A DNA stretch of 64,000 nt from Sedimentisphaerales bacterium (GTDB lineage: Bacteria; Planctomycetota; Phycisphaerae; Sedimentisphaerales; SM23-30). Below the pieces are notes generated by a model. The model made no database searches, was not told the origin of the DNA, and was given only the letters and a program-made list of their open reading frames with translations. The stretch is from assembly GCA_963666285.1 (NCBI GenBank), contig OY762711.1; one strand, given 5' to 3'. A program made the translations under genes and the position numbers. Positions 1 through 64,000 of this stretch are shown here, one piece after another (within the stretch, counting starts at the first letter, position 1; every line of letters starts with the position of its first letter).

Positions 1-2818
1 TTTGCCAGTATTGCTCATCCAGTTGGTAAACATCAACGTTTTGTTTGCTTATATCGAAGTCAGCAGGCAGTATACCATACTTTTTCATTTCGCGTATGTA
101 AGCATTTCTTGGCTTAAAGTCTGGCATATCAAACCGCTTGATCTGGTCGAGCTTTTGTTTACCGGCATTAATCATAGCGAGTATTTTTTGATAGTCGCTA
201 TCATTAGTATCCTTAAATATTACCGGATGGGATTTTTCATTTTCACTGGCGTATCCTCCTGCAGTGTTTGCCAGGGGAGCCATCAGGATAATTGATTTTT
301 CCGGAATGGTGAGGTTAAACACACAATGTCGAGAAAATGTAATAGCTTTCGAGTTCAGGTCAGGCTGCCAGAAACTGATTCCACCTTCATCAGAGAGTTT
401 ATACGGCAGTCGTTTTTGACCATTATGACATTCCGAACATCGTCGGTGGATAGCGTCAGCTGCTACACCTGAGACCGGCCACTGATGATCGCTGTTGATA
501 ACCTGTGCATTTTCCAGGTAGCCACCGATCATGCCGGTGCCAAGCGAGGCGTATGTTCCAGGATAAGTTGCGGCGGACTCGATCCAGTATCTGATATAAT
601 TAATTTCCTTTTCCGAAAGTTTTGCTCCGCCATGTTCGTTCAGCGCTTTTCTCAGAAGTTTGCTGGGATAAGCCCCGATTGCATATGGCGGGTAGTTACC
701 GTACATGCGGTTACGCCCATCAGCAAACTGCCCGTAAATTGTTAGGTATGCATAGCTATGGCTAAACATTGGGCCATGGTCGCCGGTGAGCAGGATTTTT
801 CCTTTACGGTTGTCCGGGTTATGGCAGCTAACACAATGTTTATCGAGAATAGGCTGAATATCTCTCGGGAAGTCGAATACCTGCGGAATGCCTTCCAGCG
901 GCTTTGGTTTATGCGGTACCTTAGCAGCCGCTGCAACGGTTGTATGAATCGGGGACGAGGTTCTGTTTTCATGACAGCCGACACAACTGCTTGTCTCTCC
1001 GGGAGCAATCGAGGTGAAGCTGTGCATACGTTTGACAGCGTTATTATTTTCGTCCAGTGCGATAAAAAATACCGATCGGTTAGCGGGCAGCTCCATATAA
1101 GCCGACCCGTCAGGTTCCACCGGTATGGTACCGAGTATTCTTTCTAGAGTAAACGATCCGCCGTATGTCAGCGGGTCCATTCCGCCGGTATAGTTAATAG
1201 GTTTAGGGAGTGTTTCCATGACCAGTAGTTTTTTTATACTACCGTAAGCGACGTCTTTCATTTGCCGGCCAATATAAACATTAGTCAGCAGCAGTTTACC
1301 GGTGGTATCTGCCGGATTGATAAGATCAGGGATGATTCTCTCCCGCTGTCGTTTTATAACAGGTCTGGGTTCGTGTACGGAAAATTCCGGCTGATATTTT
1401 TGAGGGTCAAGGCTGAAGATGATATTAGATTTACCGGTCATATCCATTAACTGAATATTTCTACCAATACCAATAATAAAATGTTCTTTAGAAAGCGGAT
1501 AAGGATCACGATATTGAACAGAGTCGTTCAGTATTTTGATAGCAGACAAGTCGTCCGGTCCCAGCTTACTGGTTACAGTTGCAATGCGTCCGGCATGTTC
1601 ACTTATGCCGTGGCCCGGCGAATCGATCATAAGCACATCGGTTGTGCCGGGAATCGGCCTGGCATCGAGATATACTTCTCCGGGATTTTTATTGCCGAAA
1701 AATACAATCTGGTTGGTACCGTCCGGTCGCATAGACCATAAATGGTGGAAGTGGACCTGGCTGCGATCAACGTATTCCCATCGGGTATAAAGTATCCTGC
1801 CGTCCGGCAAAACTGCCGGGGTATTGTCTTGTTCGATATTGGCGGACAGCTGGTGAATATTGGTGCCGTCGCCATTACAGCGATATAAGGTTGCGACCTG
1901 GGTAAGCCAGCAGTTAACCCATCGGTTACATCGGCTGGATACGAAGATAATTTTTCCATCAGGCAGATATTCAGGTTCGAAATCATCGAAAGGGCCATAG
2001 GTAATTTGCCTGAGATTGCTGCCGTCAATATTTATCTCATACAGGTTGAAATGTTCCTGTTTGTCCTTGCGGTATGAAAACAGAATTTTCTGAGCGTCAT
2101 AATGAACAACCGGGTCCCTGACAGAGCCTGACAGGGCATCTACTAAAACGGTTACCTCGCCAGTTGATAAATTAAGTTTACAAAGCTGCCCGCCGGGTAT
2201 ATGTGGTTTTCGGTTTTCATCTTCGGAATAGTAGGCGAAATTAGCATACCAGTGAGGATCCATCCCTATTATTCTTACAGCAAAGACAATTTCATTACAT
2301 TTATATGTGTCTCTCAGAATATTCAGCTTTTGTTCCCTGGCAGCTATTTTATACTGTTCAATAGCATTATTTATCTCCGGGCTATCAAATTTAACTTCCC
2401 AGATAGAATATAGCGGATGAGGACCGTATTTCAGACAGTTAATTTTAAGGTATCTTCCGTTCGCATTGAGGTTATTGTGTGAGGAGGTCCCACCATTTCC
2501 TTCAGTCACTTTTGCGATAGTTTGCCAATTTGTCTGATTTTCAGAAATAAGTATTTCATATTCTTTGGCAAATGCAGCTTCCCAGACTATAATAATGTTG
2601 GTTACAGGCAGGGTTTTGCCAAAGTCTATGAGAAGAAAATCATTATTTCTATTAGTTTGTGAGGCCCAGCGGGTTTGCGGGTCATTATCAAAAGCGTATT
2701 CCGGGAGAAGAGTGCTGTTATAATTACTGGAAGAATTGAAACTGATCAGATCACTATAGGCCAATGATTGAAATGATGTAACGATCAGAATAAACGATAA
2801 TAATTTTACTGCCTTCAT
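1..2818 (-). CDS. Secreted F5/8 type C (discoidin) + beta-propeller/HzsA-like multiheme cytochrome c protein, 3' end outside window
   Basis: Absent from ORF track because it has no stop in the window. Hand translation from ATG at 2818 gives MKAVKLLSFILIVTSFQSLA (signal peptide), YAFDNDPQTRWAS...IDFG...WEAAFAKEYEI (discoidin), PD40-like repeats (DFEPEYLPDGKIIFVSSR, DGRILYTRWEYVDR), GTIPVEPDGSAYMELPAN...KRMHSF (HZS alpha middle-domain-like) and CVGCH, CVSCH, CSECH motifs. Confidence 0.85.
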   Translation of the reverse strand, partial: MKAVKLLSFILIVTSFQSLAYSDLISFNSSSNYNSTLLPEYAFDNDPQTRWASQTNRNNDFLLIDFGKTLPVTNIIIVWEAAFAKEYEILISENQTNWQTIAKVTEGNGGTSSHNNLNANGRYLKINCLKYGPHPLYSIWEVKFDSPEINNAIEQYKIAAREQKLNILRDTYKCNEIVFAVRIIGMDPHWYANFAYYSEDENRKPHIPGGQLCKLNLSTGEVTVLVDALSGSVRDPVVHYDAQKILFSYRKDKQEHFNLYEINIDGSNLRQITYGPFDDFEPEYLPDGKIIFVSSRCNRWVNCWLTQVATLYRCNGDGTNIHQLSANIEQDNTPAVLPDGRILYTRWEYVDRSQVHFHHLWSMRPDGTNQIVFFGNKNPGEVYLDARPIPGTTDVLMIDSPGHGISEHAGRIATVTSKLGPDDLSAIKILNDSVQYRDPYPLSKEHFIIGIGRNIQLMDMTGKSNIIFSLDPQKYQPEFSVHEPRPVIKRQRERIIPDLINPADTTGKLLLTNVYIGRQMKDVAYGSIKKLLVMETLPKPINYTGGMDPLTYGGSFTLERILGTIPVEPDGSAYMELPANRSVFFIALDENNNAVKRMHSFTSIAPGETSSCVGCHENRTSSPIHTTVAAAAKVPHKPKPLEGIPQVFDFPRDIQPILDKHCVSCHNPDNRKGKILLTGDHGPMFSHSYAYLTIYGQFADGRNRMYGNYPPYAIGAYPSKLLRKALNEHGGAKLSEKEINYIRYWIESAATYPGTYASLGTGMIGGYLENAQVINSDHQWPVSGVAADAIHRRCSECHNGQKRLPYKLSDEGGISFWQPDLNSKAITFSRHCVFNLTIPEKSIILMAPLANTAGGYASENEKSHPVIFKDTNDSDYQKILAMINAGKQKLDQIKRFDMPDFKPRNAYIREMKKYGILPADFDISKQNVDVYQLDEQYWQ

Positions 2819-2946
2819 TGCATTATCCGTATGTGTATGATTAATAAGACTTTATACGATGAAAGGCTATACAATGCCTTTTGTTCAAATGTAATAATGA
2901 TGATACAGATATCTATGGTATATGTCAATAAATGAGGTATTTTACA

Positions 2947-3157
2947 GTGCGGTATCGCACTTTTGGCTGTTCAACATTACACGCAAAGGCCAGAACAGGG
3001 CCAATTATGTGAAAAATGAATAATGAAAAGTGAAAAATTAAGGTATTCGACTATCTTTCGACCAGCTCAGGACAGGTTGTCTCGCGTTTCGTTTAAATTC
3101 AAAGTGCTGCAGAAAGGCCCTTTTAGGCGATTTACCAACTAAAAATTGCGAAAGTAA
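2947..3157 (+). repeat. Dispersed repeat family A (MITE-like), full copy
   Basis: Starts with hairpin GTGCG-GTAT-CGCAC and ends AAAAA(C/T)TGCGAAAGTAA. Similar copies at 12423, 20678, 54786. Confidence 0.8.
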
Positions 3158-3217
3158 TACATATAATATTCAATATTAATGAAAAAAATTTGACTTATTG
3201 GCTTCCGGCGGCTTATT

Positions 3218-3239
3218 AATAATAAGAACGATTATTATT
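3218..3239. promoter_or_regulatory. Putative Fur/PerR operator
   Basis: Perfect inverted repeat AATAATAA-GAACGA-TTATTATT just upstream of the Fur-family gene and downstream of a TTGACT -35-like hexamer (3190-3195). Confidence 0.6.
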
Positions 3240-3254
3240 TAGAGGTAAATAAAA

Positions 3255-3638
3255 TTGAAATATAAACACAGTAAGCAGAGAGACAGGATACTTGAGCTGC
3301 TTAATGAGACAGATGTTCACCCGACAGCAGACTGGTTGTACCAAAAACTAAAAGATGAATTTCCGAGTCTGAGTATGGGAACTGTTTACAGGAATTTAAC
3401 TATTCTTCAGGATCAGAACCTGGTTCAGAAGCTGCCTTTTGGCAGTACTCATGACCGGTATGAGGCGAAGAAGATTCCGCATTATCATCTTGTATGTGAG
3501 AAATGCGGTCGTGTTCAGGATTTTGAGATGCCTCAGTATGCGGAAATTAATGAACAGGCTCAGCAGGCGAGTGGTTTTGATATAACCAGCCACAGAATAG
3601 ATTTTTTTGGTATATGTGAAAAATGTCAGCAAGAATAG
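3255..3638 (+). CDS. perR: Fur-family transcriptional regulator, PerR-like
   Basis: HPTA..LY, TVYRNL, HYHLVCEKCG and C-terminal CEKC motifs; directly upstream of catalase. Confidence 0.8.
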   Translation: MKYKHSKQRDRILELLNETDVHPTADWLYQKLKDEFPSLSMGTVYRNLTILQDQNLVQKLPFGSTHDRYEAKKIPHYHLVCEKCGRVQDFEMPQYAEINEQAQQASGFDITSHRIDFFGICEKCQQE

Positions 3639-3721
3639 AAAATAACTTTGTGTCCCAGGCATAAAAGACAATAAAACTGAATTGTGAAACTTAATAACCT
3701 AACCGGAAGGAGTACACCTTT

Positions 3722-5179
3722 ATGAAGGATAAAAAACTTACTAACAATGTTGGAGCACCAGTAGTTGATAATCAGAACGTTATAACTGCCGGTCCGCGTG
3801 GTCCGCAAATGCTGCAGGATGTCTGGTTCCTGGAGAAGCTGGCCCATTTCGACCGCGAGGTGATCCCGGAACGTCGTATGCATGCCAAGGGATCGGGAGC
3901 TTTTGGTACTTTTACTGTTAAGCACGACATTACAAAGTATACCAAAGCGAAGATCTTTTCAGAGGTAGGAAAGAAGACGGATTTGTTTGTGCGTTTTTCA
4001 ACGGTTGCCGGTGAGCGTGGAGCTGCTGATGCAGAGAGAGACATTCGTGGATTTGCGATCAAGTTTTATACCGAGGAAGGCAACTGGGATCTGGTCGGAA
4101 ATAATACCCCGGTGTTTTTCCTGAAAGATCCGTTGAAGTTTCCGGATCTTAATCATGCGGTGAAACGCGATCCTAAAACCAATCTTCGCAGCGCAAAAAA
4201 CAACTGGGATTTCTGGACAAATCTGCCGGAAGCTCTGCACCAGGTTACGATAACAATGAGCGAGCGAGGCATACCGCTATCATATCGTCATATGAACGGA
4301 TACGGGAGTCATACATACAGTATGATCAATGCCAAGGGGGAACGGTTCTGGGTGAAATATCATTTGAAGACCCAGCAGGGAATAAAATGTCTGACCGATG
4401 AAGAAGCGACAAAAGTAATCGGCATGTGCCGTGAGAGCCATCAGCGAGATCTGTTTGACAGTATCGAAAAGGGTGAATTTCCTAAGTGGGATGTTAAGAT
4501 CCAGGTTGTGCCTGAAAAGGAAGCAGCGAACTTTCCATTTAACCCGTTTGATTTGACCAAGGTATGGCCTCATAAAGATTATCCACTAATTGATGTAGGT
4601 GTTTTGGAGCTGAATAAAAATCCGGAAAATTATTTTGCGGATGTTGAACAGGCGGCATTTAACCCGGCTAATATTGTGCCGGGACTTGGTTTTTCGCCAG
4701 ATAAAATGCTGCAGGGCAGATTGTTTTCTTATGGTGATGCCCAGCGATATCGCCTGGGAGTGAACCATCATCTTATACCGGTAAATAAGGCACGCTGCCC
4801 GGTAAATTGTTTCCATCGTGACGGTGCGATGCGGGTTGACGGTAATTATGGTGCAACGCCTGGCTATGAACCGAACAGTTATGGCGAATGGCAGGAGCAG
4901 CCGGAGCATAAAGAGCCGCCATTGGAAGTAAGCGGTGCAATCGATCACTGGAACCATCGTGAGGATAGCGATGATTATTATTCACAGCCGGGCGATCTGT
5001 TCAGACTGATGAATGCCGATCAGCAGCAGGCATTGTTTGGCAATACAGCCAGAGCGATGGGTGATGCTCCGAAAGAGGTAAAGGTTCGTCATATCGGAAA
5101 TTGCCTGAAGGCTGACCCTGCATATGGTAAGGGTGTGGCAGATGCACTTGGTATTGATCTTAGTGAAGTACCTAAATAG
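3722..5179 (+). CDS. katA: Monofunctional heme catalase (small subunit)
   Basis: [18 protein letters not shown] active-site signature and RLFSYGDAQ heme-ligand signature. Confidence 0.97.
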
Positions 5180-5206
5180 CTCAAACCGGCCAATGGTCAG
5201 TTTGAA
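5180..5206. repeat. 27-bp palindromic repeat (family D), degenerate copy
   Basis: CTCAAACCGGCCAATGGTCAGTTTGAA; compare perfect copy at 39451-39477. Confidence 0.65.
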
Positions 5207-5250
5207 TAATGAAACCACTAACGCTGGGAATATATAGTGTACCTCAGTAA

Positions 5251-5420
5251 TTAAGACTACCTCTAAAAATTCATTTTGTGCTGCGAACAAGCACTTTTGT
5301 CTGCTGGACTGCGTCACATAAAACCGTAAATATCGTCAAATATGCACGATTTTATGTTTCTTGCCAGCAAACAAAATATCTAGTTCTCGCAGCAAAAGCA
5401 ATTTCTAGAGGCACCCTTAA
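5251..5420 (+). mobile_element. MITE-like element family B with terminal inverted repeats
   Basis: Left end TTAAGACTACCTCTAAAAATT and right end AATTTCTAGAGGCACCCTTAA are imperfect inverted repeats. Internal sequence matches 18470-18635. Confidence 0.7.
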
Positions 5421-5492
5421 GAAATACGTTTGAGTGTTTGATATGTAAAAATATAATATCCAGTACTCAATGGGTATCTTAATACGTGAGGT

Positions 5493-5525
5493 AAAAGGAG
5501 CTGTTTTGATAGCAGCTCCTTTTTT
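5493..5525. terminator. Intrinsic terminator after katA (possibly bidirectional)
   Basis: AAAAGGAGCTG-TTTTGATAG-CAGCTCCTTTTTTT. Confidence 0.75.
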
Positions 5526-5769
5526 CATGATGTGATTTATTCGCGGGGAGATGGTTGGTGTTTTAGAAAAATGAAATTAATTATTGCTGTATTATGTTTT
5601 TCAATAAAGGAGGAAGTATTCTGAAGTCAAAAGGCAGTTAAGTCAAAGCTTTGCCGGTTCATTATGATCCGCAGGAATTTATAATCGCTGCAGGGAGGTC
5701 CATTTATGCATTTTTTGCAACTTAAAAACTGCGAAAGTAAACTCTTGATTAAAATATTTAATCAAACAT

Positions 5770-7137
5770 CTATTCTACTTCCTTTAGCAGTCTCTTTGCC
5801 TGTCCGATCATATAAAACGGCAGAGACACTAATTGGTATTTTTTCTTTTCCTGATCTTTAATATTGGATTCCGCTTCGACAATTGACGGCAGATCAGAGT
5901 TAAGCCTCAATGCCAGTTTTGTATTTTTTTGAGCGACAAATACCTGAAGAGATTTTAAGCTTCCGGTTGTTCCGGCTTTAACCTCAACGGGAATAATATT
6001 TGAACCTTGTTGTATTACATAATCGATTTCCGATGATGTCCCGGTTTTCTGCCGCATCCAGCAGTGTAATTCCGGCCTTTGGTAAAAAGGAAAGTCATAT
6101 AATAGATGCTGACCGACAAATTGTTCGCATATTGCCCCGGAGTTTACCAAGGATAAATCATTAATATCGATAATATCTGTAATATCTAAATTGCAGGATT
6201 TACACAAAAGTCCAACATCTAAAAACAAAGTTTTAAAGCGTTTATAATTTATTTCTGCGCCAAGAGGGATTCCATTTGCATTTGTGTGGTATATGCGATT
6301 TATAACTTTTGCCAGCTCTAAATTATTAAGAGCATCAGATAAGATGCGGCTATTTATGTCTCTATCAATATTTACATATTTAATTTTTTGTCCTACAAGC
6401 AAAGGAATTTTAGTAAATACTTTTTGCATTAAAACAGTATCAATTTTTTTTCCATATTTATTAAAATCATCGATGTAGTTGGTAAGTATTGATTCTAATA
6501 TCTTATTGACTTCAAAGTATGATTCTGTTTGAGCAAAATTTGCTACGGCTTCCGGCATGCCGCCAATAATGCAATATTTTCTAAATTCTTCTATCAGCAT
6601 TTGATGGGCCGGTTCAAACCATTTATTACCAAATGAGAAATTATGCAAATGTTCCAGTGTAATTTCATTATTGGTAGCGAGTAAATATTCTTCGAATGTC
6701 ATCGGGCCAAGGTGCAGGTATTCGATCCTGCCGACCGGCATAGAAAAGTCATGTTCAGCCAAAACGAAATCAAGCAGTGAACCAGCGGCAATTATATGAA
6801 GTTCCGGCAATTGCTCATAAAAATATCGTAATTTTGCTAAAACGATTGGTAATGCCTGTATTTCATCCAGGAATAAAAGAGTTTTACCCGGAATGATTCT
6901 TTGTTTGAATTTGGTCTGCAGGAAGTCGATTGTCTCTTTTGGCTGCAGATCTTTAAAACAATTGTGAACACCGATATCGTTTTCAAAATTGACTTCGATG
7001 AGATTATCAAAATTACTATTTCCAAAAAGCCTGGCAAGATAAGATTTTCCTACCTGTCTGGCACCTCGGATTACGATTGGCTTTCGATTGGAAGAATCTT
7101 TCCAATCATTAAGGTATTTAAGTGCTTGTCTTTTCAT
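5770..7137 (-). CDS. AAA+ ATPase with C-terminal DUF4143-type nuclease-like domain
   Basis: Walker A GARQVGKS, Walker B LFLDEIQ, GGMPE, C-terminal EIDYV...IPVEVK. Confidence 0.9.
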   Translation of the reverse strand: MKRQALKYLNDWKDSSNRKPIVIRGARQVGKSYLARLFGNSNFDNLIEVNFENDIGVHNCFKDLQPKETIDFLQTKFKQRIIPGKTLLFLDEIQALPIVLAKLRYFYEQLPELHIIAAGSLLDFVLAEHDFSMPVGRIEYLHLGPMTFEEYLLATNNEITLEHLHNFSFGNKWFEPAHQMLIEEFRKYCIIGGMPEAVANFAQTESYFEVNKILESILTNYIDDFNKYGKKIDTVLMQKVFTKIPLLVGQKIKYVNIDRDINSRILSDALNNLELAKVINRIYHTNANGIPLGAEINYKRFKTLFLDVGLLCKSCNLDITDIIDINDLSLVNSGAICEQFVGQHLLYDFPFYQRPELHCWMRQKTGTSSEIDYVIQQGSNIIPVEVKAGTTGSLKSLQVFVAQKNTKLALRLNSDLPSIVEAESNIKDQEKKKYQLVSLPFYMIGQAKRLLKEVE

Positions 7138-7191
7138 AGCTTAAGTTTTATGTGGATTGAAATTACTTATTAATATTTATATATGAATTAT

Positions 7192-7274
7192 AAAACATGC
7201 TATTGTTTCTGTCAAGTATTGTTGAAAACATGCTATTGTTTTTGTTAAACTATAAATAAAACACCCTATTGTTT
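7192..7274. repeat. Three 17-bp quasi-palindromic repeats at 33-bp period
   Basis: AAAACATGCTATTGTTT at 7192 and 7225; AAAACACCCTATTGTTT at 7258. Confidence 0.8.
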
Positions 7275-7395
7275 TAGCAAATATACTGAATTTATCGGTA
7301 ATATTATTGTCAATCTTTTATTTAGTAACAGGGTTTTCAGCATGTTTTGTTTGTGATATAATTATGGGACAATAACTCATTAGAAAGGATGCAGA

Positions 7396-10300
7396 ATGAG
7401 CGCTAACAGCTTTACTCATTTACATTTACATACAGAATACAGTCTGCTGGACGGCGGCTGCGGCATCAAGAAGCTGGTAAAGCATTGTAAAGAGCTGGGT
7501 ATGGAAAACCTGGCGATAACCGATCATGGCAACATGTTTGGTGCTACCAGTTTTTACAGTGCCGCCAGAGGAGCCGGGATTAAGCCTATTGTTGGTATTG
7601 AGGCGTATATCGCGCCTGGCAGCCGATTTGAAAAAGACAGTAAGGGTATGTCGGAGGCCAGTTATCATTTATGTTTGCTGGCGGAAAATTTAACGGGATA
7701 TAAAAACCTGCTGAAACTGGCTACGATAGGCTATACCGAAGGTTTCTATTATAAGCCTCGAATCGATAAAGAAATACTGGCCGAGCTGAAAGAAGGTCTT
7801 ATCTGTACCTCTGCTTGCCTGGGCGGTGAGATACCAAGCCTGATTAATCAGGAGCGGTTTGACGAAGCCCGTGAATCAGCCGAATGGTATTTGAAGACAT
7901 TCGGCGAAGAGCGTTTTTATATAGAGATCCAATGGCATTGCGAAGATCAGAACCGGGTAACGCCGCATTTGGTAGAACTTGCCAATAAGATTGGTGCCCC
8001 GCTGGTGGCGACCAATGATGTTCACTTTCTGAAGAAAGAAGACTACCGGGCACATCAGGCGCTGACGTGTTTGAGCACGGGTAAGACGATGGACGATCCT
8101 AAAAAGATGGTCTATCCGACCGAGCTGTATTTGCGTCCGGCGGAAGAGATGCGAGAGACATTTGCCCGCTGGCCGGAAGCGTGTGACAATACGATGAAGA
8201 TCGCCGAGATGTGTAATCTTGAGCTGGACTTTTCGACCCAGCATGCCCCGGTATATAAATGCCCGGACAAGATGACCGCGGATCAGTATTTACGCAAACT
8301 TTGTGAGGAAGGGCTGCGCAAACGGTTTGGCGAGATTAATGAAGAGCGTCAGGCGAGACTTGACCATGAGCTGAAAGTTATCAGTGACAAAAACTTTTCC
8401 GGCTACTTTATTATTGTATGGGACTTTGTAAATTTTGCCCGCCGTAATAATATCCCGGCGAACCCGCGTGGTTCCGGTGTCGGTACTCTGGTTGGTTATG
8501 CCCTGGAGATTACCAATGTTGACCCGATGCGATACGGTTTGCTGTTCGAACGATTTATGGACCCAGAGCGAAACGAGATGCCCGATATCGATATCGATAT
8601 CTGTCAGAACGGTCGTCAGCGGGTAATCGAATACGTACAGAAAAAATACGGTCACGTCGCCCAGATCACAACCTTTGGTACGTTAAAGGCCAAGGGAGTA
8701 ATGCGTGATGTATGCCGGGTATTGAATATACCGCTTGATGAGGCGGACAAACTTGCCAAGCTGATACCGGATGATCTGAAGATGACGCTGGATAAGGCCT
8801 TGGAGCAGGAGCCGGAGCTGCGCGAATGGTGTGAGCGTGACCCGAAGGTAAAAGATGCCTTTAATATAGGCCGCACGTTGGAAGGTCTTACCCGCCATTG
8901 TTCGGTGCATGCCTGTGCGGTGGTGATTGCCGATGAGCCGTTGACGAATTTCCTGCCGCTGTATAAAGCCACCGGCAGTGACGATTTGATCACCCAGTTT
9001 GAAGGTCCGTTGGTCGAGCAGGCCGGTCTGTTGAAGATGGACTTTTTGGGTTTGCGAACCTTAACTATTGTAGACCGTGCATGTAAACTGATCAGGGAAA
9101 ACAAGGGTAAGGACATCGAAGTTTACCGCGATATCGACCTGACAGATAAGGAAACGTTGAATCTGTTCTGCCGCGGTAAGACAAAAGGAGTGTTCCAGTT
9201 TGAATCAGGCGGAATGCAGGATCTGCTGCAGAATATGAGACCTGACCGGGTGGAAGATCTAATCGCGGCAAACGCGCTGTACCGTCCGGGGCCAATGTCA
9301 TTGATTCCTGATTATAATGCTCGTAAACATGGCCAGGAGTGGGATGCCCCGCACCCGATTATGCGTGAACTGCTGGAAGAGACCTATGGTATTATGATTT
9401 ACCAGGAACAGGTCATGCAGATTCTTAACCAGCTGGGCGGGCTGCCGCTTGGTCGTTCCTATCGTTTGATCAAGGCTATCGGTAAGAAGAAGGAAGATAT
9501 TATTAATGCCGAGAGCGCCGCTTTTGTCGAAGGTTGTGTCGCAAAGGGAATCGACGAGAAAAAAGGATGGGAACTGTTTGAGCTGATCCAGAAATTTGCG
9601 GGTTATGGTTTCAATAAGAGCCATTCGACCCAGTATGCGATCCTTGCTTTCCAGACTGCCTGGCTGAAGACTCATTATCCGACCGAGTTTATGGCGGCAT
9701 TGCTGACATTTGAATCCGGTTCGATCGAAAAGGTTGCTGAATATATTGACGAGGCCAAGAATATCGGCATAGATATTATGCCACCGGATATAAACGAGAG
9801 TAATGTTGACTTTACCCCGGTATATGACATGCCGGAAGGTGAGCGTAAAAAGGAATATGATGATGCCGGCAAGCTGGTCGGCGAGCATATCCGCTTTGGT
9901 TTGGGCGCGATCAAGGGGCTGGGCGAACGAGCGGTAGAAGAGATAATGAGATCTCGAACAGAGCACGGTCAGTTCACAAATATTTACGATTTGTGTCAGA
10001 ATATCGATCTGCGTACGGTTAATAAATCTTCGCTGGATGCTTTGATCAAAGCGGGTGCTCTTGACAGCCTGGGCGGCAGCCGAGCCCAGCATCTTGCGGT
10101 TCTCGAGGAAGCGATTTCAGTTGGCAACAGGATGCAGAAGGACAAGCTGGCCGGCCAGATGAATCTGTTTGGTGCATTCGATGAAGCCGAGCAGCAGGTA
10201 AGTGAAGATTCATATGTACTACCGGACGTTCGGCCGATACCAAAGCCGCAGCTGCTCCAGTTTGAAAAGGAAGTGCTGGGCATGTATGTAACCGAGCATC

Positions 10301-10893
10301 CGCTGGCAGAGTATGCCGAGACGATCCATGACTATAGTACCGCCCATACCAATACCTTGATCGATTTCCCGGAAGGCTCAGAGATAATGATCGGCGGTAT
10401 GATAAATTCTGTTCGTCCGTGTGTTGTTAAGAAAGGCAAGTCAGCCGGCAGCAAGATGGCGATGTTTACGCTCGAAGATGTAAACGGCAAAGTTGACGGT
10501 GTTATCTTTCCGAGCGATTATGCCCTGCATGGTTTTTTGATAGAAAAAGATAAGATGGTGTTTATCCGCGGCAAAGTCGACAAGCGTCGTGAGCAGCCAA
10601 GTATAGTTGTCAACCAGGTATTTGACATGACTCGTGCCGAGGAAGAGCTGACCCATGAGGTTCGTCTGAATATTGATAAGGATATGCTGAACCATAATAT
10701 AATCAGCCAGTTCAAGACAGTTTGTGCGGCACATCGCGGCCGGACGCCGGTATTTGTCTCGCTTCGTTCGCATAATAATATGCGGGTGACAATCCAGACC
10801 GAACATGGCGTTAAACCGGATGTCGATTTCAGGCGTAAGGTAACGAATATGTTTGGCCATGAGAATCTGAAATTGACAGGCCCGGGAGTTTGA
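7396..10893 (+). CDS. dnaE: DNA polymerase III alpha subunit
   Basis: PHP domain HLHLHTEYSLLDG, catalytic PDIDID, GLLKMDFLGL, FNKSHS, C-terminal OB fold. Confidence 0.98.
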   Translation: MSANSFTHLHLHTEYSLLDGGCGIKKLVKHCKELGMENLAITDHGNMFGATSFYSAARGAGIKPIVGIEAYIAPGSRFEKDSKGMSEASYHLCLLAENLTGYKNLLKLATIGYTEGFYYKPRIDKEILAELKEGLICTSACLGGEIPSLINQERFDEARESAEWYLKTFGEERFYIEIQWHCEDQNRVTPHLVELANKIGAPLVATNDVHFLKKEDYRAHQALTCLSTGKTMDDPKKMVYPTELYLRPAEEMRETFARWPEACDNTMKIAEMCNLELDFSTQHAPVYKCPDKMTADQYLRKLCEEGLRKRFGEINEERQARLDHELKVISDKNFSGYFIIVWDFVNFARRNNIPANPRGSGVGTLVGYALEITNVDPMRYGLLFERFMDPERNEMPDIDIDICQNGRQRVIEYVQKKYGHVAQITTFGTLKAKGVMRDVCRVLNIPLDEADKLAKLIPDDLKMTLDKALEQEPELREWCERDPKVKDAFNIGRTLEGLTRHCSVHACAVVIADEPLTNFLPLYKATGSDDLITQFEGPLVEQAGLLKMDFLGLRTLTIVDRACKLIRENKGKDIEVYRDIDLTDKETLNLFCRGKTKGVFQFESGGMQDLLQNMRPDRVEDLIAANALYRPGPMSLIPDYNARKHGQEWDAPHPIMRELLEETYGIMIYQEQVMQILNQLGGLPLGRSYRLIKAIGKKKEDIINAESAAFVEGCVAKGIDEKKGWELFELIQKFAGYGFNKSHSTQYAILAFQTAWLKTHYPTEFMAALLTFESGSIEKVAEYIDEAKNIGIDIMPPDINESNVDFTPVYDMPEGERKKEYDDAGKLVGEHIRFGLGAIKGLGERAVEEIMRSRTEHGQFTNIYDLCQNIDLRTVNKSSLDALIKAGALDSLGGSRAQHLAVLEEAISVGNRMQKDKLAGQMNLFGAFDEAEQQVSEDSYVLPDVRPIPKPQLLQFEKEVLGMYVTEHPLAEYAETIHDYSTAHTNTLIDFPEGSEIMIGGMINSVRPCVVKKGKSAGSKMAMFTLEDVNGKVDGVIFPSDYALHGFLIEKDKMVFIRGKVDKRREQPSIVVNQVFDMTRAEEELTHEVRLNIDKDMLNHNIISQFKTVCAAHRGRTPVFVSLRSHNNMRVTIQTEHGVKPDVDFRRKVTNMFGHENLKLTGPGV

Positions 10894-10938
10894 TGGATGT
10901 ACTAAATATTATCTGTTATTATTTTTGATAGAATATAA

Positions 10939-11604
10939 ATGTATGGAGGTTATATGGATTTGTCTGAATATAGGAATTTATACAAGAAAAAAGATGCGTC
11001 TCCGGGATGGGATGCTATAAGTTCATGTTTAGAAGAATTGTATCCAGGGCAAAAGCCAATGCATTGGGGAACAGTAATCAGTCATATGCTTGGTGGTCCT
11101 GATCCACTTGATGGAATAAGTGCATATTGGTGTAAAGATATAAGTGGAGATCATCTTCATTTTTGTACGTACGGATATACCTCATTATATTATGATGAAG
11201 ATTCCGTTGGTGGAGATTATAGCCAATATGGATTTGAAATGACATTTCGCCTGGCAAATATACAAAATGATACAAATGAGTTAGTTTGGGTATGTAATTT
11301 ACTTCAAAATATTGCACGGTATGTTTTTGAATCAAACCGCTGGTTTGAGCAATATCATTGGATACCAGCAAATGGTCCGATTTGTTCAGATTGTGATACT
11401 CAGATAGTAGGACTTGCATTTTTGAATGACACAACTTTAAGGCCTATTGATTCCCCACATGGGAGAGTAGAATTTATTCAAGCTTTTGGTGTCACTCAGG
11501 CTGAATTAGATACTTTTAATAATACAAAAGAAACAGTAAAGGAAGTTATTGAATATAATCGAAAAACTAATCCTCTTTTAGTTACAGATTTATTGCGAAA
11601 ATAA
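10939..11604 (+). CDS. Suppressor-of-fused (SUFU)-like domain protein
   Basis: PGWDAI...LYPGQ.P.H, LGGPDPLDGISAY, YGFEMTFRL, LQNIARYVF, IDSPHGRVEFIQ motifs. Start may be the second Met. Confidence 0.8.
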   Translation: MYGGYMDLSEYRNLYKKKDASPGWDAISSCLEELYPGQKPMHWGTVISHMLGGPDPLDGISAYWCKDISGDHLHFCTYGYTSLYYDEDSVGGDYSQYGFEMTFRLANIQNDTNELVWVCNLLQNIARYVFESNRWFEQYHWIPANGPICSDCDTQIVGLAFLNDTTLRPIDSPHGRVEFIQAFGVTQAELDTFNNTKETVKEVIEYNRKTNPLLVTDLLRK

Positions 11605-11667
11605 AGTATGTATATTCATTAATTCATTACTTGCTTTTTATTATTCTCTTTAGATTTTCATAAAATA

Positions 11668-12402
11668 ATGAACATTATTGTCCTTGAGAAATCAGACCAT
11701 CAGCAATTCGATCGATATGTTGTAAATGACTTTCGGCTGGAGCATATCCGCGATATACTGCGGGCGGCACCGGGAAAGACTCTTGAAGTTGGCCTGGTTA
11801 ACGGCCCGCTGGGTATGGCAACTGTCGAGACTATTGACAAAACAAAGGCTGTGCTGAATTGTGAGTTTCGTTCAGAAGTTGAAGAGGCTGGCGCGGCTGT
11901 TGACATTATCTGTGCCTTGCCCAGACCTCAGACATTGAAGAAAGTTTTGCATTCGGCGGCAGCTATGGGGGTAGTTAGTATACATTTTATCCGGTCGAAC
12001 AGAGTTGAGAAAAGTTATTTCGATTCGCCGCTGCTGGAAGAAAGGAAATATCGCAAGTATCTGATCGAAGGCTTAGCGCAGGGAAAGCGAACGAAAATGC
12101 CGAAAGTTGTTTTTTATGATCGGTTCAAACCTTTCTTTGAAGATACACTTCCGAACCTTATCACACCCGATACCCGCAAACTGCTGTTTGATCTTGATGC
12201 CGGGAGTAATCTATTACAGGCGGAGATCAGAGCCGGGCAGTCTGTGGTTCTTGCTCTTGGTCCGGAAGGCGGCTGGGTGCCGTTTGAAATCGAACTCATG
12301 AAGGGGTGCGGTTTTGAGCCGGTAATACTTGGTCCGTGGACACTTCGGGTGGAAAACGCGCTGGTTGCGGCATTAGCACAGCTGGCTCTAGTGTTAGAGT
12401 GA
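11668..12402 (+). CDS. rsmE: 16S rRNA m3U1498 methyltransferase
   Basis: SPOUT motifs LGPEGGW and LGPWTLRVENA. Confidence 0.9.
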   Translation: MNIIVLEKSDHQQFDRYVVNDFRLEHIRDILRAAPGKTLEVGLVNGPLGMATVETIDKTKAVLNCEFRSEVEEAGAAVDIICALPRPQTLKKVLHSAAAMGVVSIHFIRSNRVEKSYFDSPLLEERKYRKYLIEGLAQGKRTKMPKVVFYDRFKPFFEDTLPNLITPDTRKLLFDLDAGSNLLQAEIRAGQSVVLALGPEGGWVPFEIELMKGCGFEPVILGPWTLRVENALVAALAQLALVLE

Positions 12403-12422
12403 TTTATATTTGCTGATCCATA

Positions 12423-12617
12423 GTGCAGTATCGCACTTTTGACTGTTCAACACTATCCGCAAAGTCCGGAACAGGGCCAATTAAGTGAAAAATGAAAAAT
12501 TAAGGTATTCGATTATCGTCTCATGCTTAGTTTTAAATCAAAGTATTGCAAGAAGATACTGTTGGGCGATTTACCAGAGGCACTTCGTTATTGCAACTTA
12601 AAGACAGCGAAAGAAAA
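12423..12617 (+). repeat. Dispersed repeat family A copy
   Basis: GTGCAGTATCGCACTTTTGACTGTTCAAC...GCAACTTAAAGACAGCGAAAG, similar to 2947-3157. Confidence 0.8.
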
Positions 12618-12685
12618 CCCATATTGACTCGGGATTATAGAATGGATACAATCAGATTGAGTACTAAACAGGAAATATAATTTTA

Positions 12686-14431
12686 TTGAGGTTTTCGATG
12701 CTTCGTATCCGCCATATACATGATGCCGCATTGCCGCTTAGCCGGGACAGAATCAACCAGGCAGGTGATATCCTTCGAGAGAATTTTCCGGAGCTTTCCG
12801 ATCGGGCAGACAAGATAGCTGATCTGTTGACAGACCCTTTTGATGCCATGTATCGAACCATTCTCCTGGTAGCAGAATCGAAACTCGGCAAGGTTGTTGG
12901 CTTTTCTCTTATTTTACATTTAAAGGAGATCAACAGTAGTTTCCTGGATTACATAGCGGTAAAAAAAGATATTCGCGGTGGTGGAGTTGGAAGTGCTCTC
13001 TATGAGGCAACCCGTGAATATTGTCAGGCAATAGAGTCGCGTGGTATATATATGGAGGTTGACCCTGACGATCCTGTAATTCCGGTATCAGAAGCTGAGC
13101 TTAGCCAGCGTTGCAAACGTATGCGATTTTATGAAAGTTACGGAGTTTATCCGCTTATTTATAATGACTATCATCTTCCAGTTGGTGAACCGGCAACCTG
13201 TGCTTATCTTTTGTTTGACCCGCTCGGTCGTAAAGAGCCATTAGGCAGGGCGGAAGTTCGGTCGGCTGTAAGATGGATTTTGCAGCGGCGGTTCAGGCAT
13301 GTTGTGGATCAGCCGTATATTGAAAGGGTGGTTGAATCATTTATAGATGACCCGGTAAAGTTAAGGGAGCCGAGATACAAAACTAATATTGAGTCCAAAA
13401 CCAAAGTGTATAAAGGCAAGCTGCAAAAAGCTTTTGTTGCCGTTAGTGACCAGAAACACCAGGTTCATCATGTACGGGCCCGCGGTTATTACGAAAGACC
13501 GGCACGGGTTGACGCAATCAAGGAATCAATAGAATCTTCCGGTTTGTTTACTTGCATAACACCAAATCGCTATAGTGAAGATATAATTCTGAAAGTTCAT
13601 GACAAACATTTTGTGAATTTTCTTAAGACGGTATGTACGAAACTTTCTGCAGATCGTGCGGTATATCCGGACACTTTCCCGATCAGGAGGCCGGACCGCA
13701 GGCCTAAGAATCTTCCAACCCAGGCAGGTTATTATTGTATTGATTCATGTACCCCGCTTGATCGGAATGCGTACGATGCAGCTCGTTCTTCTGTTAATGT
13801 TGCGATGACAGCAGCAGATGAAATTCTTGCCGGTTCCAGGGTAGCTTATGCTATCTGCCGTCCGCCCGGTCATCATGCCGAAAGGCGAGTTTACGGCGGG
13901 TTCTGTTATTTTAATAATGCAGCGATAGCCGCCAGCCATTTATGTGGATATGGCAAGGTTGCAGTTCTGGATCTGGATTATCATCACGGCAACGGTACTC
14001 AGGATATTTTTTATGAGCGTTCTGATGTGCTTACCATTTCCATTCATGGTCATCCGGATTTTTCATTTCCATATTTTAGCGGCTTTTCAAATGAGACCGG
14101 AGATGGGCCTGGTTTGGGTTATAATTTTAACTACCCGCTCGATTCTGGCTCTGATGGACCTGTTTACTTAAAGACGTTGGCAAAGGCATTGGCTGAAATC
14201 AAAAAATTTGCCCCTGATTTTCTTGTTGTATCTCTTGGAATGGATACATTAAAAAATGACCCGACAGGTACTTTTAATCTTACCGCAAATGATATATTTG
14301 AAATTGCGCGAAATCTTGGTGGTTTAAAACTGCCACTGCTAATAGTGCAGGAGGGAGGCTACAATTTAAGAAATTTGAAATCCGGAGTAACCTCGTTTTT
14401 TAATGCACTTGCCGAAACGCTGAGTAGATAG
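12686..14431 (+). CDS. GNAT acetyltransferase-like + HDAC/acetylpolyamine amidohydrolase fusion
   Basis: N-terminal FLDYIAV...RGGGVGSALY (GNAT motif A); C-terminal RPPGHHA, GFCYFNN, DLDYHHGNG, SLGMD, QEGGY. True start is probably ATG at 12698, after GAGG. Confidence 0.85.
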   Translation: MRFSMLRIRHIHDAALPLSRDRINQAGDILRENFPELSDRADKIADLLTDPFDAMYRTILLVAESKLGKVVGFSLILHLKEINSSFLDYIAVKKDIRGGGVGSALYEATREYCQAIESRGIYMEVDPDDPVIPVSEAELSQRCKRMRFYESYGVYPLIYNDYHLPVGEPATCAYLLFDPLGRKEPLGRAEVRSAVRWILQRRFRHVVDQPYIERVVESFIDDPVKLREPRYKTNIESKTKVYKGKLQKAFVAVSDQKHQVHHVRARGYYERPARVDAIKESIESSGLFTCITPNRYSEDIILKVHDKHFVNFLKTVCTKLSADRAVYPDTFPIRRPDRRPKNLPTQAGYYCIDSCTPLDRNAYDAARSSVNVAMTAADEILAGSRVAYAICRPPGHHAERRVYGGFCYFNNAAIAASHLCGYGKVAVLDLDYHHGNGTQDIFYERSDVLTISIHGHPDFSFPYFSGFSNETGDGPGLGYNFNYPLDSGSDGPVYLKTLAKALAEIKKFAPDFLVVSLGMDTLKNDPTGTFNLTANDIFEIARNLGGLKLPLLIVQEGGYNLRNLKSGVTSFFNALAETLSR

Positions 14432-14749
14432 ATTTAGATATTTTATTCGTAATGGTTGTGATACCAGTTGTTTTTACATAAAAGTTTGTCAGTTGACCCT
14501 CCCAAAACTGCTTCCTTATGTTTCAGAGGGAACAAAGACTGAGGCACTTTTTTGCTTACAGTCTTTTGGGAGCAATCCAGAAATGGAATATTTAAATCCT
14601 GAACTTGCCGAGTTAATTGCTTCTGTTGAGAAAGTTGTAAAGCCATCGAACCAGTGAAACCATGTGAGTCAAAATTAAACTATAACTGATTCAACTAAGC
14701 TGTATTAAGTTATCATAATCGGTTGAGTTAAGAATACATCACTTCTTAC

Positions 14750-16690
14750 TTACTGGATATCCATCCAGTCTTCCCACATGCCTTGCTCGCGTAGTTTTTC
14801 GCGGTGTTTTTCGAACCGGAAGATACGTTTTCGCTGTTTGGTCATATTCTTTTCGATCTTATTCTGGGTCTTGACAAAAAGCTTATCCGCCTGCGGCAAA
14901 GCAATCGGTTCGTTTCTCTTATCGCGGCTTTTCATTCTTATGCGGGTAACTTCCTTTGTCTCGGCGTAACGGAGCAGATCGTCTTTCAGTGAGATATAAA
15001 ACTGGCATTCGCCGGGGTCGCCCTGTCGACCGACTCGGCCGATAAGCTGGTCGTCGAGTCTGCGGACAAACTGTCGGTCAGTACTGAAAAGGAACATGCC
15101 GCCTTTTTCTGCGACTCCTTCGCCCAGTTTGATATCAACACCACGGCCGGCCATATTTGTAATTATCGTAATGCGGCCCATGTGACCGGCCTCCGCGATT
15201 ATCTCAGCTTCGCGGGTGTGGTTTTTGGCATTTAATATATCATGCGGTATATTTATCGAGTCTAAAAGCATGCCCAGGTATTCCGATTCCCGAACAGAAG
15301 CGGTACCAACCAGTATCGGTCTGCCGGTCTGGTGGATGCGTATTATATCTTCAATAAGCGCATTGTGCTTGGCGTCGAGATGCCGGAATATTTTGTCAGG
15401 ATGTTCTTGTCGGATAACAGGTTTGTTCGGCGGGATCTTGATAATCTTCAGTTGGTAAACAGATTTAAATTCCAGTGCATTAGCCATTGCAGTACCGGTC
15501 ATCCCGGCCAGTTTATCGTATTTCCTGAAGAATGTCTGGTATGTTGTTTTAGCCATGCCCTTAACTTCGCCGGTAGGAACGATTCCATTGAATATTTCGA
15601 TTGCCTGGTGGATACCGTCGGGCAGTTGTCGTCCGGGCATAAGTCGTCCGGTATTTTCATCAATCAAAACAATTCGACCGTCTTTAACAACATAATGCTG
15701 ATCAATTTTATATATATTCCTGGCAGCCAGCGCACAGGTAACATAACGCTCCCAGCGGTGACCGGTCGGCAACATCCTCAAGACATTACCGGCATGTGCC
15801 CGTGCAGATGATTTACCTTCATCTTTCAGCTCAACGCTGCGGTCATCGTGCATCAGTCTGAAATGTTTTCCTCTTACCAGCTGACCGGCTACCTGGTTGG
15901 CGCGTTTATATAGTTCCAATTGCGGCGAGACAGAAACATCACCGGCCAGCGATAGCGGACTGCGTGCCTGGTCGATTAGTACGCTGTCAATTTCATCAAT
16001 GATCGCAAAATGATACTGGACATTTAACTTATTGCCATGCTGGGGCCGAAGGATTGTATCGGCCTCGCTCATACGTTTCTGGCGCTGCGGTTCACGCAGG
16101 CTGTCGAATACAATTTCTTTACTGGTAGCATATACAATATCGTTACGATATGCCTGGGAACGTAGAGCCTGGTTTTGGCCGGGCACTATTACCCCGACAG
16201 AAAGTCCGAGCCCGTGCAGCAGCGGTGCCATCCACTGGGCATCACGTGCCGCGAGGTATTCGTTTGATGTAACTATATGGATAGAGCTTCCGACTTTGCC
16301 CAGATGATACAAAAATGCGGCAAGCGGAGCCATCAGAGTTTTACCTTCGCCGGTGTGCATCTCTGCAATACAACCATCATACAGTGCCAGTGTTCCAATC
16401 AGCTGAACATCGTAGTGGCGCATGCCAAGCTTTCGGAAGCTGACTTCGCGGCCAACGGCCAGAGCTTCAGGCAATAATGGCTGAATATTTGCGTTAGCAT
16501 GGGCACGAGTATGCAGTTCGTCGATAAAATGGGTGATTTCATCGTCGCTCATAGCCTTAAATTTATCTTCCAGCTTATTAGCTTTCTCGACTATGCCGCG
16601 ATAAGCTCTCATCTTGTGACTTTGGTATAAGTCCTTATATAGCATATATAAATAATCCATAGGAGCACTATTATCTGGTAATTTTGTCAT
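14750..16690 (-). CDS. Short SecA paralog (SecA DEAD-like ATPase)
   Basis: HYDVQLIG, AEMHTGEGKT, IIDEIDSVLID, TNMAGRGVDI, QLIGRVGRQGDPG. Only 646 aa, with the wing/scaffold C-terminus largely absent. Confidence 0.88.
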   Translation of the reverse strand: MTKLPDNSAPMDYLYMLYKDLYQSHKMRAYRGIVEKANKLEDKFKAMSDDEITHFIDELHTRAHANANIQPLLPEALAVGREVSFRKLGMRHYDVQLIGTLALYDGCIAEMHTGEGKTLMAPLAAFLYHLGKVGSSIHIVTSNEYLAARDAQWMAPLLHGLGLSVGVIVPGQNQALRSQAYRNDIVYATSKEIVFDSLREPQRQKRMSEADTILRPQHGNKLNVQYHFAIIDEIDSVLIDQARSPLSLAGDVSVSPQLELYKRANQVAGQLVRGKHFRLMHDDRSVELKDEGKSSARAHAGNVLRMLPTGHRWERYVTCALAARNIYKIDQHYVVKDGRIVLIDENTGRLMPGRQLPDGIHQAIEIFNGIVPTGEVKGMAKTTYQTFFRKYDKLAGMTGTAMANALEFKSVYQLKIIKIPPNKPVIRQEHPDKIFRHLDAKHNALIEDIIRIHQTGRPILVGTASVRESEYLGMLLDSINIPHDILNAKNHTREAEIIAEAGHMGRITIITNMAGRGVDIKLGEGVAEKGGMFLFSTDRQFVRRLDDQLIGRVGRQGDPGECQFYISLKDDLLRYAETKEVTRIRMKSRDKRNEPIALPQADKLFVKTQNKIEKNMTKQRKRIFRFEKHREKLREQGMWEDWMDIQ

Positions 16691-16838
16691 AAAATCAAAT
16701 GAAAACAGTTGGCAATTCCCTGTAAAACATGTTTGGGCCCTCCAGAAATGTCTTTACATTCGGCTCCAATTTTGTACAATGACCCATTTGCTGACTTAAA
16801 CACCAAATAGACAGCCTATAATAAACAGGAGAATTACA

Positions 16839-17252
16839 ATGGGCGCATCAAAAGAAGTAGAAGTAGGTTTGAACTTTACCCCTAAGTTTGACGCAAATGG
16901 ATTGATCCCGGCAATAGCCCAGGATGCCGACAGCGGTCAGGTACTTATGGTGGCATATATGAACAACGAAGCACTGGCAGAGACTGTTAAGCTTGGTCGT
17001 GCTGTTTACTATAGCCGCAGCCGTAATAAGCTATGGCGTAAAGGCGAAGAATCCGGCCATGTTCAGACAGTAAAAGAAATTCTGGTTGATTGCGATCAGG
17101 ACTGTTTGATCTTAAAGGTCACTGTTGACCAGGGCCAGTGTCATGTAGGTTACCAGTCATGTTTTTACCGCCGTGTCAAACCCGGCACAGAAGCTGAACT
17201 GGAATTTATTGCCGAGCCGGTTTATGACCCGAATGAGGTATATAAGAAATAA
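16839..17252 (+). CDS. hisI: Phosphoribosyl-AMP cyclohydrolase
   Basis: YYSRSR..LWRKGEESG, DCDQD, CHVGYQSCF. Confidence 0.95.
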   Translation: MGASKEVEVGLNFTPKFDANGLIPAIAQDADSGQVLMVAYMNNEALAETVKLGRAVYYSRSRNKLWRKGEESGHVQTVKEILVDCDQDCLILKVTVDQGQCHVGYQSCFYRRVKPGTEAELEFIAEPVYDPNEVYKK

Positions 17253-17276
17253 ATATTTTTGCGATTTGTATTTGGA

Positions 17277-17317
17277 AAAGAGCAGCCGGAGTAAAATTTT
17301 GCCCCGGCTGTTTTTTT
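17277..17317. terminator. Terminator between convergent hisI and oxidoreductase
   Basis: AGCAGCCGG...CCGGCTGTTTTTTT hairpin. Confidence 0.65.
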
Positions 17318-17355
17318 ATATGATAATATTTGAAAGATCATTTGTATTTTGCTTA

Positions 17356-18321
17356 TTACCATTTAGCCCGAATTTTATCCATAGTTTTCTGGATTTCCAG
17401 GCTTTCAGCCAGCGGCATGATATCACTGTCAAGCATCCCTTTTTTTATGCAATTGGCCACATGGTCGGCTTCGTAAAATAAACCGATACCAGGGTTAGCA
17501 AATTCAAAAGTCTTGTCCTGTTTTCTATTCATTCTTAATGAGAGATTGGTCGGACAGGAGAACTTTTCGTTTACAATGATCATTCCTTTTTCACCGTATA
17601 TCCTGGCCTGCTGTTTATAGGATACCTTACTACTGCAGCCTAGTATCGCGAATTCAGTTTCATCGTATTCAAAAGTTAAAGCGGTATGATCATCAACACC
17701 TTTAGAATGAAAAGAAGCGGCACAGAAAATCTTTTTCGGCTGTTTGCCGTATATCATTGAAGCGAGAGCGACAGGATATATTCCCAGATCGAGCAGGGCG
17801 CCGCCGCCGAGTTCCGGGTTGAAGATACGATGTTCAGGTCCAGCATCAAACTTCACTCCGAAGTCAGCTTCAACTGTCATAATTTTTCCAACTTTATCTT
17901 CAGCTAATAATTTGCGAAGTTTTGCCATTGCCGGGAAAAATCTAGTCCACATAGCTTCCATGAGAAAGACATTGTTTTTCTTGGCGGCAGCTATAAGTTT
18001 TTTTAACTGGCCGGCACTAACCGTTATAGGTTTTTCGCAAAGAACATGTTTGCCGGCATTGATCGCCAGCATAGAATTTTCCATATGGAATGGATGGGGA
18101 GTAGCTACGTAAACGACATCAACTTCCGGGTCTTCAACTAACTGCTGATAACTGTTGTATGCTTTTGGAGATTTATATTGTTTTGCAAATTTGTTTGCTT
18201 TTTCTTGGCTGCGAGAAGCAACAGTTGTCAGCTCACAGTATTTTGTTAAAGGCAGATCGCCTGCAAACGAACCTGCAATATTGCCGCAACCCATAATGCC
18301 AAACCTGATTTTTTTTGCCAT
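17356..18321 (-). CDS. Gfo/Idh/MocA-family oxidoreductase
   Basis: GIMGCGNIA, VYVATPHPFH, KHVLCEKP, GGGALLDLGIY. Confidence 0.93.
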   Translation of the reverse strand: MAKKIRFGIMGCGNIAGSFAGDLPLTKYCELTTVASRSQEKANKFAKQYKSPKAYNSYQQLVEDPEVDVVYVATPHPFHMENSMLAINAGKHVLCEKPITVSAGQLKKLIAAAKKNNVFLMEAMWTRFFPAMAKLRKLLAEDKVGKIMTVEADFGVKFDAGPEHRIFNPELGGGALLDLGIYPVALASMIYGKQPKKIFCAASFHSKGVDDHTALTFEYDETEFAILGCSSKVSYKQQARIYGEKGMIIVNEKFSCPTNLSLRMNRKQDKTFEFANPGIGLFYEADHVANCIKKGMLDSDIMPLAESLEIQKTMDKIRAKW

Positions 18322-18469
18322 GCTAAATCCTTTTCTGATATCAAAAAATATTTCTACATATATTCAATTAGTTCATAGTTAAAATGATATCCAGTACAAA
18401 ATAATATATCCATAATATAATTACAAATACTATATATTGTTCGAATTTTATTAGTCAGAATGGGAAGTG

Positions 18470-18635
18470 AAGGCAACTTTGAAAATTCATTTTAAGCGAC
18501 TTGTTTTTCTTTTGCCTGCTGACATGCGTCACATAAAACAGTGAATATATCCCAACATGCACGATTTTATGTTCTTTGCCAGCAACCAAAATTTTAATCT
18601 ATCGCATCAAAAGCAATTTCCAGCGGTCACCTTAA
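18470..18635 (+). mobile_element. MITE-like element family B copy
   Basis: Shares TGCGTCACATAAAAC...ATGCACGATTTTATGTT...AAAAGCAATTTCCAG with 5251-5420. Confidence 0.7.
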
Positions 18636-18746
18636 AATAAAAAGCATGGCTTGTGTTATTGCCATGCTTTCTTTTTGAGGAATACCGGACTGTATATTGT
18701 ATTGCATGGTATTCCTGCTCGATTGAAAAGAAGTTAAGTTATGAAC

Positions 18747-19676
18747 TTAATTTATATCCAGTTCTCCTTCAGATTTAGTGTCAGGTAATCTGTGACAGAA
18801 CCAGTCAGGAGGAAGCTGGTCTGTGTTTTTTAATGTAATTACCATGTTGTATTTTTTTGTTTCAAAAGAAACGTTGATACAAAACAATTTCTTTATCTGG
18901 CCGTTGTCAGGATCTACCCATAAATCTATTCTTTCGGGCAGTCTTAGTGCCGGAATATTTTTCTTAAAAGCTACATAATACAATCCGGTCATGTTGCCAA
19001 TATTGTCCCTGCCGCGTGTGACTTTGTATTTATTACACATAACATTCAATAGTTCGCCGATATCGACAAACAGTAAATCAGTTACACCCTCAGGTACGAC
19101 CCTGTGAATTGAACCTGGCTTGGAAAACTTCCTGGGTTCAGCTTTGTCTGACCGCCATTTATTGGTGCCGTCAAATCCGTTATATATAAGAGTACCATCT
19201 TTCAAAGTTCGTTCCAACACATATTGGTTGCCACGAACATATAAAGTGGCACCGTTTATTTCACGCATGGTTTTTATATTGCGAATGTCAAGCCTGGTTG
19301 GCTTATTATTCTCGTTTGAATCGATGTTTTGTATTTTATGGATTGTTATTTCATATGTCTGGTCGCAAGTGCTGAACCGTTTCATAATATTATCGAAATC
19401 GGCATAGACATTGTCCGGGTTAGAAAAAAGGAAGCTAAGCCCAATGATAATCAATAAACCGGCAGCCATAGAAGTCGCAACCTTTAGCCAGGTATGATGC
19501 CATATGCCGGATGAATGCTTTATACTAAGATAGACATTATCAACTCGGCGGCTGACAGATTCAGGGGTGTCGTGATACCGGCTTATCAGCATTGCGTGAA
19601 CCAGTCGCAGCTGAGCTTCATGAAGAGAGTCGAAATCTTCCGGGTTTGTGTTGTCTTGTATATTTTCGTTTTCCAT
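18747..19676 (-). CDS. Putative membrane-anchored anti-sigma factor
   Basis: Directly downstream of the ECF sigma; single TM segment (SMAAGLLIIIGLSFLF) followed by an extracytoplasmic domain. Confidence 0.65.
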   Translation of the reverse strand: MENENIQDNTNPEDFDSLHEAQLRLVHAMLISRYHDTPESVSRRVDNVYLSIKHSSGIWHHTWLKVATSMAAGLLIIIGLSFLFSNPDNVYADFDNIMKRFSTCDQTYEITIHKIQNIDSNENNKPTRLDIRNIKTMREINGATLYVRGNQYVLERTLKDGTLIYNGFDGTNKWRSDKAEPRKFSKPGSIHRVVPEGVTDLLFVDIGELLNVMCNKYKVTRGRDNIGNMTGLYYVAFKKNIPALRLPERIDLWVDPDNGQIKKLFCINVSFETKKYNMVITLKNTDQLPPDWFCHRLPDTKSEGELDIN

Positions 19677-19705
19677 ATAATTTGAATTTCGATGTTTACG
19701 AAATA

Positions 19706-20257
19706 TTATTTCCCTGACGCTTCAACCGAATCACTGAACAATCGGTTACGTTTCAAACATTCTGCCAGCATAGCCCTGGCCCGTTGTAATCTTTTTTTTA
19801 CGGCTTCGCGAGATGCTTCCATAATTTCGGCAATCTCTTCTGTTTTATGTTCTTCTTTATAATGCAGCTGAATGGTCATCCGGAAATTTTCCGGCAGTTT
19901 ATTTATGCATTTTTCTAACACCTCGGTTTTATCTTCCCAGGTATCTCCGGTTTTCGACTCGACAATAATCATCTCATTTTCGATATGTGTCAGTACGGTT
20001 TCTTCACAGTAAATAGGTTTTTTCTTTTGCTTACTGTAGTATGACAATATCAGTTTGTGTGCAATTCCTCTGAGCCATCGAGCGAACGGGCGGCTGCGAT
20101 CGTAATCAGCCAGTTTCCGCCAGGCTGTTACCATTGTTTCCTGGTAGATATCGTCAACTATGCTTTGGTCATCTATCGATGCCCGTATATATGCCAGCAG
20201 CATCGAACTGTTTTCACTCACTAAAACAGCGAAGAGGTCTTTTGAATTTCGGTCCAT
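19706..20257 (-). CDS. ECF RNA polymerase sigma-70 factor
   Basis: DDIYQETMVTAW...FARWLRGIA (region 2); LP...EEIAEIM...VKKRLQRAR (region 4). Confidence 0.92.
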   Translation of the reverse strand: MDRNSKDLFAVLVSENSSMLLAYIRASIDDQSIVDDIYQETMVTAWRKLADYDRSRPFARWLRGIAHKLILSYYSKQKKKPIYCEETVLTHIENEMIIVESKTGDTWEDKTEVLEKCINKLPENFRMTIQLHYKEEHKTEEIAEIMEASREAVKKRLQRARAMLAECLKRNRLFSDSVEASGK

Positions 20258-20677
20258 ATCTTACTCTTTACTACCACTTGTGAATGATTATACAATATTA
20301 TATGAAAAATATTTTCATATAATATCTTGCAAAACAATACTTTAGGTCAATAAGCCTGTCGGTTTCATTCACATTGTGCATCAGAGCCCTCTTGTACCGG
20401 CTCTTATTCACACTTTCCACATTTATACTTGGTAAACATTATGTTATAGGGGACAAAAAACTATAAAATTCATTTCTAGCCGTTTGTTATGCTAAGGTAT
20501 TGAAAACAAGAAACTTAAGTTGTGGTTTTGCTTATAGTTTCAATATTGCAGACATAATATTAGCTCATATACAAACAGCATACTACATAATAAACGAAAA
20601 TTATGACAGGTATATTTCAATATTTATCTGTCCCCGGTCTGCCTGGTTATACCAACTAATAACAGATATTATTATGA

Positions 20678-20854
20678 GTGCGGTATCGCACTTTTGACTG
20701 TTCATCATTACACGCAAAGGAAGGAACAGGGCCAATTAAGTGAAAAATTAAAAATTAAGGTATTCGACTATCGTCTCATACTTAGTTTTAAATCGAAGTA
20801 TTGCAGGAAGGCCCTTTTATGCGTTTTTTGCAACTTAAAAACTGCGAAAGTAAA
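20678..20854 (+). repeat. Dispersed repeat family A copy
   Basis: GTGCGGTATCGCACTTTTGACTGTTC...GCAACTTAAAAACTGCGAAAGTAAA. Confidence 0.8.
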
Positions 20855-21020
20855 CTATGACTTATTCCACTATATTCGTTTTTTCTCTAAAAAACGAATC
20901 CACACAATTGGCGAGATTATATATATCTCGCCTTTTTTATTTATGGCAACTGTTTATACATAAAAAAAGTACGCTTCAATTAAAAGCGTACTTTGAATTT
21001 GAACAAAATATTGATAATGT

Positions 21021-21896
21021 TTAATTGATATCCGGTTCTGTTGAACGTGTCCATAACCAGTTATTTGCCAGGATTGCAACATCTAGCATGTTGACATATC
21101 CATCATTATTAATATCTGCGCTGTTTTTTAGTAATTCTAATTCGAAGTATACTGGAGAGCTGACTGAAGCATATCTGAAGCTGGTATCTGTTTGATGAAC
21201 GGAACATCCTACCTCAATGAAGATTCCAATTACATCACCGATCTTTGCTTCAAACTCAATTGAGCCGGAATCTGAAAATGAACTATTAGTGAGTATATTT
21301 TCGTGTGAATATATTTCAGTTTCTTCCGTAGGCATACCATTTTCATCGTATTCAGGGTTTAATGCAATGCAGAAGTGATCTCTTCCGGCCGGTCCTCGCA
21401 TCCATACATAAGTATTATCACCTTTGATATCTACGTAAGGGTTCAGGTTTATCGTTACTGATACTTTATCGCCGGCTTTTTCTCCTTCTTCAGAAGGTAT
21501 TATTTTTACAAAATATCCAAGACTGTCAGGTTCATTTGCTGTTGTAAACTGAGAGAGAACGTCTATGTCTGTACCTGATTCATAACTTATGCTGGAAACC
21601 GAACATGATGCATGCAGGTCAGCTAGTTGTTTGTCACAATCCGGAAATGAATTCAGACTCATATATGTGTTGGCGTTTGAGCTGGAATAATTGTTTACTA
21701 TTTCGATGCCAATGTCAGAAAATGAAGTTGTAAATATTTCTGAATCTTCATTGGAAATAGGTCCACTGTAATCGGTACCGGAAATAGAAGTGGTGATTGA
21801 CTGCTGGCCGGAATCATATTGAAGGTCCACGGCATAACTAATTGATGCTGTAACGAACATTGCACAAAAAGTGATAATTTTACTGATCGTATTCAT
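21021..21896 (-). CDS. Secreted protein with C-terminal dockerin/EF-hand-like repeat
   Basis: Start reassigned to MNTISKIITFCAMFVTASISYA (signal peptide, preceded by AGGAG); C-terminal ADINNDGYVNMLDVAILANNWL. Confidence 0.75.
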   Translation of the reverse strand: MNTISKIITFCAMFVTASISYAVDLQYDSGQQSITTSISGTDYSGPISNEDSEIFTTSFSDIGIEIVNNYSSSNANTYMSLNSFPDCDKQLADLHASCSVSSISYESGTDIDVLSQFTTANEPDSLGYFVKIIPSEEGEKAGDKVSVTINLNPYVDIKGDNTYVWMRGPAGRDHFCIALNPEYDENGMPTEETEIYSHENILTNSSFSDSGSIEFEAKIGDVIGIFIEVGCSVHQTDTSFRYASVSSPVYFELELLKNSADINNDGYVNMLDVAILANNWLWTRSTEPDIN

Positions 21897-22240
21897 AATA
21901 GTCTTTTCTCCTAAGAAATATATTAAAAACAGTAAATGAACTCTAATATAAAATTTAAAAAGACATGCGTGCAATTGAAGTTTGAAATTATTTTAGCTAA
22001 TTGAAACAATAATTTATTTATATGTCCGAATATTGGGATAATAACGGTTAAAATAATAAAACAGGGAGAATGTGATAATTATATCGTTTATGACTTGTGG
22101 CCGGTAACGAATTATTGCTTAAACAGCGTTTATAATTGCAGGTGTAAAAGTTTAGAGATATTTTAAATAGTGAAACTGAGTATAAAGGCAACCTCAGCAA
22201 TTTCCAGAGGTCACCTAAAGTTTTACTTAAGAAACTTTAC

Positions 22241-22942
22241 TCAGTTTTGGTTGATTGTTTTTCGCAGCTTAAATAGTTCTCTAAATGCTTTCAGGATTAC
22301 CCGGATGTTGCCGCCGGTTGGCTGACCGAATTTTCTTGGATAATGATTAACTCCGTACTGCACCATGGAGTATCCGGCTTTTTTGGCCCGGGCCAGTACT
22401 TCTGTATCGATCAATGCACCCTGGCTGACCATTTCCATATTATCAAACATTTCACGGAGATATAGTTTGAAAGCGCAATCGATATCACGCAGTCCAAGTT
22501 TGAAAAGTAAATTTACCAGTACGCACCATGCCCAGCCGTTGAGCTTACGAACAAAATTATCCTGCCGGTTTTTACGATAGCAGGTGACTATATCATGTTT
22601 TTCTGCAAGCGGCAGAATATCTATCAGCTCTTTGATATCAAACTGGCAATCGCCATCAGTATAAAACACCCACTCTTTGCTGCAAGCTCGGAAACCACTT
22701 TGCAGTGCGGCACCGTAACCGCTGTTTTTATCGTGATGAACAGCTTTTACCTGTGGATACTTTTCGGCAAGCTGATCAGCTATCTCACCGGTTCTATCGG
22801 CACTGCCGTCGTTGACAATGATTAGTTCGTAGTCATCAGTTATGTCACGCGCAACTCCAATAGCCTTCTCGACAAGAGGCTCAATGTTGTCCTGCTCGTT
22901 ATAGCAGGGAAAAAATATTGATATACTATTAATTGTGCTCAC
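22241..22942 (-). CDS. Glycosyltransferase family 2 (polyprenol-phosphate glycosyltransferase-like)
   Basis: FPCYNE, VNDGSAD, GYGAAL, YTDGD.QF, DIDCAFKL. Confidence 0.92.
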   Translation of the reverse strand: MSTINSISIFFPCYNEQDNIEPLVEKAIGVARDITDDYELIIVNDGSADRTGEIADQLAEKYPQVKAVHHDKNSGYGAALQSGFRACSKEWVFYTDGDCQFDIKELIDILPLAEKHDIVTCYRKNRQDNFVRKLNGWAWCVLVNLLFKLGLRDIDCAFKLYLREMFDNMEMVSQGALIDTEVLARAKKAGYSMVQYGVNHYPRKFGQPTGGNIRVILKAFRELFKLRKTINQN

Positions 22943-22962
22943 TGTTAACCTGTGCTTTTATT

Positions 22963-25344
22963 TTACCAGAATAATTTTGAGTTTTCCCGGTCAATCTTTT
23001 CTCTTAATTTTTCAGCGTATGTTAAATACATGTCATTGTAGAATTTTGCCCGGTCGTTATCTTTATTTGACCTGGCGATAGTTGATTGGTACTGACAAAT
23101 GGCTGCCAGTGTTTCCAGGTTTGACAATCGTCCGAGATCAACTTCATCATCAACAAGTTTTTTCAACCGTTCATAATGATTGTCCAGGATATCTTTGAAT
23201 TCATCCTGTTTGCGGAGCATGCTTTTTGACTGGAATATCAGTGGCAATGCGGCTTTTATGTACTGATCATCTACGGTAGCCAGGAGCTTGTCTGCCTTTA
23301 CTATGTTGTTATAGAATTCAGTGTTATTATTAAGCCGGTTGTTCAAATAATAATGTGCCAGGGATAGAGTACGTGACAATTCATCCGGGTAAACGAGTTC
23401 TTCGACAGGCTTGTCAAACAACTCTTTGTTTTCGGGTGAGTCTACTCTAAAGATCAAAGTAAAACTCTCGTCCATATAGAGAATTTTCCAATTGTCGTTT
23501 TTGCGAAGATATTCTATTGTTCTTTGTGATCTGGCGTTTTTGGCCAGAACAACATTAATACCTTCGTGTTCCAATATTTTGCCATAGAGATTATAATCTA
23601 CCGCCATTGCAAGCAGCAGGTTAAAATATGTTTTACCTTCTCCGTAAGTATCAATTAATTTGTCATATAACCTTGAGGAGTTCTTAGATAGCCTGGTACT
23701 TGAGATTAATTGATCAAGCATTTTCTGGCGTCTTTGCATTTCATTGGAAGCAGAAGGAAAGTTAATATTCATAAACTGCCATTTTTCAAAATGACTTATT
23801 CTATAAGCAGCCTGTGCCCTGCCGTCCATGAATACTTTACATGCGGGAGCCCCAGTTTTCTCGTCTGGAGTCTGACCCCAGGGTACGATACCGCCGTTAG
23901 TCCATTCGTTCAGTACAACGCCGCTGATATGGTTGGCATCGAAAAACGGCATCGCACGAACCGGTTGATCATTAATTCCTACCATGTGCCGAAATACTGT
24001 TCGCTCAATTCCATCAGCAGGAGGTCGAACATAAATATCCTGAACTGCCATGTAGAGTATTATTGTTAAAGCAGCGGTTGATAATATTGCTAAACCTGCT
24101 TCAAATTGTTCAATAAGTTTTGGCTTAAATAATTTCTTCCACATTTGTGCTGTCATTACAAATATCTGCTGGATAAGTATAGCCATAAACGGCGCCAGTA
24201 CAACCGCTGCGAGAAATACAAAACGGCGACTGTCAACAGACATCTTAAGCGTACCGGCAATAATACCGAACCAGGCGAAGTCGAAATCGATAATATCTGG
24301 TTTTTTTTCTTCAGAATTGCATGATGTTTCATCTGGGCGGTACATTATCCTGATGACTATCCAGATTAAAGAAATAAACAGGAATATAGAAGCAAAGACT
24401 ATATAAGGTTTAACGTTACCAAATCCATCGGAAAACAGAGGATGCCATTCTGAAACCTGTCGCCATTTAGAACCATCTTTCCCCATCATAACCATTAGTG
24501 GATGGATAAGGTTTTCTGTACCAAACGGGCTGAAGATCATCGGGGTAAGTACTGTAATAGCAAAACCAATTAGCAGCCAGAGGTAGTCCTTTTTCCAGTC
24601 GCATTTATAGAAAAGGTTTGGGTTAATTTCTGCCATAATATTACTGGCGGCATAACCACCACAGGCAACCCCCATAACTACGATTCCATATATGAACCCA
24701 CCGTGTACGTTCGACCAGATAATCATAACCGGCAGCAGCCAGAGCATAGACTTTGGGTGGCCCGCTTTCCATCTGAACAAAATCTGGAACATAATCGCGG
24801 CCATAAGGATCGTACTTATGTTTGGCCGCATATCGATAAACGATCTGGCGAGCAGTACACCAAATGAAGCGCAAATAGCTGCCAGGAAATAATTTACTTT
24901 TAATGCCCTAGCTGCCCAGAAAGCAAACAGGGCAGTTAATATAGCCTGAATGAATTTGTATACCACTATTGAATTTTCGCCAAATGCCATGTTTAGTTTA
25001 TAGAACATGACATGGCTCAGCCAGTTTTGGTTGACCCATCCTTCACAGTCTTCGATGCCTTTTCTGTATGGGCGGCTGTTGGCACTAAACGGGTCTTTCC
25101 ATGTTACGTGTATGCCGAACAGGTCCAGTATTTTCATCTGAATTGTGCGGTCGAAGTCATTTTTGGCCCATGGTCCAACGGTATAACGTCCGCATGCCAT
25201 AGCGACCCATGTGTCACCGCCGCCTACCGGCTTGTCAGCGCTGTGCAAAGCCGATACTATAACCAGCAGGTAACTGAATATGACAAGTATTATTCCGCAT
25301 AATGCAATTTTTGATCCACTTGTTTTTTCTTCCAACTCACTCAT
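22963..25344 (-). CDS. Polytopic membrane protein, probable GT-C-fold glycosyltransferase
   Basis: About 10 hydrophobic segments; DTW...GR, WVNQNWL, RP, WSNVHGGF, EWHP, VFMDGR; co-directional with GT2. Confidence 0.6.
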   Translation of the reverse strand: MSELEEKTSGSKIALCGIILVIFSYLLVIVSALHSADKPVGGGDTWVAMACGRYTVGPWAKNDFDRTIQMKILDLFGIHVTWKDPFSANSRPYRKGIEDCEGWVNQNWLSHVMFYKLNMAFGENSIVVYKFIQAILTALFAFWAARALKVNYFLAAICASFGVLLARSFIDMRPNISTILMAAIMFQILFRWKAGHPKSMLWLLPVMIIWSNVHGGFIYGIVVMGVACGGYAASNIMAEINPNLFYKCDWKKDYLWLLIGFAITVLTPMIFSPFGTENLIHPLMVMMGKDGSKWRQVSEWHPLFSDGFGNVKPYIVFASIFLFISLIWIVIRIMYRPDETSCNSEEKKPDIIDFDFAWFGIIAGTLKMSVDSRRFVFLAAVVLAPFMAILIQQIFVMTAQMWKKLFKPKLIEQFEAGLAILSTAALTIILYMAVQDIYVRPPADGIERTVFRHMVGINDQPVRAMPFFDANHISGVVLNEWTNGGIVPWGQTPDEKTGAPACKVFMDGRAQAAYRISHFEKWQFMNINFPSASNEMQRRQKMLDQLISSTRLSKNSSRLYDKLIDTYGEGKTYFNLLLAMAVDYNLYGKILEHEGINVVLAKNARSQRTIEYLRKNDNWKILYMDESFTLIFRVDSPENKELFDKPVEELVYPDELSRTLSLAHYYLNNRLNNNTEFYNNIVKADKLLATVDDQYIKAALPLIFQSKSMLRKQDEFKDILDNHYERLKKLVDDEVDLGRLSNLETLAAICQYQSTIARSNKDNDRAKFYNDMYLTYAEKLREKIDRENSKLFW

Positions 25345-25477
25345 ATTATAAGTCCAAATAGTAATTCACTGTATCAGATTTCAGTTCATATTTATTTAAG
25401 ACAAGATATTGCTGTCTAATTGATAGCTGTATCTTGTTTGATATTCATGATTTATATTTCAGAAAACATAAGGATAG

Positions 25478-27334
25478 TTAAGCTATAACTTCCATAGCAA
25501 ACTCAACATTTCCAAATGGTGCGCTAATCGCATAGCCGTCTACAAAGCTGTCGATCTCTTCGATCAGCTCGCGTGCTATAGCAACGCCCAGCTTGCGGCC
25601 TTCTTCCCTGGTTTTGGCCGAGCTCATTCTCTGAAGAATTTTTTCTGGTACTACCACGCCGGGCACTTCGTTTGCCATGAACTCAGCGTTTTTGTAACTC
25701 GTGAAAGGCCAGATACCTGCGATAGTTGGTATACGATAATCTTTGGTAGCTTCCATGAAGCTCCATAGCATATCCGGGTCAAAAATCGGCTGGGTGACAA
25801 CATATTCAGCACCGGCTTTGACTTTCTGTTTGTATCGTTCAATTTCTCGTTCAAGCTCGAAGGCGACGGGGTTAGCGCCAACGCCGATGACGAGTGATAG
25901 TCCGGGTTGAAATTCGTTGCCGGCAACATCGAACCCGCAGTTGAGATTGTTGACAATTTGCGTAAGTCCAATAGCATCAAGGTCGAAGACGGCGGTGGCA
26001 TCTGGATATTCGCCTAATTTAGGCGGGTCACCGGTGATGAGAAGCATATTACGCAAGCCTGCGGCCTGGGCACCGAGCATATCGCTCTGCAGACTAATGA
26101 TGTTTCGGTCTCTGCAGCATACGTGAAGGATCGACTCGATTTGTGCCTGGCGTTCGATTTCGATTGCCGTGATCATAGGAGATAGCCGGCTGCTGGCACG
26201 AGGTCCATCGGGTATGTTGATAGCGTCTATCCCGTTGTCGCGACAAAGTTTAGCTTTATCGATAATAGTTGTAAGGTCAAATCCTCGTGGCGGTGTAACT
26301 TCAATAGAGACGACACGCTGACCGTTTGCGAGCTTATTGGCCCATTTAGATCGCTGCTCGAGCGGTACTGCAGGAGTGCGTTTGGGTTTATCATGTTCAC
26401 TAAGTTCTTTGGTAATAGAGGCTTGAGCTGCGATAGCAGCCTTATCAACCGAGTGAACGGCCCTGGCGATTTCGCGGATATGTTCCGGAGTTGTGCCGCA
26501 GCAGCCGCCGATGATGCGGGCGCCAGATTCGAAAAATCTTTTCGAATATTCAGCGAGATATTCAGGAGTGCTTAGGTATAGCATCCTGCCGTCCACCTCT
26601 TTGGGTAGCCCAGCGTTTGGCTGAACGATGAGCGGTTTTGTAATTTTATCTTTAACTTTTTCCAGGGCGGTGAGCATTAAGGACGGCCCAATTGAGCAGT
26701 TGAAGCCGACGACGTCGGCGTTGGGGTGCTCGGCGATGCTAAGTAGAGCATCGTCGCCCTGATGGCCGTAACTAGTTTCGCTAAAGTGGTTTACTGTCAG
26801 CATTGCTATGGTTGGCATTTCGGGAGCAATTTCAGCGGCGGCAGTCAGCGCGATCTTGAGTTCGGTGGGGTCGGCGAAGGTTTCGAGAATGAAAAAGTCA
26901 ACGCCGTTTTCGCGTAGTGCTTTAAGCTGGGTGGCGAATGCCTCTTGTGCCTGCTGGGCGGTGATGCGTCCGAGCGGAGAGATGCCAGCGCCCAACGGCC
27001 CGACAGAACCTGCGATCATGGTAGTGCCACCGGCGGCGGCTACTGCCTTGCGAGCGATTGCTACGCCTGAGGCGTTGATCTGGTCAACCTTGTCGGCGAG
27101 TCCGAAGCCAGCGAGTTTGATCGGGTTGGCTCCGTAAGTGTTGGTTTCGATGAAGTCAGCGCCTGCTTCGATATAGCTTTTGTGAACCTCTTCGACGAGA
27201 TCTGGCCGTACCAGATTCATTTCATCGAAACATGCGTTGATGAATACGCCTTTCTGGTAGAGCATAGTGCCCATGGCACCGTCGCCGACGAGTATTTTCT
27301 TTTTGATGATATCGAGGAATTCAGTTTTGGTCAT
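25478..27334 (-). CDS. Bifunctional homocysteine S-methyltransferase / methylenetetrahydrofolate reductase (YitJ-like)
   Basis: DGAMGT, GFNC, IGGCCGTTPEHI; C-terminal MTHFR domain (CRDRN, TGDPP, TQPIFD). Confidence 0.93.
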   Translation of the reverse strand: MTKTEFLDIIKKKILVGDGAMGTMLYQKGVFINACFDEMNLVRPDLVEEVHKSYIEAGADFIETNTYGANPIKLAGFGLADKVDQINASGVAIARKAVAAAGGTTMIAGSVGPLGAGISPLGRITAQQAQEAFATQLKALRENGVDFFILETFADPTELKIALTAAAEIAPEMPTIAMLTVNHFSETSYGHQGDDALLSIAEHPNADVVGFNCSIGPSLMLTALEKVKDKITKPLIVQPNAGLPKEVDGRMLYLSTPEYLAEYSKRFFESGARIIGGCCGTTPEHIREIARAVHSVDKAAIAAQASITKELSEHDKPKRTPAVPLEQRSKWANKLANGQRVVSIEVTPPRGFDLTTIIDKAKLCRDNGIDAINIPDGPRASSRLSPMITAIEIERQAQIESILHVCCRDRNIISLQSDMLGAQAAGLRNMLLITGDPPKLGEYPDATAVFDLDAIGLTQIVNNLNCGFDVAGNEFQPGLSLVIGVGANPVAFELEREIERYKQKVKAGAEYVVTQPIFDPDMLWSFMEATKDYRIPTIAGIWPFTSYKNAEFMANEVPGVVVPEKILQRMSSAKTREEGRKLGVAIARELIEEIDSFVDGYAISAPFGNVEFAMEVIA

Positions 27335-27629
27335 TGTATTTTAATAGATATTAGGTTTTAGGTACTAGGTATTAGGGAAGGAAACGCCCCGCCTGAGGCG
27401 GACTTCACTTCGTTCAGCTTCTGCGAGGCTAATGTATTGTTAGCTGACGCAAAAGTTGGCTCCTTTTATAATCGTTGTAATTATATAAGATATAATATTT
27501 TACGTTCAGAGAGTTATTTTTGTTCTGGCCAATAAAAACGGTCCGCACTTAACGGACCGTATGATATTATTATTTATATATAATCGACAGAATAGTGTTC
27601 TGTCATAAGAAAAATGTCAGTTTGGGCGG

Positions 27630-27944
27630 TTAGAATCCGTTAGGGTCGCTGCTGGTGTTGGTGTTCATGTCCATGCCCATATCCAAGCTATCGTCAGCGG
27701 CGGGTTCGGCTGTATCGGCAGCGACGGGAACGGGTTCGGCTTTGGCGACTGCGACGTCTTCGATAGAGCCTGTCTGCTGTATTTTCCTGGCGGTTTCGAG
27801 GTCGAGCTCAACGCTGGAAACGCTGGTGAGACCGTCGTATTTGTAGTCGAATGAAGCAGATTCTTCTTCATCGCAGGATACGACGAAGCATGCCAGAGAA
27901 GCTGTAATAGCAGTTAACCCTATTTTTTTCAGTACATTGCGCAT
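27630..27944 (-). CDS. Small lipoprotein, unknown function
   Basis: Signal peptide with lipobox-like FVVSC, acidic tail, GAGG upstream. Confidence 0.7.
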   Translation of the reverse strand: MRNVLKKIGLTAITASLACFVVSCDEEESASFDYKYDGLTSVSSVELDLETARKIQQTGSIEDVAVAKAEPVPVAADTAEPAADDSLDMGMDMNTNTSSDPNGF

Positions 27945-27973
27945 GTTTTGATACCTCTTGTGACTGTATTTTA

Positions 27974-28000
27974 CTCAAACTGTCCGATGGTCGGTTTGAG
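27974..28000. repeat. 27-bp palindromic repeat (family D)
   Basis: CTCAAACTGTCCGATGGTCGGTTTGAG; another copy at 28172-28198. Confidence 0.7.
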
Positions 28001-29041
28001 GGGCATTAGTTGTTAGGTATTGGGTATTAGGTAAGGATTGCCGCAGAGCGGCAGGCTAGCTAATTTCAACATAAAGAATTTTCTTACAATGTGTTATGTT
28101 AAAACATATTGTAAAATCACTCACTTTGGAATATTTTACATGATTAGATGAATATTTTCAATATTTAATTAGTCAAACTGACCGTTGGCCAGTTTGCGGG
28201 GGGGAAGAAATAAGGGATAAGGGCTGGATGCCGCTGAGCGATAAGTTTATTTAACTTTCTGCCTGGGATAGGGGTGTGTTTGCGGCCAGGGTGTGGCTAA
28301 AATTGAGGGTGGATGGATGTGGTGGTGGGGTGCGGGGAGGTGAAATTCGGTTTAAAAAACAAGGGCCTGTAAAGGGGGGTGGGGAGAGGAACGGCGGTGA
28401 AAAGAGGCAGCGCGGCGGGCGACGGCGGGCAGCGGCGGGGAACGGCGGGGAACGGATTGGACTGAAATTTGGTAAAATCGGGTGATTTTGGGGTTGGGCG
28501 GACCAGAAAATAAGTGATGAGTGAAGAGTTAAGTATGCTTCGCATGTCGCAAGCGAGTGAAGAATTGAGGTGTTCGCCTGGCGGCTCACAACTTGTTTTA
28601 AAGCTGACGCGTAGGTAAAGTTCAATCAAAATTGCGGCATCTGAAGGATGAGATATGAAGGATGAAGGATGAAAAGAGGGAGAGAGTTTAAATTCAAGAA
28701 GGGCGGCATCAAAGTGTAAAGGGTAAAATAAAAAGAGTAAAGGATGTGTCCGCATTCGCGGACGACTTGTTTTAAAGCTGGTGCGGGAGTAAGGATTGAA
28801 CCGCGGATGGAGGCGGATCGGCCTGAGGCGGGCTAAGAGCTAAATCACGAAACACGAGGAGAAGAGGTGGGTTGTCTGAAGTTTGAAGGTGTTTATGCCG
28901 GGGCGGGTTTGGTTGTTGGGGGTTAAAAAGGGGGGAGATTTAAGGGATTATTGCTTTGTTCCGATAGTATAATTATTATATATATGGTTATTTAAGATAA
29001 CTCCTGTATAATAAGATAATTACGAAAGGAATCAAGCTAAA

Positions 29042-29995
29042 GTGAGTCAGAAAGTCAGGACAATTGATCTGTTTTGTGGTGCAGGTGGCAGCAGCTGGGG
29101 GGCGTACTCTGCGGGTGCGGAGCTGGTAGCCGGATTTGATATGTGGGAGACGGTGAAGGATGTTTATAGGGAAAATTTCCCGAAAGCTGAATTTTTTTGT
29201 GGAAAATTAGAGGAAAGTACGCCACAATCGTTGAAAAGGAAAATTGGCAAGGTTGATCTGATACTGGCATCTCCGGAATGTACGAATCATAGTGTGGCCA
29301 AGGGTAATAAGCCCAGATGTGAAAAGAGCAAGGATACGGCGCTGCTGGTATTGAAGTTTGCGAAGGTATTTAAGCCTCGCTGGATGGTGATAGAAAATGT
29401 GGTCAGTATGAAAAACTGGGCTCGGTATCATGAGCTGATAGATGAGATTGAGTCGATGGGATATCATACTCAGACAGAGGTTTTGAATTCGGCTGACTTT
29501 GGTGTGCCACAGAGCAGACGCAGGATGTTTATTTTGTGTGACAGGAAGAGAAAGCCTGATCCGCTGAAAAAGAGTAAACGGAAAGTCAGACCGGTTAAGG
29601 AAGTAATTAATGGAAACGGCAAGTACAGGTATTCGCCGCTGATGATGCCGAAGCGGGCCAAGGCTACGTTGGAGCGTGCCGGACGTGCGATGGAAAACCT
29701 GGGTGAGAAAGAGCCGTTTCTGATTGTGTATTATGGGACAGACCATGCCGGAGGATGGCAGACGGTGGATGTGCCGCTGAGGACGATAACAACAATCGAC
29801 AGATTTGCTTATGTGAAGCCAACTGATGATGGCCATGTAATGAGAATGCTGCAGCCGGAAGAATTGAAACTGGCTATGGGGTGGCCGAAGAATTATCAGT
29901 TTAGTTTTGGCAGCAGACGAGACAAGATAAAAATGATAGGCAATGCGGTTTGTCCACCAGTGATGGAAGCGATTGTAAAGAATTTGATAAAGTAG
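29042..29995 (+). CDS. DNA (cytosine-5)-methyltransferase
   Basis: Motif I DLFCGAGG, motif IV ASPEC, ENV, PQSRRR, motif X IGNAVCP. Confidence 0.93.
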   Translation: MSQKVRTIDLFCGAGGSSWGAYSAGAELVAGFDMWETVKDVYRENFPKAEFFCGKLEESTPQSLKRKIGKVDLILASPECTNHSVAKGNKPRCEKSKDTALLVLKFAKVFKPRWMVIENVVSMKNWARYHELIDEIESMGYHTQTEVLNSADFGVPQSRRRMFILCDRKRKPDPLKKSKRKVRPVKEVINGNGKYRYSPLMMPKRAKATLERAGRAMENLGEKEPFLIVYYGTDHAGGWQTVDVPLRTITTIDRFAYVKPTDDGHVMRMLQPEELKLAMGWPKNYQFSFGSRRDKIKMIGNAVCPPVMEAIVKNLIK

Positions 29996-30002
29996 TTTAT
30001 TA

Positions 30003-32207
30003 TTGGAGTTAAAATTGGTTGATGACATTGGTTATTTTATAAAGCCTGCAGGAAGGCATATAATGACCATTGGTCGAGATTTAATTCATGACCAATGTGC
30101 TGCTGTTTTGGAACTAGTTAAAAATGCCTATGATGCAGATTCACCTCAGGTAACTATTTCATTACTTTGTAATAAAGACAAAGACGGCTTTAAGGTAGTA
30201 ATTGAGGATTCGGGTCATGGTATGACCAGGGATATTGTTATCAATAAATGGTTAGTACCTTCAACAGATGATAAACTTAAAAGAAAAGTTAGTCCCAAAG
30301 GCAGAACGATGCAAGGGAGAAAAGGTGTTGGCAGATATGCTGCATCAATTCTAGGTGATGATTTGCTCTTAGAGACTGTTTCAAGTAGTTGTGAACAAAC
30401 TACAGTATATGTTGAATGGAAGCGGTTCGAAAAAGCAAGGTTTCTTTCTGATGTTGAGATTCTAGTTGATACAGAAAAGACAAATCGTAGTACTCAAACC
30501 AAGTTAACTATCAATAACAATACTAGCTATAAGAATGTTTGGGATAATTTACAGATTAAAAAACTTAAATATGAACTTAAGAAATTGATATCTCCTGTTC
30601 ATGCTATTTCTGAATCAGAAAGCGATGTGTTTAATATTTTAATCAAATATGATGTTATCGAAGATGAGATTATTGATGGAGTTAAGGTTAGAGAAATTGT
30701 TGAGCACTATGAAGAGGAGATTAAGCCCTACCCTATTTTAGATTTATTTGATTATAAAATTTCAGGTACAATCAACAAAGATGGGTATGGTAAATTTAAA
30801 TATTACAATCAAAGGGTAAAGAATTCAATTGTTAAAGATGTGATTATTGATTTAGGGAAGACCACAGGATGTGGTGAAGTTACTTATGACTTAAGAGTGT
30901 ATGATCGAGAAAAAGAAGCTATTGATAATCTTATTTTGAGAGGCCTAAAAGACGATGATGGTAATTATGTAGGTAAATTACAGGCTAGGCAACTATTAAA
31001 TGACTATAATGGTGTTGGTGTCTATAGGAACGGATTTAGAATAAGGCCTCTTGGTGATGCTGATTTTGATTGGTTAAAGCTAAATTCCCAACGTATACAA
31101 AATCCTTCTTTAAAAATAGGAATTAATCAAATTATTGGGTTTGTTTATATCCAATCAGAAGAATTGTCAGGTTTGGAAGAAAAGAGTGCAAGAGATGGCT
31201 TACGTGAAAACGAAGAATATAAAAAGTTGATAGATATTACCCATAAAGTTATTAATGAACTTGAAAATAGACGATTTAGTTATCGCAAAAAAGCCGGACT
31301 TAGCCGTAAAGCAGTTAAGATTGAAAGAGAATTTGAAAAACTTTTTGAGTATAACAGTCTTAAAAAGAGAATAAAAAAGACACTTAGGAATAGTGGTGTT
31401 TTGCCTGAAATGGTGGATAAAATTTCTAATTTAATTGATTCAGAAGGAGAAACTAAAAATAAAGTAGCTGAAGAAATCAAAAGAACTGTAGCTATTTATC
31501 AAGGGCAAGCAACATTAGGAAGAATTGTTAATGTTATCCTTCATGAAGGGAGAAGACCGCTTAACTTTTTTAAAAATCAAGTAGATAATGTAAATTTTTG
31601 GGCTACTCAGCTTAAAGATAATTATTCACAGGAAGCCTTGGATGAAATTGTTCCAATTACAAATGGCTTCGGAGAAAATGCTAAGCATTTTGTTGAGCTA
31701 TTTGGGAGGCTTGACCCACTCGCGGCTAAAAAGAGAAATAAAGCTTGTCAAGTAGACCTTAATGAGACAATTCAAAGTGTGTTCTTAGTTTTTGAAAATG
31801 AACTTTTTGAAAATCAAATTAAATATTCAATCTTATGCCCCCAAGGTACAAAAGTATTTGGATGGAAACAAGATATTTATGTAATACTTACTAATTTGAT
31901 TGATAATAGTATTTTCTGGATGTTAGATAAAAAATCAAAGAAGAAAGAAATTACATTAACCATAGAAGTTTCTGATCAAAAGATAGTATTTATTGACTAC
32001 CGTGATACGGGGCCAGGTATAGAAAAAGAGCTTTTAGATAGTGGTGTTATTTTTGATCCAGAGTTTTCAACTAAAGACGAAGGGTCGGGTTTAGGCTTAG
32101 CTATTGCTGGAGAAGCAGCAAGTCGAAATGGTTTTTCCTTAAAAGCATTTGATTCTGACTCTGGTGCCTATTTCAGGTTACAACCAATTGAAGAAGATGA
32201 GGAATAA
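30003..32207 (+). CDS. GHKL (MORC/Hsp90-like) ATPase fused to histidine kinase
   Basis: N-terminal ELVKNAYDA, EDSGHGM, GRKGVGR; C-terminal H-box ILHEGRRPL, N-box NLIDNS, DTGPGI, FSTK..GSGLGL; no TM segment. Confidence 0.88.
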   Translation: MELKLVDDIGYFIKPAGRHIMTIGRDLIHDQCAAVLELVKNAYDADSPQVTISLLCNKDKDGFKVVIEDSGHGMTRDIVINKWLVPSTDDKLKRKVSPKGRTMQGRKGVGRYAASILGDDLLLETVSSSCEQTTVYVEWKRFEKARFLSDVEILVDTEKTNRSTQTKLTINNNTSYKNVWDNLQIKKLKYELKKLISPVHAISESESDVFNILIKYDVIEDEIIDGVKVREIVEHYEEEIKPYPILDLFDYKISGTINKDGYGKFKYYNQRVKNSIVKDVIIDLGKTTGCGEVTYDLRVYDREKEAIDNLILRGLKDDDGNYVGKLQARQLLNDYNGVGVYRNGFRIRPLGDADFDWLKLNSQRIQNPSLKIGINQIIGFVYIQSEELSGLEEKSARDGLRENEEYKKLIDITHKVINELENRRFSYRKKAGLSRKAVKIEREFEKLFEYNSLKKRIKKTLRNSGVLPEMVDKISNLIDSEGETKNKVAEEIKRTVAIYQGQATLGRIVNVILHEGRRPLNFFKNQVDNVNFWATQLKDNYSQEALDEIVPITNGFGENAKHFVELFGRLDPLAAKKRNKACQVDLNETIQSVFLVFENELFENQIKYSILCPQGTKVFGWKQDIYVILTNLIDNSIFWMLDKKSKKKEITLTIEVSDQKIVFIDYRDTGPGIEKELLDSGVIFDPEFSTKDEGSGLGLAIAGEAASRNGFSLKAFDSDSGAYFRLQPIEEDEE

Positions 32208-33296
32208 TTGATGTCTGTTTTTAACCTTTTAATTATAGAAGATGATGATCGTGATATCCAAATATGTAAATCTACAATTACAAGATATATGAAAGAAAAA
32301 AAACGTAATATTAATGTTGAATATTGTAAAGATAAAGAGTCAGCTTTGTCTATGATTTCAAACAAATTTGATGGAACAATTATCGATCTTAAACTTGATG
32401 ACACTGATGATTATGTCGGAAATGACCTTGTTAGTGAGATTCGGAAACGGTATAGAATACCGATTTCTATTTTGACGGGAACACCTGGTCAGTATGATGG
32501 AAAAGATGACTTTATTAAAGCATATAAAAAAGGGGAGACAGGGTATGGTGATATTCTTGATGTATTTTATGAGATTTACGATACTGGATTAACAAAGATT
32601 CTTGGAGGGAGAGGGTTGATTGAAGATCACATGACAGATATATTTTGGAGCAATATACTTCCTCAGTTAGAAAAATGGAAGCAGTATTGTACATGTGGCA
32701 AAGATACTCAAAGTGCATTATTGCGGGTAACACTAAATCATCTTATGGATGTTCTGGATGAAGATGCTGAAAGTTATTTTCCTGAAGAAATGTATATCAA
32801 TCCACCTCTAGCAAAAAGATATAAAACAGGAAGCATTGTGAAAAAGAAAGAATCTGAGGGAAAATATGTTATTCTTAGTCCTGCTTGTGATATGGCAATA
32901 AGAAATGATAAACCAAAAACTGATAGAGTATTGCTGTGTTGTATTGAGAGTTTCGTAAAAGGTAAGTCATTAATTAAAAAGGCAAATAGGGGCGAGGTTG
33001 AAATAAGAAGTAAGGCAATAGATCAAATTGATAGAATAATTAAAAATAACTGTGCATTATATTATCATTTTTTGCCCCAAACTATGCACTTTGAGGGAGG
33101 AGTTGTTAATTTTAGAAAAATTGAAACTTATTCAATTAAAGAGTTTCATTCATTATTTTCTGAAATTAAAGTACAGCTGACTTCACCGTTTATAAAAGAT
33201 GTTATTGCAAGGTTTTCATCATATTATGCTCGTCAAGGGCAACCTGATTTGAATTTTGATGAACTTAGAGACGAAATTGTTAACTATGAATTCTAA
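32208..33296 (+). CDS. Receiver-domain protein with uncharacterised C-terminal domain
   Basis: LIIEDD, IIDLKL (phospho-Asp), ILTG, YKK; C-terminal LSPACD...YYARQGQP with no recognisable HTH. Likely start ATG 32211. Confidence 0.8.
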   Translation: MMSVFNLLIIEDDDRDIQICKSTITRYMKEKKRNINVEYCKDKESALSMISNKFDGTIIDLKLDDTDDYVGNDLVSEIRKRYRIPISILTGTPGQYDGKDDFIKAYKKGETGYGDILDVFYEIYDTGLTKILGGRGLIEDHMTDIFWSNILPQLEKWKQYCTCGKDTQSALLRVTLNHLMDVLDEDAESYFPEEMYINPPLAKRYKTGSIVKKKESEGKYVILSPACDMAIRNDKPKTDRVLLCCIESFVKGKSLIKKANRGEVEIRSKAIDQIDRIIKNNCALYYHFLPQTMHFEGGVVNFRKIETYSIKEFHSLFSEIKVQLTSPFIKDVIARFSSYYARQGQPDLNFDELRDEIVNYEF

Positions 33297-33320
33297 GAAA
33301 GGCTCATTCTGTCTAGCTCC

Positions 33321-33794
33321 CTAAATCATAATCTTAGCTAACTCCAGGTTCTTTTTTGAGCAGCTAACATACCAGGCGTTCATCCGTTTGTCCCAGCTTC
33401 TGATTTTTAGAAATAGATCCCAGGAGAACTCGTGGATAGATTTCAGGGTAAGGTCGTTGTTGAGTTTGACGAGAAGCAAGTATTCAAATAATTGTTTATC
33501 CGGGTTACTGATGTCCGGATAAACTGTTCCTGTCTTTTTGGCTTTGAGGTTGGTCTTGATGGAATAGCGTTCACCGTCGCGAGAGATAGCATCGACGTTT
33601 TTTGTTCCAGTTGGGGCCGCGAATAGGACAGGCAGGCTGGCAGTGGAATTGAAATGCTCGATAGCAAGTTCTTCGCCGATATCTCCGATGCTGAAAGATA
33701 TACCCCTTTTACCCATTTCGACTTCCAGGGATGCTCTGAGTTTTTTAAGTTCGCTGTCAAATAGTTTTTCCAGATTTATGTTTTGTATTTTCAT
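33321..33794 (-). CDS. Putative small PD-(D/E)xK-fold endonuclease
   Basis: GDIGEELA...KNVDA...RYSIK pattern (E...D...xxK); located in methylase/Vsr cluster. Confidence 0.6.
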   Translation of the reverse strand: MKIQNINLEKLFDSELKKLRASLEVEMGKRGISFSIGDIGEELAIEHFNSTASLPVLFAAPTGTKNVDAISRDGERYSIKTNLKAKKTGTVYPDISNPDKQLFEYLLLVKLNNDLTLKSIHEFSWDLFLKIRSWDKRMNAWYVSCSKKNLELAKIMI

Positions 33795-33800
33795 GAGATT

Positions 33801-33841
33801 AATTTACCACTATTGCCTGATTATGTCAAGTGGTGTATAAT
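33801..33841. promoter_or_regulatory. Overlapping divergent sigma70-type promoters
   Basis: Minus strand: TTGACA (33829-33824)-17 bp-TAAATT (33806-33801). Plus strand: TTGCCT (33813-33818)-17 bp-TATAAT (33836-33841). Confidence 0.7.
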
Positions 33842-33909
33842 TGTTTTAACCGGATTGCTGATGTCCGGATAGTATTGGAAAAGAAAAAAACATAAAAGGA
33901 GTTTCTGTT

Positions 33910-34170
33910 ATGTATGATAAACAAATCGAATCAATTACTGATGTTCATGACTTTTTCACTTATCTTATTGATATTGAATCTCTGAATTTACACCCTGATA
34001 TTGAGTTTTCTGATTACGTATCCATTGCAAAGGGAGAAAAGACACTTGATGATAGTCAAGCTCTGCACTATCAGAAGTTACTTGACGATGCTTTTGCTGT
34101 ATGTGAAAAGTCCGGGATTTGTATATATGATATTGGTCTGAAAATATTTATGAGCAGGCTAAATAATTAA
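33910..34170 (+). CDS. Small acidic hypothetical protein
   Basis: AAGGAG RBS; 86 aa; stop abuts the vsr start; LNLHPD..F.DY motif. Confidence 0.7.
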   Translation: MYDKQIESITDVHDFFTYLIDIESLNLHPDIEFSDYVSIAKGEKTLDDSQALHYQKLLDDAFAVCEKSGICIYDIGLKIFMSRLNN

Positions 34171-34599
34171 ATGGCGGATGTGTTGACGAGAAAGCAGCGG
34201 CGATATAATATGTCGCAGATAAAGGGTAAGGATACGAAGCCAGAGATGGTAGTGCGTAAGCTGTTGCATGGTCTTGGGTATCGGTACCGGCTGCATGGCA
34301 AGGGGCTGCCGGGCAGGCCTGACCTGGTGTTTGCGGGCAGGAAGAAAGTGGTCTTTGTTAACGGGTGCTATTGGCATAGGCATGAATGTGAACTGGGTAG
34401 GCCGGTGCCGGGTACGAGGACGAAGTTCTGGTTAGAGAAGTTTGCACTTACGGTTGAGCGTGACCGGGAGAATTATGCGAAGCTTAAAGAGGGAGGCTGG
34501 GAGGTATTGGTTGTGTGGGAGTGTGAGCTTAAGGATATGGGGAAGCTGGAAGTGAAGCTGGTGGAGTATTTGAGGGAGAAGGAAAGCTTCGCTAAATGA
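34171..34599 (+). CDS. vsr: Very short patch repair endonuclease
   Basis: DVLT..QR.YNMSQIKGKDTKPE, LPGRPDLVF, GCYWH.H, GWEVLVVWECE. Confidence 0.95.
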   Translation: MADVLTRKQRRYNMSQIKGKDTKPEMVVRKLLHGLGYRYRLHGKGLPGRPDLVFAGRKKVVFVNGCYWHRHECELGRPVPGTRTKFWLEKFALTVERDRENYAKLKEGGWEVLVVWECELKDMGKLEVKLVEYLREKESFAK

Positions 34600-34786
34600 A
34601 AAATGAAAAGTGAAAATGAAAAGTTGAGGTGTCCTGAAGTACGTTGACATCAGGAATAATTTGCTGACGCGAGTTATTTTAAATCGCGCGGGTGGGAAAA
34701 TGCTTTACCACGAATGAACGCGAATAAACACCAATAATATATAAGGTGACTCGCTACCGCTCGTGTTTTATTAATAATATTTTATA

Positions 34787-34915
34787 TTATAGAACGATTC
34801 TTTCCCATTGTAATTTTGGATATTTTAAATTAAGGATTAGGCCCATACGAAGATTAGAAATTCTGAGGTAAATTATTATTTGACCTTTTTCGTTGCGGAT
34901 AAGTTTGCCAGCTAA
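34787..34915 (-). pseudogene. C-terminal remnant of a GxxExxY-family gene
   Basis: EKGQIIIYLRISNLRMGLILNLKYPKLQWERIVL* resembles the family C-terminus (Q..NYL....L..GL..NF....L...R.V). Upstream frame is repeat-derived. Confidence 0.55.
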
Positions 34916-35392
34916 AATATATAAGAGGTGAACCACGGATTCACACCGATGGACACTGATTTTATTGCTGAGGAGGCGAGCTACGCTAAATGAAAAGTGA
35001 AAAATGAAAAGTTGAGGTGTCCTGATGTATGTTGACATCAGGAATAATCCGCATTCGCGGACGACTTGTTTTAAAGCTGGCGCGGGAGTAAAGATTGAAC
35101 CATGAATCCGCCTGCGGTGGGAAAATGCTTTACCACTGAAATAACTGAGGAGACGGAAAAAGGAAATATGACATATACGACGTATGCGACATATAGGACA
35201 GATAGGACAAATAATGTCTGAGATCTGAAAAGATTGTGTTGCTGTTGTTCGACTTGCAGCGCTCGCTCAGGACAGGCGAGTGACCAAGTTTAAATCGGCT
35301 GGCTCCGAATATGCCGAGCTCCGCCTGAGGCGGATATCATTCAGCTCGGCGTTGGCAGGAATTATGAGTCGCTGCGCGACGGCTGGTTTATT

Positions 35393-35416
35393 GTCAGGCA
35401 GGGATGCCTGACCTAC
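35393..35416 (-). repeat. GTAG-type REP element
   Basis: Minus strand reads GTAG-GTCAGGCA-TCCC-TGCCTGAC: tetranucleotide plus perfect 8-bp hairpin. Confidence 0.65.
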
Positions 35417-35980
35417 TATGTCCTTAACGATGTTGGTTTGGATGGAGATTGGAAGATATTAAGCAGAGTGGTTTTGATAAGATTTGTCTCTCGCAGAGGA
35501 CGCAAAGCTCGCAAAGAAAGGGAGTGAAGTTAATGAAGGAAGGGAGAGGGAGAGGAAAAAAGTAAACGGTAAGAGGTGAGAGGTAAGAATTGATGTGTCC
35601 TGATGTACGTTGACATCAGGAATAATCCGCATTCGCGGACGACATGTTTTAAAGCTGGCGCGGGAGTAAAGATTGAACCATGAATCCGCCTTCGGCGGGA
35701 AAATGCTTTACCACGAATCAGAAGAGTTAGAAGCAAGAAGCGAGGAGGGAGAGGTACCAGGTAAAAAGTAAGAGGGAAGAGGGAAGAGTTGAGGTGTCCG
35801 CTTCGCGGACGGCTTGTTTTAAACGGCTAACGCCTAAAAGAGAACCACCGATAACCAATAATATAAGGTGACTCGCTACCGCTCGTGCTTTATTAATATA
35901 GGGGTGAGGTGGTTTAGGTGGTGTAAGTGGTTGTTATTTATGTGGTTATGGGGGTTTAGGGTAAAAAATAATAAATTAAT

Positions 35981-36028
35981 TTGCAAGTTGGTGTATGTGG
36001 GTGTATAGTGTATTATGTAAGTAATACA
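35981..36028 (+). promoter_or_regulatory. Promoter and putative YtrA/GntR operator
   Basis: TTGCAA-17 bp-TATAGT followed by and overlapping the palindrome TGTATTA-N6-TAATACA (36009-36028). Confidence 0.7.
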
Positions 36029-36241
36029 GTGATACTATAAGCAATAAAGCGTAGCTGTATTGCTTAGGAGTGAAGAGTGATGAACGAAGGGTGAAGAATT
36101 AAGGTGTCCCGATGTGCGTCGGGACCATATTTTAATGCTGACGCAAAGAATATCGACAAGTGCTTCATAGTTTGTTAATGCTGATGCCTGACAGGCGGAA
36201 GCAGTTAAGAACTAGAAATGAATTTTTAAGGTGGAACCTTA

Positions 36242-36646
36242 ATGTTAATAGAGTTAGATCATCATAGCGGCGTGCCAATCTATCGTCAGATAATCGATCA
36301 GATCCGGCATGCGATAATTGCCGGAGAGCTGGGCGAGGGCGAGCAGCTGGAGACAGTTCGCGAGCTGGCGGGTCGGCTGAAGGTAAACCCGATGACGGTA
36401 AGTAAGGCGTATTCGATGCTGGAGATGGAGAAGCTGGTGGAGCGAAGGCGTGGGATCGGGCTGTTTGCTGCGAAGGTTGACGGGCCTGATGTTGATGTTG
36501 CCAAACGAGAGATGGTGGCACAGGCGATGGATCAGGCGGCGATGACGGTAATACAGCTGGGTTGTGATGAGGAAGAGGCGGTTAGGATGTTCAGGGAGCA
36601 GATAAAGAAATTAAGAATTAAGGCCACCACTAAAAATTCATTTTAA
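36242..36646 (+). CDS. GntR-family regulator, YtrA subfamily
   Basis: PIYRQI..QIR..I..GEL..GEQL.TVRELA..L.VNPMTVSKAY..LE; short C-terminal domain; upstream of ABC genes. Confidence 0.92.
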   Translation: MLIELDHHSGVPIYRQIIDQIRHAIIAGELGEGEQLETVRELAGRLKVNPMTVSKAYSMLEMEKLVERRRGIGLFAAKVDGPDVDVAKREMVAQAMDQAAMTVIQLGCDEEEAVRMFREQIKKLRIKATTKNSF

Positions 36647-36702
36647 GCGAGAGGTGGATCTCCACCTTTCGCAATGAAAGCAATTTCCAGAGGTAACCTT
36701 AA
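36618..36702 (+). mobile_element. Internally deleted family B element overlapping GntR 3' end
   Basis: TTAAGGCCACCACTAAAAATTCATTTT...AAAGCAATTTCCAGAGGTAACCTTAA. Confidence 0.65.
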
Positions 36703-36804
36703 GAAATCATAAGATAAAAATAGTTAGAAAATATTACCATGAAGGGCTTAGATAGGTCAAGTGAGCAACCTAAGAAAGGTATTAGGTACTTGGTATTAGG
36801 TGTT

Positions 36805-36960
36805 AGGGGAGGAAAGCCGCAGAAGAGAGTTAATAAGAAACAAGTAATAAGAAATAAGTTAAGGAAGTGACTTTGGTGAAGCTGATTGTTTGAAAGCGGA
36901 AAATGAGGAAATATAGATGAGTGTTGTAACGGAAAATATGAAACATATATATCAGAATAG
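36805..36960 (+). repeat. ~155-bp direct repeat (leader + first 15 codons), copy 1
   Basis: Near-identical to 39506-39660 (about 7 substitutions and 1 indel by eye). Confidence 0.92.
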
Positions 36961-38353
36961 AAGCTGTCTGGTATTTATGATAATCGTGACGGCGATAACT
37001 GTGCCGGTCGATCTTATGTTGATGCTGTGCGGTGACCTGGAGAAGGTAAGCTGGCAGCTGCCAGGGATATGGTGGATATCGGTGCTGGCGTTTTCGCTGT
37101 CGGCGTTGCGGGTAGATATAATGACGAAGGGCTTTTCGTATTGTATGCCGGGGGGGAAAGGACTTGCGTGGCAGGTGCTGCTGGTTTTTGGAGCGGCGGG
37201 CGCGATAATATGGTCGCTGAAATCCGTGGTTTTGATGGTGATATATGGTTTTCTGAAGCCGTCGTCGGTAGTGTCGATGACTTTGATGATGATTATGGCG
37301 GCGCAGGTGTCGTATTATCTGATATTGTTCTGGCTGAACGCGTGGCTGGGTACGAAGATTAATATGCCGACCGGGATAGGAGTAGTGATCTTTGAGCTGC
37401 TTATTTTGAATAAATTTAAGATAGAGCCGTATGCCATGGAGCCAGTTCAGCAGGCGGTAGTTGTGATGGTCGGGCTGGTAGTAACGTATATGTCGTGGAA
37501 CTACTGGACCAGAAGCGGGATGGCGAAGGATTATATTGGCAAGGTGTGGATATGTTCGCTGGGAGATGCGAGCCAAAGCCGGATCGAGAAATCACAGCGG
37601 TCGAGAGCAGAGAAGGTGTATGAGAAAAAGGGTAAACAGATAGAAGGAGTGACCAGGGCCGAAGATTATTTTATGGGTAAGATTAACGCTGCCGAGCGCG
37701 GCAGTAAACGGCAGTATATGTGGGGCAGTATATATTGTCATTTCGGCGCGTTTATGCCGGAGAAGAAAGTTATATCGCTAATGATATTTGTATTCTGGGG
37801 GGCGTTGATAGGTGCGACGTCATATTCACGGAACATAAACGGTTTCTGGTTTTTGTTTCCGTTTATGATGCAAATAGTAACTATTTTAACCAAACGCGAT
37901 TTCATTATGGCGGGGGTATTGTGCGGTCGTGAGAATATCTATCGGTCGATTATTTCGGTAGTGTTTTACTGGTATCGAGCGATACTGGTTGTAATGGCAA
38001 TAGCGATGATATTTACGGCGGTATGCAAGCTGTTTTTGCCTGGTATAGAGATAGGTGGGAAAGTATATACACCTGAATTTAAGTCTCTGTTAATATTGCT
38101 TTTTGTTGGAACTATAGTCGAGTTTTATGTGCTTAGTTTGTGTTTACTGTGGTATATGAAACCTGTCTTGAGTATTGGTTACCTGGTATTGCAGCCGACA
38201 ATAATGATTTATTTGACGGTGAAGTGCTTTTTTCCGATGAACCCATATGTTTGTTTGTACGCTTTCGGCTGGATTTGCATTTGCCTTGGTATATTTATGA
38301 AGGTTTTGAAAATGTATTGCGAGCGGTGTGATTTGGTGGTGAAGAAGAAATGA
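36917..38353 (+). CDS. Putative ABC transporter permease, paralog 1
   Basis: About 12 TM segments in two blocks; shares F.YCMPG, MA..Y.GK, FM.KI...GS..Q..WG motifs with 42445..43884. Confidence 0.75.
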   Translation: MSVVTENMKHIYQNRSCLVFMIIVTAITVPVDLMLMLCGDLEKVSWQLPGIWWISVLAFSLSALRVDIMTKGFSYCMPGGKGLAWQVLLVFGAAGAIIWSLKSVVLMVIYGFLKPSSVVSMTLMMIMAAQVSYYLILFWLNAWLGTKINMPTGIGVVIFELLILNKFKIEPYAMEPVQQAVVVMVGLVVTYMSWNYWTRSGMAKDYIGKVWICSLGDASQSRIEKSQRSRAEKVYEKKGKQIEGVTRAEDYFMGKINAAERGSKRQYMWGSIYCHFGAFMPEKKVISLMIFVFWGALIGATSYSRNINGFWFLFPFMMQIVTILTKRDFIMAGVLCGRENIYRSIISVVFYWYRAILVVMAIAMIFTAVCKLFLPGIEIGGKVYTPEFKSLLILLFVGTIVEFYVLSLCLLWYMKPVLSIGYLVLQPTIMIYLTVKCFFPMNPYVCLYAFGWICICLGIFMKVLKMYCERCDLVVKKK

Positions 38354-38356
38354 AAG

Positions 38357-38412
38357 AGTGAGAAGAGAGAAGAGAGAAGAGAGAAGTGAGAAGAGAGAAG
38401 TGAGAAGAGAGA
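38357..38412 (+). repeat. Heptamer tandem repeat GAGAAG(A/T), about 8 units
   Basis: GAGAAGAGAGAAGAGAGAAGAGAGAAGTGAGAAGAGAGAAGTGAGAAG... Confidence 0.85.
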
Positions 38413-38500
38413 GGTAAGAGGTAGCGAGTAATAAGTAACAAGTAATGAGAAATAAGTTAAAGAGGAAAATCGATTTTTTTAGTAAATAAGAAAGGGAAAA

Positions 38501-39460
38501 ATGAAACAGATAGTAAGCATAATATTGATAATATTGGGAATTGTGACGTATTTATATTTTGGCAGGAAACCGGATCTATTGAAAGAGGCAATGTTTAGCC
38601 CGGCCGGCAAAATACAGATGCTGATCGATAAGGGGGCAGATGTAAATAAAGTTAACGCTAACGGTCAGAATATTTTGTATATAGCAGCGGGTAATAATCC
38701 GCATCCAGGTGTTGTAGAAGTTCTGGTTGATGCCGGTGCTGATGTAAAAGCGGCCGGTAGTGACGGCTGGACAGCACTTCATGCGGCGTTATATCGAAAT
38801 TCGTCGCCAGAAACATTGAAGCTGCTGATAGATCACGGGGCAGAAGTTAACCGGCAGGGTAAAGACGGCTGGTCGCCGTTTCATGTGGCGTGTAAGTCGT
38901 GCTGGAGTGTTGAAAGCCTGGAGCTGCTGATGGAGAATGGAGCTGACCTTTCGCTGAAGACGGGGGCGGGAGATACGCCGTTAATTTGTGCGGTGAAATA
39001 TAATAATGCGAAAGTGATAAAATACCTGATCGATGCTGGTGCGGATGTTAATGCCGCAGATAATGATAAGCGAAGTGTTTTGCATTTGGCCTGTGTATTG
39101 AATTGTAAGCCGGAGATAATAAAGCTGCTTATTGATGCGGGTGCTGATGTTGGTGCTCGTGAGAAGTTTAATTGTACTCCGCTGCATCTGGCGGCCGGGT
39201 GTGCGAACGATCCGGTGATAATAGATATGTTTGTGGAAGCGGGTGCAGATGTTAACGCACAGGATGACGGCGGTCGGATACCGCTGCATGTCTTGGGTAA
39301 GCGAACGGATAACCCTGGTATTGTCGAGGCGCTGGTAAGGCATGGTTCGGATCTGACGATACTGAATAAGAAAGGTCAGACGCCGTTGGAATATGCACGT
39401 GAGAAAAACAGTAAAGTAATAATCGAAGCTTTAGAGAAAGCTGGTAATAACTCAAACTGA
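38501..39460 (+). CDS. Membrane-anchored ankyrin repeat protein
   Basis: N-terminal TM; about 8 repeats of G.TPLH.A...LL...GADVN. Confidence 0.93.
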   Translation: MKQIVSIILIILGIVTYLYFGRKPDLLKEAMFSPAGKIQMLIDKGADVNKVNANGQNILYIAAGNNPHPGVVEVLVDAGADVKAAGSDGWTALHAALYRNSSPETLKLLIDHGAEVNRQGKDGWSPFHVACKSCWSVESLELLMENGADLSLKTGAGDTPLICAVKYNNAKVIKYLIDAGADVNAADNDKRSVLHLACVLNCKPEIIKLLIDAGADVGAREKFNCTPLHLAAGCANDPVIIDMFVEAGADVNAQDDGGRIPLHVLGKRTDNPGIVEALVRHGSDLTILNKKGQTPLEYAREKNSKVIIEALEKAGNNSN

Positions 39461-39477
39461 CCGATGGTCAGTTTGAG
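39451..39477. repeat. 27-bp perfect palindrome (family D)
   Basis: CTCAAACTGACC-GAT-GGTCAGTTTGAG; contains the ankyrin TGA stop. Confidence 0.8.
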
Positions 39478-39505
39478 AGGCATAAGAGATAAGGGATAAG
39501 GCATA

Positions 39506-39660
39506 AGGGGAGGAAAGCCGCGGAAGAGAGTAATAAGAAACAAGTAATAAGAAGTAAGTTACGGAGGCGACTTCGGTGAAGCTGATTGTTTGAAAGCGGA
39601 AAATGAGGAAATATAGATGAGTGTTGTAACGGAAAATATGAAGCATATATATCAGAATAG
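39506..39660 (+). repeat. ~155-bp direct repeat, copy 2
   Basis: Matches 36805-36960; the two start codons are 2700 bp apart. Confidence 0.92.
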
Positions 39661-41005
39661 GACATTACTATATGTACTATTTCTAATAACAATATTAGAT
39701 GTATATTTGATCAAGTTGGTTCCTTCGATTTATGTAAACAAGAACATATTAATATCTTCATCATGGATGTTTGCATTAGGCTTTTTGTTGTCTTCAAATA
39801 TTAAAGAACTATTGGCAATGGAATTGTCTTTTTGTATTCCAAATTATCAAAAGGAAATTAGAAAGTCGTTTTTTGTTATTGTGATATTTGGAGCTTTGGG
39901 ATGGTCACTTTTTAACCAAATTAGCCGTGCTAACATGATACCGTTAAACTGGATGTCTTTTATAACCGAACTGTTATTTTTGATGCTGGTTTTTTGGGCA
40001 GGTGCGTTCCTGGTAGGAGGTAAATCAAGTTTATACAGTTTTGTTATTGTTGGTATAGTTCTGTCGTTGACAATTAAGTATGGAGTGAATCCATATGTTT
40101 CAAATACTACGTTTCAAGTGATTACTATATTATCTGGAATAGTGGTAAATATTTCTGTATGGAGGAACATGGTTAGTCGCGACCTGGCGAGAGAGTTCAG
40201 CGGTATACCTTTCTTCGGATTAGGGACAAGTAATAACAAGAGAATGCAAAATAAATTAAAACATAGAATGAATTTGGGAACAGCTTGTAAAAGTGAGATT
40301 TTAGTTTCGCCTAAAGTTGAAGAATTTTTTCTTAGAAAAGTTTCAGACTCCGAATATGGAAGTATAAAGAAAAGCGTTTGGGGGAAATTATATCATTTAT
40401 ATTGTATATTAAAACCACAATATGCTGTTTTAATTTTGATTATTCTGGTTACTGCGCTGTGCCTGATATGCTATTTATTTGAGGCCGACAAAGAAAAGAA
40501 ATTAAATCCTGTTTTAATAATAATGTTATTTGGTAATTTATCATTAATAAAGCCAATGATTTATACAAATAATATTTATGAAGGAAGAAATCAGAGATTT
40601 ACTTTGGCATTAGTATATATATTTTTCCATTATTTATTAATAACATCAATAATATTTGTTGGGTATATATTCCCATTGATAATACAGGAATATATGCCTA
40701 GTATTAATATATTGGGTAAACATTTTGACTTTACATCACTTCCAATTGAAATTATTTTTATTCCAATTTACTCACTACCTGCAGCGTACAATCTTGGGAT
40801 TATATGGGAAATAAGTTATTTTCTAGGGGTTATTTATAGTGTGATATTGCTAGTGATAGTATCAATTATAATGGTATTGTACGAAAGAGGAAATGTAAAT
40901 TATTTATATACTTTGTGTAATGTAATTACTGTAATTAATCTAACAATGTTTATAGTGTTGATGAAGTGGTTTATAGGGCGAAGAGATTTAGTTAAACAGA
41001 GATAA
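39617..41005 (+). CDS. Putative ABC transporter permease, paralog 2 (AT-rich)
   Basis: Identical N-terminal MSVVTENMKHIYQNR; SFCIPN, LAREFSG, VEEFFLRKV...GS...WG motifs; multiple TMs. Confidence 0.75.
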   Translation: MSVVTENMKHIYQNRTLLYVLFLITILDVYLIKLVPSIYVNKNILISSSWMFALGFLLSSNIKELLAMELSFCIPNYQKEIRKSFFVIVIFGALGWSLFNQISRANMIPLNWMSFITELLFLMLVFWAGAFLVGGKSSLYSFVIVGIVLSLTIKYGVNPYVSNTTFQVITILSGIVVNISVWRNMVSRDLAREFSGIPFFGLGTSNNKRMQNKLKHRMNLGTACKSEILVSPKVEEFFLRKVSDSEYGSIKKSVWGKLYHLYCILKPQYAVLILIILVTALCLICYLFEADKEKKLNPVLIIMLFGNLSLIKPMIYTNNIYEGRNQRFTLALVYIFFHYLLITSIIFVGYIFPLIIQEYMPSINILGKHFDFTSLPIEIIFIPIYSLPAAYNLGIIWEISYFLGVIYSVILLVIVSIIMVLYERGNVNYLYTLCNVITVINLTMFIVLMKWFIGRRDLVKQR

Positions 41006-41035
41006 TGACAATTTTTGGTATTTTAATGAACAGCT

Positions 41036-41941
41036 ATGTATAAGGATAGAATTATGGAAAACGGGAAAGTTATAGTAGAGATTAGTGATGTTGTTAAGCG
41101 GTTTAAGAGTAAGGTTGCTTTGGACGGTGTGAGCCTGACGGTTGATCGCGGTCGGATAATCGGGCTGCTGGGCGCGAATGGTGCCGGTAAGAGTACGCTG
41201 CTGCGTCATATGATCGGATTGTACCTGTCGAACGAGGGCGCATGCCGGACGTTCGGTGTTGAAGCGTCTAAGCTTGGCCCGGGCGAGCTTGGCCGGATCG
41301 GTTATGTTCACCAGGAAGGTGAGCTGCTGGAGTGGATGAGTGTCGGTCAGCTGATCCGATATGTGAGCGCGTATTATAAGAGTTGGGATAAGCAGCTGGA
41401 AGAAAAATATATCGCCGACTTTGATATTAATGTTAAGGATCGGGTAGGCTCGCTGTCGCCGGGTCAGCGTCAGAAGCTGTCGATTTTGCTGGCGATCGGT
41501 TTTATGCCGGAGCTGCTGATACTGGATGAGCCTGCGTCGGCTTTGGACCCGATAGCGCGTGGCCAGTTTCTTGATCTGCTGCTGCATCTGATCCAGGATG
41601 AGAATCGTACGATAATAATCTCGTCGCATATCCTGAGCGATGTCGAGAAGGTAATCGATCATACGGTGATAATGCGTAATGGCAAGATATTGCGTGATTG
41701 CAGTTTTGACGATCTGCGTGAGGAGTTTATGAAGGTTGTGCTGACGGCGGTTGACGGTGCTATGCCGGAGGAGCTGCCGTTTGCGATGATCGGATGTAAG
41801 CGGGACGGTAATAAGTCGAGCTTTTTTGCCCGTGCGATGGCCGAAGATGAGCTTAAGGCTAAGGCCGAAAGTGTTGGATGTGTGGCGGAGGTTAAGACTT
41901 TGAGCCTGGATGATTTGTATAAGATAGTAATAGAGAACTAG
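41036..41941 (+). CDS. ABC transporter ATP-binding protein (YtrB-like)
   Basis: GANGAGKST, LSPGQRQK, LILDEP, SSH. Start is possibly the second Met. Confidence 0.95.
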   Translation: MYKDRIMENGKVIVEISDVVKRFKSKVALDGVSLTVDRGRIIGLLGANGAGKSTLLRHMIGLYLSNEGACRTFGVEASKLGPGELGRIGYVHQEGELLEWMSVGQLIRYVSAYYKSWDKQLEEKYIADFDINVKDRVGSLSPGQRQKLSILLAIGFMPELLILDEPASALDPIARGQFLDLLLHLIQDENRTIIISSHILSDVEKVIDHTVIMRNGKILRDCSFDDLREEFMKVVLTAVDGAMPEELPFAMIGCKRDGNKSSFFARAMAEDELKAKAESVGCVAEVKTLSLDDLYKIVIEN

Positions 41942-42444
41942 AACTTCGCTAAATGAAAAATGAAAAGTGAAAAATGAAAAATTAAGGTGTTCGCCGGCGG
42001 CTCACAACTTATTTTAAAGCTGGTGCATATTTAGAGTTTATATCAAAATGTGGGACCTGAAGGATGAAAGAGTTCGAAGAAAGAAGCGAGGAGGGAGTGG
42101 AAAATTAAAAATTCAGAATTAAGAATTAAGAAAATTGGTTTGCAAGATGAATGTATTTTGTATTTTTGTCTCTCGCAAAGGCCGCAAAGCTCGCAAAGAA
42201 TATTATTTGGCCATGAAGGAAGGGGGGGAGGGAAGAGGTAAGAAGTAAGAGGTAAAAGGTGAGAGAAGAGAGAAGGGGGAAGAGGTAAGGTAGGTGTGCG
42301 GCGTTGTTTTAAATACTGACGGTGATGCTGAATAATCAGGAGTATGAACTATGGAAACGGTATTAGTGGTATTAAATATTTTATCTATTGGATGGAAGAT
42401 ATTGAGCTTAGTTAGAATTTAGACTTTAGTTTGCAGAATTTCAG

Positions 42445-43884
42445 GTGAAAGATATGAGTACATTAGGAATAAATTTCAGGCATGTGTATCAGAAGCGAGG
42501 GTTTCTGTTTGGTATGCTGACGTACTTTTTGTTTGCGTTTTTTATGGACTTTGCTTTGATGGTTCAAAGGGACGGTCGTGTTGCGGTGTATTATGCGTCG
42601 GCGATGGTGTGGGTCTTTTTCTTTGGTTCGATGATAGCAGCATTGTCGGTAGAGGTTTTGGCCAAGCCGTTTGCATATTGTATGCCGGGGCATCGTCCGA
42701 TCGTCCGAAAATTTCTGATGATATCCGGGATAGTGCTTTCAGCGGCCTGGTCGCTGAAGGGGCTGGCAATGGCGATGTGGCGGGAGCCGAATTTAAGTGT
42801 GGCGACGCTGGTGGTGCCGAGTGTGAGTGCGTTCTGGCTGTATACCGTTTTTTACTGGTGCGGGGTGTGGCTGACGATGCGAGCCAAAAGCTGGACGGTG
42901 AGTATCGCGTTTTTTCCGCTGGTGATGCTGCTGAATAATGTATTGTATATATTTGATACGCTCGAATATGTTATATTTCATTATCCTGCGTTGTCGATAA
43001 TAGCGGGCTTTGCTGTTAATTATGTCGTTTGGGTCAGGCTGGACGGCGGCAGTATGGCGCGGGAATATTGCGGTAAGTTGAGGGTAGGTGCATTTGATGA
43101 ATGGAACGTTGATAAGATGCAGCGTGTGCGTAAGGAGCGGCTTGCGAACGCATCGGAGTCAGCGACAAAGAAGTTAATGGTGGCACCGGCAGTAGAGCGA
43201 TTCTTTATGGCTAAGATATTGGCTTGTGAGCCGGGCAGTATGTCGCAGTTTGTCTGGGGCGGATTGTATCGCGTTTTTGGTATGGCTGCGACCCAATATT
43301 TAAATGAGATGATAAGATTTTTGATGATCATGGTGCCGATCATCTGTCTGCTGTGTTATATACCGGGCGATACCGGCCGGATAGTGTTTATAATGCCGGG
43401 GCTAATGTTTGTGAATATGGATCTTCAGGTTCGTTCGACGATGATGCCGATTGCGAGCCGGCGACAGCGGTTCCAGGCAGGTTTGATGTCGGCGATTGTC
43501 TGTTGTGCTGCAACAGTATTGCTGTTAATTGTTATGACGGAGTGGACGGTTCCGGCAGCGAGTTTTATGCCGGCGATAAAATACTCCGGTCATGAATGGC
43601 CATTTACCGGGATGCAAATACAATATGTATCAGCGTCATTTATTTTGATACCGCCGGCAATGGCATTAGGCTTATTGTTACCTAAAAAACCGTTCTGGCG
43701 TTTTCTGATTATGATGGTATTATTTCAGATAGCAATTTTTGGAATTCTTGTGATGGGTGTGTTTAAGCCGGGACTGGGGTTGGTTATAGGTCCTTTGAGT
43801 GTAGCGGTTATGACGATTATTAGCTGGGTAATATTTGTAGCGGTATTGAGCCAGGTATGTAAAAAAATGAACCTGGTAAAATAA
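42445..43884 (+). CDS. Putative ABC transporter permease, paralog 3
   Basis: N-terminal N.(R/K)H.YQ.R and internal motifs shared with paralogs 1 and 2; multiple TMs. Confidence 0.75.
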   Translation: MKDMSTLGINFRHVYQKRGFLFGMLTYFLFAFFMDFALMVQRDGRVAVYYASAMVWVFFFGSMIAALSVEVLAKPFAYCMPGHRPIVRKFLMISGIVLSAAWSLKGLAMAMWREPNLSVATLVVPSVSAFWLYTVFYWCGVWLTMRAKSWTVSIAFFPLVMLLNNVLYIFDTLEYVIFHYPALSIIAGFAVNYVVWVRLDGGSMAREYCGKLRVGAFDEWNVDKMQRVRKERLANASESATKKLMVAPAVERFFMAKILACEPGSMSQFVWGGLYRVFGMAATQYLNEMIRFLMIMVPIICLLCYIPGDTGRIVFIMPGLMFVNMDLQVRSTMMPIASRRQRFQAGLMSAIVCCAATVLLLIVMTEWTVPAASFMPAIKYSGHEWPFTGMQIQYVSASFILIPPAMALGLLLPKKPFWRFLIMMVLFQIAIFGILVMGVFKPGLGLVIGPLSVAVMTIISWVIFVAVLSQVCKKMNLVK

Positions 43885-44131
43885 TCACACAGTTTGAGGG
43901 CTCTTATCAGGCATGTTGGATATAAGGCCATTTATCGCAGTAGGTTATAAAGTGTTTTTTTGCTGATGATATATTAAATGTATTTTTGTGATATTTTGCT
44001 GGTGTATTGTATCTGCGTTCTGAATTTAGTATAATAGTCTGATACTTAGTTTCAGGCGGAAGTGAGCTTGATGCTGTGTGGTAAAATGATCAGGGGAACC
44101 TGATAAACAATGACAGGTATGGAGAGAATGT

Positions 44132-45094
44132 ATGAGGAAGTTGATTTTGCTGTTAGTCATGGCGATGTCGGTTATGCCGGCATTTGCACTTGATAATGAC
44201 AACAGCGGTATGGTAGATGTTGGTGATGTTCAAACCCTTGCGGATAACTGGCTGACAGTTGATGACCCGCTAAATGTCGCGGACCTTAATGGTGACGAAG
44301 ATATTAATGTGTTGGACTTTGAGCTGCTCGCGAGCCAGTGGCTGGACAGTGTGGCGGATGTGGTGATCTCGGATCATCTCAGCCAGGTTGTGGTTTCAAA
44401 TTATATCAACTATTGCAATCCGGATATTGCTACTGATACAGAATATCATTTTGAGCTTATAGTTGAGACCGGCAGCGAGGTTGCCAAGCTATACTTTACA
44501 TCGCCTGCTGGTAATATCTATGCTATTCCGGCAGCGAGTGAAGAGGTTACAGTTGTTGGTGATGGAACCATAACTACCAGGCGTACGCTGGAGGGTAGTG
44601 GCGGAACGTATCAATGGTTTTATGATGCCTCGTTTCCAACTGATGCCGGGCTGGCTGATTATGGTGATGGCACATTTACTATTACAGCTTTATTTGCAGA
44701 CGGCGGTCGGGCGGCGACAGATGTCTGGTTTGGCGTGCCCGATTCAGGCAGCTTTTTGTCGCAGCCGGTCCAGGAGCCGGTAATGACAAGTTTTAGTAAC
44801 GGAGCAACAGTAAGTTCCCCGGTTACTTTTGGATGGAATACATATGAAGGTGAAGATGCGAACTACCTTGCATTTGAAGCAGTGAGTGATGTTCATAGTG
44901 ATATTCTGACCGGTGGTCCGCTGTTATTTTATGCAACCGGTTTGGGTTCTCCGCTGGCGATGGGTGACGGCGACTGGACAGTTAAGCTGGCATTTGCGGT
45001 AGCATATCCTCCGGATGAAAATGCTGACGGTATTGAGGTGAGAATCTCTAAATATACAGAGTCAGATTATACGATAACGGTTGCAGCTGAATGA
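44132..45094 (+). CDS. Secreted acidic protein with N-terminal dockerin/EF-hand-like repeats
   Basis: Signal peptide; DNDNSGMVDVGD..LADNWL and DLNGDEDINVLDF..LASQWL. Confidence 0.8.
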   Translation: MRKLILLLVMAMSVMPAFALDNDNSGMVDVGDVQTLADNWLTVDDPLNVADLNGDEDINVLDFELLASQWLDSVADVVISDHLSQVVVSNYINYCNPDIATDTEYHFELIVETGSEVAKLYFTSPAGNIYAIPAASEEVTVVGDGTITTRRTLEGSGGTYQWFYDASFPTDAGLADYGDGTFTITALFADGGRAATDVWFGVPDSGSFLSQPVQEPVMTSFSNGATVSSPVTFGWNTYEGEDANYLAFEAVSDVHSDILTGGPLLFYATGLGSPLAMGDGDWTVKLAFAVAYPPDENADGIEVRISKYTESDYTITVAAE

Positions 45095-45251
45095 TAGTTA
45101 AAGTGTGATGCCGTAGGGCGGCAAGCTTCGCTGAGTAAAAATGAATAATGAAAAGTGAAGAATTGCGGTGTCCTGATGAACGTTGACATCAGGAATAATT
45201 CGCTGGCGCGACCTATTTTTAAACGGCTAAAACCGAAGAAGTACGAATACA

Positions 45252-45295
45252 AAAAGGTGTAAGCTCCGGAAGGTCCGGGTTTACGCCTTTTTTTA
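45252..45295 (+). terminator. Intrinsic terminator
   Basis: AAAAGGTGTAAGC...GTTTACGCCTTTTTT. Confidence 0.6.
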
Positions 45296-45435
45296 TTGAA
45301 AGTGGAGATATAAGCGGATATTATAATCTGTTGGCAGCAAGCAGCGTCGCAGGAAAGCCTTTTTAGGCGATTTTTGCAACTTAAAAACTGCGAAAGTAAA
45401 CCAGAAGAAATAATCGAAACAGCTTAGGAAAATTA

Positions 45436-46368
45436 ATGGCGAAAGTAAAACGAAAAGGACAATTTACCGGAACGGTTTCTAAACGATCCCGCTTTGGAGA
45501 GGGTCATGAAGCAATGACGATCTCGTTTGAGGGCGAGGCCAAAGAGACGTTTGCCAAAGCGGTAGCCGGTCAGTTTGTTCAGCTGGCATGTCGCGATCTG
45601 GCAAAGACGCGGGTGACAGAGCCGCTGCTCAGGCGGCCGATCAGCCTGGGCGGGATAAGAGAGTATAAGGACCATACCGAGATTGATCTTGTGTTTAGAA
45701 TAATCGGGCCGGGCACCAGCTGGCTGAGCGAGCAGATAGTCGGACGTCAGATCGATGTAATGGGTCCGCTTGGCAATGGTTTTAAGGTGCCGAGTGATAC
45801 CAATAAAAAAGCGATTTTGATCGGCGGCGGTATAGGATTGCCGCCTATGTTTGCCCTGGCGGATATGCTGGAGGCAGCCGGGGTAGAAAAGATTGCGATC
45901 GGTGCAGCGCGAAGTGCAAGCCTGATAGAAGATGCAATTGTAATTGAGCCCCAGGTTGGCAGCGACCAGGTATTGGTTCCGGGCGATAAGCTGGCACATT
46001 TTATCCGGAGTAAAACCCCGTCAATAATAACAACTGATGACGGTTCGCGTGGTTTTCACGGTAACGCGATTGAGGCGTTGCGACAATATGTAGAGAATAA
46101 CCCGGCCTGGCAGGAAGCTGATATTTACTGCTGCGGGCCGGAGGTAATGTTGAAATATGCGGCGAAGTATGCCGAGGAGAAGGGCGTGGAATGCTATGTA
46201 TGTATGGAAGCGTATATGTCCTGCGGTATTGGTTTGTGCCAGAGCTGCGCGGTAGAGTCGAAGACCTCTTATGTATCGAAGGGACCGGGCCCGCATTATA
46301 AGCTGGTATGTGCAAACGGTCCGGTATTTAATGCGAGCGAGATAATCTGGGATAAAACAAAAAGTTAA
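45436..46368 (+). CDS. pyrK: Dihydroorotate dehydrogenase electron transfer subunit
   Basis: LRRPIS, GPLGNGF, GGGIGLPP, CGP..M, CGIGLCQSC...C..GPVF (2Fe-2S). Confidence 0.92.
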   Translation: MAKVKRKGQFTGTVSKRSRFGEGHEAMTISFEGEAKETFAKAVAGQFVQLACRDLAKTRVTEPLLRRPISLGGIREYKDHTEIDLVFRIIGPGTSWLSEQIVGRQIDVMGPLGNGFKVPSDTNKKAILIGGGIGLPPMFALADMLEAAGVEKIAIGAARSASLIEDAIVIEPQVGSDQVLVPGDKLAHFIRSKTPSIITTDDGSRGFHGNAIEALRQYVENNPAWQEADIYCCGPEVMLKYAAKYAEEKGVECYVCMEAYMSCGIGLCQSCAVESKTSYVSKGPGPHYKLVCANGPVFNASEIIWDKTKS

Positions 46369-46466
46369 GGCTATCTAAAAATTCAATTTGTGCTGCGAAC
46401 AAGCACTTTGCGTGCAGCGAAAAAATGTCCGCCGTACTGTGTTAATATTAGTGGAATAAATATTTT

Positions 46467-47402
46467 ATGACATCAAAAGTAGATATAAGTGTGAAGCTGG
46501 ACCGGGCGGTATTAAAAACTCCCGTCATGACGGCGTCAGGAACATGCGGCTATGCGTTTGAGCTGCGTGACTTTCTGGATTTCGATAAACTGGGCGGTTT
46601 CATCACAAAGAGTATAACACCTGAACCCCGTATAGGTAATCCCCCTCAGCGTACAATAGAGGTTGCGGCCGGTATGCTTAATGCGATCGGGCTGGCGAAT
46701 GTTGGTGTCGATAAATTTGTAGATGAGAAAATACCGCTATTGGGCCGGATGGAGATCCCGGTATTTGTAAATGTTGCGGGTAAGACGCTGGACGATTATG
46801 TAGAAGTATCGAGACGGATGAGCGGTTTGGATGTGATTGACGGACTGGAGCTAAATATAAGCTGTCCTAATGTCAAGCATGGCGGAATCGCATTTGGCAC
46901 TGATCCCGGATTGATAAAAGAGCTGATCGCGGCGGTGCGAGAGGTGTGCCCGGATAAGATACTGATAACGAAGCTGACGCCGAATGTGACGGATATAAGT
47001 GTGCCTGCGAGGGCGGCGGTCGAGGCCGGTACCAATGCTATAAGTATGGTAAATACATTTATCGGGATGGCAATTGATGTTGAGAAGCGCCGGCCGATAC
47101 TGGCAAATGTAACCGGCGGCATGAGCGGTCCGGCGATTAAGCCGCTGGCACTGCACCTGGTGAGGAAAGTGTATAACGAAGTTGCCAGGGATGCCGGTGT
47201 GCCGATAATCGGTATGGGCGGTATAGTATGTGCAACAGATGCAATTGAGTTTATCCTGGCGGGCGCATCGGCGGTCTCAATCGGGACGAACATGCTGATT
47301 AACCCGGGCGCCACCGGCGGCATAGTGGACGGAATAGAAGATTACCTGGCGCGGCATGGCTACAGCAGCGTATCTGAAATTGTAGGGGCATTGGAAGTAT
47401 GA
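46467..47402 (+). CDS. pyrD: Dihydroorotate dehydrogenase family 1B catalytic subunit
   Basis: ASGT, TKSIT, ELNISCPNV, KLTPNV, GGMSGPAIKP, GMGGI. Confidence 0.95.
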   Translation: MTSKVDISVKLDRAVLKTPVMTASGTCGYAFELRDFLDFDKLGGFITKSITPEPRIGNPPQRTIEVAAGMLNAIGLANVGVDKFVDEKIPLLGRMEIPVFVNVAGKTLDDYVEVSRRMSGLDVIDGLELNISCPNVKHGGIAFGTDPGLIKELIAAVREVCPDKILITKLTPNVTDISVPARAAVEAGTNAISMVNTFIGMAIDVEKRRPILANVTGGMSGPAIKPLALHLVRKVYNEVARDAGVPIIGMGGIVCATDAIEFILAGASAVSIGTNMLINPGATGGIVDGIEDYLARHGYSSVSEIVGALEV

Positions 47403-47689
47403 ACGAAGTATTACAGCTATTAAGAGATTATTTTCCGACGGCGGTCTATACCGGTACCGCGCTGGTGTTTATCAGTGAGGAGAGCCGGGTGGAACTGACC
47501 CAGCGTCCCGGTTCGATGGCAAATGACGGTCTAATCGGAGTTGTCCGGGTGAAGCTGTTTACCAGGGACAATAACGGCGAGTTTATCCCGGGCCATTTTG
47601 AAGATTTCAGCATCCCGGATATATCAGACCTGGCAGGAGAGATCGAGAAGTTCGTTCAGTTTGCGGTTGGTAAGAATCTCAAAGAGTAA
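47399..47689 (+). CDS. Hypothetical protein coupled to pyrD
   Basis: ATGA overlap with the pyrD stop; 96 aa with plausible composition. Confidence 0.6.
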   Translation: MNEVLQLLRDYFPTAVYTGTALVFISEESRVELTQRPGSMANDGLIGVVRVKLFTRDNNGEFIPGHFEDFSIPDISDLAGEIEKFVQFAVGKNLKE

Positions 47690-47744
47690 ACAGCCGGTTG
47701 GAAGCGGAGAGATTCAGGAAAAGGTAGTTTGGGATCCGGTGAAA

Positions 47745-50060
47745 TTACATTTCACCTTTAATCAGTTCGTTGAGTTTATCAATTATCAGATTCAGGCCGG
47801 TTGCATTTTCGTTAAGGTTAACAGCTGCTGAAGCAGTTTCTTCGGCATTAGCGGCGTTCTGCTGGGTAACCTTGTCCAAAGCTACCATAGCTTCATTTAT
47901 ATTGCTTATATTGTCCGCCTGCTGCTGGTAGGTTGCATCCATTTCATCAATTACTTCGTTGGTATTTCGAGCTTTGTTAACAATCTCATTGAGCAGTTCA
48001 GATACATTTTTAGAGGTTTCAGTGCCGGACTTGGTAGTTTCAATAGATTTATCGATCATGCCGGCAGTGTTATTAACGGCTTCGGTAGCGCGGTGAGCGA
48101 GGTTGCGTACCTCGGCGGCGACGACAGCAAACCCTTTGCCAGCTTCGCCGGCCCGAGCAGCTTCTACTGCCGCGTTAAGGGCGAGCAGGTTGGTCTGGAA
48201 CGCTATATCATTGATAGTTTTGATAATATTAGAAGTTTCGGTAGAAACAGTATTGATCTGTTCCATAACAGCCGTCATTTTTTTTACCTCATCAAAGCCA
48301 TTATTGGCAGTGTTATGAGAGTCGGCAGATAGTCTTTTGGCATTTTTAGCATTATTGATATTTTGTTTTGTTTCAAAAGTAATATCATGCAGACTGGCAA
48401 GCATTTCCTGCAGCCCGGCAGCCTGGCTGCAGGACCCGTCAGAAACATGTTGAGCGACAGAAGACACTTCATTCGAAGTTCGGCTCAAAGTGCCGGCGCT
48501 TTCCTTTAGGTTGGAGACGATCAAGCTGATTTTTTTGGAGAGCGAGTGAGGGAAAAGAATTCCGAAGGAAACAGTCAGGATGAAAGTGGCAGTAACGATA
48601 GCAATCATTATTTTATACCCGGAGGTAATAATTTTGGAGCTGTTTGATAGTTTCTGACTGACGTTGTCTTTTAGTTTTTGCGCACTGGTAAGAATTTCTT
48701 TATTAATAATATCAATATTAGAGGCGATATTGAGATGTTCATTTTCGAGTTCGATACCACAGGAAATAACTTTGCACCTGGTCTCTTTGAGTTTAGGTAT
48801 TGCCAGGTCAAGTGCTGAGATATGTTTGGCCGGGTCAGAGTCAAATAATTTATAACCAGCCCTGAAAACCAGGCATTCATTCTCTATCAGGCGTGCCACA
48901 TTTTCAACGCTTTTAATATCAGCGGCAAGCATAATATCTCTGGCTTTAAGATTTATTGAAGCAATAGCGTTTTTGATATTTTGCGCCTGGTTGATCATTG
49001 CCATAGTATCGTTTATGTTTTTGGCAAGCGAGCTGATATTATCAGCCATCTGCCTGATATATTCAGATGAAGTATTCTGTACCGTATTGAGCGTGTTTTC
49101 TACTTTGATAATAGCATCGAAACTGATATTATCGACAATGTTTAGCACTTCCTCATCCACTCTTGCGATATTATCATCAATAGCAGCTAACTCTTCGGTA
49201 ATCTCGATAAAATTCGGATCAGATAAGGTTTTAATTTTGACATCAAAGATCCGGGGTAGAGAATTTTCTATAGTTTTAACCATAGGCTCGAGAGCCGTTA
49301 CAGAGTTATTGTTTTTAATTTCATTTATCTTATTATAAATTGAGCTGAAAATTGTTTCGAGAGAGGTTTGGACATATTTAATTTTTGCTTTATCAGTTGA
49401 CAGCAAGGCGTTCTTCAGATTAGCGTTCATAACAAAAACGTTAGTTCTGATATCAAGTATAGTTTGGATATTTGATATACTGTCTTGTGATACTTTGGAT
49501 AATAATTTCAGATTTTCAGATAGTTCCTGACCGCTCAGGTTAGACTGAATTTTAATTTCGACAATAGCATTGTCAAGAATAGAAACAGCCTCGCTGCTGA
49601 TCTCCAGAACTCGTGCGTCGATTTCCGGTCCAAGTTCGTTAAGTATATCAGTGACATTTTCCTTGCATGTGATAAGTTCTTCAGCGGCCGAAAGCATATC
49701 GTGCTTTTTGCGGTAAAGCATTTGGATCTCATTAGTCAGCTTTTTCTGTTTATCCGGGTCGATATCAAGAGAAGTATTTTTGAGTTCTGAAATTTTATTT
49801 TCAGACGGCTTTAATGACTTAATGGAATCAGCATTAACGATAGATTCAATAGCAGACTGAATATTTATAAGATAAGTGCTTTGAGCAATTTGCTGTTCAA
49901 TGCCGGCGTTTGTTTCAGTTATGCTGCTGTCGATGTCGGTTTTGAGGACAGACATAATTGTAATGGCGGCGGCACCGGATAAGACAGTACATGCCGCAAT
50001 CAGCAGGAAGCTGGCAAGCAGTTTAAATTTTAGGCTGAACATTTTTAACATTAACTTCAC
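47745..50060 (-). CDS. Methyl-accepting chemotaxis protein
   Basis: Two TMs flanking a long helical sensor; [30 protein letters not shown] signalling hairpin. Confidence 0.95.
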
Positions 50061-50162
50061 CTAAAGTGCGTTATCGCACTTTTGACTGTTCTGCATTACA
50101 CGCAAAGGCACTTCCAGAGGTCAGCTAAATACTACGAAGCTTTATCATAATAATACGATTTC

Positions 50163-51308
50163 TTAGTCGATCTGTATAATTTCACCATTTACAATTTTCG
50201 TAAGATAAATATTTTCTAATCCCTGGTTGTCTGACGGACCGTAATCCAAGATCATACCGCCGAGGTCGAAAGTCCGGGTTTCCGTTATAGTTGAGATAAA
50301 ATTATCCCTGTTAAGTTCACCCTTTACCTGTTCGGCGACTTTGCAGAATAGTTTACCAACAACATATCCTTCCAGTGAGACAAATCCAACATCACATTGT
50401 TTCTGATACTTTTCTAGTGCTGCCTGGTATTCTGAGACAATCGGTACACGAGTGTCAGTAGGCAGCGGCATAACCTGTGTAATAATACACCCTTTACCGT
50501 CGCTGCCAAGTTCTTTCTTGAGAGCAGCGCTGCCGACAAAAGAAATATTACAGTAGACGACATCGGTCATACCGAGTTTTTTGGCCAGCTTAATAAATTC
50601 AGCACAGGGTTTGTATGCGCCAACCATAACTACTGCTTCCGGTTGAGATTCACGAATTTTAAGCAATCCTCGTTTAATTGCCAGGGTGTTGCGTTTATAT
50701 GTTCCTTCGGAGATAAGATTTATCCCTCTATTTTCGAGTGCCATTTTGATAGCGTTCAACCCGGCCTGGCCATATCCATCGTCCTGGTAAAAGCAAGCTA
50801 TATTTTTAAACCCTTTTTTATCGACTAGATATTGGGCATGTCTTTCCATCTCCTGGTTATAGCTTCCCCTGACATTTATAATCCATTTATTGAAAGGGTT
50901 ACGAAGAAATTCAGCGCCGGTAAAGGGTCCGAAAAACGGCACTTCAGCTTCGGTAGTAATCGGCATAACTGCTTTTGATGTTGGAGTACCAACTTCGCCG
51001 ATTAGTAAAAAGACTTTTTCGTTATTTATAAGGAATTGAGTATTCCTGATAGCCTTTTCGGGCTCATACCCATCATCAAGACTGATGATTTTAATTTTTC
51101 TTCCGTTAATCCCGCCATCGTCATTGACTTTTTCAAAAGCTGCGTATAGTCCGGCCTTCATTCCGGTACCTAAGGCTGCTGCCGGGCCTTCCAGAGCGCA
51201 TGACTGGCCGAGTATTATTTCATGTTCGGTGATGCCATCTTCTGCAATAATAATTGAAGATGAAATCAGTATGGCAATAACAGCTAACAATCCAAATCTA
51301 CTCTTCAT
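50163..51308 (-). CDS. Periplasmic binding protein, LivJ-like fold
   Basis: Signal peptide; LEGPAAALG, GGINGRKI...DDGYEP, VGTPTS, YQDDGYG. Confidence 0.88.
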   Translation of the reverse strand: MKSRFGLLAVIAILISSSIIIAEDGITEHEIILGQSCALEGPAAALGTGMKAGLYAAFEKVNDDGGINGRKIKIISLDDGYEPEKAIRNTQFLINNEKVFLLIGEVGTPTSKAVMPITTEAEVPFFGPFTGAEFLRNPFNKWIINVRGSYNQEMERHAQYLVDKKGFKNIACFYQDDGYGQAGLNAIKMALENRGINLISEGTYKRNTLAIKRGLLKIRESQPEAVVMVGAYKPCAEFIKLAKKLGMTDVVYCNISFVGSAALKKELGSDGKGCIITQVMPLPTDTRVPIVSEYQAALEKYQKQCDVGFVSLEGYVVGKLFCKVAEQVKGELNRDNFISTITETRTFDLGGMILDYGPSDNQGLENIYLTKIVNGEIIQID

Positions 51309-51572
51309 TGCTAACTTCCCCTAAAGAGAATTATATTTCATTTTGTATACCCATCTTATTCTCAATTTGATTATCGACTTCATCAGGAACGAATATAAGA
51401 AGAATAGTAAGGAAGAGGGCTGCCCGAAAACATAAGAGGAAAGATCATTTATAAGTTATTGTAATATAATGTTTTGTAAGTGGTGAGGTGGTTGAGGGAA
51501 GAAATTTGGCGATATTTGGTGGTAATTGCAGGGGCGATAACTGTAGTGTTAAGGATAAAGAGAAAGTAATTT

Positions 51573-52778
51573 TCAGTCAGGATCAACAGGTACGATCTTG
51601 TATATCAGGTCACTATCTCGCAGAATCTGTTCGCAGGGGAAGGTGATATTGCCGCGGTCAATATGCTTGATATCGTTTCCATCTTCATCTCGCATCTCAT
51701 TTATTATCATCTCAACGACCCCGGTTTTGAAGCCGTGTACCTGAATTTTGTCGCCGACAGAGAGGTCAAGAGCTTCTATTTTACAGTGTGCGATTCTGGT
51801 TTTTCGGTAGAAGTTGAGCATTTTACCGACATACTCTTTCTTTTCGGTGGCCTGCGAGTTGCGGCGGTCGGCCCAGCTGGTAAAGGCAGGTTTGCCAAAG
51901 AGGAACCCGGAGGAAAAGCCCCTATTGTAAACTCGTTTGAGATCATCCATAAGTTCGTTGACGAGCTTTTCGCCAAAAGTACCGTCGTTAACAGCATCGA
52001 TAGCACGGCGATAGACACTGACAACCATGCGAATGTATTCCGGTGATCGGCTGCGTCCTTCAATTTTAAGTGAGTCAACCCCGGTAGCAATAACTTTATC
52101 CAATACCGGCAGGGCGCATAAGTCTTTAGGGCTCATGACATATCCATCGCCCAGGGCAAGGTCGTATTGATTTTCAGTGCTGGTAACAGAGAAATGTTCC
52201 CTGCAGGGCTGGAGGCAGTCGCCGCGGTTTGCACTGCGGCCATGTACGAATTGAGACATAAAGCATCTGCCGGAGACAGAGACGCACATGGCACCATGGA
52301 TAAAAACTTCCAGTTCGATATCGGTATTTTTTTTCAGTTCGGTAATCTGTTCCAGAGTGAGTTCGCGTGCAGGCACAATCCGTTCAGCGCCGAGCGCTTT
52401 GTAATGGTCGGCGGCGAGTCGGTTAGAAACACTGGCCTGGGTGGATATGTGAATTTCAAGCTGATGTTTTTTACAAAGCTGAATTACAGCCGGGTCCCAG
52501 CAGATAATAGCATCGACGCCGTAGTTTTTACATTTGGCCAGAAGCTCATCAACCAGCTTGATTTCTTCATCGTAGATAATAGCGTTAAGAGTAATGTAGA
52601 CTTTGACATTATCTTTGTGGGCACTTTTAACTATTTCCGGAAGTGATTCGATATCGATCCCGCGTGAGTTGACACGCATGTTGAGAGTGCCAAGACCGAA
52701 ATAGACGGCGTCGGCACCGGCATTAACCGCAGCTCGAAAAGAAACTTCATCTCTAACTGGTGAAAGGAGTTCTACCAT
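51573..52778 (-). CDS. U32-family protein (likely Fe-S RNA hydroxylation factor)
   Basis: GADAVYFG, HISTQA, EVFIHGAMCVSVSGRC, NRGDCLQPCR, SLKIEGR. Confidence 0.9.
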   Translation of the reverse strand: MVELLSPVRDEVSFRAAVNAGADAVYFGLGTLNMRVNSRGIDIESLPEIVKSAHKDNVKVYITLNAIIYDEEIKLVDELLAKCKNYGVDAIICWDPAVIQLCKKHQLEIHISTQASVSNRLAADHYKALGAERIVPARELTLEQITELKKNTDIELEVFIHGAMCVSVSGRCFMSQFVHGRSANRGDCLQPCREHFSVTSTENQYDLALGDGYVMSPKDLCALPVLDKVIATGVDSLKIEGRSRSPEYIRMVVSVYRRAIDAVNDGTFGEKLVNELMDDLKRVYNRGFSSGFLFGKPAFTSWADRRNSQATEKKEYVGKMLNFYRKTRIAHCKIEALDLSVGDKIQVHGFKTGVVEMIINEMRDEDGNDIKHIDRGNITFPCEQILRDSDLIYKIVPVDPD

Positions 52779-52859
52779 AATAAAATTAATAATGTCACTT
52801 TGTGACGAGAATCATAAAAGGAATTTTATACTACAAACATAACAGCAATTGCCAATGTC

Positions 52860-53276
52860 TTATCTACTATGAATTTCAGAAAATGCCATAATCTGTCGAG
52901 CTCTTTCGATAGCGTTCAGGCGATATTCCACCTGATCCTGGCTGCCGGAAGGCAGAGAAATAGCTTTTTCCAGTTCCGCCCGAGCCTTAACAAATTCCAC
53001 CTGAGCCGGTTTAATGACATTGGGAGTAAGGATAATAATCTCATTATTACAGACATGAGCGAACCCGCCATCGACAAAGACAACATATTCATCCCATTCA
53101 GTGTCTTTGTATTTCAAGACATCAGGTTTAAGCTTAGCCAGCAAAGGCGCATGGCCGGGTAAAATTCCTGCCTTACCGTCATGAAGCGGCAGAATGATCT
53201 CAGTTACCTCTGAATCGAGAACTTTTTTCTCCGGGGTAACAATCAGGCATTTCATGCTGTATTTTTTGTCACTCAT
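52860..53276 (-). CDS. atpC: ATP synthase epsilon subunit
   Basis: IVTPEK, GILPGHAPL, FVDGGF; last gene of the operon. Confidence 0.93.
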   Translation of the reverse strand: MSDKKYSMKCLIVTPEKKVLDSEVTEIILPLHDGKAGILPGHAPLLAKLKPDVLKYKDTEWDEYVVFVDGGFAHVCNNEIIILTPNVIKPAQVEFVKARAELEKAISLPSGSQDQVEYRLNAIERARQIMAFSEIHSR

Positions 53277-53297
53277 AATATATGGTTCCGAGTGTAA

Positions 53298-54734
<1,437 letters not shown>

Positions 54735-54785
54735 TTACTCGTTCTGCTATTAGTCAACAGGGTAAAAACATATTAAAATATTGTG

Positions 54786-54985
54786 GTGCGGTATCGCACT
54801 TTTAGCTGTTCAACATTATACGCAAAGTCCGGAACAGGTCCTTGTGAATGAAAAACTTTACATTTAATTGTATTTTCGAGCTATTTCTCGAAAGTGTATT
54901 TAATTCAAAGTATTGCAGTAATGCCTTTTTAAGCGATTTACCAAAGGCACTTCGTTATTGCAACATAAAAACTACGAAAGTTAAC
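54786..54985 (+). repeat. Dispersed repeat family A copy inside atp operon
   Basis: GTGCGGTATCGCACTTTTAGCTGTTCAAC...GCAACATAAAAACTACGAAAG between atpG and atpD. Confidence 0.8.
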
Positions 54986-54996
54986 TTGTGTAAAAA

Positions 54997-55872
54997 TTAT
55001 TTCAATGCCTCGGCACCACCCACGATATCCATAAGGTCGTTGGTGATCTGTCCCTGCCTGGCTTTATTATATAATCCGTTCAAATCTTTAATCATGGATT
55101 GTGCGTTATCTGTAGCTGCCTTCATAGATCGCATCCTGGACATTTGTTCGCTGGTAATGGAATCGCAGTAACACTGGAACAATTGAGTACGTACGGCAGC
55201 AGGAACCAGTTCCTGCAGGATAACTTCCGGTGAAGGAGAGAATTCGTAATCAACATGGTGAGAACCGGTATTGCGTGATTTTTTCGATTCAATATTTTTA
55301 AAAGGAAGCAATCTCACCTTTTTGGGGTAGAACATGCTGGAAGAATCGAAGCAGGTATAGACAACATCAACCCCGCCGATTTCATTGCGGAGGTACATTC
55401 CGATAAGGTTATTTGCCATTTCTTCTATATCAGCATAGGTTGTTTTATCATCTATGTTGACATAAGTTTTTTTAGGCGACTTTTTAATGAAGTTGAAAAA
55501 GCTGATACCTTTTTTTCCGATAACATGAAGGTCGATCTGGCTGCCGGAAGCCTTTACCTTGTTGTAATGATTTTCTGCTAACCTGAGCAAGCTGCTGTTA
55601 AAGCTGCCGCACAGTCCCCGGTTACTGGAGAAGACCAGGATAATTCTTTTTCGACTGCTGTTTGCTTTTAGCAGTTCACAGCTGGATTCGGTATTTTCGT
55701 TTACAAGAGAATTAACCAGGTAAATGATATTATCGGTATAGCTTCTCAGCCCGACAGTTTTATCGTGAGCTTTTTTGAAGCGTGAAGTAGCCACCATCTC
55801 CATAGTCCTGGTAATCTTACAGATATTGGAGACTGACAGTTTTCTTTTTAATATTTCTCTGGTATTAGCCAT
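54997..55872 (-). CDS. atpG: ATP synthase gamma subunit
   Basis: KITRTMEMVA, RGLCG, RM..MK.ATDNA, RQGQIT. Confidence 0.97.
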   Translation of the reverse strand: MANTREILKRKLSVSNICKITRTMEMVATSRFKKAHDKTVGLRSYTDNIIYLVNSLVNENTESSCELLKANSSRKRIILVFSSNRGLCGSFNSSLLRLAENHYNKVKASGSQIDLHVIGKKGISFFNFIKKSPKKTYVNIDDKTTYADIEEMANNLIGMYLRNEIGGVDVVYTCFDSSSMFYPKKVRLLPFKNIESKKSRNTGSHHVDYEFSPSPEVILQELVPAAVRTQLFQCYCDSITSEQMSRMRSMKAATDNAQSMIKDLNGLYNKARQGQITNDLMDIVGGAEALK

Positions 55873-55905
55873 ATTATTTATAACAAGGTATTTAGTAGCC
55901 TGGTA

Positions 55906-57438
<1,533 letters not shown>

Positions 57439-57458
57439 TTAAGGTTAATTAGTTCAAA

Positions 57459-58040
57459 CTAATGTTCTTCACTGATTGCCGTTGCGTCTGGCTGATAATT
57501 TTTGATTTTTACAGCCAATTCATTAAGCTGCTTACGTATGGAGCCATCGAAACTCATATTACCGATTTTTAACTGCAAACCACCCAGGATATCAGGGTCA
57601 ATACAGGTATTCAGGGAAACGTTTTTACCTAATGATTGACCGACTGACCGGGTAATCTTATCGATTTCCTCATCAGACAGTTTCACGGCGGTTGTCAAAG
57701 TTCCTTCAATTCTGCCGGAAGCTCTATCCAGCATAGCTTTGTATGCTTTATAAACATATACGATCGTTTCGAGTCGGTTACGATCGGATAGGACCTTTAG
57801 GAAATCCATGGTAAGGTCGTCTATTTTGCCGGTAAATACTTTGGTCAGTACCGCGGTTTTATCGTTTTCGCTGATAGACGGGCTAGCCAGGAAATGGTCG
57901 AAGTCTTTATCAGACATGACACATTCACTGATAGCGGCCAGGTTATCAGCGACGACCTGCAGCAGTTGCTGCTGCTCGGCCAGTTCGTAAACAGCCTGAG
58001 CATAAATTTCAGCGACAGAATATAAATAATCCTTAGCCAT
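57459..58040 (-). CDS. atpH: ATP synthase delta subunit
   Basis: YAQA.YELA, DPDILGGL...DGS; operon position. Confidence 0.92.
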   Translation of the reverse strand: MAKDYLYSVAEIYAQAVYELAEQQQLLQVVADNLAAISECVMSDKDFDHFLASPSISENDKTAVLTKVFTGKIDDLTMDFLKVLSDRNRLETIVYVYKAYKAMLDRASGRIEGTLTTAVKLSDEEIDKITRSVGQSLGKNVSLNTCIDPDILGGLQLKIGNMSFDGSIRKQLNELAVKIKNYQPDATAISEEH

Positions 58041-58153
58041 AGTTTTCTATATATAATTGAAAATATTAACTTTTGTACAGTTTTGCATATTACAAAAGTT
58101 TAAAAAGCCCATTGTTTTAACAAAGGACCGCTTAGTTACGAATCGTCCAATAA

Positions 58154-58753
58154 TCAGCCGTTACTGTTTTCCAGTTCGCTAATAGTCTGGTTAATCAGTT
58201 CCCTGTGCTCTTCACTGCTGATAGATTTTCCGAGTATTTTCCCGGCAAGCTCAACGGCAAGTTCAGAACTGTAGCCATGGAGGTCTCTGACGGCCTGTTC
58301 CTTGGCATTAGCGATAGACTTTTGCGCCTGCTTGATAATTTCATCAGCTTTAGCCTGAGCTTCTTCGGTCACTCGCTGAGTGATTTTAAGAGCTTCATCG
58401 CGAGCTTCATTGATAACTTCAGCGGCACGGTCCTCAGCTTTTTGCATTTTGGTCTCGTATCGGCGAAGAGTTTTTTCGGCATCGGCACGAGCACCCTCTG
58501 CGTCTTTGATCTGCTGGCGAATAAAGTCTTCACGTTTCTTGAGTCCATCAAGAATCGGTCCCCAGGCGAATTTGCCAAGAACAACCAGCAGAACAATGAA
58601 GAGAATCAAGCCGAACAGTGATGTATAAATATCGCCGTTCCAGATACTAACAGGTTCGCTTTCAGCAGTCTCAGAAGCGTAAACAACCGAGGAAGAGAGC
58701 ATTCCGGCAATAAAGGCTGTTATTTTATTTTTGGTACAAAATATATTATTCAC
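58154..58753 (-). CDS. atpF: ATP synthase subunit b
   Basis: LGKFAWGPIL..L..RE..I followed by a coiled coil; N-terminal extension. Confidence 0.92.
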   Translation of the reverse strand: MNNIFCTKNKITAFIAGMLSSSVVYASETAESEPVSIWNGDIYTSLFGLILFIVLLVVLGKFAWGPILDGLKKREDFIRQQIKDAEGARADAEKTLRRYETKMQKAEDRAAEVINEARDEALKITQRVTEEAQAKADEIIKQAQKSIANAKEQAVRDLHGYSSELAVELAGKILGKSISSEEHRELINQTISELENSNG

Positions 58754-58767
58754 AACAAACCTATATA

Positions 58768-59076
58768 TTAATGACCGGTAGCACTAGAGATACTTTTATA
58801 CATTTCAAAAGCTGTGTCAATTTCGCCTCTTGCGAAAAGAATACCCAGCATACAAATAACGATAGCAAACAGGGTAAAACCTTCGATAAATGCAGCAGAG
58901 ATCAGCATAGTAGTAAACAGACGTCCGGCGGTTTCAGGCTGACGAGCCATACCTTCCATCGCACTGGCGGCGAGTTTACCGATACCGATACCACCACCAA
59001 TTACGCTGAGTCCGCAACCTATGGCTGACCCTAAAATTGCCAGTCCCATACCAATATAAGGCATTACGTGTTCCAT
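58768..59076 (-). CDS. atpE: ATP synthase subunit c
   Basis: GGGIGIG, ARQPE loop, conserved Glu in FIEG. Confidence 0.95.
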   Translation of the reverse strand: MEHVMPYIGMGLAILGSAIGCGLSVIGGGIGIGKLAASAMEGMARQPETAGRLFTTMLISAAFIEGFTLFAIVICMLGILFARGEIDTAFEMYKSISSATGH

Positions 59077-59138
59077 TTTTTATCTCCTGATAAAATTAGC
59101 ATTATTTACCAGGTGTATCAACCTGGTATTCATATTTT

Positions 59139-59945
59139 TTAGTGTTCCGGACTGATAGCAGCCGAAATAAACATAGTAGTTAAAAAGGCAAAAATATAAG
59201 CTTGCAGTAAAGCCACAAAAAGTTCCAGCAGGCTAAAGGCGGTACAACCAGCCAGGGTAACACCGGAAATCAGGTAACTTTTGCTCATAAGGGCAATCAT
59301 TGCCAATACGGCCATCATAGTATGTCCGGCGATCATATTGGCAAATAAACGAATAGCCAGTGCAAATGGTTTGATCAAAGCTCCGACAAATTCGAGAACG
59401 TACATAAGCGGAATCATCGGCCACGGCACATGCGGGATAAAGTTTTTGATATATCCCCATGGTCCCTGATGGATAACGCCGTTAACGTGAATCATTAAAA
59501 AAGAGCAGGCAGCCAGCATCCCGGTAAACCAGACATTGGCAGTAGCTGTGCCGCCGATATGTTTAACATGCAGCCCGGATAGAAGGTATACTATACCGTC
59601 AAGAGGAACCATTCCCAGCAGGTTACAAGTCAGTATAAAGAAAAACACTGTCCAGATATACTTAATAAACCGGTCAGTGTTTTCATGGAGCAAAGGTTTA
59701 ACCATTTCTTCACGCAGATAAGAGCATATGCTTTCCACCAGGTTATATGCCCCGCGTGGTACCATTGATTTGCTTCGCACCGCAAAGGGCAGCCCAACGA
59801 TTAAAAGCAGGGCAGCGATAAACATCATGAGCATATGATTGCTGAAAGTTATCTGATGGTTCCCCACTGTAATAGAAAACAGTTTGTGGGCCGCAACATG
59901 GCTGAGCGGATTGGATGAAGCTAAAATTGTATTAATACTGTTCAT
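59139..59945 (-). CDS. atpB: ATP synthase subunit a
   Basis: NLLGMVP, KPFALAIRLFANM.AGH, LQAYIF. Confidence 0.96.
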   Translation of the reverse strand: MNSINTILASSNPLSHVAAHKLFSITVGNHQITFSNHMLMMFIAALLLIVGLPFAVRSKSMVPRGAYNLVESICSYLREEMVKPLLHENTDRFIKYIWTVFFFILTCNLLGMVPLDGIVYLLSGLHVKHIGGTATANVWFTGMLAACSFLMIHVNGVIHQGPWGYIKNFIPHVPWPMIPLMYVLEFVGALIKPFALAIRLFANMIAGHTMMAVLAMIALMSKSYLISGVTLAGCTAFSLLELFVALLQAYIFAFLTTMFISAAISPEH

Positions 59946-60411
59946 TTAATTCGTTAGTATCACTATTTATTTGTTCATTGTCAGACTTTATATCTGTCTT
60001 AGACATATTATCATTTAATAATATAGTATCAACAATATGTGATATTATATGGCTAAATAATATAGCCCAATAATACATAACTATCCAAATCAAATATGCG
60101 ATAGTATATGATCGTTCAATGCAATTAAAATATACAACAATAGTTGATATCAATATTGCGGCTATTCTAATGCCAAAAATACCTAATACGATTTGCGGCG
60201 AGTTTTCTGCGGAAAATCTCCGCAAAATAAATTCAACAACTCCGCAAATCGAGATAGTAATCAGGGCGGGCAAGGCTGCATAGTTAACAGCCGGGGCAAG
60301 CAGTCTGTCATATTTCTGCTGGTACCAGTCGGCAAACATATAATGCCCGCTCAACCAAACCAGAGCTACAAAAACCAAACCTATAGAAATTGTCGTTACA
60401 AGCCGAATCAA
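59932..60411 (-). CDS. Four-TM protein at AtpI position
   Basis: Hydrophobic; overlaps both neighbours; located upstream of atpB. Confidence 0.65.
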   Translation of the reverse strand: MIRLVTTISIGLVFVALVWLSGHYMFADWYQQKYDRLLAPAVNYAALPALITISICGVVEFILRRFSAENSPQIVLGIFGIRIAAILISTIVVYFNCIERSYTIAYLIWIVMYYWAILFSHIISHIVDTILLNDNMSKTDIKSDNEQINSDTNELNEQY

Positions 60412-60776
60412 TTCCAGTTGCCCAAATCCTTAATCAACAGGTAAGTCATACCTAAAAACGCAATGAAAAAGCCAGTCAACGTCAGCCAAGGCAAAGTGCC
60501 GAAGTGCTGATCGCCTTTATAGCCAAAAAAGCTAAAAAGAGCTATGACTCCTGCGAATTCTACTCCCAGACTTGAGTACCTGGCAAGTTTTCGCTTATCC
60601 TGGTCCGAAAATAGCCCTTTTTGTTTTGGCGTCCTCTTTTCAGAGGGCTTGTCAGCTTTTCGGTCCAAATCTTCCATTTCTTTCAGGCTTGATTGTAATG
60701 TCGTTAACATCTCCGCTGAGATGCTTACGGAACCGGGCATTATATCGCTTCTTGCAGCCTTGGTCAACAAGTTCAT
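60408..60776 (-). CDS. AtpZ/AtpI-family protein
   Basis: LGVEFA...GY..D.HFGT.PW..L.G motif; true start probably downstream (MEDLDRK). Confidence 0.8.
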   Translation of the reverse strand: MNLLTKAARSDIMPGSVSISAEMLTTLQSSLKEMEDLDRKADKPSEKRTPKQKGLFSDQDKRKLARYSSLGVEFAGVIALFSFFGYKGDQHFGTLPWLTLTGFFIAFLGMTYLLIKDLGNWN

Positions 60777-60991
60777 CGACCAGTTATTAATAAAAATCAG
60801 GTAGAAAATATCTGATTAGCATGGCATCTAATTCGTAAATGGCTATAATATTTGCATTTATAAGAAAGTGACAATATTTGCAAAATTGTATAAATATTGT
60901 TTTATCAGGACATTAAAGTTAACTAATGTCCGGATAATATCACTAATGTTAACAGAGAAAGCCATAATATTAATAAGATCAGGAGTACGAT

Positions 60992-61729
60992 TTGGCCCGC
61001 CAGGTAAAAGCAAAAGTTGAATTAATAGAGTCTACGCCTAATCCGGAGCAGGTAATAGCCGCTGCCGGGAGATTATGTTACGCATCAGATACGTCTGAAC
61101 TATTGAGCCAGGATAAGGAAGATTCAGAAAAGTTTATTACGATGGTAACAAAGATGGGGCACTTGAGTGTACTGGAACATGTCAGTTTTACCTTTTATAT
61201 AGAAGGAGTATCCCGGGCAATGACTCATCAGCTGGTAAGGCATCGCCTGGCGAGTTATTCTCAGCGCAGTCAGCGATATGTCAACCATGATTCATTTGAT
61301 TATGTAGTTCCACCTCAGCTGGAAGGTAAGACAGTCGAGGTTGATGGCATAAAGATAGATGCAGTTGAGTATTATAAAAATGCTATGGAAGATATAGCCA
61401 GTCATTATGATGTACTGAATGATGCGATGGGCGCAACCGGCGAAAAGAGTAACGAAGATGCTCGTTATATTCTCCCAAATGCTTGTGAGACAAAGATTTT
61501 CGTTACGATGAATGCCCGCGAACTGCTTCATTTTCTGCAGGAAAGGTGCTGCAACCGCGCACAATGGGAAATCCGGTCGGCAGCAGATCAGATGCTGAAA
61601 ATATTAAGAGAGAAATGTCCATCAGTTTTTAATTTGGCAGGCCCAAAGTGTTTACGATCAAATAAATGCCCGGAGGGAAAACTTACTTGCGGCAAGATGG
61701 CGGAAGTGGTAGAAAAATATAAAGTATAA
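60992..61729 (+). CDS. thyX: FAD-dependent thymidylate synthase
   Basis: GHLSVLEH, HQLVRHRLASYSQRSQRY, EDARY.LPN, AQWEIR. Confidence 0.96.
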   Translation: MARQVKAKVELIESTPNPEQVIAAAGRLCYASDTSELLSQDKEDSEKFITMVTKMGHLSVLEHVSFTFYIEGVSRAMTHQLVRHRLASYSQRSQRYVNHDSFDYVVPPQLEGKTVEVDGIKIDAVEYYKNAMEDIASHYDVLNDAMGATGEKSNEDARYILPNACETKIFVTMNARELLHFLQERCCNRAQWEIRSAADQMLKILREKCPSVFNLAGPKCLRSNKCPEGKLTCGKMAEVVEKYKV

Positions 61730-61839
61730 ACTGTGATTTCCTTTGTTTTAATCATAATAAATTACCTATTTTGACGCAAGTTGCTTGTTTTTTACTTTTT
61801 ATGCTTGAAAATTATTATTAATAGTAATATATTTCAAGT

Positions 61840-63072
61840 ATGTATAAAGAAAGAATTATTACAGACAGAGTAAAGAAGCTTGCAAATAACTTTCCTGTTG
61901 TTGTCCTTACCGGTGCCAGGCAAACAGGTAAAAGTACTTTATTGTCACACATTTTTCCAAATACTGAAATGGTCGTTTTCAATTCTGCATTCGATGATAA
62001 TGAAGCTCGTCAGGATCCGGATTTATTTCTTGAAAATCATCCTTCCCCCTTGATACTGGATGAAATTCAATATGCACCTGAATTGGTTTCTGCCATAAAA
62101 AGGTGGGTGGATAAAGATCGAAAACCTGGTTCATATATATTAACAGGTTCGCAACACTGGTCAGTTATGAAGACTATTTCAGAAAGTTTAGCTGGAAGAG
62201 CAGTTGTAATGAATCTGGAGGGTTTTTGCCTGTCGGAGATAACAGAAAAGTATTCTAAAAGAAGCTGGCTGGAAAGATGGATAGAAGATGATATTAGTGA
62301 TTTTATAAAGTCATTTCGGAAAGCAGAATACAAAGGTACACTTTATGAGTTATTGTGGCGGGGGTGGCTTCCGGAAGCAGATCGCCTAGATTTGGAATTA
62401 ATTCCCGATTTTTACCGATCATATATCCAAACTTATGTTGAGCGTGATGCCCGATTACAGGCAGATGTGAGGGATTGGCAGGAATTTGGAAAATTTATCC
62501 AACTTGCTTCAGCGTTGACATCTCAGGAGGTCAATTCGTCTAAATTTGGTCGCGAAATTGGGATTAATTATAATACTGCTATTAAATGGCTAATTATCCT
62601 AAAAGCGACTTTTCAGTGGTTTGAGGTTCCACCGTATCATGGAAATACAATAAAACGTATAAGTAAAAAAAACAAGGGATATATTTCTGATACAGGTTTG
62701 GCATGTTCGCTAAATATGATATCATCCCATCAGGCCCTTAGCGGGCATCCATTGTTAGGGGCATTGTTTGAAACTGCAGTAGTATCGGAAATCAGAAAAC
62801 TATCAAATGCAATGCCGAGTCCACCAGGATTGTATCATTGGCGGAGCCATGGCGGAGCTGAAGTTGACCTTATCCTTGAGAGAGACGGAATTTTGTTTCC
62901 GATTGAAATAAAAGTCAAAACTCAACCTTCAAATAAAGATGCACGTGGTATTAAGGCGTTTAGAGAGACTTATCAGAATCTTAGAATAGCTCCAGGTCTG
63001 ATAATCTGTGCGTGTGAAAAGTTTATGAAAATATCAGAAAATGATTATTGTATGCCTTGGAACATTGTTTAA
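61840..63072 (+). CDS. AAA+ ATPase with DUF4143-type domain
   Basis: GARQTGKST, ILDEIQ, LTGS, ESLAGR, EVDLI...IEIK. Confidence 0.9.
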   Translation: MYKERIITDRVKKLANNFPVVVLTGARQTGKSTLLSHIFPNTEMVVFNSAFDDNEARQDPDLFLENHPSPLILDEIQYAPELVSAIKRWVDKDRKPGSYILTGSQHWSVMKTISESLAGRAVVMNLEGFCLSEITEKYSKRSWLERWIEDDISDFIKSFRKAEYKGTLYELLWRGWLPEADRLDLELIPDFYRSYIQTYVERDARLQADVRDWQEFGKFIQLASALTSQEVNSSKFGREIGINYNTAIKWLIILKATFQWFEVPPYHGNTIKRISKKNKGYISDTGLACSLNMISSHQALSGHPLLGALFETAVVSEIRKLSNAMPSPPGLYHWRSHGGAEVDLILERDGILFPIEIKVKTQPSNKDARGIKAFRETYQNLRIAPGLIICACEKFMKISENDYCMPWNIV

Positions 63073-63120
63073 AGCAAATGCGATGAGCTGTATCTGATTG
63101 AATTATAACAGGTTATAAAA

Positions 63121-63148
63121 AAACACAAGCAAAAAGCTTGTGTTTAAC
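63121..63148. terminator. Hairpin after AAA gene
   Basis: AAACACAAGC-AAAAA-GCTTGTGTTT. Confidence 0.55.
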
Positions 63149-63176
63149 GAAAAGGTGATAATGTGTTTTTGTATCG

Positions 63177-63371
63177 TTATCCCCGCCAAGGTGCCTTTCT
63201 GACAACAGCCGGAGGCATCAGCAGGTTGTCGGCGTTTTTTCTGCCGACGTTCAAAATATTTACTTCAGATGGATACCACTTCAAGTGTGGATAATCAAAA
63301 CCCAGCGGCCATTCAAATTTTTCTGTCTGGCTGTGATTCTGACTTTTCTTTGTTTTTCCATTGTTTGACAT
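63177..63371 (-). CDS. Small hypothetical protein
   Basis: GGGAG RBS upstream on minus strand; 64 aa; no recognisable motif. Confidence 0.4.
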   Translation of the reverse strand: MSNNGKTKKSQNHSQTEKFEWPLGFDYPHLKWYPSEVNILNVGRKNADNLLMPPAVVRKAPWRG

Positions 63372-63810
63372 TATTGTCTCTCCCCTGGTCCGGAAACAAT
63401 TGTTATTCCCTTTTATTTACCTTTTTCATGAATTCTATCGGTTTCAATTTAGGGTGACTTTGCCGGTCTTTTGGTTAAATAAAACAGTATTATCACTTTT
63501 TTTATAGATTTCTGGCAAAGAGTGACATGTGGAAGGCCCATGCAGGTTTTAACGGTTATGCGGATTAGTTTAGGGATAATGGTTGGATCGGATATGCAGG
63601 ATTTATGCGTTTTTTGTTACTTAGAGCAATTTAATTTTTATGTTCGCTTTTTGCCTGTCGGTTTCGGCTGACTACATCAGAAATACTCGCAATATATGAA
63701 TATTACTGTGTTTTCTTCTTTGTCAGCCTCATCCTCACAGAGGCATAAATCGGAACAGGAAATATTAAAGTGCTCTAAAAACTGCGAAAGGGGACGTGAA
63801 GATAGTATGA

Positions 63811-63840
63811 AAAAAGCCGCTGGGGAAAGGTCAGCGGCTT
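63811..63840 (-). terminator. Intrinsic terminator after moxR
   Basis: AAAAAGCCGCTG...CAGCGGCTT; gives hairpin plus U-tract on the minus strand. Confidence 0.7.
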
Positions 63841-63873
63841 CATATGAAAGAGAAAAAGGTTTACTTAATGATT

Positions 63874-64000
63874 CTATGGCACTTCGATATTATCAAATAT
63901 AGATTTGATGACATCGTCGGATGTTTTTTCCTCAGCTTCGGCTTCATAACTGACAATAACACGATGTCGGAGTACGTCAGGTCCGATATTTTTAATATCC
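63874..64000 (-). CDS. MoxR-family AAA ATPase, C-terminal fragment (5' part outside window)
   Basis: Hand translation DIKNIGPDVLRHRVIVSYEAEAEEKTSDDVIKSIFDNIEVP* matches the MoxR C-terminal lid motif. Confidence 0.85.
   Translation of the reverse strand, partial: DIKNIGPDVLRHRVIVSYEAEAEEKTSDDVIKSIFDNIEVP

Follow-up and report, generated by a model that had tools for sequence, protein, structure and literature searches.

Pairs of HEF_HK (PF19191) kinases and Response_reg_2 (PF19192) receivers beside C5 methylases were predicted in 2021 on purely computational grounds, and no output domain is assigned to Response_reg_2 in the available parts of that article (Bellieny-Rabelo et al., PMC8011034). 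Ambrosia (AbrRABCD), a related system with over 500 candidate clusters in its supplements, was validated as anti-phage in 2025 and requires its REC Asp; the available parts of the preprint describe it as non-toxic during defence and propose a transcriptional mode of action (van den Berg et al., bioRxiv 10.1101/2025.09.30.679545). In Detocs, as described, a kinase phosphorylates a receiver-fused toxic effector, infection is abortive, and an Asp mutant loses defence (Rousset et al., bioRxiv 10.1101/2023.01.24.525353). Prokaryotic MORC/paraMORC ATPases were reported from restriction-modification (RM) systems, with an N-terminal GHKL ATPase beside a cytosine methylase and Vsr (Iyer et al. 2008, PMC2292703), and GajC of type II Gabija is described as having a MazF-like fold with a helical insertion and as causing abortive infection (PMC13069673). 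HATPase/REC candidates also appear in a DefensePredictor figure panel, judging from its legend. Based on the 2021 prediction and the validation of Ambrosia, the class is less uncharted than our first-pass annotation of the locus had supposed.

Here, we analyzed a 64,000-nt stretch of DNA (hereafter, the window) from a Sedimentisphaerales bacterium. Six ORFs were present between positions 29042 and 34599, with intergenic gaps in gene order of 7, 0, 24, 115, and 0 nt. The plus strand encodes a C5-cytosine DNA methyltransferase (317 aa, 29042–29995; Pfam PF00145, E 9e-45), a MORC-type GHKL ATPase/histidine kinase (734 aa, 30003–32207), and a receiver protein (362 aa, 32208–33296), followed by a PD-(D/E)xK-type nuclease on the minus strand (157 aa, 33321–33794) and, again on the plus strand, an acidic 86-aa ORF (33910–34170) and a Vsr T:G mismatch endonuclease (142 aa, 34171–34599; TIGR00632, E 4e-43; Pfam Vsr, E 1e-30). 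The tight methylase–kinase–receiver operon noted in the first-pass annotation was confirmed (gaps of 7 and 0 nt within the core), as was the AT-richness of two of its genes (kinase: 32.7% GC, GC3 0.22; receiver: 31.3% GC, GC3 0.21) relative to their neighbors (methylase: 46.9%; vsr: 52.2%; genome: 41%). The methylase, nuclease, and vsr genes have a high GC3 in common. A single unbroken contig assembled from a public run, which may be the source sample, spans 28763–34733 with zero differences. A read joint that skipped 28745–35595 was set aside because it rests on 27 letters of repeat.

Repeats do occupy the spacers that had been taken to bound the block. A 54-nt dispersed repeat (28749–28802, plus strand; 13 copies genome-wide) has a 96% identical copy on the opposite side of the cassette (35048–35101), and the right-hand spacer (35007–35714) carries 130-nt direct repeats (35007–35136, 35585–35714) and holds palindromic units of genome-wide repeat families. 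As dedicated cassette ends, however, these repeats were rejected, given that the same families are dispersed over the genome in 7–79 copies each. An empty insertion site was not demonstrable among five relatives, in which the flanking genes were non-syntenic or not found.

The methylase retains its motifs (FCGAGG, PEC80, and ENV) with an intact catalytic Cys80 and matches PADLOC DrmMII (E 1.5e-104). It is DrmMII-like, unlike the ~420-aa methylase usual in related cassettes, and shares 21–27% identity with that common type and 53–59% with a frameshifted copy in one related locus (L040). Despite the DrmMII match, DISARM class II was rejected, since the drmA-drmB-drmC-drmE core is missing: the interval from 22 to 42 kb of the window contains neither a helicase or PLD gene nor any other ORF of drm size beside the methylase. 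A genome k-mer depletion analysis did not reveal the methylase target (CCWGG ratio 1.07). Classical type II restriction-modification was likewise rejected because no conserved nuclease partners the methylase; EcoRII/MvaI-type enzymes occur among related loci only in L036/L038, L046, and L065.

The soluble 734-aa protein combines a paraMORC-type GHKL ATPase (about aa 15–170; HATPase_c_3, PF13589) with a C-terminal part (aa 500–727) composed of a DHp helix bearing H514 and a kinase ATP-binding domain (HATPase_c, PF02518); a FixL-type kinase match covers aa 483–727, and we infer that the middle region is S5-like. This agrees with the two GHKL folds and intact kinase boxes originally annotated: H514 is kept in 45/45 homologues, both ATP sites are conserved, and the kinase and MORC motifs are kept in 44–45 of the 45. 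The H-box reads HEGRRP, the H+4 position is R/K/Q in 44/45 homologues, and no Thr/Asn phosphatase signature is present, which suggests that His514 and the receiver Asp60 would form a one-way switch.

The receiver comprises a REC domain (aa 3–127; 32214–32588), a helical linker, and an output domain (aa 203–346; 32814–33245), all on the plus strand, as delimited by modeling, fold searches, and conservation. It has no Pfam match at all. The REC fold was recovered from the model (VIA Z 15.4, rmsd 2.2, 124 residues aligned) with the residues E11/D12, phospho-acceptor D60, T90, and K108, and across the family D60 is invariant (118/118) and T/S90 and K/R108 are each kept in 117/118, so that the intact Asp of the initial reading was upheld. 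Because REC matches filled the full-length receiver search, the output domain was folded alone. Its best fold match was MazF-mt3 (VIA Z 12.0, rmsd 2.5, 102 residues aligned), on the basis of one AlphaFold model (pLDDT 78.8). The top 15 of 48,161 chains were all toxin–antitoxin (TA) toxins, including MazF, CcdB, Kid, and ToxN/AbiQ/CptN; 11 of these matches had Z ≥8, and the first unrelated chain had a Z of 4.4. Foldseek searches of PDB and viral models also ranked MazF/CcdB-type toxins first, yet above E 0.001. The C-terminal domain, previously listed as unrecognized, therefore remains so in Pfam, but is now predicted to have a MazF/CcdB toxin fold with a helical insert.

The fold is not accompanied by detectable sequence similarity. 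The output domain has no Pfam PemK or CcdB match, PADLOC and PDB-sequence profile searches were blank, the Atlas returned only unnamed clusters, and the hhalign probability for a comparison with 13 MazF homologues was 0.1. The catalytic residues of MazF are an Arg before beta2 and a Thr after beta3. In a register set by eye against the 13 MazF homologues rather than from a structural alignment, neither is kept: positions 218–219 are variable and 247 is mostly acidic (E66/D21). The beta1–beta2 loop is short, and the family has a signature of its own (P-x-C227-D228, H287, N-F-R at 301–303, and R342-Q-G-Q-P346). A shared fold by itself demonstrates no function. The predicted MazF/CcdB-fold assignment is new in this analysis: in full-text searches of the main texts of openly accessible papers, we found none placing a MazF/PemK fold on such receivers.

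Comparisons among related loci showed that the co-occurrence of these genes extends to other genomes, as the proposal in the first-pass annotation required. A kinase gene lies directly upstream of the receiver gene in 62 of 63 non-redundant related loci, a C5 methylase occurs within 2.5 kb in 26 of the 28 loci with two flanks, and vsr is near the core in 17/28 (15 by ORF and two more by tblastn). Three genes make up the core (C5 methylase, MORC-ATPase/histidine kinase, and receiver), and vsr usually accompanies them. One locus (L072) pairs a kinase with a receiver and has no methylase in the flanks covered. No conserved nuclease partner was found among the 85 related loci or the 28 with two flanks; after vsr, the next commonest neighbor family is HsdR at just 5/28, which leaves no other gene that could serve as a constant effector. 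Related cassettes lie in or beside type I/III RM, Mza, Gabija, DISARM drmB, and EcoRII/MvaI genes. The receiver family comprises 1,244 clusters at 50% identity (E ≤0.001; 754 at 1e-10) and occurs on 46 plasmid records (41 from Campylobacter) and three viral contigs; it had no match in a phage collection, and an Enterobacter copy had none by blastn in E. coli genomes. Among 401 genomes of the phylum, the only full-length match was in the source genome. A single-protein scan of genome contigs recovered three loci only, and L003 (a 31-residue match) was left out of all counts. Stand-alone relatives of the output domain also exist (E 3e-13 to 4e-11) without kinase or methylase, and three of the six loci examined have them after a TIGR04255 gene, which is a TA-like layout.

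The locus does not map fully onto a characterized system, consistent with the first annotation. Like the HEF_HK systems as described, it has a soluble HATPase_c_3–DHp–HATPase_c kinase, an adjoining receiver, dcm upstream, and vsr downstream. However, the 734-aa kinase has no PF19191 match at E 0.1 (control kinase from L124: 8e-25), and PF19192 matches neither the receiver, nor any of 70 family receivers among the Pfam families listed, nor any protein in the source genome (L124 control: 4e-18). In addition, at about 360 aa the receiver is shorter than the 530–600 aa given for Response_reg_2 proteins, and its REC domain is near-canonical. The C-termini of four PF19192 proteins are weakly similar to the output domain (hhalign probability 27%), with three of the four outscoring every one of 204 controls under both profiles used. 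By its published description, Ambrosia likewise combines a methylase, a HATPase/histidine kinase, and a REC protein, and the phosphorelay residues are conserved in our locus; but in Ambrosia the methylase is of the N6-adenine type, the REC protein carries a wHTH, and an XRE repressor and a required HNH nuclease are present, whereas here we found a C5 methylase, a REC protein with a predicted MazF fold, and no conserved nuclease. Neither an XRE regulator nor an HNH nuclease is in the window or recurs in the 28 two-flank loci. The fusion of the receiver to a candidate effector domain, here with a predicted toxin-like fold, would recall Detocs; the cassette has no TPR sensor and no separate buffer receiver like DtcB, the effectors described for Detocs are a PNP, a nuclease, or a hydrolase, and the methylase and MORC clamp (GHKL ATPase sensor) are not part of Detocs as described. 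Compared to the paraMORC RM systems in the accessible account of Iyer et al., the locus has neither an SF2 helicase nor a nuclease as a conserved partner, and the ATPase is fused to a histidine kinase. With MazF/PemK/Kid/CcdB and ToxN/AbiQ, the predicted fold is common, but sequence similarity, the catalytic Arg/Thr, and an antitoxin gene are absent, and the domain is fused to a receiver.

Taken together, we consider it somewhat probable that this is a mobile methylase–kinase–receiver cassette, likely anti-phage, in which a phosphorylation-gated toxin causes abortive infection once the ATPase senses disturbed methylation. The methylase would mark host DNA, with Vsr repairing the resulting T:G mismatches, and the ATP-gated MORC clamp would sense DNA that lacks methylation on one or both strands, or an assault by phage on the methylase. 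Phosphate would then pass from His514 to Asp60 and turn on the receiver toxin domain, probably via dimerization, and the activated domain would likely halt the infected cell. We lean slightly toward a non-canonical RNase site (Cys227, Asp228, His287, and Arg342) over CcdB-like protein poisoning. More tentatively, the output domains may form a large, unrecognized clade of toxins that share the MazF/CcdB fold and have a distinct C-D ... R-x-G-x-P active site, in which His-Asp phosphorylation replaces the antitoxin protein, and which is wired to a methylation-reading MORC clamp and also arms Response_reg_2 systems and TIGR04255 operons. A phosphorelay-gated defence or abortive system had been proposed from the outset; co-occurrence, defence-island context, and the intact phosphorelay speak for it, and of the two effectors suggested then, the receiver C-terminal domain gained support from its predicted fold and the small nuclease lost it.

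That nuclease resembles methyl-directed restriction enzymes (PADLOC mREase_II, E 2e-51; a DUF6998 Pfam match is below cut-off) and could act on m5C DNA under control of the phosphorelay, as proposed for the type IV HNH nuclease of Ambrosia. L040, which has both this type of methylase and the convergent nuclease, would fit such a role, as would the shared GC3 of the methylase, nuclease, and vsr genes. However, the nuclease is encoded on the opposite strand, is missing from 84/85 related loci, and in the remaining one, L040, accompanies the frameshifted methylase; its plasmid relatives lie by dcm/vsr without an annotated kinase–receiver pair nearby. Relatives were near dcm/vsr in L169 and L170 and not in L171, and none were found in PDB, in a further 300 genomes from the phylum, or in viral contigs. 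We regard this local effector as very improbable. The 86-aa ORF had no match in the family databases searched and a single homologue (39% identical, in L053; an Atlas lead was below 0.9), and both it and the nuclease are passengers or accessories rather than conserved parts of the cassette.

An Ambrosia-like role as a regulator only, with the kinase–receiver pair controlling whether the methylase and neighboring RM enzymes are expressed or active and a non-toxic MazF-fold domain binding RNA, DNA, or protein, would suit the loss of the canonical MazF residues and the frequent nesting of the cassette in RM loci (e.g., hsdM-hsdS-[cassette]-hsdR in L044, L069, and L076), and regulation is proposed in the available parts of PMC8011034 and the Ambrosia paper. 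It is nevertheless unlikely: the receiver lacks the HTH output domain of AbrC, the neighboring nucleases are of unrelated kinds with none in more than 5/28 loci, and the relatives free of kinase and methylase have a TA-like gene arrangement. Selfish addiction would involve an identical anatomy to that of the favored abortive model: the methylase would be the antidote, loss of the element would dilute methylation, the MORC kinase would fire, and the toxin would kill, with phage defence incidental or absent. The plasmid-borne copies point this way, as does the role of CcdB and Kid as plasmid-addiction toxins, but the recurrent siting among anti-phage systems and the anti-phage activity described for the validated relatives Ambrosia and Detocs make it a decidedly improbable account.

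Methylase–MORC kinase–receiver cassettes are common, and a predicted toxin fold on the receiver offers a concrete candidate for their effector. If the phosphorylation-gated reading is true, a MazF-fold toxin would be controlled by phosphorylation and not by an antitoxin, and the cassette would offer a way to assay the signal detected by a bacterial MORC ATPase, a question relevant to how the MORC chromatin proteins of eukaryotes arose. Were the domain also to arm Response_reg_2 systems and TIGR04255 operons, the coupling of methylation-state sensing to a toxin would be a widespread immune design.

All six ORFs claimed by the first-pass annotation were found, as described, in the ORF list of the window. 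Family searches identified a C5 methylase (29042–29995), a protein of 734 aa carrying a pair of GHKL domains (30003–32207; hereafter, kinase), a 362-aa receiver (32208–33296), and vsr (34171–34599); a convergent nuclease-like gene of 157 aa (33321–33794) has an 86-aa ORF alongside (33910–34170). The kinase, receiver, and 86-aa genes have 31–33% GC (GC3 0.21–0.26), whereas the methylase, nuclease, and vsr have 42–52% (GC3 0.51–0.64). These figures agree with the AT-richness noted earlier for the kinase and receiver genes and, because the two gene sets differ, indicate that the block is a mosaic. An imperfect palindrome of 27 nt lies inside the nuclease gene (33495–33521) and again just upstream (33845–33871; 89% identical).

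Long intergenic spacers (27350–29040 and 34600–36800) hold several families of dispersed repeats, each present in 7–79 copies per genome; some are palindromic, and they are concentrated around 5.5–6.0 Mb of contig C1. The spacers are thus repeat-filled as first described, but the repeats are ruled out as dedicated cassette ends, because five of the six tested recur 7–79 times across the genome. Within 28000–44000, GC skew climbs at about 28 kb from near 0 to at least +0.3. For the genome as a whole, the sign of the skew flips near 5.74 Mb, some 20 kb ahead of the window, so this region may lie near a replichore boundary. Reading the ORF list by eye, we recognised at 36242–41941 a GntR regulator, an ankyrin protein, and an ABC ATPase, besides a pair of paralogous membrane proteins of 478 and 462 aa.

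The cassette is genuine and conserved. Receiver relatives numbered 766 among 2,852 candidates, and the receiver C-terminal profile retrieved 1,244 clusters at 50% identity. We compared 85 loci (2 genomes, 80 metagenomes, and 3 viral contigs; L003, a weak match, was left out), or 72 once receivers were thinned to <90% identity. Of the 63 loci whose flank is long enough, 62 have a MORC kinase directly upstream of the receiver, and 26 of the 28 in which both flanks can be seen have a C5 methylase within 2.5 kb, showing that the expected co-occurrence in other genomes holds for both. Among the same 28 loci, vsr was present in 17 (15 by ORF, 2 by tblastn), and the next most frequent family was type I HsdR (5/28); in one locus (L001), an HhH-GPD glycosylase occupies the usual vsr position. 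The cassette often lies inside or adjoining type I/III RM, Mza, Gabija, or DISARM genes. It occurs in 46 plasmid records (three inspected), and among 401 genomes of the phylum a full-length match was found solely in its own genome. Based on these linkage counts, plasmid records, and the phylum distribution, the cassette is a mobile core of three genes, which vsr usually accompanies and which has no fixed nuclease.

Of the 46 plasmid records, 41 are from Campylobacter and carry a receiver relative (L119 and plasmid hits H4–H30); in the one inspected, the relative is flanked by the kinase on one side and by a convergent C5 methylase on the other. Three loci (L044, L069, and L076) have the cassette between hsdS and hsdR, inside type I RM loci, where the backup toxin PrrC also sits.

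The methylase is of a ~420-aa type in 49 loci, EcoRII/MvaI-associated in four, and a 317-aa DrmMII-like type in the window and L040. The 317-aa type also precedes another MORC-kinase/receiver family in L172 (7090–12651: vsr, methylase, 717-aa MORC kinase, 478-aa receiver, 292-aa ORF), whose receiver gave no match to the MazF-fold profile. Judged by these families, the methylase is exchangeable, and the constant link is to cytosine methylation rather than to any single enzyme.

We found the MORC motifs of the kinase (E37, N41, D69, G71/G73, and K107-G108-x-G110-R111), H514, and the N, G1, F, and G2 boxes retained in 44–45 of 45 non-redundant kinases. All but one of the 45 have R, K, or Q at position His+4; therefore the phosphatase-linked Thr/Asn is missing, as stated for PF19191 in passages of 10.64898/2026.02.27.708494. 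By analogy with PMC2292703, the middle region is probably S5. D60 is invariant in 118 receivers, with D12, T/S90, and K/R108 in 115–117.

The receiver C-terminal domain (output domain) has a predicted TA-toxin (MazF/CcdB) fold. When residues 184–362 were folded alone (pLDDT 78.8) and searched against 48,161 chains, the 15 best chains were all titled MazF, CcdB, Kid, ToxIN/AbiQ/CptIN, or TA toxin (best: Z 12.0, rmsd 2.5, 102 aligned; first unrelated row Z 4.4), and Foldseek placed the same family top in PDB and viral models, though at no better than E 0.006 and 0.002, respectively. Counting against this fold, sequence and profile methods found no MazF link for this domain, and the positions aligned with the catalytic Arg and Thr of MazF are not conserved in the output-domain family (the register was judged by eye from 13 homologues in 30 loci). 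The beta1–beta2 loop of the domain is short, as in CcdB. Instead, G208, P225, C227, D228, H287, F302, R335, R342, Q343, G344, and P346 are kept in 112–118 of 118 sequences.

The profile also picks up stand-alone proteins (184–292 aa) that share the C-D and R/K-x-G pattern. A TIGR04255 gene, by HMM or annotation, precedes the stand-alone relative in three of six loci (L121, L122, and L162); the upstream gene of L160 looks similar but, like that of L161, lay outside the scan, and that of L123 gave no hit. The order, with a small ORF or short gap between the two genes (L121:7431–9055, L122:8295–9398, L160:530–2085, L162:3015–4543), resembles toxin-antitoxin-chaperone operons and may represent an undescribed system of this kind; PADLOC gave no match for the scanned members. 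Sister cassettes L125 and L126 keep the output-domain motifs. The C-termini of four PF19192 proteins carry the pattern weakly, which is no more than suggestive.

Beyond gene content, residue conservation, and predicted fold, we infer every step of the mechanism. The methylase would mark self DNA, the MORC clamp would detect absent or disturbed methylation or an attack on the methylase, phosphate would pass from H514 to D60, and the MazF-fold domain would turn toxic, aborting infection; this is the most likely reading, at slightly better than even. We favour phosphorylation as the activating signal, since mutating the Asp abolishes defence in both Ambrosia (10.1101/2025.09.30.679545) and Detocs (10.1101/2023.01.24.525353).

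The 157-aa nuclease, which resembles methyl-directed enzymes, recurs among the 85 loci solely in L040, and its plasmid relatives adjoin dcm/vsr in two of three inspected records; that it is the effector seems very improbable. In the window, L040, L169, and L170, it lies beside a C5 methylase and vsr, an odd placement if m5C DNA is its substrate. A purely regulatory cassette is a minority reading, at perhaps one chance in several. A role as an addiction module is rather less probable still.

This architecture (HEF_HK/Response_reg_2) was predicted by Bellieny-Rabelo et al. (PMC8011034), but both of its Pfam models (PF19191 and PF19192) miss the cassette proteins while matching a control pair. 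Ambrosia shares the cassette's logic but has its own N6 methylase, wHTH, XRE gene, and HNH nuclease, and Detocs has receiver-gated toxicity, putative here, built from other parts. Because of these shared and differing parts, the cassette would combine an effector in the manner of Detocs with a chassis in the manner of Ambrosia, and it belongs to neither system. In GajC, the type II Gabija protein, a MazF-like fold that also has a helical insert serves defence (PMC13069673). No description of a MazF/PemK fold on such receivers was found in the literature exclusive of preprint supplements and subscription journals, nor in passages of PMC7824862, PMC7159879, PMC12839542, the Tiamat preprint, or DefensePredictor. 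The cassette thus appears to be a variant within an already predicted class, and the advance is the candidate effector fold, which puts the whole class within reach of testing.
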